Shown: one piece after another, positions 1 through 9,638 of the stretch | Numbering within the stretch: position 1 is the first letter of the stretch | Layout of the letters: every line of letters starts with the position of its first letter | DNA from: a virus | Lineage: Duplodnaviria; Heunggongvirae; Uroviricota; Caudoviricetes | Virus record (IMG/VR): IMGVR_UViG_2537561977_000015 | Location: 1 to 9,638 of that record | Direction: 5' to 3' (one strand) | Length of the DNA stretch: 9,638 nucleotides | Notes under the pieces: model-generated | The model's input: only the letters and a program-made list of their open reading frames with translations | Told to the model about the DNA's origin: nothing | The model's database searches: none | Made by a program: the position numbers and the translations under genes

Positions 1-993
1 CTAATCGATGGACAGTTTATGGACACTTTCAGCCAGCGGATTAAAGTTGATCGCGTCCTGTAAGAAGTCCGGCGAAAAATGAGCGTACGTCATTGTCTGT
101 TGAATCGTGGCATGCCCAAGAATTCGTTGTAACGTAACAATATTTCCGCCATTCATCATAAAGTGTGTGGCAAATGTATGACGCATGACATGTGTAGCCT
201 GCCCCTTCGGCAAATCCGGTTTAACCTCCTGAAGAATCTCCCGGAACTCCAGATAATCAACCTGATACAACAACCCCGTCCGACGGGTTTTAATCAGCGG
301 CACGACCGAATCAGCCACAGGAACTGAGCGAGACTTCCCATTCTTGGTGTTAAAGAACGTCACCCGGTTGCCAACGATATGCTCTCCACGTAGTTCTGAT
401 GCTTCACGCCATCGGGCACCAGTAGAAAGACACAGAATGGCAACACGACGCGCATCACCCTCCAGTCGCTCAAGAAGCTGCTCAATCTCATCATCAGAAA
501 GAAAGGCCATTTCTGTGTTCTGAACTTTCAGTTTGCGTATACCGCGTACAGGGTTCGCGTTGTGAAAGACCTCAGCTTCAATCAGCACCGTGAACATGGT
601 AGACAAAACACATAAATCACGATTAATACTGGACGGCATTAATCCGGCCTGTAATTTCTCTGACCTATACTCGAGCATAAATTTTCGCGTCATATGACTG
701 GCACGAGGATCTCCCATTTCACGAATAACCTTCCCTAGCCTGACTCTGTAGCTATCCCCGTAAGCCTGATTACGCCCGTCAAGCATCCACCACGCATCAA
801 GCAGCTCTGATAATCGCCGCTGATCAGCTGGCTTAGCCTGCCATGGCTTGTCATGGAAGTTCTGTAACACATATTTCTCAAACTCCTGAGCCTTTGATTT
901 CAGGGTAAAGATTTTTCGAATCCGCTTTCCTTCTGCCCCCTGCGGCCTTACATCAACCTGATAACGTCCGTCTTTGAGTTGCTTAATCGACAT
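1..993 (-). CDS. int: Tyrosine site-specific recombinase (integrase), P2-phage integrase family; complete, 330 aa
   Basis: Minus-strand ORF whose stop (TAG, + strand cta) is bases 1-3 of the window. The translation carries the conserved C-terminal catalytic region of phage tyrosine integrases (...LCLSTGARWREA..., ...HVMRHTFATHFMMNGGNIVTLQRILGHATIQQTMTYAHFSPDFL...). The N-terminus MSIKQLKDGRYQVDVRP resembles P2-type integrases as I recall them. I place the start at the ATG at 991-993 (SD-like GGAGGGG upstream) rather than the TTG at 1006-1008 used in the ORF track. Confidence 0.9.
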   Translation of the reverse strand: MSIKQLKDGRYQVDVRPQGAEGKRIRKIFTLKSKAQEFEKYVLQNFHDKPWQAKPADQRRLSELLDAWWMLDGRNQAYGDSYRVRLGKVIREMGDPRASHMTRKFMLEYRSEKLQAGLMPSSINRDLCVLSTMFTVLIEAEVFHNANPVRGIRKLKVQNTEMAFLSDDEIEQLLERLEGDARRVAILCLSTGARWREASELRGEHIVGNRVTFFNTKNGKSRSVPVADSVVPLIKTRRTGLLYQVDYLEFREILQEVKPDLPKGQATHVMRHTFATHFMMNGGNIVTLQRILGHATIQQTMTYAHFSPDFLQDAINFNPLAESVHKLSID

Positions 994-1062
994 GATTAGC
1001 CCCTCCAACGGATAAATTAACTAAACACTCCTTGCGAGATGTAATTCGCTCAATGTGTATCG

Positions 1063-1410
1063 TCAGCCAACATTGCGGCCTGATCGGGGTGATTTTTGGG
1101 TAATGCCGATTGAAGGCTGATCGTCCTCCAACTGAATAGAGCCATCAAGAGAGAGAGCCGGGGCTATCTGCCCTCCGGCTTCAAATGTTTCATCTGTCGT
1201 TAACCAAAGCGCATACTTTTTGAGTCGTGAATTCTTTGTAATCTTGAACAAAATTTCACTCCCTATCCCTTCTTGTCTTCCCGTTTCGTAATATCTTTGG
1301 GTATTAACCGGAATCCCTGTAAGTTCAAAGAATTGCTTTCTTGTCAGCCCTTCACTCTTCCGGATCAATAAAATTTTCTCGCCAATACATGTTGACAGTG
1401 TCGAATTCAT
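1063..1410 (-). CDS. Immunity repressor, P2 C-repressor-like / short XRE-type HTH protein (115 aa)
   Basis: Small minus-strand ORF directly upstream of and co-oriented with int, the position of the immunity repressor in P2-like phages. The N-terminal region has an HTH-like segment (KILLIRKSEGLTRKQFFELTGIPVNTQRYYETGR) and a GQIAPAL segment that I recall from P2 C-family repressors. Family assignment is from memory, not a search. Confidence 0.7.
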   Translation of the reverse strand: MNSTLSTCIGEKILLIRKSEGLTRKQFFELTGIPVNTQRYYETGRQEGIGSEILFKITKNSRLKKYALWLTTDETFEAGGQIAPALSLDGSIQLEDDQPSIGITQKSPRSGRNVG

Positions 1411-1511
1411 ACTACTAAAATCCTCTCAAAGTGTCGTAATCTCGACATTGAAACAAACCAAAACAAACCATCACAAGGCGCGACAAGCGTACCAATGCAA
1501 GAGGATAACAA
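1411..1511. promoter_or_regulatory. Divergent switch region between repressor and early operon; contains a perfect tandem direct repeat AAACAAACCA x2 (1451..1470) and a short palindrome TGTCG-N6-CGACA (1433..1449)
   Basis: A 101-bp non-coding gap between two divergently transcribed genes. The tandem 10-mer is read directly from the sequence. P2-type C repressors are known to bind direct repeats overlapping the early promoter, so this is a candidate operator. Exact -35/-10 elements could not be assigned confidently. Confidence 0.5.
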
Positions 1512-2033
1512 ATGCGGGACATCATTGCCGATAAAGAGTTATCTGACACCAAACAACCTCACGCAAGTAGCGGCATTAGCGAATCCGTTGATGCCGCCAA
1601 CGACAACGAACACGAAGAAAACAAGAAAAAGCGTTCCTACAAAAAAGGAGCGACTTTACGGCTGGATGGTCCGATCGCCGGGCTTTGCTCTCTGGAAAAA
1701 GGCGCGGCATATATTGGGCTAACAAAATCTGCACTGCGCGTAGCCATTCATCGCGGTCAAATGCCGGGACATAAAACGCGCACTAACCCGGAAGATGAAA
1801 ACTCAGACGGCGTATGGTGGTTTAACGCCAAAGAGTGGGACAAGTTGGCTGATGAGCTACCAGAGTGCGAACCACCAGAATGGCACAACTGGAAAAGTTA
1901 CTGGACGTATGACCGCCAGAAAAGAAAGTTCTCTCCAGCCAACAAAGAAGACTGCCAGACCGTTAACGGAAAACGGGTTTATACAGGCAGAAGCTCAAAG
2001 CTGGAGCGACTCAAAAGTAACCAGGTCAACTAA
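1512..2033 (+). CDS. Early-operon DNA-binding protein, Cox/Apl-like (excisionase/regulator-like) with N- and C-terminal extensions, 173 aa
   Basis: First gene of the rightward operon, divergent from the repressor. SD GAGGA lies 7 nt upstream of the ATG. The internal segment GAAYIGLTKSALRVAIHRGQMP followed by a W-rich segment (GVWWFNAKEW) resembles the HTH-plus-wing layout of Cox/excisionase-type proteins. The protein is about twice the length of P2 Cox, so this assignment is tentative. Confidence 0.55.
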   Translation: MRDIIADKELSDTKQPHASSGISESVDAANDNEHEENKKKRSYKKGATLRLDGPIAGLCSLEKGAAYIGLTKSALRVAIHRGQMPGHKTRTNPEDENSDGVWWFNAKEWDKLADELPECEPPEWHNWKSYWTYDRQKRKFSPANKEDCQTVNGKRVYTGRSSKLERLKSNQVN

Positions 2034-2260
2034 ACACATAAAAATGACCAGCCATATCATCAGCGCCATTCTAACCCTTGTGTTTATTGAGATAGGCGTA
2101 ATAGCGATTTATTTTTTCGCAAGTTAACGAGACATGAAGAACGCTTTATTGATCTCAATATTGAGTACGTCGCCGCTTATGCCAAAGGGCTTTTTCCGAC
2201 TGCCATTGGTGCGGTTCTCATAGCGTTTGTTATTTGGCTCATTGAGTAGAGGCACGAAAA

Positions 2261-2671
2261 ATGAATAAGCAGCAAAAAAGCAACACCAATAACGCCCAGC
2301 TCCTAGTGCAACCGGAGGATAAAAGCCTACAGGAACAGCTTAAGTACCTAGATGAGCTGAAACACGACATTATCATCTTTCCGGACAATATTTGCGCTAT
2401 TGGACTGCAAGTATCCCCATTGCAACTTGCCAATACATATCGCCACCTGATCTCTGGGCAAATGCAAAACACGACAGATAACGAAGTGCCAGAAGAGGCG
2501 CGAAAGCACTTTCGTGATTCACTTGGCACAGAAGGGATCGCCATAAAGATACACCCTATTGCAGTTCACATTTCTTTTTATGGCACTCAATCCCCCGAAG
2601 AGGCAATCAAAAACATAATCAAAAGCCAAAACAAGATGACTGAGATAAAACGGGGCGTAGCAGCCCCGTAG
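2261..2671 (+). CDS. Hypothetical protein (136 aa), AT-rich accessory block
   Basis: ORF with a GAGG SD 8-9 nt upstream of the ATG. No recognisable motif. Its 3' end overlaps a hairpin that is shared with the convergent minus-strand gene. Confidence 0.55.
   Translation: MNKQQKSNTNNAQLLVQPEDKSLQEQLKYLDELKHDIIIFPDNICAIGLQVSPLQLANTYRHLISGQMQNTTDNEVPEEARKHFRDSLGTEGIAIKIHPIAVHISFYGTQSPEEAIKNIIKSQNKMTEIKRGVAAP
2650..2669 (-). terminator. Hairpin ACGGGGC-GTAGCA-GCCCCGT; candidate intrinsic terminator for the leftward small gene (U-run on the minus strand only)
   Basis: 7-bp GC-rich stem with a 6-nt loop read from the sequence. On the minus strand it is followed by TTTT. On the plus strand no T-run follows. 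It lies 8 bp past the stop of the minus-strand gene 2678..2857. Confidence 0.4.
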
Positions 2672-2677
2672 AGACTC

Positions 2678-2857
2678 TCAGAAAATAGTGACACTGAACC
2701 CAACAGGATACTTAGTGTTGCTTTCGTTGAGAATTTTGAACGCCAAATCGCGGATTGTTGCAGCAGGATGTTCCTGACTTACCGCCTGAACAGGTGTTTG
2801 CTCAAGGGTATCGAGAAGTTTTTTCATTTGTTCAATGACTTCTTCATGTGAATTCAT
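2678..2857 (-). CDS. Hypothetical small protein (59 aa) encoded opposite to the surrounding early genes
   Basis: Strong SD (AAGGAG) 6 nt upstream of the ATG at 2855-2857 on the minus strand. The ORF track's longer 82-aa version has an N-terminal extension (MVVCCAAFGQ...) that looks non-coding, so I trimmed it to this start. Convergent with 2261..2671 and divergent from 2989..3339. Confidence 0.55.
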   Translation of the reverse strand: MNSHEEVIEQMKKLLDTLEQTPVQAVSQEHPAATIRDLAFKILNESNTKYPVGFSVTIF

Positions 2858-2988
2858 ATGAACTCCTTTTTCAGTGGTGGTTATATCAATAGCTTTCTGG
2901 CCGAAGGCTGCACAACAAACTACCACAAAACCATGCGCCGGGCATGGCTAAAACCCGGCACTAATTCACAACAGCAGTAGGGTCTTGC

Positions 2989-3339
2989 ATGAAACAACAA
3001 AGCAATTCTTCACAACGGCGCTTCCGCAACGGCGCAGAACGCCATGCTAACCGTTTCGCTACCAGTGCATCACGTAGCAGCTCTCGCTACAGCCTGAGCG
3101 AAACACACGCAACACCGGATGGCCACGCTGTAAAACAAATCGGCGAGCACACCTGGCTGATTGAGAAAGCTGGAATCGTGGTTCACAGGTGCCCCCGCAA
3201 CCCATTTACCGGAAACCGCATTTTTGCACTGAGCAGCGGCGACAATCAGTTCGGACAGGATTTCACATTGTACGAAGCGCTACGCACGGTTGACCGCTTA
3301 ATTGCAGGACGTAGTTTTCAGCATCCACGGGGGAATTAA
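2989..3339 (+). CDS. Hypothetical protein (116 aa), Ser/Arg-rich N-terminus
   Basis: ORF at the start of a tightly packed plus-strand gene string. The SD is weak. No recognisable motif. Confidence 0.5.
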   Translation: MKQQSNSSQRRFRNGAERHANRFATSASRSSSRYSLSETHATPDGHAVKQIGEHTWLIEKAGIVVHRCPRNPFTGNRIFALSSGDNQFGQDFTLYEALRTVDRLIAGRSFQHPRGN

Positions 3340-3342
3340 CCA

Positions 3343-3597
3343 ATGGCAACAACGACAAAAAACATGGTAGAGATAGCCTCGGCCTACACTATTATCATGC
3401 ACCGGCTCATAGATAATAATGCCCGTGATGCATTAAATACGATAAAACCTTTGTCGGAAGCAAAAAGCGATATTATCAGCGGATTAAAGTCACTACAGGA
3501 ATGCGCACGCTATGCAGGTGATCACGCCGCATACATGACCATTAACGATACAATTGAGCGCATTGAATCAGGTAAACCATTAAGAGCTTTTGTTTAA
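3343..3597 (+). CDS. Hypothetical protein (84 aa)
   Basis: Begins 4 nt after the previous stop. GGGGGAA SD-like sequence upstream. AT-rich composition matching its neighbours. Confidence 0.55.
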   Translation: MATTTKNMVEIASAYTIIMHRLIDNNARDALNTIKPLSEAKSDIISGLKSLQECARYAGDHAAYMTINDTIERIESGKPLRAFV

Positions 3598-3617
3598 TTG
3601 TTTTCTGGGGAAATGCA

Positions 3618-3860
3618 ATGGGCAAAGAATATAAAACTCTCATTAACAAAGCACTTGAGCGTTTTTATTTTCGCTTAAACACATCAGGGGTCCACGCCGA
3701 ACACGCAGCCCATGATTCATTAGCAAGAGCAATCAGAAGTCTTTATGACGTACCCTTTTATGCTGACGATTTGGATGCAATTAACGAGCTTTCCGAACTC
3801 GTCTGCGCCGCAGAATGCGGAGAGCGCATTGAACCATATAAACTGGGGAATATCGTATGA
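3618..3860 (+). CDS. Hypothetical protein (80 aa)
   Basis: GGGGAAA SD-like sequence upstream of the ATG. Its stop overlaps the start of the next small ORF (ATGA). Confidence 0.55.
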   Translation: MGKEYKTLINKALERFYFRLNTSGVHAEHAAHDSLARAIRSLYDVPFYADDLDAINELSELVCAAECGERIEPYKLGNIV

Positions 3861-3970
3861 GTATATTTATATCATGGATTGTTCTGATTATTTCGGTGGC
3901 CTGCGCAATCGGGATTATGCGAATTATTAATTCAGTAAAAAAGATTGAACGCTTTTTCACTGAAGAATAA
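3857..3970 (+). CDS. Small membrane peptide (37 aa: MSIFISWIVLIISVACAIGIMRIINSVKKIERFFTEE), one predicted transmembrane helix plus a charged tail
   Basis: Not in the ORF track because it is below the size cutoff. Found by reading: ATG at 3857 overlaps the upstream TGA stop (ATGA coupling), GGGGAA SD-like sequence 7-8 nt upstream, hydrophobic N-terminal 20 residues followed by a basic/acidic tail, in-frame stop TAA at 3968-3970. Confidence 0.45.
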   Translation: MSIFISWIVLIISVACAIGIMRIINSVKKIERFFTEE

Positions 3971-4063
3971 TCGCGCAAATAAGATTTCAGGTTAAATAAG
4001 AAAATGTAAAAACAATCCGCATTCGCGGAGGTATTCGCACAAGTAAATAACGGAGATACAAAA

Positions 4064-4474
4064 ATGCTCGAAAAAGAAGAAGGTATTATCAAAGCACTGA
4101 AAGAAATTTCAAAGACAGAAAACGAAGTAGCGAAAAAAGCCGTGGCAAATGCTCATATGAACGTCGCAACCCACACACTGATAGTCGCAAGAGTCACGGC
4201 AGAAGCAGCCGAAATTATCGCAAAACAGAATGCTGAACTGGCAGTTCTCAGAACACAACCAGTCACCGGACTGGATTTGTCTAACACCGGACGCCTTATT
4301 TACACAATTGATTCGGAGCTAAAGCCATACATCATTCTCGCCGGAGTGCAGGATAAATACCTGATTACCCTTTACCCCATAAAAGAATCAGAAATCATGA
4401 AAGACCTCCGCCTGATTGAGCGCACTCACGCTGTATTTACTGATGCCGCACAACGCGCCGTATTAAACGCATAA
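4064..4474 (+). CDS. Hypothetical protein (136 aa)
   Basis: ORF with a GGAG SD about 9 nt upstream. Last gene of the AT-rich block. No recognisable motif. Confidence 0.55.
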   Translation: MLEKEEGIIKALKEISKTENEVAKKAVANAHMNVATHTLIVARVTAEAAEIIAKQNAELAVLRTQPVTGLDLSNTGRLIYTIDSELKPYIILAGVQDKYLITLYPIKESEIMKDLRLIERTHAVFTDAAQRAVLNA

Positions 4475-4481
4475 ACCCGTC

Positions 4482-4820
4482 ATGAAAAAACTGAAATATC
4501 TCGTGGCCCTGTTGGGCCACATCGCCAGGACAGCAACAGGATTTTACTTCCGCCCGTTCAACAAAGTATGGGACGAACACCTACAACAAATCTTGGACGA
4601 AGGTGTTCTTGAGTCAACTAACAAACATGCCGTCTTTTGGCTCTACGGCGACATATACGAAATCTGGATCAGCAACCGCTGGTTTGCGTACGGGTTCCTG
4701 TTCTGCCTGAACGGACAATTTGTAGCCCCGGCAGATGCGTACCGCCCACGTTTCCGCACCATGTACCGCCTGCATCAAATGGTACAGGCCAGCAAGGCAA
4801 AGGAGATGGGGAATGTTTAG
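4482..4820 (+). CDS. Hypothetical protein (112 aa), aromatic-rich
   Basis: ORF beginning 7 nt after the previous stop. Composition shifts to the higher GC of the downstream replication module. Its stop overlaps the next gene's start region. Confidence 0.5.
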   Translation: MKKLKYLVALLGHIARTATGFYFRPFNKVWDEHLQQILDEGVLESTNKHAVFWLYGDIYEIWISNRWFAYGFLFCLNGQFVAPADAYRPRFRTMYRLHQMVQASKAKEMGNV

Positions 4821-5019
4821 AGAATTTACCGTCATTCGTTTTACTGCCAAGGGGCGCGAGTATGAAGTTGATGAACGCCTGGTAGACCTGGACAGAACCG
4901 CGCCGTCACGCACCGAACAAGACACTCATCACATCTATCTCACTGACGGCACTTACTTCTGCGCCACCAACGTGGTGCAGGTGAATCTTATCAGACAGGT
5001 ACAGGAGTCACGCAGATGA
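4813..5019 (+). CDS. Hypothetical protein (68 aa)
   Basis: The ORF track extends this to 4735, but the ATG at 4813 has a canonical AAGGAG SD 8 nt upstream and the upstream extension (MRTAHVSAPCTACIK...) looks non-coding. Its stop overlaps the next start (ATGA). Confidence 0.55.
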   Translation: MFREFTVIRFTAKGREYEVDERLVDLDRTAPSRTEQDTHHIYLTDGTYFCATNVVQVNLIRQVQESRR

Positions 5020-5315
5020 CCATTCTGGACTACATCGCTGCTAATCCGGGTTGTAGCGGTGGAGAAATCGCCGCTGCACTGAATACCCCAACCACAACCA
5101 TTAATGCGGAGTTACGCCGTCTCTGGCGCAGCGGTTCAGTCATAAGAAAAGAGCGCAAAACAGGCGGTCGCTTTTCTTATCAGGTAAACCCGATGCCGTT
5201 CGGGTGTAGCAACCCACTAACCCAGATGTTCAACCAGTTACTGAAGGAAGCCAGAGCATGCACAAAGCCTTTGAACGATGGATGCGCCAGCGCTATGGCA
5301 ACCGCTACGACCTGA
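5016..5315 (+). CDS. Putative winged-helix DNA-binding protein (99 aa)
   Basis: AGGAG SD 8 nt upstream. The N-terminal 60 residues (ILDYIAANPGCSGGEIAAALNTPTTTINAELRRLWRSGSVIRKERKTGGRFSYQV) have the helix-turn-helix plus beta-hairpin wing pattern of MarR/ArsR-type winged helices. The low-complexity C-terminal tail overlaps the next ORF. Confidence 0.5.
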   Translation: MTILDYIAANPGCSGGEIAAALNTPTTTINAELRRLWRSGSVIRKERKTGGRFSYQVNPMPFGCSNPLTQMFNQLLKEARACTKPLNDGCASAMATATT

Positions 5316-5404
5316 CGAAAGATACCGATGGCTACTACTGCCGCGAAGTTGTGAAACGAATGTTTGAAGTGTGGCGCTACTGCCGCAGCTTATACGTTGA
5401 ATAA
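5258..5404 (+). CDS. Hypothetical small protein (48 aa: MHKAFERWMRQRYGNRYDLTKDTDGYYCREVVKRMFEVWRYCRSLYVE)
   Basis: Not in the ORF track. ATG at 5258 with a GGAAG SD-like sequence 9 nt upstream and codon usage typical of the surrounding genes. Overlaps the 3' tail of 5016..5315 in another frame. Stop TAA at 5402-5404. Confidence 0.4.
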   Translation: MHKAFERWMRQRYGNRYDLTKDTDGYYCREVVKRMFEVWRYCRSLYVE

Positions 5405-5476
5405 AACAGGTCATCGCCGATGCGCATACAAAAAAACCGCTTGCCATGCCGCAATCAGCCAGGTTACATTTCCGCT

Positions 5477-5551
5477 GCACCTCATAAAACGGGTGCCGGG
5501 ATTTCCACCCCGCTGACAAACGTAGCGCACAACCGCGCCAGCGGTTTTTTT
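5477..5551 (+). ncRNA. Candidate small RNA (about 75 nt) ending at an intrinsic terminator; speculative
   Basis: Possible sigma70 promoter (-35 TTGCCA at 5441..5446, 18-nt spacer, -10 TACATT at 5465..5470) followed by a segment with internal pairing (GGGTG/CACCC) and the terminator at 5531..5551. No protein-like ORF in this stretch. The 5' end is a guess. Confidence 0.2.
5531..5551 (+). terminator. Rho-independent terminator: AACCGC-GCCA-GCGGTT followed by a T-run
   Basis: 6-bp stem with a GCCA loop, followed by 7 consecutive T on the plus strand (5545..5551). It lies about 130 nt downstream of the last gene of the preceding operon. Confidence 0.6.
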
Positions 5552-5730
5552 GTGCGTACTGTATCGCCACGTCTTTTTCGCACACGAATTATGGTGGGGC
5601 GTACGGGGCCGACTTCGGTCGGGCCGGGTTCTGCGTTTGCCGGTTGTGGAAACCCTGTACGTCTCACCACCCCGAGTTTTCCACCTCTGGATGGTGAGTT
5701 TTCAAAACTTACACACGTAGAGGCCACATC

Positions 5731-5961
5731 ATGGCAAACCGCAAACAACAGCGCGCATACGCTGCGCGTCGTCACATCCAGACTGAAATCAACCGCAGAC
5801 TTTTCCGCGCATCACGCGTCGCGCAAATCATGCACATCAATATGCTGCATGAGCGCAGCCACGCACTATCGAACACCTATTGCGCCTCTGTTTTCAGCTA
5901 TCTGGCGGATGATCTGCACGAGCTTCAGCAGCTCATTCAGCAGCAAAACAAACTCCATTAA
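5731..5961 (+). CDS. Hypothetical small basic protein (76 aa), first gene after the structured intergenic region
   Basis: AGAGG SD 8 nt upstream of the ATG. Arg/Gln-rich helical-looking protein. Position and size resemble the small accessory proteins that precede the replication gene in P2-like phages, but I cannot assign a family from sequence. Confidence 0.55.
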   Translation: MANRKQQRAYAARRHIQTEINRRLFRASRVAQIMHINMLHERSHALSNTYCASVFSYLADDLHELQQLIQQQNKLH

Positions 5962-6033
5962 TTCCTGTTCCGGGCCTTTCCTGCACCTTGCGGCGGGAGG
6001 CCTTCGCACATCTGTAACAAGAGGATTGCCGCA

Positions 6034-6399
6034 ATGATTCTCGCCAACGACTTTCTTGAATACCTGCTCAACACAGAACGTGATCTTGCCGCTCGCGTGC
6101 GTGATCGTTATGACATGTACCTGAAATCCCTGCCTGTACCGCAGCTCGCTGACGGAAAAATTGTTATTGATGGCCGCTACATGATTGACAGCCATGAGGG
6201 AAATTACAGGCTTTACCGCATTGAAGGCGGCACCCCGTCCGTTATTGGCATTTACCAGCGCCCATCCTCTGCAATCGTCGATGTGATTGCCGACAGCATC
6301 CGCATCACACATCGCCATGCCGACACAGAAGACACCGTGCTGGAAATTCAGCGGCTGGCTACCGTCTGCCGCGACACCCTGAATGGCATGACGAAGTAA
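6034..6399 (+). CDS. Hypothetical protein (121 aa) immediately upstream of the replication initiator
   Basis: AAGAGGA SD 9 nt upstream. Compact ORF whose stop lies 6 nt before the next ATG. No recognisable motif. Confidence 0.55.
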   Translation: MILANDFLEYLLNTERDLAARVRDRYDMYLKSLPVPQLADGKIVIDGRYMIDSHEGNYRLYRIEGGTPSVIGIYQRPSSAIVDVIADSIRITHRHADTEDTVLEIQRLATVCRDTLNGMTK

Positions 6400-6405
6400 A
6401 TCACT

Positions 6406-6852
6406 ATGGCGGCAGAGTACATCAGGGACTGGCAACAACCGCGCCACGCAGTGGGGCGTGAAGGAACGGGGATCCCCGCTCCTGAATCCGCGCTTTCCTC
6501 CTGGCTGGATGCCTACCGGGCAGAGAACGAGCGCCGCCAGGAAATGGCTGATGCGGCGTTCTCCGCCACGACGCTGGGCAACCTGATTAATAAAAGCCTG
6601 GATGCACAGGAAAAACAGGACAAAACCATCACACTGGCAGGAGACGCCAGAAAACAGGCACGCGGCGCGGTGGATGAAGCCATGGCCTCGCTGCGCCTGC
6701 TGCCGTCCTATCTGCGCGATCCGCTTATTCGCCGCCTCTCTTTCCTGCGCAAAAACAGGAAGCCGATCGTCAGAAAGGCAAAAAGAGCCGACAGCAGAAC
6801 GCTATGCACGCGGAACCCTGCGCAAAATATTCGAACGTCTGGACCGCACTGA
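6406..6852 (+). CDS. Probable N-terminal part of the gene-A-like replication initiator, in a different frame from the main ORF (frame disruption near 6780)
   Basis: Protein-like translation from 6406 to about 6790, with a degenerate tail after that. The overlapping frame of 6602..9226 becomes protein-like only from about 6790. An A5 run sits at the junction (6780..6784). Confidence 0.45.
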   Translation: MAAEYIRDWQQPRHAVGREGTGIPAPESALSSWLDAYRAENERRQEMADAAFSATTLGNLINKSLDAQEKQDKTITLAGDARKQARGAVDEAMASLRLLPSYLRDPLIRRLSFLRKNRKPIVRKAKRADSRTLCTRNPAQNIRTSGPH

Positions 6853-9226
6853 CAGACACTGGCTGACACCGGGTTATCGCTCCCTTGCCGGACGTGAACG
6901 CCTGGATGATTTGCTTTACCTGCCACAGCTCAACAAGCACCAGATACAGACGCTGGCCACCATGACAGCGGCGATGTTCAGCAGCACCTTCGAAACACTC
7001 TGTGATGGCTTTGGTGCCAGAGATGGCGAGCTGACCATGGAGGTGGCGCTGAAGGCATATCAGATGCTGGCACGCATGGCGTTACATCTGCACACCATGC
7101 CGCCGCATTATGACGCACTGACAACAGACAAGGACCGGAGGAACGCACCGGATACGGAACTGCTGCCGGGCGCAATTCTTCGCCTGACCTGTGCGGAATG
7201 GTGGAAACGCAAACTGTGGCTGTTACGTTGCGAGTGGAGAGAAGAACAACTCCGCGCCGCCTGTCTGGTTTCCAGAAAAACATCACCCTATCTGAGCCAG
7301 GACGCGTTAAGCGCGTTTCGCGCACAGCGCGAGAAAACACGCGATTTCCTGAAAAGTTTCATGCTGGAAAATGAAGACGGGTTCACGATTGATCTCGAGA
7401 CGGTGTATTACGCGGGAGTAAGTAACCCGGTTCACCGTAAGGCAGAAATGATGGCCACCATGAAGGGACTGGAACTTCTGGCCGAAGCCCGTGGCGACAG
7501 AGCGGTGTTTCTGACTGTCACCTGCCCGTCAAAATACCACGCAACAACGGAGAACGGTCATCCGAACCCCAAATGGAACGGGGCCACCATGCGCGACTCC
7601 AGCGATTACCTGGTTAACACGTTTTTTGCGGCGGTCCGCAAAAAACTGAACCGCGACGGTCTGCGCTGGTATGGCATCCGCACGGTGGAGCCTCACCATG
7701 ACGGCACTGTGCACTGGCATATGATGGTCTTTGCACATCCGGACGAGATTGAAACCATCGTGTCCCACGTCTGCGATATTGCCATTCAGGAAGACCGCCA
7801 CGAGCTGGGCGATGACATAACTCCGCGTTTTAAGGCGGAGTACGTAGACGGCTCAAAAGGCACACCAACCAGCTACATCGCCACCTACATCGGAAAGAAC
7901 CTGGACAGCCGCGCCGTGGATGGCATCGACCCGAAAACGGGCAAGCCACGCGTTGACCACGAAACCGGAAAATCAATGGCCGAGAGCGTGGAACGCGCCA
8001 TCGGCTGGGCGCGCCTTCACCGGGTCCGCCAGTTCCAGTTCTTTGGTATCCCCTCCCGTCAGGTGTGGCGTGAACTGCGCCGCCTTGCCAGCCAGATGGC
8101 ACGCAACCCGGAAGGCCCGCAACGGCTGAAGGATGACGCAATGGACGCGGTACTCGCTGCCGCTGATGCCGGATGTTTTGCCACCTACATTGAGAAACAG
8201 GGTGGCGTACTTGTTCCACGCAAAGACTACCTGATTCGCACCGCCTACGACCTCGCAGATGAGCTGAACGATTACGGTGAACAGAGCGTACAGATTTACG
8301 GGATCTGGTCGCCGCTCATTGGGGAGTCTTCCCGCGTATGCACGCATCCGGATAACTGGAAGCTGGTAAGACGCAAACCGGAAGCGGAAGACAGCGCCCG
8401 CGAAAATGGTTTTGACCTTCAGGGCGGCCCTGCCGCCCCTTGGACTCGTGGCAATAACTGTCCCCGTGTACAGGAAACGAACAACAACGGGACAGAACAG
8501 CCGGAAGAACGGCCAGCACCGTGGCCGCAGCTCCCTGACGGCGTTGAAGTGAACGAATGGATGCGCTCACTGAAACGGCACGAACGCCGGGCGCTGATGC
8601 GTTCGCTTCGTGACAAACAGGCAAAAAACAGCAGTGATGAAATGCAGAACTGGACGCAGAGCCGCAAACAGCCGCGACCTTTGCCTGATAACCACGAATT
8701 ACTCGCTAAAGAATGGCGGGAGTCTGCTGAATCTCTCGGCATGCATATCGGTGAACAACAGATGCAGCACTTGTTACGGGGCGGCAGTCTGTACGTTGAC
8801 GGCAGCATCATTGCACCGCAGGGATTTAAAATTGTACGCAAACCGGATACCCGCCCGGACAGCCGAATCACGCAACTCTGGCAACGCCTGAGCCGTAATC
8901 ACGGCGTAAGCAGCACGGAGATCCGTCATAACCCTGTCGCCAGCTATCTGGAACAGCTGGGGACATCAGACCCCGAAGCAGCCGCACGCCTGGCATCCAT
9001 ACTTCAGCAGGACCAGAACACCATGAAAACACCCGTTACCGTGCTTTCTGACATGCTGCGCGCCATCCGCGACGCAGAGCACGCACAGAGAATCAGTGAA
9101 ACCACTGAACGCGCCCGCCGCAAAGCAGACCTGCTGCGGGGTGGCCTGACCAGTGGAAACAAAAAACAGACAGAAACGGGACTCACGAATCCCGTAAATG
9201 AGCAAAAAACGCGCAGCGATATATGA
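6602..9226 (+). CDS. Rolling-circle replication initiator, P2 gene A-like HUH replication endonuclease (coordinates are those of the longest ORF; true 5' end uncertain)
   Basis: HUH metal-binding motif (TVHWHMMVF, nt 7712..7720 encode H-W-H) followed about 50 residues later by the paired catalytic tyrosines (TSYIATYIGKN, Tyr codons at 7874 and 7886). This is the signature arrangement of phiX174/P2 gpA-type Rep proteins. Other segments (LTVTCPSKYH, GIRTVEPHHDGT) resemble P2 gpA as I recall it. The first 180 nt of this frame look non-coding. Confidence 0.85.
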   Translation: MHRKNRTKPSHWQETPENRHAARWMKPWPRCACCRPICAIRLFAASLSCAKTGSRSSERQKEPTAERYARGTLRKIFERLDRTDRHWLTPGYRSLAGRERLDDLLYLPQLNKHQIQTLATMTAAMFSSTFETLCDGFGARDGELTMEVALKAYQMLARMALHLHTMPPHYDALTTDKDRRNAPDTELLPGAILRLTCAEWWKRKLWLLRCEWREEQLRAACLVSRKTSPYLSQDALSAFRAQREKTRDFLKSFMLENEDGFTIDLETVYYAGVSNPVHRKAEMMATMKGLELLAEARGDRAVFLTVTCPSKYHATTENGHPNPKWNGATMRDSSDYLVNTFFAAVRKKLNRDGLRWYGIRTVEPHHDGTVHWHMMVFAHPDEIETIVSHVCDIAIQEDRHELGDDITPRFKAEYVDGSKGTPTSYIATYIGKNLDSRAVDGIDPKTGKPRVDHETGKSMAESVERAIGWARLHRVRQFQFFGIPSRQVWRELRRLASQMARNPEGPQRLKDDAMDAVLAAADAGCFATYIEKQGGVLVPRKDYLIRTAYDLADELNDYGEQSVQIYGIWSPLIGESSRVCTHPDNWKLVRRKPEAEDSARENGFDLQGGPAAPWTRGNNCPRVQETNNNGTEQPEERPAPWPQLPDGVEVNEWMRSLKRHERRALMRSLRDKQAKNSSDEMQNWTQSRKQPRPLPDNHELLAKEWRESAESLGMHIGEQQMQHLLRGGSLYVDGSIIAPQGFKIVRKPDTRPDSRITQLWQRLSRNHGVSSTEIRHNPVASYLEQLGTSDPEAAARLASILQQDQNTMKTPVTVLSDMLRAIRDAEHAQRISETTERARRKADLLRGGLTSGNKKQTETGLTNPVNEQKTRSDI

Positions 9227-9270
9227 AGCGCGCACAAAACAGGCAAAAACGGGATTTCAGAATCCCGTAA
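9163..9270. repeat. Two copies of a 35-bp direct repeat (9163..9197 and 9236..9270, 29/35 identical), each containing the inverted repeat ACGGGA...TCCCGT
   Basis: Read directly from the sequence. Copy 1 lies inside the last 20 codons of the replication gene, copy 2 in the gap before the ParM-like gene. The stems are conserved while the loops differ at 4 positions. Confidence 0.6.
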
Positions 9271-9302
9271 TCGATTAATTAATCAACATAAGGAAAAGCG
9301 AC

Positions 9303-9638
9303 ATGAAAATTTGTATCGACGACGGCTCCACCAACATCAAGCTGGCATGGACTGAGAACGGCGAACGCCGCAACGCCATCAGCCCGAACAGCTTCAAGTC
9401 GGAATGGTCTGCGCCGTTCGGTGGCATGCAGCCCGCGAACTACATGCTTGATGGCGTGCGCTATGGTTTTGATCCGGTCAGCGATCGCTTTGTCCAGACA
9501 ACCGACACGCAATACCAATACAGCGATGTAAATGTCATTGCCATTCATCACGCGCTGGTCAAATCAGGCATCACGCCACAGGAGGTGGATGTGGTTGTCA
9601 CCCTGCCACTGAGCGAGTATTTCGACACAAACGCACAG
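9303..9638 (+). CDS. parM: ParM/StbA-family actin-like segregation ATPase, N-terminal 112 codons (truncated by window end)
   Basis: AAGGA SD 9 nt upstream of the ATG. The N-terminus MKICIDDGSTNIKLAW...ISPNSFK...YSDVNVIAIHHAL...VDVVVTLPLSEY closely matches the phosphate-1 motif and N-terminal region of plasmid R1 ParM (MLVFIDDGSTNIKLQW...ISPNSFK...YSDVNVVAVHHAL...) as I recall it. Confidence 0.75.
   Translation, partial: MKICIDDGSTNIKLAWTENGERRNAISPNSFKSEWSAPFGGMQPANYMLDGVRYGFDPVSDRFVQTTDTQYQYSDVNVIAIHHALVKSGITPQEVDVVVTLPLSEYFDTNAQ

Follow-up and report, generated by a model that had tools for sequence, protein, structure and literature searches.

A mosaic early-operon block in a P88-like prophage, with backbone genes, exchangeable cargo and a predicted leftward cargo unit

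Phages 186 and P2 both carry small, mostly non-essential genes between cox/apl and A (cII, fil, dhr and orf79-84 in 186; orf78 and orf80-83 in P2) that are transcribed rightward from the early promoter, and 186 Fil and Dhr act, according to their record annotations, on host division and replication. The early operon of 186, in addition to fil and dhr, has the leftward promoter pE inside it. Autonomous promoter-gene-terminator units located between the genes of a phage operon are known from lambdoid phages as morons. Rapid gene swapping at predictable positions is also a property of the defence hotspots of P2-like prophages (GpA-GpQ tin/old, Z/fun and integrase-GpA), among which the site between integrase and GpA is a minor one that holds 8% of P2 defence systems (PMC13586616).

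Here we describe a block of small genes at 2034-4480 of a 9,638-nucleotide stretch of DNA (the window; IMG/VR record IMGVR_UViG_2537561977_000015), whose plus-strand genes likewise run rightward between cox and A. The window belongs to a P88-like (Xuanwuvirus) prophage and is 100% identical to NCBI contig ADUP01000018.1. Its early region follows the order of the P2 family (Peduoviridae), with a leftward integrase-repressor pair and then a rightward cox-type excisionase leading to A:

1-1008, minus strand: integrase gene, int (gene call)
1063-1410, minus strand: immunity repressor with a helix-turn-helix (HTH; gene call)
1512-2033, plus strand: Cox (PF10743; gene call and Pfam)
from 6406, plus strand: replication endonuclease A (Phage_GPA; gene call and Pfam)

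Placement in Xuanwuvirus rests on high nucleotide identity and synteny with P88 over the early and replication region. Positions 5420-9638 are 91-97% identical to P88, P88_4B11, Shae_phiSM and 520873, the DUF4761 and DUF4754-TM segments of the block are 85-92% identical to the same genomes, and in the gpA region P88-type phages are 93-97% identical at the DNA level and share the gene order. The P2-type set cox-orf78-B-orf80-83-A is absent, as the initial annotation had recognized in setting the layout apart from the P2 cox-B-A backbone. When all block proteins were compared with the P2 and 186 early proteins by BLASTP and phmmer, nothing significant was found to P2 orf78, B or orf80-83 or to 186 cII, fil or dhr, the best match being DUF4754 to P2 B with an E-value of 0.008 in a 22-sequence database, which is not significant. 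The P88-type set of DUF4761, DUF4754 and a transmembrane (TM) peptide differs from the gene sets of 186 and P2 and includes no counterpart of the P2 B gene.

Backbone genes and exchange slots

Sequence comparison places the block at the head of a P88-type prophage's early operon and divides it roughly equally into genus backbone and swappable cargo. The arrangement that we consider probable is a mosaic that makes up the proximal stretch of the rightward-transcribed early operon (Pe-cox...A) and combines a fixed backbone, three exchange slots and an autonomous leftward unit carrying the gene g3. Slot 1, after cox, would hold a two-TM gene and a rare cassette made of g2 on the plus strand, g3 on the minus strand and a conserved leader; slot 2 would hold a minority 84-residue allele, g5; and slot 3 would hold g8 and then, just beyond the block, g9. 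The gene calls are as follows:

2044-2249, plus strand: 68-residue two-TM membrane protein (phrog_14475), broken here by a 1-nt deletion at a T-run near 2115
2261-2671, plus strand: g2, 136 residues, plus-strand gene of the putative slot-1 cassette
2678-2857, minus strand: g3, 59 residues, leftward cargo gene
2989-3339, plus strand: DUF4761 protein, 116 residues, pI 11, with a basic, disordered tail at the N-terminus and a small domain of beta-sheet plus helix; genus backbone
3343-3597, plus strand: g5, 84 residues, putative slot-2 minority allele in place of the usual 92-residue P88 gp05-type gene
3618-3860, plus strand: DUF4754 protein, 80 residues, acidic (PF15946, E 3e-47); genus backbone
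3857-3970, plus strand: single-TM peptide, 37 residues, from hydrophobicity; genus backbone
4064-4474, plus strand: g8, 136 residues (phrog_9338), putative slot-3 accessory gene
4482-4820, plus strand: g9, 112 residues (phrog_16975), second putative slot-3 accessory gene, just beyond 4480

The block proper thus comprises eight small genes, seven on the plus strand (one of them frameshifted) and one on the minus strand, and independent gene calls on near-identical contigs returned the identical set. This agrees with the earlier count of at least seven small genes, one of them opposed (g3) and with a membrane peptide among them, except that two membrane proteins (the 68-residue two-TM and the 37-residue single-TM protein) are present.

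To separate backbone from cargo we used 87 related loci, picked by similarity to DUF4754. DUF4754 itself, the search anchor, is found in 87/87 loci and is 75-94% identical in all comparators; DUF4761 occurs in all 83 loci that reach its position and the TM peptide in all 86 that reach its own (81-97% identity), and because the set was picked by DUF4754 similarity, this 100% presence of the neighbouring genes holds for the genus only. Both DUF assignments are strong, at 216.9 bits for DUF4761 (PF15958, model positions 1-99 of 105) and 159.1 bits for DUF4754 (PF15946, positions 1-79 of 80) against a gathering cut-off of 27 in each case. The start of the TM peptide overlaps the DUF4754 stop, and the order of the backbone genes is constant in P88, P88_4B11, Shae_phiSM and other phages. 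Positions 3618-4041 align with P88 and its relatives, and the intergenic DNA shared with P88 contains one further feature:

4016-4029, minus strand: terminator-like hairpin UCCGC-GAAU-GCGGA followed by UUGUUUUUAC (terminator scan)

DUF4761, DUF4754 and the TM peptide are, by these comparisons, backbone at the level of Xuanwuvirus and not of the whole P2 family; conservation in the related-phage loci argues against cargo for this gene set within the genus and does not extend across the P2 family.

The remaining genes are distributed differently. The g2 and g3 genes were found in 0/80 comparator loci and the two-TM gene in 18/80. The latter is reduced here to a 27-residue reading frame at 2044-2127, as judged from the alignment with P88_4B11, and its 68-residue frame is intact in the near-identical contigs L008-L011. 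The 84-residue g5 occurs in one of 83 loci and the gp05-type gene in the other 82; the two proteins share no sequence similarity, and g5, whose cluster has 47 members, matched the DUF4754 profile weakly (hhalign probability 24.5%). g8 is present in 46/86 loci; its N-terminal helical hairpin is hypervariable from allele to allele, and its small beta domain is conserved. g9 is present in 1/86 and is absent from all seven annotated phage loci. The term variable cargo, which had been applied to the whole block, accordingly fits g2/g3, g5, g8 and the two-TM gene and does not fit the constant DUF4761, DUF4754 and TM peptide. Mosaic breakpoints lie at about 2293, 2988, 3296, 3614, 4041 and 4474/4820, so that six or more segments of differing history make up the block.

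Across Pfam, PHROGs, NCBIfam and PADLOC, the only matches of the block proteins were DUFs and PHROGs of unknown function, so that the earlier remark that the genes lack recognisable motifs is essentially right, with two Pfam DUFs (PF15958 and PF15946) to be added. Nothing was found in PDB sequence searches with g2, g8, DUF4761 and DUF4754 singly or with the g2 and g3 family profiles, and two fold searches gave nothing usable. No match from these databases or folds speaks for or against the host-takeover, exclusion or anti-defence roles suggested in the initial annotation. Unlike the occupants of the P2-like defence hotspots, the cargo genes here are tiny (29-160 residues) and match no known or candidate-defence model: PADLOC gave no credible match for the block proteins and ten cargo proteins (best E 0.002-0.05, over short stretches), and Pfam and PDB searches gave no match of a block protein to an anti-defence family. 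The cargo proteins had no match in Pfam or PADLOC, and a SLATT-like identity considered for the cargo of loci L114 and L116 was not borne out. Our literature search retrieved no paper that mentions DUF4761 or DUF4754, and Xuanwuvirus was named only in passing.

The leftward cargo unit and its conserved leader

The g2 family is tiny, with three clusters among 1.84 billion representatives in an exhaustive HMMER search and four close homologues, and g2 has no match in Pfam, PHROG or PDB; divergent relatives (18-30% identity) occupy the corresponding position in PV468777, L024/L025 and L099. Members of the g3 family are 58-63 residues long and share a K-Y-P motif near the C-terminus that is invariant in nine aligned members from five cassette types, and g3 has no match in Pfam, known-function PHROGs, PADLOC or PDB. 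The flanks of the g2/g3 insertion, 2042-2293 and 2988-3296, are shared with relatives. The location of the cassette shifts, from between repressor and cox in SEN5 to a position after a DUF4754-like gene in other phages, and comparison of these loci indicates that the cassette moves as a unit. The following elements accompany g3:

2650-2669, minus strand: intrinsic terminator of the g3 unit, ACGGGGC-loop-GCCCCGU followed by UUUAUCUC (terminator scan)
2858-2962, minus strand: conserved leader upstream of g3, with a core of about 45 nt
2961-2953 pairing with 2943-2935, minus strand: H1a, GC-rich hairpin of the leader
2947-2942 pairing with 2936-2931, minus strand: H1b, alternative hairpin, with a U-tract (2930-2927) directly after it
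2925-2917, minus strand: invariant TGnTAnnnT, extended -10-like, with a predicted start near 2910
3' of TGnTAnnnT and before the SD, minus strand: H2, variable hairpin with compensatory changes
2867-2863, minus strand: SD of g3, within the leader

The g3 gene would form a separate leftward transcription unit, equipped with an SD and a terminator of its own and with an extended -10 promoter predicted in the leader. The terminator (hairpin and T-run, 2669-2650) sits within the 3' end of g2 and has no U-tract on the plus strand; most other cargo genes are also followed by hairpin/T-run structures. In lying between operon genes against the direction of the operon, in its absence from most relatives (as the 0/80 count and the shared flanks attest) and in having a terminator, SD and predicted promoter of its own, g3 resembles a moron. 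The promoter is a consensus inference from the invariant TGnTAnnnT, and a standard sigma-70 scan returned no site for g3. Unlike in morons, the control region is strictly conserved, and cargo genes of at least seven unrelated kinds share it across several phage genera. Because unrelated cargo genes share this control region, the leader would serve as a constant expression platform for exchangeable cargo, often accompanied by the conserved plus-strand gene g2.

Identity of the leader core is 100% across 28 distinct loci, to which seven metagenome matches can be added; L099 keeps it complete although its g2 and g3 are 29% and 47% identical. It precedes the unrelated cargo genes in diverse P2-like phages, always with the cargo start codon 65-82 nt past the core. 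TGnTAnnnT is invariant across 16 leader variants. In H2, 5/10 pairs show compensatory changes, and 85.5% of cells are paired versus at most 46% when the pairing is slid. H1 is more stable on the minus strand in 15/16 variants; the folding energy of H2 favours each strand in eight variants, and against shuffles the leader of the window folds slightly better on the plus strand (z -2.9 versus -1.9 on the minus strand). Rfam left the leader unmatched on both strands (cmscan, E up to 1), with isrK, C4 and a chance IRES found elsewhere in the window. Pairing of C4 or isrK RNA with the leader gave duplex energies within about 1.4 to 2.5 standard deviations of shuffles, and isrK is similar to the element (GTGCCGGGATTT) and not its complement, so that we do not favour such a pairing. 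We found no literature description of the leader or the cassette, and the predicted autonomous leftward g3 unit with its invariant leader core of about 45 nt is new here.

Being uncoupled from the early operon, g3 is likely expressed from the prophage, and the minus-strand cargo is probably a prophage-expressed moron, as predicted from the sequence. Since one and the same leader is predicted to drive seven or more unrelated cargo genes in other P2-like phages, the site would work as a cargo-exchange platform. We tentatively propose that the element of about 45 nt and the variable 5' hairpin constitute a portable expression platform driving swapped, tiny orphan genes against the operon, that these genes would encode prophage-expressed effectors, and that the invariant GC-rich dyad would be a putative factor-binding switch site, possibly for a conserved host or phage factor.

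The same element could instead be a cis-acting minus-strand RNA transcribed from farther upstream, an attenuator in which H1a would be the anti-terminator and H1b with its U-tract the terminator, a reading we find rather doubtful. H1a and H1b are mutually exclusive, with bases 2947-2935 in common, and UUUU follows H1b directly; two U.G pairs of H1a exist on the minus strand only, where folding is 5-6 kcal/mol better in 15/16 variants, and a GUGGUA...UACCAC pairing encloses H2 in many variants. However, conservation starts abruptly at GTGCC and the DNA upstream differs between phage groups, with no shared promoter; H1a is far more stable than H1b, so that termination would need an extra factor; and the pattern of an invariant T 2917 preceded by three variable bases is closer to that of a -10 hexamer.

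We regard it as unlikely that g2 and g3 form a cognate two-protein pair, of the toxin-antitoxin or self-immunity kind, in which the prophage would express g3 and g2, from the early operon, would neutralise or activate it upon induction. The two genes converge, their 3' ends abut or overlap, both are found together in cassette types A, B, C and F even though identity is 18-47%, and the C-terminal tail of the g2-like protein varies with the cargo. Nonetheless, one g2-like N-terminal portion of about 110 residues accompanies three unrelated cargo genes (60, 78 and 155 residues), the cassettes of L114, L116, L118 and SEN5 have cargo without a g2-like gene, and a search for a toxin or antitoxin domain found none.

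Composition and origin of the block

The drop in composition reported in the initial annotation is real: GC content is 44.2% in the block versus 50.6% in the window, 52.6% at 4481-6400 and 57.3% in gpA, although it lies only about 2 points below that of the integrase and repressor region (46.5%). The windowed minimum is 38%, at 3750-4200, and DUF4761 reaches 53% although it is inside the low-GC block. In P88 the corresponding genes are AT-rich as well (GC of 0.42 for gp05, 0.465 for DUF4754 and 0.37 for the TM gene). As backbone genes are equally AT-rich, here and in P88, low GC is no marker of cargo.

This bears on the view, to which we assign very little probability, that the whole block was acquired horizontally, as one AT-rich island of accessory genes lodged between cox and the replication module. 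The contrast in GC with gpA, the lack of P2 or 186 homologues and the unknown function of every product would fit such an origin, but the presence/absence table contradicts it: DUF4761, DUF4754 and the TM peptide are in every related locus that reaches them, in constant order, the backbone genes match the variable genes in AT-richness, P88 included, and the breakpoints define segments of different history. The description of the region as one accessory block is thus not upheld. It is most improbable that the leftward promoter serves the repressor-integrase operon as an establishment promoter of the 186 pE kind, with g3 a mere passenger, as the CII-activated leftward promoter in the 186 early operon and the position of the element downstream of cox, pointing at the repressor, might suggest, given that a strong terminator follows g3, that in several phages the element is far from the repressor, after a DUF4754-like gene, and that it occurs in 17 of 5426 complete E. 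coli genomes versus 1402 with a match to parts of the block, so that most relatives establish lysogeny without it.

Proposed roles and significance

The plus-strand genes have no promoters of their own and would presumably be co-transcribed with cox upon induction or infection. By analogy with Fil and Dhr of 186, we infer that their products are probably small early host modulators. For the effectors that the proposed platform would express, candidate roles may include the exclusion of competing phages or satellites or the control of the phage's own early operon.

Should the cargo prove inert, the result would simply be a cleaner map of an ordinary mosaic region. With backbone and cargo told apart, the genes to examine for core early functions can be distinguished from those to examine for accessory ones, and parts of the block match about one quarter of complete E. 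coli genomes. Similar gene lists at other phage hotspots have yielded new defence and counter-defence genes. The platform reading, if true, would make this site a new and compact cargo hotspot of prophages in which one regulatory switch is shared, and the leader sequence (GCCGGGTTTTAGCCATGCCCGGCGCATGGTTTTGTGG) provides a handle with which unrelated orphan genes that have repeatedly been placed at one expression site can be retrieved.

The prophage and the genes of its early block

The 9,638 bases of the window match contig ADUP01000018.1 of NCBI assembly GCA_000188815.2 at 100% identity; dmsABC adjoins the prophage, and the sources of the encoded proteins list Shigella sonnei, S. flexneri and E. 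coli. Sequence comparison assigns the prophage to the P2 family, P88 type, genus Xuanwuvirus, and its replication region shares 91-97% DNA identity and an identical gene order with P88, P88_4B11, Shae_phiSM, 520873 and PV468777.

Genes of the early region, with presence among the compared loci
1-1008, - strand: integrase
1063-1410, - strand: HTH repressor
1512-2033, + strand: Cox, long form, 173 aa (PF10743)
2044-2249, + strand: two-TM gene, 68 aa, broken by a 1-nt deletion in a T-run; 18/80
2261-2671, + strand: g2; 0/80
2678-2857, - strand: g3; 0/80
2989-3339, + strand: DUF4761; 83/83
3343-3597, + strand: g5, the window's 84-aa slot-2 gene; 1/83 (the 92-aa P88 gp05-type gene holds this slot in 82/83)
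3618-3860, + strand: DUF4754
3857-3970, + strand: TM peptide, 37 aa; 86/86
4064-4474, + strand: g8; 46/86
4482-4820: g9; 1/86
next gene: g10; 86/86
between block and gpA: further small genes
from 6406: gpA replication endonuclease

The initial annotation of an AT-rich run of small genes, one on the opposite strand, was borne out: gene calling placed eight genes in the block, and its GC content is 44.2%, compared with 50.6% for the window, 46.5% for the integrase and repressor and 57.3% for gpA. The minimum, 38%, lies at 3750-4200; DUF4761 is the exception, at 53%.

The Pfam domain of Cox spans residues 58-129 only, with charged extensions at both termini. A minority of relatives share this long form (loci L001, L008-L012, L072, L084, L088 and L097), most having a Cox of 68-95 aa. 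Compared with P88, gpA in the window has two 1-nt deletions, one in an A-run, which the alignment places at ~6690-6740 and which split the gene (6406-6852 and 6602-9226); the near-identical contigs L009 and L010 (99.7-99.8% identity, with three gaps altogether) carry an intact gpA of 940 aa. Taken together with the two-TM frameshift, the split points to homopolymer errors of a draft assembly or to a decaying prophage.

Upstream of gpA, Rfam identified the Hfq-binding sRNA isrK (5477-5551, +; 65.5 bits) and the C4 antisense RNA (5587-5674, +; 79.2 bits), directly 5' of a "derepression protein" gene (5731-5961, PF25738). The arrangement resembles the immI-like c4-antirepressor module of P1/P7, here within a P2-type early operon. 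The two RNAs are overlapped by a 205-aa ORF (5420-6037) that relatives' annotations call a transcriptional regulator or ASH-like protein; it probably does not represent a real gene.

Backbone genes and exchange slots

Presence was scored over seven annotated phage loci and 80 IMG/VR loci, the latter picked via DUF4754. g5 has no sequence relationship to the gp05-type protein of the same slot, and identity of g8 homologues to the window copy is just 43-84%; full-length ones are mostly exactly 136 aa and form mosaic types differing mainly at residues 1-45. Among 5426 complete E. coli genomes, 1402 contain matches to parts of the block. The blastn breakpoints fall at ~2293, 2988, 3296, 3614, 4041 and 4474/4820. 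These counts and breakpoints argue that the block is a mosaic of genus-level backbone genes and three exchange slots: after cox, at the 84-aa or 92-aa gene, and at g8, which g9 follows in the window. The proposal of a single accessory cargo does not hold, as about half of the block is backbone (DUF4761, 83/83; TM peptide, 86/86), and low GC fails to mark cargo because the backbone genes are equally AT-rich, in P88 as well.

No function could be assigned to any block protein from family, structure or P2/186 comparisons. Pfam, PHROGs, NCBIfam and PADLOC scans returned two DUFs and PHROGs of unknown function only, sequence searches of solved structures gave no match, and none of the block proteins is similar to P2 orf78/B/orf80-83 or 186 cII/fil/dhr. 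g8 is predicted to form a helical hairpin with a small beta domain (pLDDT 80), for which fold searching gave generic helical matches only. The g2 family is very small: a search of 1.84 billion representatives yielded three clusters.

Several smaller features were seen. g5 and DUF4754 each have, at the 3' end, one copy of a 22-nt direct repeat of 86% identity (3556-3577 and 3822-3843), which encodes like C-terminal motifs (ERIESGKP and ERIEPYKL); a profile-profile alignment supports paralogy weakly (hhalign probability 24.5%). An intergenic, terminator-like - strand hairpin, UCCGCGAAUGCGGA then UUGUUUUUAC, lies at 4016-4029, 3' of the TM peptide, and is kept in P88. A promoter-like - strand site inside g8 (4112-4085, 10/12 matches) could yield an RNA of ~60 nt antisense to the g8 start. 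More distant P2-like phages (Salmonella phage SEN5, L119, at 3864-4803; loci L101, L105 and L114) keep a recognisable order: DUF4761-like, small TM protein, Fil-like, DUF4754-like. The motif G-F-x-I-K/R-T-R-x-G-E/A-L, common by eye to P88 gp05-type proteins, SEN5_40 proteins and 186 Dhr, hints at a possible Dhr-like identity for the gene that usually fills slot 2; the likeness was not supported by BLAST.

The g3 unit and its conserved leader

g3 is laid out autonomously, with a Shine-Dalgarno sequence (AGGAG, 2867-2863) and an intrinsic terminator (2669-2650) that lies within the 3' end of g2 and has its U-tract on the - strand only. Divergent relatives of g2 and g3 form the same convergent pair in PV468777 (140 and 63 aa), L024/L025/L061 (135-137 and 60 aa) and the distant P2-like contig L099 (156 and 58 aa); the g2 family aligns end to end, and a K-Y-P motif is invariant in the g3 alignment. 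Upstream of g3 on the - strand lies a conserved element, GTGCCGGGTTTTAGCCATGCCCGGCGCATGGTTTTGTGGTA (2961-2921), whose core is 100% identical across 28 distinct loci, to which a metagenome scan adds 7 matches; in L099, one of the 28, g2 and g3 are only 29% and 47% identical to those of the window, yet the core is unchanged. The element is rare (17/5426 complete E. coli genomes; four phage records, SEN4 and SEN5) and matches no Rfam family.

At least seven unrelated cargo types stand behind it: the g3 family, proteins of 74, 78 and 95 aa, two kinds of 155-160-aa proteins, and an acidic peptide of 29-39 aa followed by a two-TM protein of 155-159 aa. None matched in Pfam or PADLOC searches. The cargo start codon is always 65-82 nt past the core, and a hairpin with a T-run follows most cargo genes. 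The cassette itself moves: P88-like phages have it after cox and the two-TM gene, SEN5 has it between repressor and cox, and other phages have it after a DUF4754-like gene. Because a single g2-like N-terminal part is found beside three different cargo genes, cargo exchange cuts within the g2 3' end and in the leader.

Two alternative hairpins can form in the core on the - strand: a 9-bp GC-rich one (H1a, two pairs U.G) and a 6-bp one (H1b) with UUUU immediately after it. H1 is more stable on this strand by 5-6 kcal/mol in 15/16 variants. 3' of H1, in TGnTAnnnT (2925-2917), the three n of the hexamer vary and the last T is invariant in 16/16 variants, a pattern that reads as that of an extended -10 promoter. 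A transcript start near 2910 would place a further hairpin, H2, at the mRNA 5' end. H2 varies in sequence by cassette type and keeps its pairing: five of ten pairs changed on both sides, one being seen as CG, GC, UA and GU, and 85.5% of cells are paired, against at most 46% with the partner slid. H2 folding energy did not separate the strands. We infer a leftward promoter that has a dyad upstream of it and a hairpin stabilising the 5' end of its transcript; a serious rival reading is an attenuator whose transcription begins further upstream. Within its 5' part (5477-5510), isrK contains GGGTGCCGGGATTTCC, like the leader start AGTGCCGGGTTTTAGCC (2962-2945; SEN5 variant TGCCGGGATTTTTAGCC), a match of similarity, not complementarity.

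Expression and significance

Scanning found no internal promoter or + strand terminator among the + strand genes, which would therefore share the early promoter with cox; purely by analogy with 186 Fil and Dhr, they may be small early host modulators. As is usual for morons, g3-type cargo would be expressed separately from the early operon and probably in lysogenic cells. For P2-like prophages, a minor hotspot of defence systems is reported between integrase and GpA (PMC13586616); a literature search turned up no description of the cassette or its leader. The accessory early region proposed initially is real, though of an ordinary kind: the prophage genus is a common one, and half of the region is backbone. 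What the analysis adds is the partition of backbone from cargo, the finding that AT-richness does not mark cargo in this block, and a rare, sharply bounded cargo platform with an invariant control element.

Follow-up and report, generated by a model that had tools for sequence, protein, structure and literature searches.

Few prophages of E. coli and related bacteria are as common as the P2-like ones, and the two or three hotspots known in them have yielded many defence systems. A moron, in the sense of Hendrix and Juhala, is reportedly an extra gene that has its own promoter and terminator. A second group of elements relevant here, which includes lambda pRE and oop, pE of 186 and sar of P22, consists of leftward promoters and antisense RNAs situated within rightward early genes; these belong to the core lysis-lysogeny circuitry in all relatives and either feed the repressor gene or are noncoding. 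The positions described for morons and hotspots in P2-like phages are gpA-Q (old/tin), between gpA and the portal gene, G-FI (Z/fun), among the tail genes, and tail-CI, between the tail genes and CI (PMC3573123; bioRxiv 10.1101/2024.10.15.618418). In anti-CRISPR or anti-defence (acr-aca) loci, small genes that can replace one another at a set place in the phage genome are driven by a conserved promoter with inverted repeats (PMC11065993).

The stretch of viral DNA analyzed here (the window; 9,638 nt, positions 1 to 9,638 of IMG/VR record IMGVR_UViG_2537561977_000015) is the left end of a P88-like prophage (Peduoviridae, P2-family). A small-gene cassette is placed between cox-proximal genes and DUF4761 within the early (Pe) operon, and its gene reads against Pe, an orientation shared with the repressor (C) and int genes. 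This cassette resembles a moron in being autonomous (a Shine-Dalgarno sequence, a putative promoter and a terminator-like hairpin of its own), optional among close relatives, directed against the lytic genes and variable in its cargo. Unlike the morons of P2-like phages, however, it occupies a site within the early operon that has cox on one side and DUF4761 or gpB on the other, a position that is not among the defence hotspots named (PMC3573123; 10.1101/2024.10.15.618418), and it further differs from morons in its tiny cargo (27-160 aa), in one nearly invariant regulatory head and in a GC content that is not notably low. The gene, its convergent neighbor and the signals that immediately flank them are as follows.

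2261..2671, plus strand: convergent 136-aa early gene, a neighbor outside the cassette, from a diverged family with no assigned function
2640..2669, minus strand: terminator-like hairpin, stem 2650-2656/2663-2669, loop 2657-2662, followed by TTTATCTCAG (2649 to 2640)
2678..2857, minus strand: gene of the 59-aa KYP-family protein, with predicted helix 3-20, loop, helix 35-49, K49-Y50-P51 and a C-terminal tail
2863..2868 (complement), minus strand: Shine-Dalgarno sequence AAGGAG, 5 nt (TTCAT) before the ATG at 2857

An initial annotation of the window had described the 59-aa gene as running against the early operon, and this is borne out by its location on the minus strand in the Pe region of the prophage, as is the canonical AAGGAG that was said to precede it; an equivalent AGGA/GGAG precedes the cargo start codon wherever that start was located in other cassettes. 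The stop codon of the ORF is at 2678-2680, and while the ORF listing extends the frame to a GTG at 2926 (82 aa), the orthologues start at the same ATG (2857). Frameshifts or stops in relatives, named beforehand as grounds for discarding the gene, were sought, and the ORF is intact, with 0 indels, in 8 distinct haplotypes. Its pN/pS is 0.32, the lowest among the six frames, and that of the neighboring gene is 0.27. A chance open frame in a noncoding spacer could be just as short, an ORFan in curated libraries and rare (this allele is found in 0 of 5,426 complete E. coli genomes), but this explanation is scarcely credible given the absence of indels, the constraint on the real frame, the canonical Shine-Dalgarno sequence with its canonical spacing and a length, motif, position and strand that are kept family-wide at 17-44% identity. 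The 59-aa gene is, as judged by these comparisons, real and conserved.

The family to which its product belongs, termed KYP, was delineated by profile searches and is absent from curated annotation. It contains ~15 full-length clusters at 50% identity, whose members have 55-63 residues, a helix-loop-helix and the KYP motif, and in the alignment M1, L38, K49 and P51 are invariant and Y50 is nearly so. KYP proteins are found in E. coli, E. albertii, Shigella, Salmonella and Yersinia, and every member is encoded antisense within a P2-like early region. In E. coli and Shigella the 59-aa gene already carries the annotation "hypothetical protein". The 59-aa protein has no function match in Pfam, NCBIfam (E≤0.1 and E≤1) or PHROG and no helix-turn-helix (HTH) or other DNA-binding domain, and a tblastn search of P0020 against phage records, seeking KYP relatives, returned no match. 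Just two helices are predicted in the AF2 models (n=2; pLDDT 65 and 69, the modest 69 being that of the window protein). Nothing at E<1 was returned by Foldseek with these models against BFVD and PDB, and the best sequence matches in a PDB profile search are designed two-helix hairpins (6egc, E=0.002; 5j0k, E=0.11). There is a likeness to Rop/Rom, in that KYP proteins have ~60 aa and a predicted helix-loop-helix and Rop variants occur among the weak fold matches, but these have Foldseek E above 4, which is not significant. The sequences are not homologous to Rop, which has nothing that corresponds to the KYP motif or the C-terminal tail, and no RNA-binding role is implied.

The convergent 136-aa ORF ends with a TAG at 2669-2671, and the protein has no match in Pfam, PHROGs, NCBIfam or PADLOC, nor did a PDB profile search with its family give one. 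An addiction-type module was among the initial proposals, and the two genes might more generally form a functional pair (antidote and effector, addiction or immunity), in which a small protein made in the lysogen neutralizes an early protein of its own or a superinfecting phage. The two families are indeed tail-to-tail in most loci and their subtypes co-vary in four pairs (window type, L001 type, L035 type and L134), but linkage alone predicts such co-variation, and the families also occur separately, since SEN5, L099 and L130 have KYP but no 136-aa family member, and L021, L098 and L101 have the 136-aa family with other cargo. Neither protein has a toxin, antitoxin or defence profile match (Pfam, NCBIfam, PADLOC), and PADLOC assigned 0 families to the four proteins comprising this pair and its L001 counterparts; this is a further difference from the known P2-like defence hotspots, the other cargo having been scanned with Pfam and PHROGs only. 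The convergent layout is also atypical of type II toxin-antitoxin systems, from which the pair differs in having no operon and no strict co-occurrence. The addiction-type proposal was not upheld, and a functional pair of any kind appears improbable.

The hairpin terminator noted initially is present at 2650-2669 (ACGGGGC-GTAGCA-GCCCCGT; 7 bp, 6 of them GC), where it overlaps the last 7 codons of the 136-aa ORF and lies 8 nt beyond the minus-strand stop. What did not stand was the claim that it is shared with the convergent gene, since TTTTAT follows the hairpin on the minus strand, the terminator scan flags that strand, and the plus strand has no T-run. The stem is invariant and the loop variable (GTAGCA, GTAACA, GTGGCA) among the 8 haplotypes, and comparable GC-rich hairpins are located 3' of the small gene in L001, SEN5 and L134. 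The hairpin fits, in a pattern-level test, a terminator for the minus strand only, and such a one-way device would suit an early operon that needs read-through.

Upstream of the small gene is a gap of 131 nt (2858..2988) with a conserved "head", which consists of a 40-nt core and a covarying hairpin, P2. The features of the head and of the leader that it is predicted to provide are given below.

2858..2911, minus strand: predicted 5' leader, placed from the position of the -10 motif, with hairpin P2, a CA-rich unpaired stretch (ATAACCACCAC) and the Shine-Dalgarno sequence
2891..2909, unstranded: hairpin P2, AGCTTTC-TGGCC-GAAGGCT, conserved in structure and variable in sequence
2917..2925, minus strand: candidate extended -10 element TGGTAGTTT (TGnTAnnnT), predicted start ~2910
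2921..2960, unstranded: 40-nt core TACCACAAAACCATGCGCCGGGCATGGCTAAAACCCGGCA, nearly invariant in E. coli and other Enterobacterales
2931..2947, unstranded: dyad B, CCATGC-GCCGG-GCATGG, arms 2931-2936/2942-2947, the palindrome of the initial annotation
2937..2959, unstranded: dyad A, GCCGGG...CCCGGC, arms 2937-2942 and 2954-2959, from the RNAalifold consensus

The palindrome CCATGC-N5-GCATGG is thus present as first described, 2 nt away from the coordinates then given (2929-2945), and the CCGGG/CCCGG repeats reported with it are found as GCCGGG (2937-2942) and CCCGGC (2954-2959), which overlap the palindrome. The core is identical or nearly so across dozens of loci with unrelated flanks, from E. 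coli, E. albertii, Salmonella SEN4/5, Yersinia, Pantoea, Erwinia, Kosakonia, Izhakiella and Symbiopectobacterium as well as metagenomes. A 25-nt string from the core is present without mismatch, and once only, in each of 35 viral contigs, the core was matched in 65 of 5,426 complete E. coli genomes, and 39 distinct contexts of the head were counted among the loci compared. A search of 8 million papers left the exact core string unmatched, likewise "DUF4761", and an Rfam 15 cmscan of the whole window (E≤1) gave no match in 2858-2988 (elsewhere it returned isrK, C4 and a chance IRES).

Close relatives either have the cassette as a whole or do not have it. In P88, P88_4B11 and many DUF4761-anchored IMG/VR loci both the minus-strand gene and the head are missing, their plus-strand genes being tightly packed, and other loci have a different KYP subtype or different cargo at the slot. 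At least eight unrelated minus-strand cargo genes are preceded by the head: those of the KYP family, a 78-aa protein, proteins of 151/158 aa (phrog_5286), a 39-aa plus a 156-aa protein (phrog_6315), and proteins of 71 aa, 95 aa (phrog_10549), 74 aa and 58 aa. Wherever the start was located, a minus-strand start codon with a Shine-Dalgarno sequence is found 45-90 nt to the left of the head, while the plus-strand neighbors on its right vary (DUF4761, cox, gpB). The cassettes that were read through to the terminator (window, L001, SEN5, L134) have one gene each and none has an HTH; the Yersinia head precedes two genes (39 aa and 156 aa). Nothing with known function was found for eight other cargo proteins in a Pfam and PHROGs scan. 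The cassette is, on this comparative evidence, modular, with head and cargo assorting independently, and the head is conserved far more than its cargo. At L097 the ORF left of the head is a 13-codon remnant, and misannotations at the slot include a spurious wrong-strand 221-aa ORF, called in a Yersinia phage, and a start of gpB that was assigned within the head. The arrangement is reminiscent, in architecture only, of acr-aca loci, where a conserved dyad head is likewise combined with diverse small, often acidic and unannotated proteins at one slot, but the cassettes differ in having no conserved HTH aca gene and in cargo without anti-defence homology.

In the window alone, one 6-bp dyad in 131 nt is unremarkable, and the interest of the dyads comes from their comparison between heads. 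Dyad B shows compensatory double changes, C-G to T-A (L146/L174/L181) and T-A to C-G (L161), and both single-change intermediates were found, while dyad A has one compensatory change, G-C to A-T, in L161, and an A-run spacer that varies by 6-8 nt. Because G2942 is common to both, dyads A and B are mutually exclusive. The sister KYP subtype B at locus L001 has different dyads. The palindrome had been proposed initially as an operator for the 59-aa protein, itself cast as a small repressor of the downstream string, and one might accordingly envisage a small DNA-binding regulator that acts through CCATGC-N5-GCATGG on its own gene or on the DUF4761-to-gpA string. The position of the palindrome between divergent starts, the basic nature of some KYP members (pI 9.0-9.6) and the precedents of the small phage regulators Cox and Apl are in keeping with this. 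The pI across the family nevertheless ranges from 4.4 to 9.6 and the window protein is acidic (pI 5.1), its two predicted helices provide no HTH or winged helix of the kind seen in Cro/CI/Cox-type regulators, and the profile searches gave no function match. Moreover, the palindrome does not travel with the gene: the identical sequence stands ahead of unrelated cargo and the dyads of L001 differ, so it is not the 59-aa protein's own operator, and changes that compensate in both arms are expected of a hairpin rather than of a homodimer operator. Both the repressor and the operator were therefore given up, and a DNA-binding role of this type is very unlikely.

Hairpin P2, on the other side of the candidate -10 element, also covaries. 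Over 32 heads, 78.7% of its cells are paired and both sides change in five of the ten outer pairs, with a covariation score of 0.28, compared with 0.17 in shuffles and 0.07-0.12 when slid. The P2 hairpin of the window itself is weak, and the stability of its leader hairpin is no better than that of shuffles (z +0.85). When 12 heads were folded, the CA-rich stretch upstream of the Shine-Dalgarno sequence was unpaired in most, and weak pairing near the Shine-Dalgarno sequence appeared in several MFE structures, including that of the window. Counts of G.U against A.C pairs indicated no consistent RNA strand for hairpin P2 or the dyads. Several candidate identities for parts of the head were tried and rejected: a sigma-54 site (TGGC-N10-GC in the core) is ruled out by the A-run spacer, which varies by 6-8 nt; an Ogr-type TGT-N12-ACA activator site is absent from the sequence; an integron attC-like hairpin P2 would have its GTT...AAC order inverted, and many classes have no such motif; a leader peptide of 9 codons, which in the window adjoins dyad A, is not conserved elsewhere; a long-range helix P1 (TTTGTGGT/ACCACAAA) is not general, being missing in L001 and L134; and an H-type pseudoknot of dyads A and B is excluded by its loop lengths (L2 = L3 = 0).

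The motif TGnTAnnnT is found as a single cargo-strand match in the same slot, between the dyads and hairpin P2, in all 13 representative heads, which include four of unrelated sequence (main, L001, L134 and L135). The motif specifies five positions and shows no enrichment over the window as a whole (10 matches against 13.9 expected), and a sigma-70 scan that required a -35 element returned nothing in 2858-2988. Conservation ends at CCCGGCA, and the head is thus the sole shared sequence able to supply a promoter, from which we infer that TGGTAGTTT is the promoter of the cassette. The covarying hairpin follows the hexamer by 0-1 nt in several heads, which puts the canonical +1 inside its 5' arm, an unexpected place if the hairpin is purely one of the mRNA 5' terminus. 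In addition, the compensatory changes in the dyads are upstream of the proposed start and suggest nucleic-acid structure that lies outside the promoter model.

Alternatively, the dyads could be the essential element and act as RNA, either as a minus-strand switch between a terminator (dyad B followed by UUUUGUGG) and an antiterminator (dyad A) in a transcript that starts to the right of 2960, or as a structure in the plus-strand early transcript (a processing site, or Rho protection of a 317-nt untranslated stretch), TGnTAnnnT then being a U-rich by-product. The plus strand is certainly transcribed from Pe, a variable A-run spacer would suit a loop, and to the three compensatory changes over two dyads and their mutual exclusivity can be added the recurrence of a hairpin with a competing upstream segment in the unrelated-sequence heads L001, L134 and L135. 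The independent events are few, however, and the observed dyad scores are reached by 20 of 500 and 12 of 500 shuffles. There is also no Rfam family match, the sequence right of the core is unconserved across contexts and so offers no shared promoter, and the 9-codon leader ORF of the window is missing elsewhere. Dyad A, besides being the more stable, is the first of the two to form, which would make read-through the default state, and on the plus strand neither dyad is followed by a T-run. An RNA role for the dyads in place of the promoter model is consequently considered unlikely, if somewhat less so than a functional pair.

A cassette that runs head-on into Pe could also act in cis, through RNA or transcription, throttling Pe read-through to the replication genes or serving as antisense to the 136-aa gene, with the ORF of secondary importance. 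Face-to-face promoters are a regulatory idiom of P2 and 186, and a head conserved far more than its cargo is in accord with such a function. On the other hand, the cargo ORFs encode conserved families of proteins, have strong Shine-Dalgarno sequences and show signs of purifying selection, the terminator limits antisense read-through, and many functional relatives have no cassette, which indicates that it is not core circuitry. We regard a cis-acting cassette as a poor prospect, about on a par with the functional pair. Its putative leftward promoter within rightward early genes and its predicted antisense transcript recall pRE, oop, pE and sar, but unlike these the cassette is optional and codes for a conserved protein, and its own terminator lies 1.2 kb ahead of the repressor gene. 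An establishment promoter of the pRE or pE type is ruled out on the same two grounds, that the unit is optional and that it has its own terminator.

The explanation we favor, and hold with somewhat better than even confidence, is an autonomously expressed moron-type accessory cassette that was inserted in reverse orientation within the Pe operon of a P88-like prophage. The self-contained cassette envisaged in the initial annotation is in this respect supported, as the unit has its own Shine-Dalgarno sequence, a minus-strand terminator-like hairpin and a conserved upstream region with the only plausible promoter, and is present or absent as a whole. In the order proposed for the minus strand, two overlapping dyads (2931-2959) would be followed by the extended -10 element (2925 to 2917), with no -35 element, and the transcript would start at ~2910, at the base of the hairpin, and continue through the CA-rich leader and the strong Shine-Dalgarno sequence into the 59-aa gene, the 3' hairpin terminating leftward transcription only. 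Since the cassette has the same direction as the repressor and integrase genes and is head-on to Pe, it is probably expressed while Pe is silent, in the lysogen and perhaps also at the very start of an infection, and once Pe fires it would probably be damped by collision and antisense RNA. From its orientation and from viable relatives that have no cassette, we infer expression in the repressed prophage and dispensability for lytic growth. As to mode of action, the structure predictions point to a soluble helix-loop-helix of ~60 residues that most likely has a protein as its binding partner and may dimerize, like Rop, into a four-helix bundle, DNA binding being unlikely. The likeliest role would be in phage-host or phage-phage conflict, such as superinfection exclusion, anti-defence or host modulation, a suggestion made by analogy and not a finding. 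The head would be a portable expression module, as the same head serves many unrelated cargo genes.

A broader proposal, which is tentative, gives the head a more specific function. It may be a dedicated portable device, composed of the core, the exclusive covarying dyads, the extended -10 element and the hairpin, that marks an antisense cargo slot in the P2-family early operon throughout Enterobacterales. The dyads would then be an RNA or single-stranded DNA switch, or the target of a common factor, gating tiny conflict proteins (KYP and at least seven others).

For the window itself the result is modest, namely a real gene that was already annotated as a hypothetical protein. For the P2 family, a further slot with a short searchable DNA signature (TACCACAAAACCATGCGCCGGGCATGG) would ease the harvesting of tiny cargo proteins, which homology-based tools miss and whose annotation is often wrong. 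The head is also of interest as a compact natural expression unit, with a putative promoter, a structured leader, a strong Shine-Dalgarno sequence and a one-way terminator, that is tolerated head-on in a strong operon, and it may be informative for transcriptional interference in the switch region of P2 and 186.

The window covers the left end of a P88-like prophage (Xuanwuvirus, Peduoviridae), in which small early genes are read rightward and are followed, as the last of that order, by the gene for the replication endonuclease gpA. It begins at the integrase gene, while in related loci pdxB-usg-truA adjoins such prophages. The features needed here are the following.

1..1008, minus strand: integrase
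1063..1410, minus strand: C-type repressor
1512..2033, plus strand: Cox-family protein
2650-2669: hairpin ACGGGGC-GTAGCA-GCCCCGT, with a T-run on the minus strand only
2678..2857, minus strand: small 59-aa ORF, AAGGAG SD (complement of 2863-2868) 5 nt before the ATG
2931-2947: dyad B, CCATGC-N5-GCATGG
2937-2942 and 2954-2959: dyad A, GCCGGG and CCCGGC, overlapping dyad B
2989..3339, plus strand: DUF4761 gene in the rightward string of small early genes
3618..3860, plus strand: DUF4754 gene, same string
5016..5315, plus strand: MarR-like gene, same string

The C-cox intergenic region (1411-1511) has the expected face-to-face arrangement of early (Pe) and repressor (Pc) promoters. A rightward near-consensus promoter, TTGACA-18-TAAAAT (1392-1421), is opposed by two minus-strand TGnTAnnnT motifs, TGGTACGCT (1494->1486) and TGTTATCCT (1510->1502), and Pc may be an extended -10 promoter like the cargo promoter candidate described below. 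Elsewhere in the window, a 68-aa membrane-protein gene of relatives (2042-2260, plus strand) is cut to 28 codons because one nucleotide is missing from a T-run near 2119, and gpA (6406-9226, plus strand) is split into residues 1-128 in frame 1 (6406-6789) and residues 131-940 in frame 2 (6794-9223); compared with phage vB_EcoM-569R5, it lacks single nucleotides near 6750 and near 6794. The split gpA may reflect a defective prophage or indel errors in the assembly. Rfam identifies the Hfq-binding sRNA isrK (5477-5551, plus strand, 65.5 bits) in tandem with the C4 antisense RNA (5587-5674, plus strand, 79.2 bits), directly upstream of a 76-aa 'Derepression' (PF25738) ORF (5731-5961), and the region resembles a P1 c4/ant-style RNA-controlled antirepressor unit. 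A 205-aa ORF (5420-6037) that overlaps both RNAs, annotated elsewhere as 'Phage_ASH' and below the Pfam cut-off, may be spurious.

The minus-strand ORF and its SD are present as the initial annotation described them, and sequence comparisons indicate that the ORF is a real gene. The identical 59-aa protein, like its 136-aa neighbor, is already public as a 'hypothetical protein' of E. coli and Shigella flexneri, and a word-indexed search returns only two close clusters (90-93% identity). Phage vB_EcoM-569R5 has a 63-aa ORF at the equivalent position and in the same orientation that BLASTP cannot align with it, and an IMG/VR locus (L035) provides a third variant bridging the two proteins. A profile of these three variants retrieved 14 proteins. 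When 1.84 billion representatives were scanned exhaustively with HMMER, there were 19 hits at E<=1e-3, some 15 of which are full-length (53-79 aa). Salmonella phage SEN5 also encodes a member (phrog_35031). The alignment of this family, here termed KYP, runs M-[SN]-x-[DE]-[EK]-K-[IV]-I, an L-rich helix, a P-containing loop, TIRxLA, K-Y-P and a short tail, where K and P of K-Y-P are invariant and Y is F in one member. It is these positional variants, the profile family and its alignment pattern, together with the close clusters, that argue for a gene. In addition, the ORF is intact in eight distinct haplotypes of the window subtype, with 16 variable sites and zero indels, and its pN/pS of 0.32 is the lowest among the six frames (0.27 for the neighboring gene). 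AlphaFold2 predicts helices at 3-20 and 35-49 joined by a loop (pLDDT 69); sequence and fold searches linked the protein to no function, its sole resemblances being to designed or Rop-like helical hairpins.

The hairpin at 2650-2669 lies within the final codons of the convergent 136-aa gene and had been noted as a terminator shared by both genes. The hairpin is there but it is one-way, since a T-run on the minus strand alone means that it can stop the transcript of the small gene and not that of the early operon. The last codons of the 136-aa protein are encoded by the terminator hairpin of the cassette both in the window and in L001, a related locus. The protein forms a highly diverged family of its own (18-26% identity) with homologs in the window (2261-2671), L001 (2535-2957), L035, L021 and L134 (2680-3090), with D20, L23, L27, L30, L56, G92, P99, V102 and F106 invariant and zero matches in Pfam and PDB. 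The 59-aa and 136-aa families are mostly adjacent and co-varying; the suggested addiction-type module nonetheless finds no support, as each family is also found alone and toxin-like features are absent.

Upstream of the small gene is a conserved region, the head. BLAST matches to P2-like phages of Salmonella and Yersinia are confined to ∼2895-2968 and do not extend into the flanks. The exact 25-nt core string occurs once in each of 35 viral contigs, the core has 39 distinct contexts among the loci compared, the gap region is matched in 65 of 5,426 complete E. coli genomes, and further heads come from other Enterobacterales and metagenome contigs. The layout is identical in all instances collected: on the plus strand, the complement of the cargo start codon and SD, a G/T-rich stretch, hairpin P2 (its stem sequence varying between head classes), the 40-nt core (TACCACAAAA-CCATGC-GCCGG-GCATGG-CTAAAA-CCCGGC-A), and, beyond a stretch of unrelated sequence, a plus-strand gene whose identity varies among phages (DUF4761, cox or gpB). 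The minus-strand cargo gene behind the head encodes a KYP protein in many instances; the other cargos are the following.

minus strand: 78-aa protein
minus strand: 151/158-aa family (phrog_5286)
minus strand: 39-aa acidic peptide, then a 156-aa protein (phrog_6315)
minus strand: proteins of 71, 95, 74 or 58 aa

The core string is missing from 43 distinct DUF4761-upstream regions, and hence the head belongs to the minus-strand cargo and not to the early operon. Among these 43, TACCACA occurs only where the cargo is subtype B (the L001 type of KYP protein); in the remainder the plus-strand genes are packed without gaps or there is another arrangement, such as overlapping divergent start codons (L061).

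Several individual loci deserve mention. In Yersinia phage vB_YenM_42.18 (1841-2568), the head points at the minus-strand 39-aa and 156-aa (phrog_6315) genes, the plus-strand ORF of 221 aa annotated there is probably spurious, and the annotated gpB start (2536) falls within the conserved core. In E. coli G1/2 (2395-2436), a head with intact SD and ATG is followed by a 13-codon ORF only, as if the cargo had decayed or been replaced, next to a gene for 87 aa on the plus strand and one for 151 aa (phrog_28512) on the minus strand. A 79-kb contig of E. albertii NBRC 107761 (NZ_BBMY01000003.1) carries two heads (L145 and L146), one with the standard core and one with a compensated CCATGT/ACATGG core, presumably from two different P2-like prophages. 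Two loci (L003 and L008, 3549-4034) have a second gene opposite the early genes, encoding 161 aa with zero Pfam hits and lying deeper in the operon, and antisense cargo may thus have more than a single slot in the early region.

To the right of CCCGGCA conservation is lost and the flanks are unrelated, which leaves the head as the only shared place for a promoter. Exactly one extended -10 motif (TGnTAnnnT) is found on the cargo strand in 13/13 representative heads, four of them of unrelated sequence (main, L001, L134 and L135), always between the dyads and P2, and this is a candidate promoter. In the window it is TGGTAGTTT (2925->2917) and other heads have TGGTAATTT, TGGTATTTT, TGGTATCGT, TGCTATCTT, TGTTATGTT or TGGTACTAT. 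Across the window the motif shows no enrichment, and no -35 element was found for the candidate. In predicted folds P2 directly follows the hexamer, and most heads have no pairing in the CA-rich stretch that precedes the SD, weak pairing near the SD being seen in several MFE structures, including that of the window. Folding z-scores reach -6 in some head classes and are +0.85 in the window. Covariation supports P2, which has two-sided changes in 5/10 outer pairs and a covariation score of 0.28, compared with 0.17 for shuffles (0/500 reach 0.28) and 0.07-0.12 when slid, and this holds on a plain MAFFT alignment (78.7% of cells paired). The balance of G.U and A.C pairs favors neither strand.

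The palindrome and CCGGG/CCCGG repeats reported initially are also present, dyad B being shifted 2 nt rightward from the position first assigned. Core variants recovered by degenerate scans show that its innermost C-G pair is T-A in heads of E. albertii and metagenomes (L146, L174, L181) with at least two different cargos, while in Candidatus Symbiopectobacterium (L161) its pair 4 changes from T-A to C-G and the innermost pair of dyad A from G-C to A-T. Both single-change intermediates are observed (L139, L160, L176). The counts are small, the observed scores being reached by 20/500 and 12/500 shuffles, and such compensatory changes are what a hairpin predicts, unlike a homodimer operator. Dyads A and B share G2942 and are mutually exclusive, and the L001, L134 and L135 heads allow an analogous -10-adjacent hairpin with a competing upstream segment to be drawn. 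These structures may act in the early RNA of the plus strand, in a minus-strand RNA made from a promoter not seen here, or as DNA; in such a minus-strand RNA, dyad B with UUUUGUGG would look terminator-like. A small repressor acting on the palindrome, as first suggested, is contradicted by a protein without a DNA-binding fold and by a palindrome that is independent of cargo identity.

The best-supported reading, in agreement with the moron cassette also initially suggested, is that of an autonomous accessory cassette inserted against the early operon; the cassette would consist of a portable head (promoter and leader), a cargo gene and a one-way terminator. Cassettes read through to the terminator have one cargo gene each. 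Its orientation, that of the repressor and integrase genes and opposed to Pe, suggests that it would be expressed in the lysogen and damped once Pe fires. PMC3573123 and bioRxiv 10.1101/2024.10.15.618418 give gpA-Q (old/tin), G-FI (Z/fun) and tail-CI as the moron and hotspot positions of P2-like phages, and the slot in the early operon does not appear in these lists. In its conserved, dyad-bearing head and interchangeable tiny genes the architecture resembles acr-aca anti-defence loci, but the cassette is without an aca-like gene and the likeness is architectural only. The cassette is real and tidy, and its head is a reusable search signature.

Follow-up and report, generated by a model that had tools for sequence, protein, structure and literature searches.

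A conserved 37-codon gene for a predicted small membrane protein, overlapping a DUF4754 gene in the early region of P88-like prophages

The stretch of DNA analysed here (the window; 9,638 nucleotides) is 100% identical over 9638 bases to our locus L010, on contig ADUP01000018.1 of the Escherichia coli draft assembly GCA_000188815.2. It is the early region, running from int, C and cox to gpA, of a P88-like prophage (Xuanwuvirus, Peduoviridae), a relative of P2. Among named phages, Escherichia phage P88 and other members of Xuanwuvirus come closest to it, and the surrounding region was matched in 1362/5426 complete E. coli genomes. The gene under study encodes a peptide of 37 residues and is listed with its neighbours in Table 1. 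Scanning found no terminator-like site on the + strand between the Pe-like promoter and position 3857, and no convincing internal promoter for the peptide gene, the matches reaching only 9/12 of the consensus, at chance frequency. The Pe-like promoter and the lack of a + strand terminator before the ORF, both judged from consensus matches only, suggest that the peptide gene most simply belongs to a repressor-controlled, rightward early lytic operon, between cox and gpA. An earlier interpretation made from the letters of the DNA (the sequence-only reading) had described a 37-residue ORF at this position, placing it in a phage early region with its start overlapping the preceding stop as ATGA; position, length and overlap were all found as described, and the Pe-like promoter before cox, with no + strand terminator up to the ORF, agrees with the early-region assignment.

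Table 1. Features of the window (positions are those of the 9,638-nucleotide stretch)
Feature	Position	Strand	Basis or remark
Integrase	1-1008	-	
C-type HTH repressor	1063-1410	-	
Strong Pe-like early promoter, TTGACA-18-TAAAAT	1392-1421	+	consensus scan, 11/12 match
Cox	1512-2033	+	
DUF4761 gene	2989-3339	+	
84-aa ORF	between DUF4761 and DUF4754 genes		
DUF4754 gene, 80 aa	3618-3860	+	PF15946, E = 3e-47; always directly 5' of the peptide gene
Shine-Dalgarno-like GGGGA	3845-3849	+	7 nt 5' of the ATG, within the 3' end of the DUF4754 gene
Small membrane peptide gene (predicted), 37 aa, MSIFISWIVLIISVACAIGIMRIINSVKKIERFFTEE	3857-3970	+	ATG at 3857, TAA end at 3970
ATGA start/stop overlap with the DUF4754 gene, candidate translational coupling signal	3857-3860	+	read directly
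Predicted transmembrane helix, codons 2-21, SIFISWIVLIISVACAIGIM	3860-3919	+	hydropathy, AlphaFold2
Basic amphipathic, predicted cytoplasmic tail, codons 22-35, RIINSVKKIERFFT	3920-3961	+	hydrophobic moment, conservation
T5 run, codons 33-34	3953-3957	+	length changes here give 45-aa tail variants in relatives
Inverted repeat/hairpin TCCGC-ATTC-GCGGA	4016-4029		46 nt past the peptide stop; A-rich tract 3998-4015
136-aa and 112-aa ORFs	3' of the peptide gene		
MarR-like winged-helix (wHTH) protein gene	between 112-aa ORF and 'Derepression' gene		
isrK and C4 RNAs	5477-5551 and 5587-5674	+	Rfam matches, directly upstream of the PF25738 gene
'Derepression' family gene	5731-5961		PF25738
Replication protein gpA	6406-9226	+	PF05840; split

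Several features elsewhere in the window were observed in passing. The gpA gene is split into a 148-aa ORF (6406-6852) and a remainder in another frame; relative to locus L004, which is 99.7% identical and has an intact gpA of 940 aa, the window lacks one A near 6751, in an A-run, and one C near 6792, and the split means either that the prophage is defective or that the draft assembly is in error. Past gpA (~9303-9638) lies a plasmid segregation gene of the ParM/StbA type, also found downstream of gpA in loci L003-L010, and the PLSDB 'plasmid' NZ_CP148288.1 (34.5 kb) carries both the peptide and DUF4754; these are hints that P88-like elements may also occur as circular plasmid-like forms. The two RNAs in Table 1 are gathering-level Rfam matches on the + strand, to the isrK Hfq-binding RNA (65.5 bits) and the C4 antisense RNA (79.2 bits), and the region resembles a P1/P7/P4-style antisense-RNA immunity or derepression module set in a P2-like early region. 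A doubtful ORF of 205 aa (5420-6037) is placed over the isrK/C4 region by some gene callers. Inside the rightward early operon, the minus strand carries an 82-aa ORF (2678-2926), called in related loci as a shorter 59-aa version and followed by a strong minus-strand terminator-like hairpin (2669-2650; 7 pairs, 6 of them G-C); this ORF may be a moron, with transcription opposed to that of the early operon.

The peptide gene begins within the end of the DUF4754 gene, with which it has the three bases of the stop codon TGA (3858-3860) in common at its ATG. Ribosomes completing DUF4754 would re-initiate at the ATGA, aided by the conserved Shine-Dalgarno motif, and through this predicted re-initiation the two proteins would be produced jointly. 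ORFs of at least 30 aa number 106 in the window, so that an open frame of 37 codons is by itself unremarkable and comparative evidence has to decide whether it is a gene. For this comparison we used 91 related loci, of which 80 came from IMG/VR viral contigs found with DUF4754 and the remainder from genomes and phages; a DUF4754 scan of genome contigs gave two loci only, one from E. albertii and one doubtful MAG match. The ATGA overlap and an intact ORF (37 or 45 aa) are present in all 91 related loci, and the overlap is also present in six distant loci, giving 97 loci in all. The peptide frame is open in 44/44 unique sequences, whilst each of the five other frames is interrupted in 34-44 of the 44. 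One opposite-strand ORF (3781-4092; 103 aa) was considered and rejected, its frame being interrupted in 34/44 unique relatives. Among 35 unique versions, the first 33 codons show 10, 5 and 17 variable sites at codon positions 1, 2 and 3, and the pooled pN/pS is 0.21 in the peptide frame, compared with 1.47 and 1.25 when the remaining two + strand frames are read.

The gene is also recognisable at greater distances. An exhaustive phmmer search of 1.84 billion representatives returned 8 clusters, all of 32-59 aa and 47-82% identical to the peptide, and tblastn found a match in 12/14 P88-like phage records, at 86-97% identity over residues 1-37 (residues 1-33 in two of the 12). Four divergent clusters were traced to their contigs, and all four lie in P2-like early regions ending in gpA, in the order DUF4761, an 80-aa DUF4754-type gene and the peptide gene, the last two with the 4-nt overlap. 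Shine-Dalgarno motifs (GAGGAG, AGGGG, GAGGTGG or AGGAGG) are kept at unchanged spacing in the distant loci, despite the differing C-terminus of the DUF4754 protein that overlaps them. In these distant relatives the peptide retains 47-65% identity (48-64% over 33 residues), as against 24-38% for DUF4754, and the nucleotide identity is 59-70% where the peptide identity is 48-64%. On these comparative grounds, the 37-codon frame is a genuine protein-coding gene under purifying selection. The number of ORFs in the window, together with the low G+C content (32.5%) and flat codon-position profile of the peptide ORF, would be in keeping with a chance open frame in AT-rich DNA that is no gene, but the probability of this is negligible, as it is effectively refuted by the 91/91 intact loci, the pN/pS, the distant synteny and the closed alternative frames. 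The sequence-only reading had proposed conservation in related prophages as a check and frame-disrupting variation as the observation that would speak against a gene; the ORF proved to be conserved, and the first 33 codons are free of such variation across the 97 homologous regions.

The same reading had called the peptide unannotated and likely to be missed by ORF-length cutoffs, and neither statement held. Gene calls for exactly this protein exist in 27 blocks of public assemblies, among them the contig that the window matches in full, and both PGAP and the authors of the P88 genome annotate the ORF. NCBI accessions have been assigned to it, and UniRef lists it as 'Prophage membrane protein'. 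In strain C11, ST131, EPEC E2348/69 and O157:H7 the 37-aa ORF is a PGAP gene call, labelled hypothetical protein. In P88 it is gp07 (YP_009113050.1), annotated 'membrane protein', which is the same gene and 92% identical over all 37 residues; gp07 and the RefSeq orthologs WP_000021656.1, WP_000021715.1, WP_000021668.1 and WP_000021655.1, all of them computer annotations, follow the DUF4754 gene in the same way, overlapping it by 4 nt. Searches of Pfam, PHROGs, NCBIfam, PADLOC and PDB sequences gave no significant match to the peptide. A literature search found neither 'DUF4754' nor the peptide sequence in any of the papers covered, and the gene is not discussed in the P88 paper or in a 2026 paper on P2-like diversity. 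The peptide is therefore already catalogued, and is a member of a well-known class of small phage membrane proteins.

The upstream gene is constant in position. The DUF4754 protein corresponds to PHROG 2549, where no function is assigned, and AlphaFold2 predicts a three-helix bundle (pLDDT 83) for which Foldseek gave no PDB fold match below E = 3.8. The pairing of the two genes is exchangeable: in locus L102 (3762-4126) the DUF4754 protein is window-like (78% amino acid identity) whereas the peptide gene is identical to that of locus L101, whose own DUF4754 is only 38% identical to that of the window. This mixed pairing indicates recombination at or near the junction of the two genes. We also searched for DUF4754-peptide fusions (Rosetta stone proteins) among the DUF4754 matches of 103-128 aa, which are mostly single sequences from raw-read assemblies; these were rejected as frameshift read-throughs, with no in-frame fusion among them.

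The peptide itself has a simple predicted architecture. The best 19-residue Kyte-Doolittle window covers residues 3-21 and scores 2.72, and all seven charged residues stand from R22 onward, with none before it; the remainder after the span, RIINSVKKIERFFTEE, holds four basic and three acidic residues. AlphaFold2, run with the single sequence, gives one uninterrupted helix over residues 2-35 (pLDDT 94). Hydropathy, charge placement and structure prediction thus agree on a single-helix membrane peptide with a charged C-terminal tail, as the sequence-only reading had proposed. The basic flank of a membrane span faces the cytoplasm (the positive-inside rule); R22, K28, K29 and R32 would hold the tail on the cytoplasmic side, and the predicted topology is N-out/C-in, with the short N-terminus towards the periplasm and residues 2-21 spanning the inner membrane.

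Conservation along the helix is uneven. M1, S6, W7, L10, A17 and I24 are invariant among five divergent representatives, and S/N2, S/A13, G19 and R/K22 are nearly invariant in the same set. On a helical wheel S6, L10, A17 and I24, along with S2 and S13, fall within ~80 degrees, and the invariant S6, W7, L10, A17 and I24 group together on a single side of the helix. A moment of invariance of 0.81 was obtained, a value reached by 1.1% of permutations (p = 0.011), which with five representatives is modestly significant. Specific helix-helix packing typically shows itself as a conserved face of small residues in a membrane helix, as in GxxxG-like motifs. Part of the high conservation of the peptide could also reflect the limited residue alphabet of a membrane span. 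The tail is amphipathic in four divergent homologs (hydrophobic moment 0.41-0.75), and K28, I30, E31 and F34 are conserved in 4/5 of the divergent representatives.

Frame changes affect only the last few residues of the peptide. Indels in the gene are confined to the T5 run, where a one-base change in length replaces the last four residues by an unrelated tail of 12 residues, giving the 45-aa form; this has happened in several independent backgrounds. Tails of the FSLxNNxxNKxxx type occur in six loci and also in representatives P0002 and P0005, and there is one FFLTNN... variant. Since the last four residues are replaceable in this manner, the extreme C-terminus would not be critical: either it is dispensable, or some of the 45-aa variants are homopolymer sequencing errors. 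The variants could also be real slippage variants.

Beyond the stop codon lies the hairpin of Table 1. No change was seen in its outer four pairs across 92 loci or in the distant loci L095, L099 and L101, the surroundings of which have diverged; at the fifth pair, 18 loci have T-A in place of C-G and 7 have no pairing, and the loop is variable. On the minus strand a T-run comes after the hairpin, which is scored there as an intrinsic terminator, whilst the flanking genes are on the + strand. The similarity between phages with different downstream genes stops just past the hairpin, which suggests that it marks the end of a conserved module and a mosaic boundary. Possible roles are to terminate antisense transcription coming from downstream morons, to act in RNA processing or stability, or to bind a protein. 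A minus-strand promoter-like site further downstream (4112-4085) was rejected, as it is not conserved in relatives and its transcript would end at ~4008, short of the ORF.

Comparison with known systems places the peptide by its shape and setting. A very short outside N-terminus, one span and a basic amphipathic C-terminal helix make up the layout of Pf3 coat and TatA-like proteins. The peptide has the same overall layout; a filamentous-phage coat protein, though, would be useless to a myovirus, and the TatA/E family match (12.4 bits against the NCBIfam cutoff of 104; E = 0.11) was set aside, together with a 5TM match (E = 0.041), as chance hydrophobic matches far below the cutoffs. Fil of coliphage 186, a protein of 75 aa, likewise comes from a P2-family phage, whose early lytic operon carries its gene after the switch region and before gene A, and its overexpression blocks cell division; unlike the peptide it has no N-terminal membrane span, and the two did not align at all. 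The functions suggested in the sequence-only reading, a Kil-type division inhibitor, a small membrane toxin or an exclusion factor, would be reasonable analogies. No Pfam, PHROG or NCBIfam match linked the peptide to Kil-, Fil- or DicB-type inhibitors; lambda Kil, KilR and DicB were compared through their Pfam models only, none of which matched. In phage P2, no counterpart was found between B and A.

Taking the evidence together, we tentatively favour a model, to which we give a little less than an even chance, in which this genuine early-operon gene codes for a specific membrane-protein binder that acts early in lytic growth. The specific binder is inferred from the fact that the peptide is conserved in sequence and not in hydrophobicity alone, that one face of the helix is invariant, and that its conservation outpaces that of its phage neighbours. 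The peptide would use its small/polar invariant face (S2, S6, L10, S/A13, A17 and I24) for a specific helix-helix contact with a slowly evolving membrane-protein partner. Conservation above that of the flanking phage genes points to such a slowly evolving partner, and would be more readily explained by a membrane protein of the host than by a phage protein that co-evolves; the peptide probably binds an inner-membrane protein of the host while early lytic development is under way, and the binding would modulate the envelope, division or DNA entry. Given its position in the early operon and its coupling, production of the peptide would coincide with that of DUF4754 and of the replication and takeover proteins, though a phage partner would agree with the strict DUF4754 coupling just as well as a host partner. 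Mechanisms of the proposed type are known: Gp11 of the staphylococcal phage PhiNM1, an early small membrane protein, binds MurG and DivIC and blocks division (PMC11237401). Gp11 and the peptide are both small membrane proteins from phage early genes, whereas the host of PhiNM1 is Gram positive and the phage is of a different type; the likeness is one of analogy, and no sequence relation is expected. A doubtful further step would make the peptide a binder resembling a 'protein antibiotic', with its small-residue face on an essential inner-membrane protein of Enterobacteriaceae, such as a component of the divisome or of the lipid II pathway, an insertase or a protease, so that envelope growth or division is transiently re-programmed in the early phase of P88-type development; DUF4754 would then be a modulator, co-delivered in fixed stoichiometry.

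The alternative closest to the favoured model turns the binding towards the phage itself: the peptide would be the membrane anchor or partner of the co-translated DUF4754 bundle, forming a membrane-tethered phage complex with no independent host target. The 4-nt-overlap adjacency in all 97 loci, across deep divergence, is what such a complex would lead one to expect; DUF4754 is predicted to be a small soluble helical bundle, and the conserved amphipathic cytoplasmic tail of the peptide could serve as its docking site. We nevertheless regard this as unlikely, as the pairing in L102 shows that the two are exchangeable without co-variation, the peptide evolves more slowly than DUF4754, and Rosetta-stone support is lacking, the long DUF4754 forms being frameshift read-throughs. 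By analogy with T4 Imm, a small phage-encoded inner-membrane protein (here predicted) that is expressed early (here inferred) may instead be a superinfection-exclusion factor that blocks DNA entry at the inner membrane during phage development. This is rather improbable: PADLOC returned 0 families for the 37-aa and 41-aa forms, the gene belongs to the constant core of the early region and not to a variable moron locus, and in lysogens the C repressor should keep its operon silent, the internal promoter matches, of only 9/12 and at chance frequency, being unconvincing.

In size (<50 aa), with one hydrophobic helix and a charged C-terminus, the peptide has the shape of type I toxins such as Hok, TisB, DinQ and Fst (PMC12648545), and it could accordingly be imagined as a non-specific small toxin, type I toxin- or holin-like, that depolarises or permeabilises the inner membrane. 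Such a non-specific role is less likely than specific binding, and we consider it highly improbable. Unlike those toxins, the peptide has no antisense RNA, no convincing promoter of its own and no leader of its own, and it is embedded in a long operon, overlap-coupled (as predicted) to its neighbour; no antisense RNA antitoxin was found at the ORF, the Rfam matches in the window lying only at 5477-5674, and there is no conserved antisense promoter over it. The conservation of one face in a sequence-specific manner would be unexpected of a pore former that needs hydrophobicity only, and early killing of the host would harm the phage. The gene is also outside a lysis cassette, as it lies between cox and gpA and not in the late setting, beside an endolysin, of a holin or antiholin. 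Finally, the act of translation alone may matter, carrying ribosomes over the gap or controlling the downstream hairpin and genes, with the peptide itself irrelevant. The ATGA overlap and the conserved hairpin 46 nt downstream would suit this, as would the annotation of phage 186, according to which A is translated only if translation proceeds as far as the end of orf84; it has only a very slight chance of being correct, as selection acts at the amino acid level (pN/pS 0.21; 5 second-position versus 17 third-position variable sites) and 48-64% protein identity is kept where the nucleotide identity is 59-70%.

As things stand, this is an ordinary conserved hypothetical gene, already caught by annotation pipelines, from a known class, the small phage membrane proteins, which is mostly uncharacterised. 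It is nonetheless well suited to study: its region occurs in 1362 of 5426 complete E. coli genomes, including those of ST131, O157:H7 and EPEC strains, the peptide is more conserved than its neighbours and offers a candidate interaction face, and P88 is an inducible, culturable phage. If the peptide anchors DUF4754, it would give a first handle on DUF4754 and DUF4761, which make up the constant core of the Xuanwuvirus early region. If the 'protein antibiotic' reading is true, it would be a natural ligand of 37 residues pointing to a druggable membrane target. If, as the favoured model has it, the peptide binds a host membrane protein, its partner would identify a target of phage takeover in the envelope.

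Follow-up and report, generated by a model that had tools for sequence, protein, structure and literature searches.

A small RNA resembling IsrK and an antisense RNA of the C4/CI type, both from known families of phage regulatory RNAs, are found in the non-coding gap at positions 5405-5730 of the window (the whole stretch of 9,638 nucleotides that was analyzed), each matching its Rfam family at full length and far above the curated threshold. The island is probably an IsrK-C4 module for RNA immunity (anti-immunity control) of the P4, P1 and N15 type, located in the P2-type early operon of a P88-like phage (Xuanwuvirus). The gene that the module is positioned to control is the epsilon-like gene directly downstream, whose product is a putative anti-repressor by homology. 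The features of the module and of the downstream genes are as follows:

5441..5470, +: sigma-70-type promoter-like site TTGCCA-18-TACATT within the P2-type early operon, predicted start at ~5477
5477..5551, +: IsrK-like small RNA (Rfam RF01394), equivalent to P4 seqA and the 'c4-a1b1' motif
5477-5482/5491-5496, +: IsrK hairpin 1
5497-5500/5509-5512, +: IsrK hairpin 2, loop 5501-5508, followed by a single-stranded linker
5502..5508, +: site A1, TTTCCAC, in the loop of IsrK hairpin 2, complementary to the C4 junction (5646-5652)
5517..5525, +: site A2, CAAACGTAG, in the IsrK linker, forming 9 pairs (one G-U) with the C4 loop (5631-5639)
5531-5546, +: stem of the IsrK intrinsic terminator, with a U-run to 5551
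5587..5674, +: C4/CI-type antisense RNA (Rfam RF01695), a three-way junction of 88 nt
5592-5608/5653-5669, +: C4 outer stem
5609-5613/5618-5622, +: C4 hairpin 1, with a UUCG loop
5623-5627/5640-5644, +: C4 hairpin 2, with a 12-nt loop (5628-5639)
5631..5639, +: antisense element B2, CTGCGTTTG, in the loop of C4 hairpin 2
5645-5652, +: C4 single-stranded junction; the 3' tail of the RNA is ACC-CCG
5646..5652, +: antisense element B1, GTGGAAA, in the C4 single-stranded 3' junction
5663..5702, +: alternative 3' hairpin (CTCACCA 5663-5669 / TGGTGAG 5692-5698) followed by TTTT, with site C1 in the loop
5678..5684, +: site C1, TTTCCAC, 3 bases past the C4 end, complementary to the C4 junction
5712..5723, +: site C2, CACACGTAG, extending into the epsilon-like Shine-Dalgarno (SD) sequence AGAGG (5719-5723)
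5731..5961, +: homologue of the P4 epsilon helper derepression protein, 76 aa (Pfam PF25738)
6034-6399, +: orf121
6406-9226, +: replication gene A, split by two 1-nt deletions

Two regulatory RNAs in the gap

The gap had been noted in an initial annotation as free of plausible ORFs, and the upstream ORF (5258..5404) does have its stop at 5404, with the next ATG at 5731. P1 C4 and P4 CI had been named there as analogues, and the covariance-model search agrees with this, placing isrK at 5477-5551 (65.5 bits against a gathering score of 50, model positions 1-77 of 77, E-value 1e-12) and C4 at 5587-5674 (79.2 bits against 45, model positions 1-87 of 87, E-value 1e-14). The C4 family also matches the CI RNA of P4 and the CA RNA locus of N15. 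No further Rfam family matches positions 5300-5850 at E<=1, and no tRNA or tmRNA was found in the gap. LexA/SOS control of the module was rejected, as no LexA box is found nearby and other parts of the window match no more often than expected by chance.

The terminator-bounded RNA of about 75 nt that had been suggested is IsrK, and it ends on the predicted terminator, whose stem (5531-5546) is followed by T7 up to 5551. The candidate promoter upstream is recovered as the promoter-like site, 7 bases ahead of the RNA start. This site is identical across all P88-like relatives, and TTGNNN and TAnAnT boxes are found at the matching position before isrK in N15, F004, WGPS2 and P4. It is the positional equivalent of the P4 leader promoter, known as P_LE. 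Conservation of the module starts at ~5428, while 5400-5427 is fully variable. The promoter-like site, the intrinsic terminator and a 35-nt spacer to a C4 on the same strand all agree with assignment of the RNA to isrK. Internal terminators are annotated in the early operons of P2 and 186, and thus a terminator by itself would not be unusual.

With a purpose-built covariance model, 61 IsrK homologues were found in the first 100 sources and a further 15 in a second batch, and those checked lie directly 5' of a C4 on the same strand. The tandem isrK-C4 order is seen in all 11 reference loci, as well as in the IMG/VR loci checked; the pair is present in P4 (seqA plus CI RNA), N15, Stx phages, ST64B and five P88-like phages. 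Compensatory base changes across relatives, which the initial annotation had put forward as a check, are abundant. In IsrK, 98.4% of cells are paired, with a compensatory change in 13 of 16 pairs; for C4, an alignment of 69 homologues has 99.5% paired cells, with compensatory change in 18 of 27 pairs. The covariation score of C4 is 0.61, compared with 0.19 for shuffled and <=0.09 for slid controls. Its minimum-free-energy fold is the family consensus (-45.3 kcal/mol, z-score -3.9). Of the signs of release from a longer transcript by RNase P and 3' trimming, an acceptor-like stem followed by A-C-C at 5669-5671 is visible in the sequence.

The cUUCGg hairpin seen previously (5609-5622) corresponds to C4 hairpin 1. 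A second hairpin had been listed beside it, and this is indeed present, with TTTT at 5699-5702; however, it is not a separate element, as its 5' half and the UUCG hairpin belong to one and the same three-way-junction RNA. The 3' strand of the C4 outer stem (5663-5669) can instead re-pair with 5692-5698 (-16.5 kcal/mol, z-score -3.5), and this alternative stem co-varies in P4, N15, F004 and others. The hairpin displays site C1 in its loop, where it may have a role.

The features listed in the initial annotation exceed chance. They included a CCACCCCG repeat, which is found at 5505-5512 as reported and again at 5667-5674, one base away from the earlier coordinate of the second copy; the chance expectation is 0.22 per window. 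It was rejected as a functional motif, since it is not conserved in 705R2, SWHEFF_58 and others. In IsrK it arises where the TTTCCAC site overlaps the hairpin stem, and in C4 from the ACC-CCG tail. The repeat that matters is TTTCCAC itself (5502-5508 and 5678-5684), with its complement GTGGAAA in the C4 junction.

The long ORF is a shadow of the RNA genes

Elsewhere, a 205-codon ORF across the region (5420-6037) is annotated as 'ash family protein' or 'hypothetical protein', and had been raised as possible evidence against an RNA island. Of 14 distinct P88-like sequences, 11 keep this frame free of premature stops; 705R2 and PhiR44_2 have it annotated as a CDS, and it gives a weak match to PF10554 (21.3 bits in the window, 26.0 bits in 705R2). 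However, the window score falls under the Pfam cutoff of 26, and no coding signature is found. There is no codon periodicity over 5420-5730 (variable sites per phase 7/6/7, 8/7/6, 3/2/3, 8/6/8 and 10/8/11), and the periodicity over 5731-5961 fits the epsilon frame and not that of the long ORF, with an amino-acid to nucleotide difference ratio of 0.63 in the long frame versus 0.45 in the epsilon frame. The ATG is TCG, AGC or CCG in 3 of the 14 sequences, RefSeq labels the ORF an incomplete pseudogene, and variation across it obeys RNA pairing rules. That the region encodes this protein is therefore very hard to credit. The ORF is an 'Ash family' shadow of the RNA genes, and as PF10554 also overlaps the isrK-C4 RNA genes in P4, WGPS2 and ST64B, the Pfam Ash family as such looks like a translation shadow of the two RNAs. 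Two minus-strand frames, 5238-5585 and 5482-5775, were rejected as genes along with the long ORF, with no above-threshold Pfam match and no periodicity in any phase.

The epsilon-like ORF, on the other hand, has a coding signature, with 46 variable sites at the third codon position versus 24 and 26 at the others. It matches PF25738 with 32.1 bits (cutoff 27) and is 33% identical to P4 epsilon over 51 aa (tblastn), sharing the motif FSYL-(A/N)-(D/E)-D. No match to the icd, ant, KilA-N, Bro-N or Rha families was found in the epsilon-like gene or orf121, and orf121, orf148, orf48 and MarR have no homology to P4. Further downstream in the same transcription unit are orf121 and gene A, which may be controlled by polarity.

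Pairing sites vary together between phages

C4 has two single-stranded elements, each of which is complementary to one site in IsrK and one site downstream. Targets expected for an RF01695 RNA are found both upstream (5502-5508 and 5517-5525) and downstream (5678-5684 and 5712-5723) of it. The predicted duplex of IsrK with the inner segment of C4 has -31 kcal/mol. At site C2, ACGUAGA forms 7 pairs with the C4 loop, including one G-U, and CA pairs past one mismatch. Loop pairing in the window is weaker than in most relatives, with a single G-U in the pairing to IsrK, and both a mismatch and a G-U at the SD-proximal site; the G variant of the loop recurs in another context (L050). In P88, Shae_phiSM and others, the equivalent of C2 has 9-10 perfect bases at offset +37, immediately next to the SD.

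Between phages, each pairing element varies in concert across its three copies. The position of site A2 reads CAACTACAG in P88, with a matching C4 loop of CTGTAGTTG, and the matched triple change between P88 and the window is CAACTACAG / CTGTAGTTG / CAACTACAGAGG versus CAAACGTAG / CTGCGTTTG / CACACGTAGAGG. Sequences from 705R2, Shae_phiSM, N15, F004 and P4 have their own matched triplets in both blocks. Over 48 specificity types, site A1 co-varies with the C4 junction, and complementarity to the downstream sites is largely restricted to cognate combinations. For the loop, the median is 9 nt in cognate versus 4 in non-cognate combinations (at least 7 nt in 40/48 versus 2.3%), and for the junction 7 versus 3 (at least 7 nt in 31/48 versus 0.5%). 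In all lineages the downstream loop target keeps a fixed offset, adjoining the first ORF's SD. GGCAAAC at 5733-5739 (epsilon-like codons 2-3) was rejected as a C4 target, as it is constant in P88-like phages whatever the loop.

Proposed mechanism and alternatives

A mechanism can be drawn by analogy with P1 c4, P4 CI and Gifsy-1 IsrK. Transcription would start at the internal promoter, with most transcripts ending at the IsrK terminator. The read-through RNA would be processed, with RNase P acting at the 5' end, to release C4, which would pair with the two downstream sites and keep ribosomes off the epsilon-like mRNA. Left untranslated, the transcript would then probably be terminated ahead of replication gene A (polarity). 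IsrK could serve as a competing, decoy partner for C4 because it carries the same two target sites, and anti-repressor synthesis would depend on the IsrK:C4 balance. Because the pairing blocks are hypervariable, RNA immunity would be specific to each phage. For the P88-like group, an active promoter, an efficient terminator, cleavage by RNase P and repression are all presumed from the better known systems. The c4 RNA of P1/P7 blocks the ant ribosome binding site (PMC12197685), and Gifsy-1 offers a precedent for IsrK, a read-through mRNA and a processed RNA, STnc1160 (PMC4825925).

It is possible, if tentative, that the primary output is instead control of termination in the manner of P4 and N15, where C4 pairing with IsrK and the downstream sites would lead mainly to premature transcription termination. 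The constitutive internal promoter of a lysogen would then yield RNAs only and never gene A, and the SD overlap would be relevant only since untranslated RNA lets Rho act. The gene order of P4 is matched (promoter, isrK/seqA, C4/CI, SD target, epsilon, replication gene), there is an intrinsic terminator within IsrK and a hairpin with a T-run at 5663-5702, and a co-varying helix specific to the read-through RNA is found around the IsrK terminator. Termination control is reportedly the mechanism in P4 (Forti, Briani, Ghisotti, Deho) and in N15 (Ravin 1999), as cited through PMC3632133 and PMC4825925. However, N15 and P4 have no T-run after the 3' hairpin, no Rho-dependent site is identifiable from the sequence, and termination and translational repression are not mutually exclusive, so that the output may be either or both. 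Positive control of the Gifsy-1 kind, which is somewhat unlikely here, would have IsrK act in trans on the read-through mRNA, pairing with its C4 segment and opening the epsilon-like ribosome binding site, so that a rise in IsrK would lead to anti-repressor synthesis and prophage induction. This has been demonstrated for the homologous isrK locus of Gifsy-1, a prophage that depends on the isrK promoter for its spontaneous induction (PMC4825925), and IsrK of the window holds both C4-complementary sites and is predicted to form the duplex given above. The Gifsy-1 effect, however, goes via a small upstream ORF (orf45) and translational coupling, whereas the C4 target in the window abuts the epsilon-like SD directly, with no need for a coupling ORF; the lack of a LexA box near the module also speaks against it.

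The module might also be an inert relic, intact in sequence but functionless in a defective prophage. Relative to P88, 705R2 and Shae_phiSM, gene A of the window has two 1-nt deletions, and thus the prophage may be defective; the loop pairing is also slightly weakened. However, one of the deletions lies in a homopolymer run, so the frameshift at 6745-6800 is possibly a sequencing error, and a resident module could still give RNA immunity. Both RNAs score as high as in viable phages such as P88, every pairing site is present, and the loop G variant is not confined to the window. A relic is quite improbable.

Comparison with known systems

This type of switch is well known from P1, P7, P4, N15 and Gifsy-1. 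The module has two Rfam families identical to those of P4, with order and strand unchanged, with the promoter at equal distance before isrK/seqA, two pairing blocks in three copies each, a downstream block that abuts the SD, an epsilon homologue followed by a replication gene, and a shadow 'cI/Ash' ORF over the RNA. It differs from P4 in that the IsrK-to-C4 spacer is 35 nt, compared with 107 nt. The first gated ORF of P4 is 65 aa and is read as Kil/Icd-like, with epsilon further down, whereas the epsilon-like gene of the window is fused directly to the target and SD, and orf121 has no P4 counterpart. The element itself is a P2-like phage of the helper type that encodes a C repressor (1063-1410) and Cox of its own, while P4 is a satellite.

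N15 immA, where the CA RNA controls icd-antA-antB, has an isrK and C4 pair with 70% DNA identity to the window and matched pairing blocks, but its first ORF is Icd-like (54 aa). Termination in N15 reportedly depends on the CA RNA (Ravin et al. 1999, cited in PMC3632133).

In P1/P7 immI, by published description, c4 RNA with a1b1, a'b' and a2b2 controls icd-ant. Both RNAs fall into one Rfam family, the c4 loops pair over the ribosome binding site of the first gene of the anti-repressor operon, target copies are found upstream and downstream, and differences in specificity lead to heteroimmunity (PMC12197685). 'c4 antisense RNA' and 'c4-a1b1' are both listed in PMC2864571. P1, however, gates icd and ant downstream of c4, while the window gates an epsilon-like gene that is followed by orf121 and gene A. 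The Gifsy-1 isrK-orf45(STnc1160)-anrP locus, compared by publication, shares an RNA of the IsrK family with its own promoter and a leaky terminator, a read-through transcript consisting of a C4-like processed RNA and an anti-repressor gene, and complementarity of IsrK to downstream RNA (PMC4825925). It differs in belonging to a lambdoid Salmonella prophage with another anti-repressor family, and its control is explained via translational coupling with a 45-codon ORF. Only for Gifsy-1 has IsrK been shown to bind Hfq and to act in trans on the read-through mRNA (PMC4825925).

Distribution and implications

DNA near-identical to the module is found in 22% of complete E. coli genomes, and its copies in E. 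coli number 1,362. The early regions of P2 and 186 give no covariance-model match at E<=1, and the module was therefore rejected as a general feature of the P2 family. IsrK-C4 modules have been described for P4, P1, P7, N15 and lambdoid prophages (PMC3632133, PMC4825925, PMC2864571), while no description of one in P2-like phages is found in the P88 paper, a review of P2-like regulatory genes or a 2026 survey of P2-like viruses. P88 itself had been obtained following treatment with mitomycin C. The initial annotation had held that either role proposed for the island would be new in this context. This is only weakly supported, as the module is of an established, Rfam-catalogued kind; what seems undescribed is its placement in P88-like P2-type phages, directly before an epsilon-like gene. 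The case thus seems to be one of a known type of switch in a P2-like prophage lineage for which no published description was found.

In P88-like P2-type prophages, an antisense RNA lock of the P4/P1 kind, with phage-specific blocks, appears to control an epsilon-type anti-repressor and probably also gene A. This gives a concrete, testable function to a non-coding gap that is present in about one fifth of complete E. coli genomes and to which annotations routinely assign an 'ash family' or hypothetical protein in error. A connection thereby emerges between the regulatory equipment of P2-type helpers and that of their satellite P4, as well as a candidate route by which P88-like phages could be derepressed with no Tum-like SOS gene.

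A wider reading, speculative and on present evidence unlikely, is that this helper-type P2-like lineage carries the satellite's own cassette (IsrK/seqA, C4/CI and epsilon), with RNA cross-talk among helpers, satellites and prophages; a hypervariable RNA lock would then directly gate an anti-repressor just upstream of replication gene A. If functional, the cassette would add a second, RNA-based layer of immunity and an RNA-triggered route of derepression. On this reading, P88-like phages, N15 and lambdoid prophages draw on a common pool of pairing blocks, an example being the junction block GTTGAGAA, which is identical in N15 and a P88-like contig (L024). With shared blocks, co-resident elements could read or jam each other's switches, and if this is true, a cross-talk network would exist in the 22% of E. 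coli genomes that have the module.

Genomic setting of the gap

The window covers the left end of a P2-type prophage, with its regulatory and early genes. Among sequenced phages, P88 and its relatives (Xuanwuvirus, Peduoviridae) are closest, and the non-coding gap at 5405-5730 is 95% identical to P88. The genes around it are as follows.

1-1008, minus strand, integrase
1063-1410, minus strand, C-type repressor
1512-2033, plus strand, Cox-like protein, followed by a run of small plus-strand ORFs
5016-5315, MarR-type winged-helix protein
ending at 5404, 48-aa ORF, left edge of the gap
5731-5961, 76-aa ORF (epsilon-like), first after the gap
6034-6399, 121-aa ORF, after the 76-aa ORF
6406-9226, replication gene A (Phage_GPA, E 6e-128)

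Conservation among P88-like phages has an abrupt left edge around 5428, immediately 5' of the -35 box of a promoter-like site, and 5400-5427 and the accessory ORFs leftward of it are variable. Thus, the promoter and RNA genes, together with the epsilon-like gene and gene A, behave as a single conserved block beside variable cargo. Gene A itself is split into overlapping ORFs (6406-6852 and 6602-9226) by two 1-nt deletions that the relatives P88, 705R2 and Shae_phiSM do not have, both within 6745-6800: an A6 run has become A5 at about 6751, and CAGGC has become CAGC at about 6793. Either the gene is a pseudogene, which would make this prophage copy replication-defective, or the deletions are sequencing errors.

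Identity of the two RNAs

An Rfam scan of the entire window gave two matches only, each full length and well over its curated threshold: isrK (RF01394, 5477-5551, 65.5 bits against a threshold of 50) and C4 antisense RNA (RF01695, 5587-5674, 79.2 bits against 45). Rescanning 5300-5850 at permissive settings found no additional Rfam family, and a tRNA/tmRNA search found none. The thermodynamic fold of 5587-5674 is that of the C4 family consensus (-45.3 kcal/mol, z-score -3.9), and the promoter-like site, TTGCCA-18-TACATT (5441-5470), has its last base seven before the IsrK start. The identity of both RNAs is nearly certain.

The features listed in the initial annotation are all present where it placed them, the sole slip being the second copy of the CCACCCCG repeat, which lies at 5667-5674, not 5668-5675. 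Its terminator-bounded RNA of about 75 nt is IsrK, the promoter it suspected upstream has a candidate at 5441-5470, and the covariance-model check it proposed for a C4 or P4 CI-type RNA returned the C4 match. Its cUUCGg hairpin exists as hairpin 1 of C4, and its CTCACC...GGTGAG hairpin exists with a 5' arm that is the 3' strand of the C4 outer stem.

Relatives and structural covariation

In all 11 reference loci fetched (five P88-like phages or prophages, N15, the Stx phages F004, P13803 and WGPS2, Salmonella phage ST64B and satellite P4), Rfam finds isrK, a short spacer and C4 in tandem on one strand. The P4 C4 match is the CI RNA gene and its isrK match is the seqA region, an equivalence given previously (PMC3632133, as the 'IsrK-C4 immunity system', and PMC4825925). 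'c4 antisense RNA' and 'c4-a1b1' were among the motifs of Proteobacteria and phages reported by Weinberg et al. (PMC2864571).

Covariance models made from the reference sequences were run on 120 IMG/VR loci retrieved by a C4 core pattern, itself taken from the C4 family, and found 85 further C4 copies; IsrK matches totalled 76, and those checked were on the same strand, just 5' of a C4. With models trained on related sequences, and therefore biased toward the modelled structure, 99.5% of cells in C4 pairs are paired, with compensatory change in 18 of 27 pairs, and 98.4% in IsrK, with compensatory change in 13 of 16, the kind of change among relatives that the initial annotation had proposed to look for. 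Hairpin 2 and the UUCG loop positions are uninformative because the retrieval pattern held them fixed. The C4 covariation score is 0.61, versus 0.19 for shuffled and at most 0.09 for slid partners.

Four IMG/VR contigs (L025, L026, L067 and L108) carry two IsrK-C4 modules each; the two share a strand, are separated by 0.6-2.6 kb and differ in their pairing blocks. The P13803 locus has a full-length Rfam sRNA-Xcc1 match (RF02221, L127 3523-3606, 79.6 bits) about 0.8 kb downstream of its C4, overlapping the annotated 'antB2' ORF.

Pairing blocks in three copies

Unpaired in C4 are the 12-nt hairpin-2 loop (5628-5639) and an 8-nt junction (5645-5652). Each has a complement upstream in IsrK and another downstream of C4.

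5646-5652, C4 junction GTGGAAA
5502-5508, TTTCCAC in the IsrK hairpin-2 loop, complement of the junction
5678-5684, TTTCCAC 3 nt past C4, downstream complement of the junction (site C1)
5631-5639, C4 loop CTGCGTTTG
5517-5525, CAAACGTAG in the IsrK linker, complement of the loop with one G-U
5712-5723, CACACGTAGAGG, downstream complement of the loop with one mismatch and one G-U (site C2)

The downstream loop target reaches into AGAGG (5719-5723), the Shine-Dalgarno (SD) sequence that serves the ATG at 5731. P88, otherwise nearly identical to the window, has all three copies replaced in step: IsrK has CAACTACAG, the C4 loop CTGTAGTTG and the SD site CAACTACAGAGG. In 705R2, Shae_phiSM, SWHEFF_58, N15, F004, P13803, WGPS2, ST64B and P4, too, the three copies of both blocks match one another, each locus with sequences of its own. 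The three-copy blocks and their co-variation, together with the SD overlap, are shown by these sequences. Offsets of the pairing sites are fixed across types. Judged from these comparisons, the complementarities in the window are not a coincidence of a single sequence.

Longest exact complement, cognate versus non-cognate, across 48 distinct loop/junction types.
Loop to downstream: median 9 versus 4 nt; at least 7 nt in 40/48 versus 2.3%
Junction to downstream: median 7 versus 3 nt; at least 7 nt in 31/48 versus 0.5%
Loop to upstream (IsrK): median 8 versus 4 nt; at least 7 nt in 31/48 versus 3.3%
Junction to upstream (IsrK): median 7 versus 4 nt; at least 7 nt in 34/48 versus 1.1%

The scheme is the one known from P1 c4 (a1b1 / a'b' / a2b2) and from P4 (seqA / seqB / seqC). 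The P88-like group alone has at least seven loop types and at least five junction types in mixed combinations, a pattern expected of diversifying immunity specificities.

Genes behind C4

The ORF at 5731-5961 matches the Pfam 'Derepression protein family' (32.1 against a threshold of 27) and, across 51 residues, shares 33% identity with epsilon, the helper derepression protein of P4, with the motif FSYL(A/N)(D/E)D in common. A comparison of 14 distinct P88-like sequences puts 46 of its variable sites at third codon positions, versus 24 at first and 26 at second, which marks it as a real gene. It occurs in nine records of the phage collection, all P88-like and all also among the RNA-module matches.

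The first ORF behind C4 varies between lineages. In P4-like elements and N15 it reads as a Kil/Icd-like peptide of 54-65 aa, in lambdoid phages as a Rha-family protein (Pfam-confirmed in WGPS2 and ST64B), and in others as Bro-N-like proteins. Thus, the module in general guards anti-repressor or kil-type functions. In one IMG/VR contig (L002, 2073-2159 and downstream) the first ORF behind C4 is 483 aa long, helicase-like by the look of its N-terminal sequence and no anti-repressor, so in some elements the module may gate replication functions directly.

The long ORF and the Ash family

A frame at 5420-6037 crosses both RNA genes; the initial annotation saw no plausible ORF in the gap and named translation of this frame as evidence against an RNA role. 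Of 14 distinct P88-like sequences, 11 have it free of premature stops, and two phage records annotate it as a CDS. Several observations speak against translation: its ATG is substituted in three of the 14 sequences, variation throughout 5420-5730 lacks three-base periodicity in this frame, and its Pfam match (PF10554, 'Ash protein family', 21.3 bits) falls short of the cutoff of 26. In the stretch shared with the epsilon-like gene, periodicity follows the epsilon frame.

PF10554 aligns exactly to translated isrK-C4 DNA in P4 (the old 'cI ORF', L130 8330-8521, 59.7 bits), WGPS2 (L128 2494-2785, 54.8 bits) and ST64B (L129 2489-2780, 42.8 bits); it also falls on these RNA genes in 705R2 (26.0 bits) and, as the weak match at 5465-5734, in the window, so that all phages examined show the overlap. 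RefSeq has an incomplete 'ash family protein' pseudogene over the stretch and no RNA annotation there. The simplest reading is that the long ORF and the PF10554 family are a protein shadow of conserved RNA genes. In P4, genetics long ago identified the immunity factor as an RNA.

In WGPS2 (L128 2146-3297) and ST64B (sb41, L129 2147-3304), an annotated 'transcriptional regulator' CDS of 383-385 aa spans isrK and C4 and runs on in frame to a Rha-family protein of about 182 aa; its N-terminal 200 codons are probably non-coding.

Proposed mechanism

The identity and structure of both RNAs and the nature of the gated gene are shown by the sequence analysis; the following scheme is proposed by analogy with known systems. 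The predicted internal promoter would be active in the lysogen, with the IsrK terminator stopping most transcripts. C4 has an acceptor-like outer stem followed by A-C-C, and RNase P would cut read-through RNA at the base of this stem, releasing C4. C4 would bind sites C1 and C2 and keep the 30S subunit off, as c4 of P1 blocks ribosome binding on the ant operon (PMC12197685), and the untranslated RNA would be terminated ahead of gene A, P4-style. IsrK would compete for C4, since it holds the same two sites. In Gifsy-1, extra IsrK in trans switches on translation of the downstream anti-repressor, and spontaneous induction requires the isrK promoter (PMC4825925).

Two more conserved structures probably influence how the read-through RNA folds. 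GCGCAC (5525-5530), just 5' of the IsrK terminator stem, can pair with GTGCGT (5552-5557), just 3' of the U-run, a helix possible only in read-through RNA because its arms flank the terminator. It co-varies (CGATAC/GTATCG in F004, CGACAT/GTGTCG in P4, GAGCTGAC/GTCAGC in locus L085) and has at least five pairs in 25 of 39 distinct loci, versus 26% of non-cognate combinations. The other, a 3' hairpin (5663-5698), displays site C1 in its loop.

No LexA box was found near the module. A perfect LexA-box-like palindrome, CTGTCCCCGTGTACAG (8458-8473, within gene A), is probably meaningless, as matches with at most one mismatch occur across the window at chance frequency (5 found versus 3.2 expected).

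Overall, we think it likely that the module is an RNA switch of this kind, its output being a translational block, termination or IsrK-driven activation.

Comparison with known systems

The window order (promoter, IsrK, C4, epsilon-like gene, one small ORF, replication gene) parallels that of P4 (leader promoter, seqA, CI, (kil), epsilon, orf151, cnr, alpha). Unlike in P4, P1, N15 and Gifsy-1, the target and SD in the window are fused directly to an epsilon-type gene. Among 5,426 complete E. coli genomes, 1,160 carry DNA that matches most of 5405-5745 at 80% identity or better; counting any match raises the number to 1,178. A covariance-model search of the P2 and 186 early regions found no trace of the module, and no mention of it was found in papers on P88 or on the regulation and diversity of P2-like phages. 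An RNA role was initially thought to be new in this context; the kind is well known, both RNAs being in Rfam, but the P88/P2-like setting seems undescribed, as do the absence from P2 and 186 and the target-SD-epsilon fusion. The main interest lies in the connection between helper and satellite, and in a widespread annotation error.

Follow-up and report, generated by a model that had tools for sequence, protein, structure and literature searches.

The parM-parR cassette found in this phage DNA has a leader of 142 bp that is, in our judgement, probably the parC centromere of the cassette and its operator as well. The window, i.e. the whole stretch of 9,638 nucleotides that was analysed, ends within parM, and the gene upstream is that for the gpA replication endonuclease. 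The cassette is located in the cargo hotspot between gpA and gpQ in a P88-like (Xuanwuvirus, P2-like) prophage. A pair of repeats, the spacer between them and a short AT-rich palindrome would together make up the leader, which would act in cis for a partition cassette of type II (ParMRC).

In the mechanism proposed here, ribbon-helix-helix ParR dimers would bind both 20-bp palindromes of the leader and perhaps, as we infer, the flanking AAAAC-type A-tract motifs too. The palindromes are 73 bp apart, which corresponds to approximately seven helical turns, and they should therefore be presented on the same face of the helix. The ParR-DNA complex would cap ParM filaments through the conserved C-terminal tail of ParR, and the same complex would probably repress the operon, as at parC of plasmid R1. 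Any ORF located upstream would merely read into the leader until the first stop codon. The element is ordinary in kind and represents here an uncharacterised phage-borne version; what is new is the candidate cis site and the boundaries of the cassette, from position 9161 to the parR stop codon.

Organization of the parM-parR leader

A repeat search of the window revealed a two-copy direct repeat family with units of 38 nt, 82 % identical to each other and starting 73 nt apart (Table 1). Each unit contains one 20-bp palindrome of the general form ACGGGAyT-N4-AATCCCGT. Palindrome 1, ACGGGACTCACGAATCCCGT, pairs perfectly over 6 bp, or over 8 bp when one C/A mismatch is allowed, and palindrome 2, ACGGGATTTCAGAATCCCGT, forms a perfect 8-bp stem with a 4-nt loop. 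The pattern ACGGGA-N8-TCCCGT with up to two mismatches was matched three times in the window in comparison to 0.21 expected matches, and none of 200 shuffled sequences reached three. The repeat search and the shuffle test confirmed the two repeats with inverted repeats described in the sequence-only reading, although the units are 38 bp rather than 35 bp long. Further copies, for which a search had been suggested there, were not found: the complete P88 genome contains no palindrome matches beyond these two at up to three mismatches, and TRF reported no tandem array in its output (0 rows).

Table 1. Coordinates of the leader elements and the adjacent genes in the window
Feature	Position	Strand	Description
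gpA replication endonuclease (Phage_GPA)	6406..9226	+	final 21 codons (9161-9223) derive from the par leader by read-in
parM-parR cassette leader, proposed parC/operator region	9161..9302	+	142 bp; the only non-coding DNA of the mosaic module
Direct repeat unit 1	9160..9197		A-rich left part of 16 nt, CAAAAAACAGACAGAA, followed by palindrome 1 and TAA; within the final 21 gpA codons
Palindrome 1	9176..9195		ACGGGAcT-CACG-AATCCCGT; perfect ACGGGATT-CACA-AATCCCGT in most relatives
Spacer between palindromes	9196..9232		contains the read-in stop codon TGA, 9224-9226
Direct repeat unit 2	9233..9270		CACAAAACAGGCAAAA, palindrome 2 and TAA; intergenic
Palindrome 2	9249..9268		ACGGGATT-TCAG-AATCCCGT; centre-to-centre 73 bp from palindrome 1
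Third palindrome, AT-rich	9273..9284		GATTAATTAATC, located 3' of repeat 2 and 5' of the Shine-Dalgarno sequence; GGTTAATTAACC in relatives, both sides changed
parM, 5' part	9303..9638	+	actin-like ATPase, StbA_N; truncated by the window end

The repeats had been placed astride the end of gpA, with the first one at its stop codon. They do straddle the gpA end, but the stop codon lies in the spacer and so repeat 1 falls within the final 21 codons of the ORF. Repeat 2 is intergenic, with approximately 33-35 nt left between it and the parM ATG (9303). The annotation was corrected in that the last 21 codons of "gpA" represent read-in from the par leader and not the replication protein; the gpA gene of the window is itself disrupted in comparison with P88, by two deletions of 1 nt each. 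The first part of the spacer (9196-9210, TAAATGAGCAAAAAAC) is the most conserved block (pi 0.010), and the second (9211-9233) is variable and forms a GC-rich imperfect inverted repeat. Helical phasing of the A-tracts peaked at 10.3-10.5 bp and was not significant, since 308 of 2000 shuffles reached the observed value.

Two other kinds of site were considered for this region and put aside. For an integron attC-like site, or another site of site-specific recombination, no attC-type core motif was seen and an integron integrase was not among the genes inspected; no match to the IHF consensus was seen by eye.

Inheritance of the repeats with the cassette

When P88 was compared with loci that have different neighbours, homology was found to begin 142 bp 5' of the parM ATG (window position 9161) and to stop at the parR stop codon. 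The left breakpoints correspond to positions 9161, 9162 and 9170 in the loci L091, L042 and L206, respectively, and coincide with the left edge of repeat 1. At least three types of left neighbour were encountered: P88-type gpA, an unrelated ORF of 145-155 aa and non-coding DNA; the right neighbours of the block are also of several kinds. In L091 repeat 1 is non-coding and no gpA is present upstream, and in L042 and L206 it constitutes the tail of the unrelated ORF. The gpA genes associated with other cargo (L089 and L090) diverge at 9114-9123, and both the repeats and parMR are absent from them.

Repeat 1 is read in three frames: the window ORF ends with ...TGLTNPVNEQKTRSDI*, that of L104 with ...NGIHKSRK* and that of Hafnia with ...KQKRDS*. 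In L091 it is untranslated. It is the DNA and not the peptide that is conserved in repeat 1. Judging by the alignments, the repeats belong to parM-parR and are inherited as one unit with it, not with the replication gene. Searching plasmids with the leader by blastn gave matches solely to P88-like prophages or phage-like records. When IMG/VR was scanned for the exact pattern, the motif was located in P88-like leaders, mostly with a recognisable parM start; the remaining pattern matches have no flanking leader sequence and look like chance.

The same loci were decisive for the idea that the repeats act as a recognition, nick or termination element in rolling-circle replication driven by gpA, an HUH endonuclease. 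HUH enzymes often recognise hairpins, and the repeats are located at the 3' end of gpA. However, close homologues of gpA with other cargo, approximately 94 % identical at the nucleotide level up to 9114-9123, have no repeats, and the repeats are present after non-gpA sequences in L091, L042 and L206. The Rep recognition or nick element listed among the first candidates is thereby refuted as a general feature of gpA, and we assign this explanation almost no probability. A single-strand origin for lagging-strand synthesis was set aside on the same grounds, i.e. the repeats are not associated with gpA.

The mosaic structure bears also on the view that the leader is an autoregulatory operator/promoter only, responding to ParR or a phage regulator, with the centromere placed elsewhere or absent and the cassette playing a non-segregation role in a defence hotspot. 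The hotspot is known for anti-phage cargo (PMC9122126), the phage integrates and hence does not obviously need partition, and the leader offers two sites only, far below the 10 iterons of R1, a number that also speaks against parC as such. On the other hand, the mosaic module has no other non-coding DNA, its ParR retains a C-terminal tail that can be aligned with those of plasmid ParRs, PADLOC gave no matches, and one site serves as both operator and centromere in the known ParMRC systems (PMC2241845). A role limited to regulation is considered quite unlikely.

The operator function predicted for the leader next to the centromere function is itself unsupported by promoter analysis, because a consensus scan of both strands found no sigma-70-like promoter in the leader or in the region 8600-9638. 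Transcription may start from a phage early promoter or a non-consensus promoter.

Conservation of the palindromes

Both palindromes were kept in all 56 distinct leaders. The spacing was 73 bp in 34 of the 35 perfect pairs, and it was also 73 bp in Hafnia. The observation that the loops differ and the stems are conserved holds both in the window and over the 56 distinct relatives, in which polymorphism is highest at the loop positions (pi 0.17) and the inner GGGATT/AATCCC hardly varies. In the comparison with Hafnia 56 of 64 positions of the repeat units are identical (counted from the sequences), versus 91 of 149 four-fold degenerate sites of parM. In the E. coli population the pi value for the stems (0.058) is no lower than that for the four-fold sites of parM (0.061), and therefore the evidence of constraint comes from a single deeper comparison, the one with Hafnia.

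Helices 1 and 2 demonstrated no compensatory change, with zero both-sided pairs among the 56 distinct sequences, and hairpin 1 is mispaired (C/A) on the plus strand in 13 of these. The third palindrome (helix 3) has both-sided changes in four sequences, with five intermediates. The conserved stems had previously been taken as a sign of selection on structure or on a dimeric binding site; the former does not hold for the repeat pair, in which the stems keep their sequence and not merely their pairing. The identical stem sequence in both copies, maintained without compensation, would fit dimeric, sequence-specific recognition by one protein.

Terminator and mRNA explanations

A minor rival explanation, which we consider unlikely, is that the hairpins, as a tandem pair of intrinsic terminators (insulators), act on leftward transcription of the minus strand, where they would block antisense transcripts from the cargo hotspot, or read-through from the late operon, before gene A. 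Terminator-like calls were obtained on the minus strand for both hairpins, in each of which a T-rich tail follows a stem of 8 bp with a loop of 4 nt (TTTTTGCCTGT and TTCTGTCTGT). Most stem substitutions in hairpin 1 are A.C on the plus strand, equivalent to G.U on the minus strand, and minus-strand cargo genes are present 3' of parR in some relatives (L102). However, the bias in hairpin 2 is opposite, with 36 G.U cells on the plus strand that correspond to A.C mismatches on the minus strand, and therefore no single RNA strand is favoured. In the region 8600-9638 no promoter-like sites were found on either strand, as described above, no minus-strand gene feeding the hairpins was found, and terminators in these positions would leave parMR itself unprotected. 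Equivalent hairpins are also lacking where gpA is followed by other cargo. The exact 73-bp spacing and the identical stems of both copies would stay unexplained by termination.

The hairpins could alternatively work in the plus-strand mRNA, as a processing/stability element or as an attenuator setting the gpA:parM expression ratio. They are situated between two co-oriented genes, and the plus strand of 9155-9300 folds better than its shuffled versions (z = -4.7). Against this, neither hairpin is followed by a U-tract on the plus strand, where the terminator scan found no terminators, and Rfam gave no matches at E <= 1. The lack of compensatory change in hairpins 1 and 2 and the C/A mispair in hairpin 1 argue in the same direction, as does the occurrence of the element without gpA upstream in L091. 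The transcriptional attenuator proposed to couple gpA and parM thus found no support, and a function in the mRNA is regarded as very unlikely.

The parM-parR genes and the ParR protein

The predicted centromere lies directly 5' of parM (PF06406, PF21523) and parR (PF10784). The parR gene was found 3' of parM in P88, where it encodes gp18, a protein of 103 aa (PF10784), and in all relatives. A profile built from ParR sequences matched the structure of the pB171 ParR (PDB 2JD3, E = 3e-11); a phmmer search of PDB with a single ParR gave no meaningful match, and the profile search alone succeeded. By Pfam family and profile match ParR is classified as a ribbon-helix-helix centromere-binding homologue, and since the profile matches 2JD3, the same ribbon-helix-helix adaptor fold as in pB171 ParR is expected.

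Among ParR variants with 41-57 % overall identity, little or no variation was seen in residues 1-30 (MTTPTRRISFYLKPAAVK...) and in the C-terminal NIxALFPE tail, and the linker is hypervariable. The leaders of these diverged variants are almost unchanged, as is the N-terminal strand region of the protein. The conserved C-terminal tail, the part alignable with plasmid ParRs, is presumably the one that binds ParM. Scanning genome contigs with ParM yielded three near-identical loci, and the distant relatives were obtained through a ParR protein search followed by contig look-ups. In tblastn searches of phages and plasmids the ParM matches had identities of at least 96 % and then at most 52 %, with nothing between.

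A centromere-like site for the ParM system, one of the possibilities raised in the sequence-only reading, is the candidate favoured by these data, as the repeats are the sole non-coding DNA of a mobile block that encodes a true ParR homologue downstream.

Prevalence and possible role of the cassette

The parM-parR cassette is reported for approximately one quarter of E. coli P2-like phages (PMC9122126), and we matched the junction in 1372 of 5426 complete E. coli genomes. No definition of the cis-acting site of the cassette, or of its role in an integrating phage, was found in the literature. The boundaries and the candidate ParR sites make two ideas testable, i.e. the maintenance of these prophages as plasmids and incompatibility between related phages.

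Tentatively, and with a low probability, the leader could be a minimal two-site centromere that secures the persistence and segregation of an integrating P2-like phage in the form of a low-copy episome. Episomal phage DNA was considered in view of a circular record of 34.5 kb (NZ_CP148288.1). Another possibility, in line with the anti-phage hotspot, is that centromere incompatibility keeps out related phage or phage-plasmid genomes on entry. The left half of the leader would at the same time encode the tail of the replication protein and couple ParR occupancy and gpA expression physically.

Comparison with known partition systems

The same cassette was described as a putative plasmid partitioning system in the gpA-gpQ hotspot of P2-like phages by Rousset et al. 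2022 (PMC9122126); no mention of a cis site was found in the passages searched. The structure of parC varies between systems (PMC9426499). The closest plasmid ParM systems, with 46-52 % identity, have unrelated A/T-tract direct iterons and no such palindromes.

In plasmid R1 parC is located upstream of parM and consists of a core with a repeat block on either side (PMC2241845). The leader resembles it in the position immediately 5' of parM-parR, in the two repeat blocks around a core of approximately 35-39 bp and in the richness in A-tracts. The partner ParR shares its Pfam family (PF10784) with that of R1, although its identity to an R1-like ParR is only 29 %, and the leader comprises 142 bp here versus 159 bp in R1 (PMC2241845). 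Unlike R1 parC, with two sets of five direct 11-bp iterons around a 39-bp promoter core, the leader has two 38-bp units with 20-bp palindromes; the 11-bp A-tract array was seen in an R1-like plasmid locus. The R1 core contains a recognisable promoter, whereas here the core varies most and a search for a sigma-70 promoter gave none.

The likeness to par2 of pB171 lies in the ParR profile match to 2JD3 mentioned above. The ParR of pB171 differs in that it reportedly binds 10-bp direct repeats, and palindromic sites are not described there (PMC9426499).

In the chromosomal ParMRC system of C. botulinum, ParR is reported to bind a parC of three palindromic repeats (PMC12270681), located after cParR by the figure legend and upstream by the text of that paper. 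The sequence of cParC is unrelated, the host is Gram-positive and there are three repeats versus two here. The predicted centromere shares with cParC its general design, a chromosome-borne ParMRC centromere of palindromic repeats (PMC12270681).

The parM region of the prophage

At 96-98% identity the window matched Escherichia phage P88 along with further genomes of Xuanwuvirus (P2-like, Peduoviridae), and of 5426 complete E. coli genomes 1372 contained prophages that matched it. In P88, parM encodes 319 amino acids (PF06406 and PF21523); the gene after it, of 103 aa, belongs to the ParR/StbB family (PF10784, E = 2e-24).

In comparison to P88 gpA (940 aa, one ORF), gpA of the window carries two single-base deletions, 44 nt apart, after about 6750 and 6793, one within an A-run and the other changing CAGGC to CAGC; as a result the gene falls into two ORFs that overlap in different frames. 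Either the prophage is replication-defective (cryptic) or these are homopolymer sequencing errors. The hairpin at 2650-2669 is followed by a T-rich tail on the minus strand and therefore may be a terminator of the leftward ORF 2678-2926.

Coordinates of features in the window and in related loci
Feature	Position	Remarks
Integrase	1-1008	minus strand
Hairpin ACGGGGCG-TAGC-AGCCCCGT	2650-2669	GC-rich; at end of ORF 2261-2671, just downstream of minus-strand ORF 2678-2926
C/cox early region		between integrase and gpA in gene order
Inverted repeat in Ash-family ORF (5420-6037)	5428-5444 / 5537-5553	ACAAAAAAACCGCTTGC / GCCAGCGGTTTTTTTGT; 17 nt, 94% complementary, arms 92 nt apart
Palindrome AGGAACGGGGATCCCCGCTCCT	6462-6483	22 bp, near-perfect; inside 5' part of gpA
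gpA replication endonuclease (Phage_GPA)	end at 9226	ORFs 6406-6852 and 6602-9226
Repeat 1 / repeat 2	9160-9197 / 9233-9270	38 nt each
Palindromes of the repeats	9176-9195 / 9249-9268	20 bp each
Palindrome GATTAATTAATC	9273-9284	AT-rich, perfect; between repeat 2 and parM Shine-Dalgarno sequence
parM	start 9303	StbA_N, E = 2e-57
C-terminal reading over repeat 1, window	TGA 9224-9226	...TGLTNPVNEQKTRSDI*; stop in spacer
Same, L104		...NGIHKSRK*; different frame
Same, Hafnia L096		...KQKRDS*; stop inside hairpin 1 loop
Same, L091		repeat 1 not translated
Dam methylase + AAA ATPase, or AAA ATPase + S8 peptidase	L089 3116-5324; L090 3051-5315	hotspot cargo
DUF4760	L102 3399-4778	hotspot cargo after parR; minus strand
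Second, orphan ParR-family gene	L093 4602-4910	~1.3 kb downstream of the first

The repeats travel with parM-parR

A repeat search of the window returned a single family of two copies, 82% identical and 73 bp apart. The pattern of their palindromes (up to 2 mismatches) had three matches in the window versus 0.21 expected, a number reached in 0 of 200 shuffles; a search of the complete P88 genome gave no match other than the two copies, even at 3 mismatches. The pair with its palindromes, noted in the sequence-only reading, was confirmed, but its placement at the gpA stop was corrected: the stop codon falls between the repeats, so that repeat 1 lies within the last 21 gpA codons and repeat 2 is intergenic.

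The linkage of the repeats was decided from partial matches to the window in E. coli genomes. In one class (H147, locus L091) the match was limited to 9161-9638; a different ORF of 151 aa lies upstream, and because it stops 42 nt earlier, repeat 1 does not code for protein there. Loci L042 and L206 carry, between gpA and parM, an unrelated ORF of 145-155 aa (phrog_21788) with only the last ~21 codons, or fewer, in common with P88 gpA. In a second class (H148, L089, and H149, L090) the match was limited to 8800-9123 or 8800-9114, P88-type gpA is followed by methylase, ATPase or peptidase cargo, and no hairpins were found. The block common to P88 and these loci in pairwise BLAST starts at window 9161, 142 bp ahead of the parM ATG, and extends to the parR stop codon, with left breakpoints at 9161, 9162 and 9170. 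Because of these match classes and block limits, the repeats are assigned to a mobile parM-parR cassette, as its leader, and not to gpA. A gpA site, such as the Rep recognition or nick element suggested earlier, is effectively refuted, since gpA with other cargo lacks the repeats and parM-parR behind other left neighbours keeps them.

Downstream of gpA lies a hotspot in which cargo genes are swapped. A complete circular record of 34.5 kb deposited as an E. coli 'plasmid' (NZ_CP148288.1, 1-34461) is an entire P88-like phage genome with int, C, cox, gpA, parM, parR, portal and tail genes, compatible with P88-like phages carried as episomes, or else with excised phage DNA having been assembled.

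Conservation of the leader

The same repeat 1 DNA has three different readings across relatives. Conservation at repeat 1 is thus that of DNA, not of peptide, and the upstream ORF merely reads into the leader up to the first stop codon.

Both palindromes were kept in 56 of 56 distinct leaders, and the 73-bp spacing in 34 of 35 perfect pairs from IMG/VR. In the most distant relative, from Hafnia (ParR 74% and ParM 95% identical in amino acids, parM 4-fold sites 61%), both copies retain GGGATT-N4-AATCCC, the left parts are still A-rich and the spacing is again 73 bp; the repeat units are identical at 56 of 64 positions (counted by hand). Within E. coli the loops are more variable (pi 0.17) than the stems (0.058), as the sequence-only reading had held, and diversity is lowest at 9196-9210 (0.010). 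Since stem pi equals that of parM 4-fold sites (0.061), constraint on the stems is visible only at the deeper divergence.

Among the changes seen in the leader, only that of GATTAATTAATC looks compensatory: relatives carry GGTTAATTAACC, with both sides altered in 4 distinct sequences, and 5 intermediates are altered on one side. This palindrome could serve as an operator or belong to a non-consensus promoter.

RNA, terminator and curvature tests

The conserved stems had been taken as a sign of structure or of a dimeric binding site; no pair in either hairpin was changed on both sides among the 56 leaders. Hairpin 1 departs from pairing mostly by A.C on the plus strand (G.U on the minus strand), hairpin 2 mostly by G.U on the plus strand, so the departures favour no single RNA strand. 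This speaks against minus-strand terminators or insulators, an unlikely explanation even though both hairpins scanned as terminator-like on the minus strand. A plus-strand mRNA element, including the transcriptional attenuator proposed earlier, is very unlikely: together with the lack of covariation, no plus-strand terminator was found in 8600-9638 and the leader had no Rfam match. The scan of 8600-9638 also gave no sigma-70-like promoter. No tandem array was found, and A-tract phasing peaked at 10.3-10.5 bp, not significantly.

The partner protein ParR

ParR aligned with plasmid ParRs at 26-30% identity; R6, F10 and P14 near the N-terminus are conserved, as is the C-terminal tail. A profile of ParR sequences matched the pB171 ParR structure 2JD3 (E = 3e-11), unlike a single-sequence search, which gave no match to it. 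Among variants from the protein search (94% down to 41% identity) residues 1-30 (MTTPTRRISFYLKPAAVK.E.EAC..LDSL), by homology the presumed DNA-binding ribbon-helix-helix part, and the last eight, NIxALFPE, are fully or almost invariant; the linker (residues ~65-95) is hypervariable. Their leaders are nearly unchanged, parM and leader meanwhile being ~95-100% identical. An invariant N-terminus together with an invariant leader is the pattern that a ParR-parC pair would show. The relatives of P88 gp18 (P0019-P0080), the ParR encoded just past the end of the window, display extreme domain-wise mosaicism, linker divergence lowering overall identity to 41-57%.

Comparison with known partition systems

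The two repeats probably serve as parC, both centromere and operator, of a ParMRC cassette carried by a phage; of the earlier proposals it is the centromere-like site that is favoured, as the repeats move with the parM-parR block. ParR would bind the palindromes, a segrosome would form on them and the cassette would be autoregulated. According to Rousset et al. (PMC9122126), the interval from gpA to gpQ holds 'a putative plasmid partitioning system' in about a quarter of P2-like phages, and no description of its cis site was found in the passages of that paper that were searched. The R1 parC, 159 bp in length and situated upstream of parM, has two sets of five 11-bp iterons on either side of a promoter core of 39 bp, where ParR acts both as repressor of the promoter and as builder of the partition complex (PMC2241845). 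This A-tract array was also seen in an R1-like plasmid locus. An operator without centromere function is decidedly unlikely here. The plasmid ParMs closest to that of the phage (52% identity) have leaders with T-tract iterons. In the parC region of one of them, the IncL/M plasmid pSL264 (L003, 1376-1478), two T-tract repeat blocks lie 73 and 72 bp apart; the 73-bp spacing is the same as in the phage but the sequences are unrelated. The likeness may be due to chance or to a constraint on geometry common to both. The architecture of parC varies between systems (PMC9426499), and in a chromosomal C. botulinum system it consists of palindromic repeats bound by their own ParR (PMC12270681).

Follow-up and report, generated by a model that had tools for sequence, protein, structure and literature searches.

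A known actin-type partition system is ParMRC of plasmid R1 (parA/stb in R1/NR1). Its parC site comprises ten direct iterons flanking a promoter; the N-terminus of R1 ParR reads DNA as a ribbon-helix-helix, while the C-terminal tail docks into ParM.

Actin-type partition genes also occur on elements that are normally integrated. SrpMRC of the SXT/R391 ICEs is expressed only on activation, alongside the mobility/replication programme; it binds repeats upstream of srpM and lowers the loss of the excised element (PMC4489591). AlpAC/alpS of the Corynebacterium glutamicum prophage CGP3 is an early-induced system whose target is phage DNA in circular form (PMC4446434, PMC5539076). AlpAC binds sites in its own promoter region and ties circular phage DNA to filaments, and efficient replication needs it (PMC4446434). 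By analogy, SrpMRC and CGP3 AlpAC would be the closest analogues of the parMR genes of P88-like phages analyzed here.

The gene itself has a literature. RefSeq uses the name 'plasmid segregation protein ParM' in the P88 record and among the E. coli genome records listed, and in the genome record of D6 a similarity with 'phage P88 StbA' is noted. Pfeifer et al. 2021 placed P88 among candidate phage-plasmids, though it was found integrated (PMC7969092). Because the RefSeq annotation, that survey and Rousset 2022 (PMC9122126) between them report both the gene and the idea that it may mark a plasmid, the finding and its main interpretation are already known, and as a product of genome scanning parM offers nothing beyond annotation pipelines and the two published surveys. 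What the present analysis adds is the assignment of the module to the phage backbone rather than to cargo, a two-palindrome centromere candidate and a genome census that weighs against the plasmid reading. Among the papers found, none is a functional study of the P88-like parMR module.

The DNA that we analyzed (the window, 9,638 nucleotides) ends within the gene in question. An ATG-initiated frame starts at 9303 and stays open up to the final base, giving 112 codons:

Positions 9303 to 9638, plus strand: the first 112 of about 319 codons of parM/stbA, which encodes an actin-fold segregation ATPase; the window end truncates the gene.
Positions 9290 to 9294, plus strand: Shine-Dalgarno-like AAGGA, 8 nt 5' of the parM ATG, read from the sequence.

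An AAGGA or AAGGG box stands at the equivalent place in the Plesiomonas and Hafnia relatives. The translated fragment matched Pfam PF06406 StbA_N, the ParM N-terminal domain, over model positions 1-112 of 158 (E 1.8e-57; 194.2 bits, against a cut-off of 24.6 bits) and PHROG 691 'partition protein' (E 2.3e-30). It shares 57% identity with the R1 ParM N-terminus, agrees with phage P88 ParM at 111 of 112 residues (one difference) and contains the phosphate-1 motif D6-D7-G8-S9-T10-x-x-K13 (DDGSTNIK). A search of NCBIfam profiles returned sub-threshold matches only and gives the product no name. Family membership is nevertheless established by the other matches, and an earlier interpretation of the window (hereafter the sequence-only reading), which had called a ParM-like actin-type ATPase starting at 9303, was correct to the exact coordinate. 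It had also put the gene immediately downstream of the replication gene, and that wording is right because only 76 bp separate the parM ORF from the stop (9226) of the ORF matching Phage_GPA.

That upstream ORF is the end of a longer, apparently frameshifted gene:

Positions 6406 to 9226, plus strand: replication gene A (P2 GPA family), 427 bits against Phage_GPA; interrupted by two 1-bp deletions.

Relative to P88 and the O104:H4 prophage, one deletion falls in the A-run at 6751-6755 and the other between 6793 and 6794, and repair of both yields a 940-aa ORF. The first deletion was absent from all 52 relatives that hold the segment. The breaks reflect either a replication-defective prophage or sequencing errors; if the frameshift is real, the window copy could not replicate, and its par module would therefore be idle.

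A terminator scan revealed no plus-strand terminator between gene A and parM in the window or in P88, and a crude consensus search revealed no consensus sigma-70 promoter there in either of them; scans of the relatives for promoters and terminators gave nothing convincing. Gene A is thus the probable co-transcription partner of parM. A ParR-regulated promoter active in lysogens may also be compatible with so crude a promoter scan.

The complete gene could be followed in relatives. P88 parM encodes 319 aa with StbA_N (PF06406, 275 bits) and the ParM C-terminal domain (PF21523, 230 bits), and this full-length homolog aligned end to end with the crystal-structure sequence of R1 ParM, 1mwk (E 9e-93 over 315 residues). 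The sequence-only reading had proposed to run the full protein against ParM/StbA profiles; in this relative the ParM profiles match, and the protein is not known to have a non-partition role. The phosphate-1 motif, E147, the phosphate-2 motif (D169-x-GGTT-x-D176) and the adenosine motif G279-GGA were invariant in an alignment of eight diverse sequences that took in phage, plasmid and phage-plasmid homologs. In the window copy E147, phosphate-2 and GGGA are predicted, since their positions fall past the window end.

Four bases past the parM stop of P88 there begins a 103-aa ORF that matches PF10784 Plasmid_stab_B (StbB/ParR) at 86 bits. A gene of this family lies directly 3' of parM, outside the window, in every full-length relative checked, so the ParR-like adaptor that the sequence-only reading had suggested looking for was there each time and the ParR partner is established. 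Two examples are:

Locus L001, positions 9820-10131: parR.
Locus L002, positions 13668-13982: parR.

An N-terminal strand, RRISFYLKP, and a C-terminal RxNxxxLFP tail are common to these proteins and to the ParRs of an IncL/M plasmid and of phage-plasmid D6. A search of the ParR sequence against solved structures gave no meaningful match. ParR is highly polymorphic, with 43 alleles in 85 loci, and its two main families differ through the helix region and the linker; the first 14 residues and the terminal FPE tail are fixed across alleles, and the neighboring ParM is nearly invariant.

Over its last kilobase the window shares 96-98% identity with Escherichia phage P88 and with other Xuanwuvirus (Peduoviridae) genomes. 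Among 85 P88-like loci, parM was in place and full-length (319 aa) in 84, with a mean pairwise dN/dS of about 0.05, indicative of purifying selection. The pair parM-parR follows GPA and precedes variable genes and the portal/terminase genes also in Plesiomonas, Hafnia, Serratia (with two species sampled), Enterobacter and an E. coli variant at 93% identity. We reached these diverged relatives through a protein database; a search of genome contigs returned three near-identical loci, and viral contigs returned P88-like ones only. In a neighbor-joining tree of 107 ParM sequences, built without bootstrap, the phage-borne copies formed one 16-leaf clade that leaves out the plasmid, ICE-like and D6 homologs.

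The interval from parR to the portal gene behaves differently: among the P88-like loci it varies in content and measures from 1.0 to more than 2.4 kb. Examples of its variable cargo are given by the following loci:

L079, parR to portal gene.
L020, parR to portal gene.
L015, parR to portal gene.
L086, parR to portal gene.

In this interval, 3 loci encode an AbiLi/AbiLii-like ATPase with an OLD-type TOPRIM partner, 18 encode an Ead/Ea22-like protein and 8 a ClpX zinc-finger protein; the equivalent place has HicAB in Serratia and a KAP NTPase in Enterobacter. Because genes vary there while parMR stays invariant, the true variable hotspot starts after parR. On this comparative evidence, parMR is best described as a vertically inherited backbone element, the conserved left flank of the hotspot and not its cargo. 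The sequence-only reading had the hotspot position opening with parM. This stood in that the gpA-gpQ interval is a published hotspot (Rousset et al. 2022, PMC9122126), and it failed in that parM itself, by its presence, its low dN/dS and its single clade, belongs to the backbone.

The same observations bear on the idea that the module serves defense or exclusion, as hotspot cargo that protects the lysogen or destabilizes rival plasmids or phages with related centromeres. Its location within a known defense hotspot (PMC9122126) speaks for this idea, as does the nearby cargo with the AbiL-like pair, HicAB and the KAP NTPase. However, a PADLOC scan of the window fragment, full-length ParM and ParR gave zero matches, neither the presence nor the position of parMR changes, in contrast to the variable genes 3' of it, the phage ParMs form a single, vertically inherited clade, and no promoter of its own was detected for parM. 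We consider such a role highly improbable, and the suggestion in the sequence-only reading that parM might be the first gene of an uncharacterized multi-gene (defense) system finds no backing in the PADLOC result.

Some ParM homologs lie outside phages. Chromosomal homologs at about 50% identity were considered as further phage copies and ruled out, their contexts being an integrated plasmid or an ICE. In a Dickeya chromosome, a ParM-StbB pair at this level of identity sits in an ICE-like region (integrase, TraG_N, TraU); in a Mangrovibacter chromosome, another such pair, again about 50% identical, sits in an integrated plasmid-like region (Rep3, ParA/ParB, UmuDC-like). Both pairs are further type II partition genes on integrated elements. 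A 226-kb contig labelled as the Gram-positive Vagococcus sp. (NZ_JBQPOM010000071.1) carries a 98%-identical copy of the phage ParM, which is probably due to assembly contamination or mislabelling.

A repeat search of the DNA preceding parM returned two copies of a 38-nt direct repeat (an A-rich arm plus a palindrome), each of which terminates in a 20-bp palindrome of the form ACGGGAyT-N4-AATCCCGT:

Positions 9160 to 9197, unstranded: 38-nt direct repeat, copy 1.
Positions 9233 to 9270, unstranded: 38-nt direct repeat, copy 2, 82% identical to copy 1 and 73 bp downstream of it.
Positions 9176 to 9195, unstranded: distal palindrome ACGGGACT-CACG-AATCCCGT, core at -125; candidate ParR site, half 1.
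Positions 9249 to 9268, unstranded: proximal palindrome ACGGGATT-TCAG-AATCCCGT, whose GGG-N10-CCC core is located at -52 relative to the parM start codon; candidate ParR site, half 2 of a centromere/operator.

The distal palindrome lies in the final codons of gene A, at a distance of 73 bp from its proximal counterpart. Over the full 34.5 kb of a P88-like genome, these are the sole two matches to the palindrome (0.26 expected by chance), and there is none elsewhere in the window (0.14 expected). Four lineages share two GGG-N10-CCC palindromes, 72-73 bp apart, at about -128 and about -55 from the parM ATG, even where ParM has diverged so far that the Plesiomonas and Hafnia proteins are only 62-63% identical; for the proximal palindrome, one of like type is found at the equivalent position in the P0003, Plesiomonas and Hafnia loci. 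The CAGGCAAAAACGGGA part of the 38-nt repeat is also kept upstream of Serratia phage parM. Conservation of the cis-repeats is established by these comparisons. In Hafnia and Enterobacter, extra genes lie between gene A and parM and the repeats are still directly 5' of parM; because they stay with parM where other genes intervene, they are part of the par module rather than of gene A.

A second group (Serratia, Enterobacter and a metagenome contig) has instead an inverted pair, ATAGAAAAA / TTTTTCTnT, at -110 and -70, whose core is present as tandem iterons in the parC of the IncL/M plasmid. The ParR strand TRR[I/V]SFYL goes with the palindromes, whereas NRKISFYL or NRKCSFYI goes with the ATAGAAAAA/TTTTTCTnT repeats. 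This co-variation between ParR strand and site, across just two clades, supports recognition of the candidate sites by ParR. In the P88 group itself, no co-variation was seen between the family of the ParR allele and the variant of the palindrome, and since the alleles fail to track the variants there is no signal of fine-scale co-evolution.

We therefore regard the phased palindromes at 9176-9195 and 9249-9268 as a candidate centromere of just two sites. The sequence-only reading had pointed to centromere iterons as something to look for; conserved phased repeats do precede parM, but they amount to two palindromes only, and these resemble minus-strand terminators as well. An RNA fold of the junction between gene A and parM was uninformative, the palindromes pairing with each other, and an Rfam scan of 8800-9638 returned no family.

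The resemblance raises the alternative that the 38-nt repeats act in minus-strand termination, or as hairpins in mRNA, and form no centromere, the real parC lying elsewhere or being absent. In an intrinsic-terminator scan both window repeats indeed fit a minus-strand stem-loop with a T-run, and the Serratia relatives too have minus-strand terminator-like hairpins 5' of parM. On the other hand, the Plesiomonas palindromes, at the same positions and with 72-bp spacing, were not flagged as terminator-like. A C-to-T change in about one fifth of the P88-like loci would put an A-C mismatch in the minus-strand stem, with no compensatory changes seen there, yet the GGGAyT/AATCC core is invariant; moreover, no minus-strand gene terminates at the repeats. 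We consider the terminator explanation unlikely.

Between the proximal palindrome and the ribosome-binding site, within 9270-9289, the window has an AT-rich box, ATTAAT(T/C)AA(T/A)CAA, which is kept in the P88, Plesiomonas and Hafnia lineages though the other non-coding sequence has diverged. One possibility is that this box acts as the -10 region, of non-consensus type, of a promoter under ParR control.

Is the phage that carries this module integrated or episomal? The stretch at the parM end of the window was found in 1373 of 5426 complete E. coli genomes (about a quarter), and its places in these genomes were chromosomal in 1533 cases and on a plasmid in 2. The window codes for a tyrosine integrase, for a Cox-like protein and for further early proteins of P2 type; in a Pfam scan of the ten largest window ORFs the sole replication protein was GPA, and no plasmid-type initiator was present among them. 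P88 was induced by mitomycin C from a chromosomal prophage with attL and attR (PMC5285337), and the PhiSM lysogen is, in a published report, likewise integrated. The integrated state is established by these data.

Searching PLSDB, we obtained six near-identical copies. Five of them lie within replicons of 228 kb to 1.4 Mb that carry the phage. The sixth (NZ_CP148288.1, from E. coli Z1323PEC0009) is a circular record of 34,461 bp corresponding to a whole P88-like genome, integrase included. We built a 1.3-kb probe across the int-attP junction of this circle. Among the 442 E. coli genomes that match the probe, and so have the same integrase type, none contained the intact attP junction, and all 442 matches break at probe position 702, which is the point of linearization of the 34,461-bp record. 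Because the start of the record coincides with the att break point, the data suggest that this circle, an ambiguous case in itself, represents a prophage that had been excised, or looped out in the assembly graph, and not a plasmid. Overall, the census argues against stable plasmid maintenance as the normal state and is compatible with a transient or host-dependent episomal phase. A stable form of the episomal (phage-plasmid) lifestyle that the sequence-only reading had entertained is not supported by these counts.

A facultative version of that lifestyle would have the phage persist as a low-copy plasmid prophage over many generations, for instance in hosts with no free attB, with ParMRC as its partition system. 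The partition module is complete and under purifying selection, one circular record does hold a whole P88-like genome, and a plasmid lifestyle has been suggested in print (Rousset 2022, PMC9122126; Pfeifer 2021, PMC7969092); moreover, KS14, a P2-like phage of Burkholderia, has been proven to be a plasmid prophage (PMC3091744). Set against these points are the chromosomal predominance of the element, the linearization of the one circle exactly at the att break point, the large replicons that account for the remaining PLSDB matches, the integrated P88 and PhiSM lysogens, and a window whose tyrosine integrase is accompanied for replication only by the GPA rolling-circle initiator. KS14, by contrast, has RepB and ParA and no gene A (PMC3091744). 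We judge the facultative phage-plasmid to be rather unlikely.

P88-like genomes also carry a Hok/Gef (MokW-like) toxin gene near ogr (34928-35068 in P88, 1291-1431 in NZ_CP148288.1). We considered this gene as evidence of a plasmid lifestyle and rejected it: related copies (about 84% identity) are widespread in Stx-converting lambdoid phages, and since these integrate, the gene is uninformative on lifestyle and counts against a plasmid reading built on it.

The reading that we favor, with moderate confidence, is that the ORF opens a type II (ParMRC-like) segregation module in the backbone of P88-like (Xuanwuvirus and related) temperate phages of the P2 family, and that this module partitions or positions transient circular phage DNA. 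Among the options listed in the sequence-only reading, a partition module is the one that the relatives bear out, with a true ParM heading the module, ParR 3' of it and phased repeats 5'.

A plausible mechanism would be as follows. ParR/StbB, encoded just past the window, would bind the two phased palindromes as a ribbon-helix-helix protein, and its conserved C-terminal tail would catch ATP-ParM filaments, whose growth would drive copies of the circular phage genome apart. Since the prophage is normally integrated, the module would presumably be active only while the phage DNA is extrachromosomal, that is, after infection and before integration, or after induction and excision, as gene A makes circles. 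In the interval between A and parM neither a plus-strand terminator nor a consensus promoter was found, and for this reason we infer that parMR would be transcribed by read-through, as the distal part of the early replication operon, and would be silent in the repressed lysogen. The payoff might be that both daughter cells inherit the element, that the replicating genomes are spatially organized, or both.

A related possibility is that the module is purely an organizer of the lytic cycle, in which ParM filaments position or disperse replicating circles for replication and packaging, much as AlpAC does, with no role in inheritance. This overlaps the favored reading, and the payoff is the sole difference. 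It would fit that parM directly follows gene A with no terminator between them, and that P2-type replication yields monomeric circles, which are the packaging substrate. R1-type ParMRC, however, acts on pairs of low-copy plasmids and not on tens of copies. The precedent is AlpAC, which links circular phage DNA to filaments with efficient replication as the outcome (PMC4446434). We hold a purely lytic function to be distinctly unlikely.

Going beyond the segregation module that we favor, one may speculate that a P2-family prophage, carried by one in four E. coli strains, relies on an R1-type actin segrosome whose minimal centromere has two palindromes, either to persist through a prolonged episomal carrier phase, as part of a dual integrative/episomal lifestyle, or as a cytoskeletal organizer of rolling-circle phage replication. 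This is a tentative proposal, which we think is more apt to be wrong than right by a good measure. If true, however, the carrier-phase or replication-organizer function would, for an integrating tailed coliphage, be the first ParMRC role to be demonstrated. In any case the gene is both common in E. coli and strongly conserved in an integrating phage. Explaining why such a phage keeps a plasmid segregation machine would refine the boundary between prophages, ICEs and plasmids, and understanding the module would also supply a compact, well-behaved ParMRC variant for study.

How, then, does the locus compare with the known systems? The nearest relatives are ParM and ParR (gp17/gp18) of P88 and their counterparts in other Xuanwuvirus genomes: these are the same genes, at about 97% DNA identity and in the same position after gene A. 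The window differs from P88 in that its parM is cut by the window end and its gene A has two 1-bp deletions.

With R1/NR1 ParMRC (StbA, StbB, parC) the module shares the Pfam families of both proteins, the order (candidate) cis-site, parM, parR, and all of the ATPase motifs; the C-terminal tail of ParR is also kept relative to plasmid ParRs. Phage ParM is, however, only about 50-57% identical to R1 ParM, the candidate centromere consists of two phased palindromes in place of the many direct iterons flanking a promoter, and the carrier is an integrating phage with a rolling-circle initiator rather than a theta-replicating low-copy plasmid. D6 is a plasmid prophage; its StbA-type ParM is 48% identical to the phage protein, and the ParR encoded after it has this C-terminal motif as well.

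KS14 combines a P2-type virion module with a plasmid lifestyle (PMC3091744), and it relies on ParA partition and RepB with no gene A, whereas the P88-like lineage encodes gene A along with a tyrosine integrase and is found integrated. AlpAC differs in its Gram-positive host, its gene order (alpA-alpC) and its published phenotype, which is replication efficiency and not segregation. The likeness to SrpMRC lies in an actin-type partition system on a normally integrated element, and SrpMRC is thought to matter for the transient excised circle only. SrpM, though, is no more than a distant relative of R1 ParM, and a ParR domain is not recognizable in SrpR (PMC4489591), whereas both proteins of the P88-like module are close R1-type homologs and the element that carries them is a phage, not an ICE.
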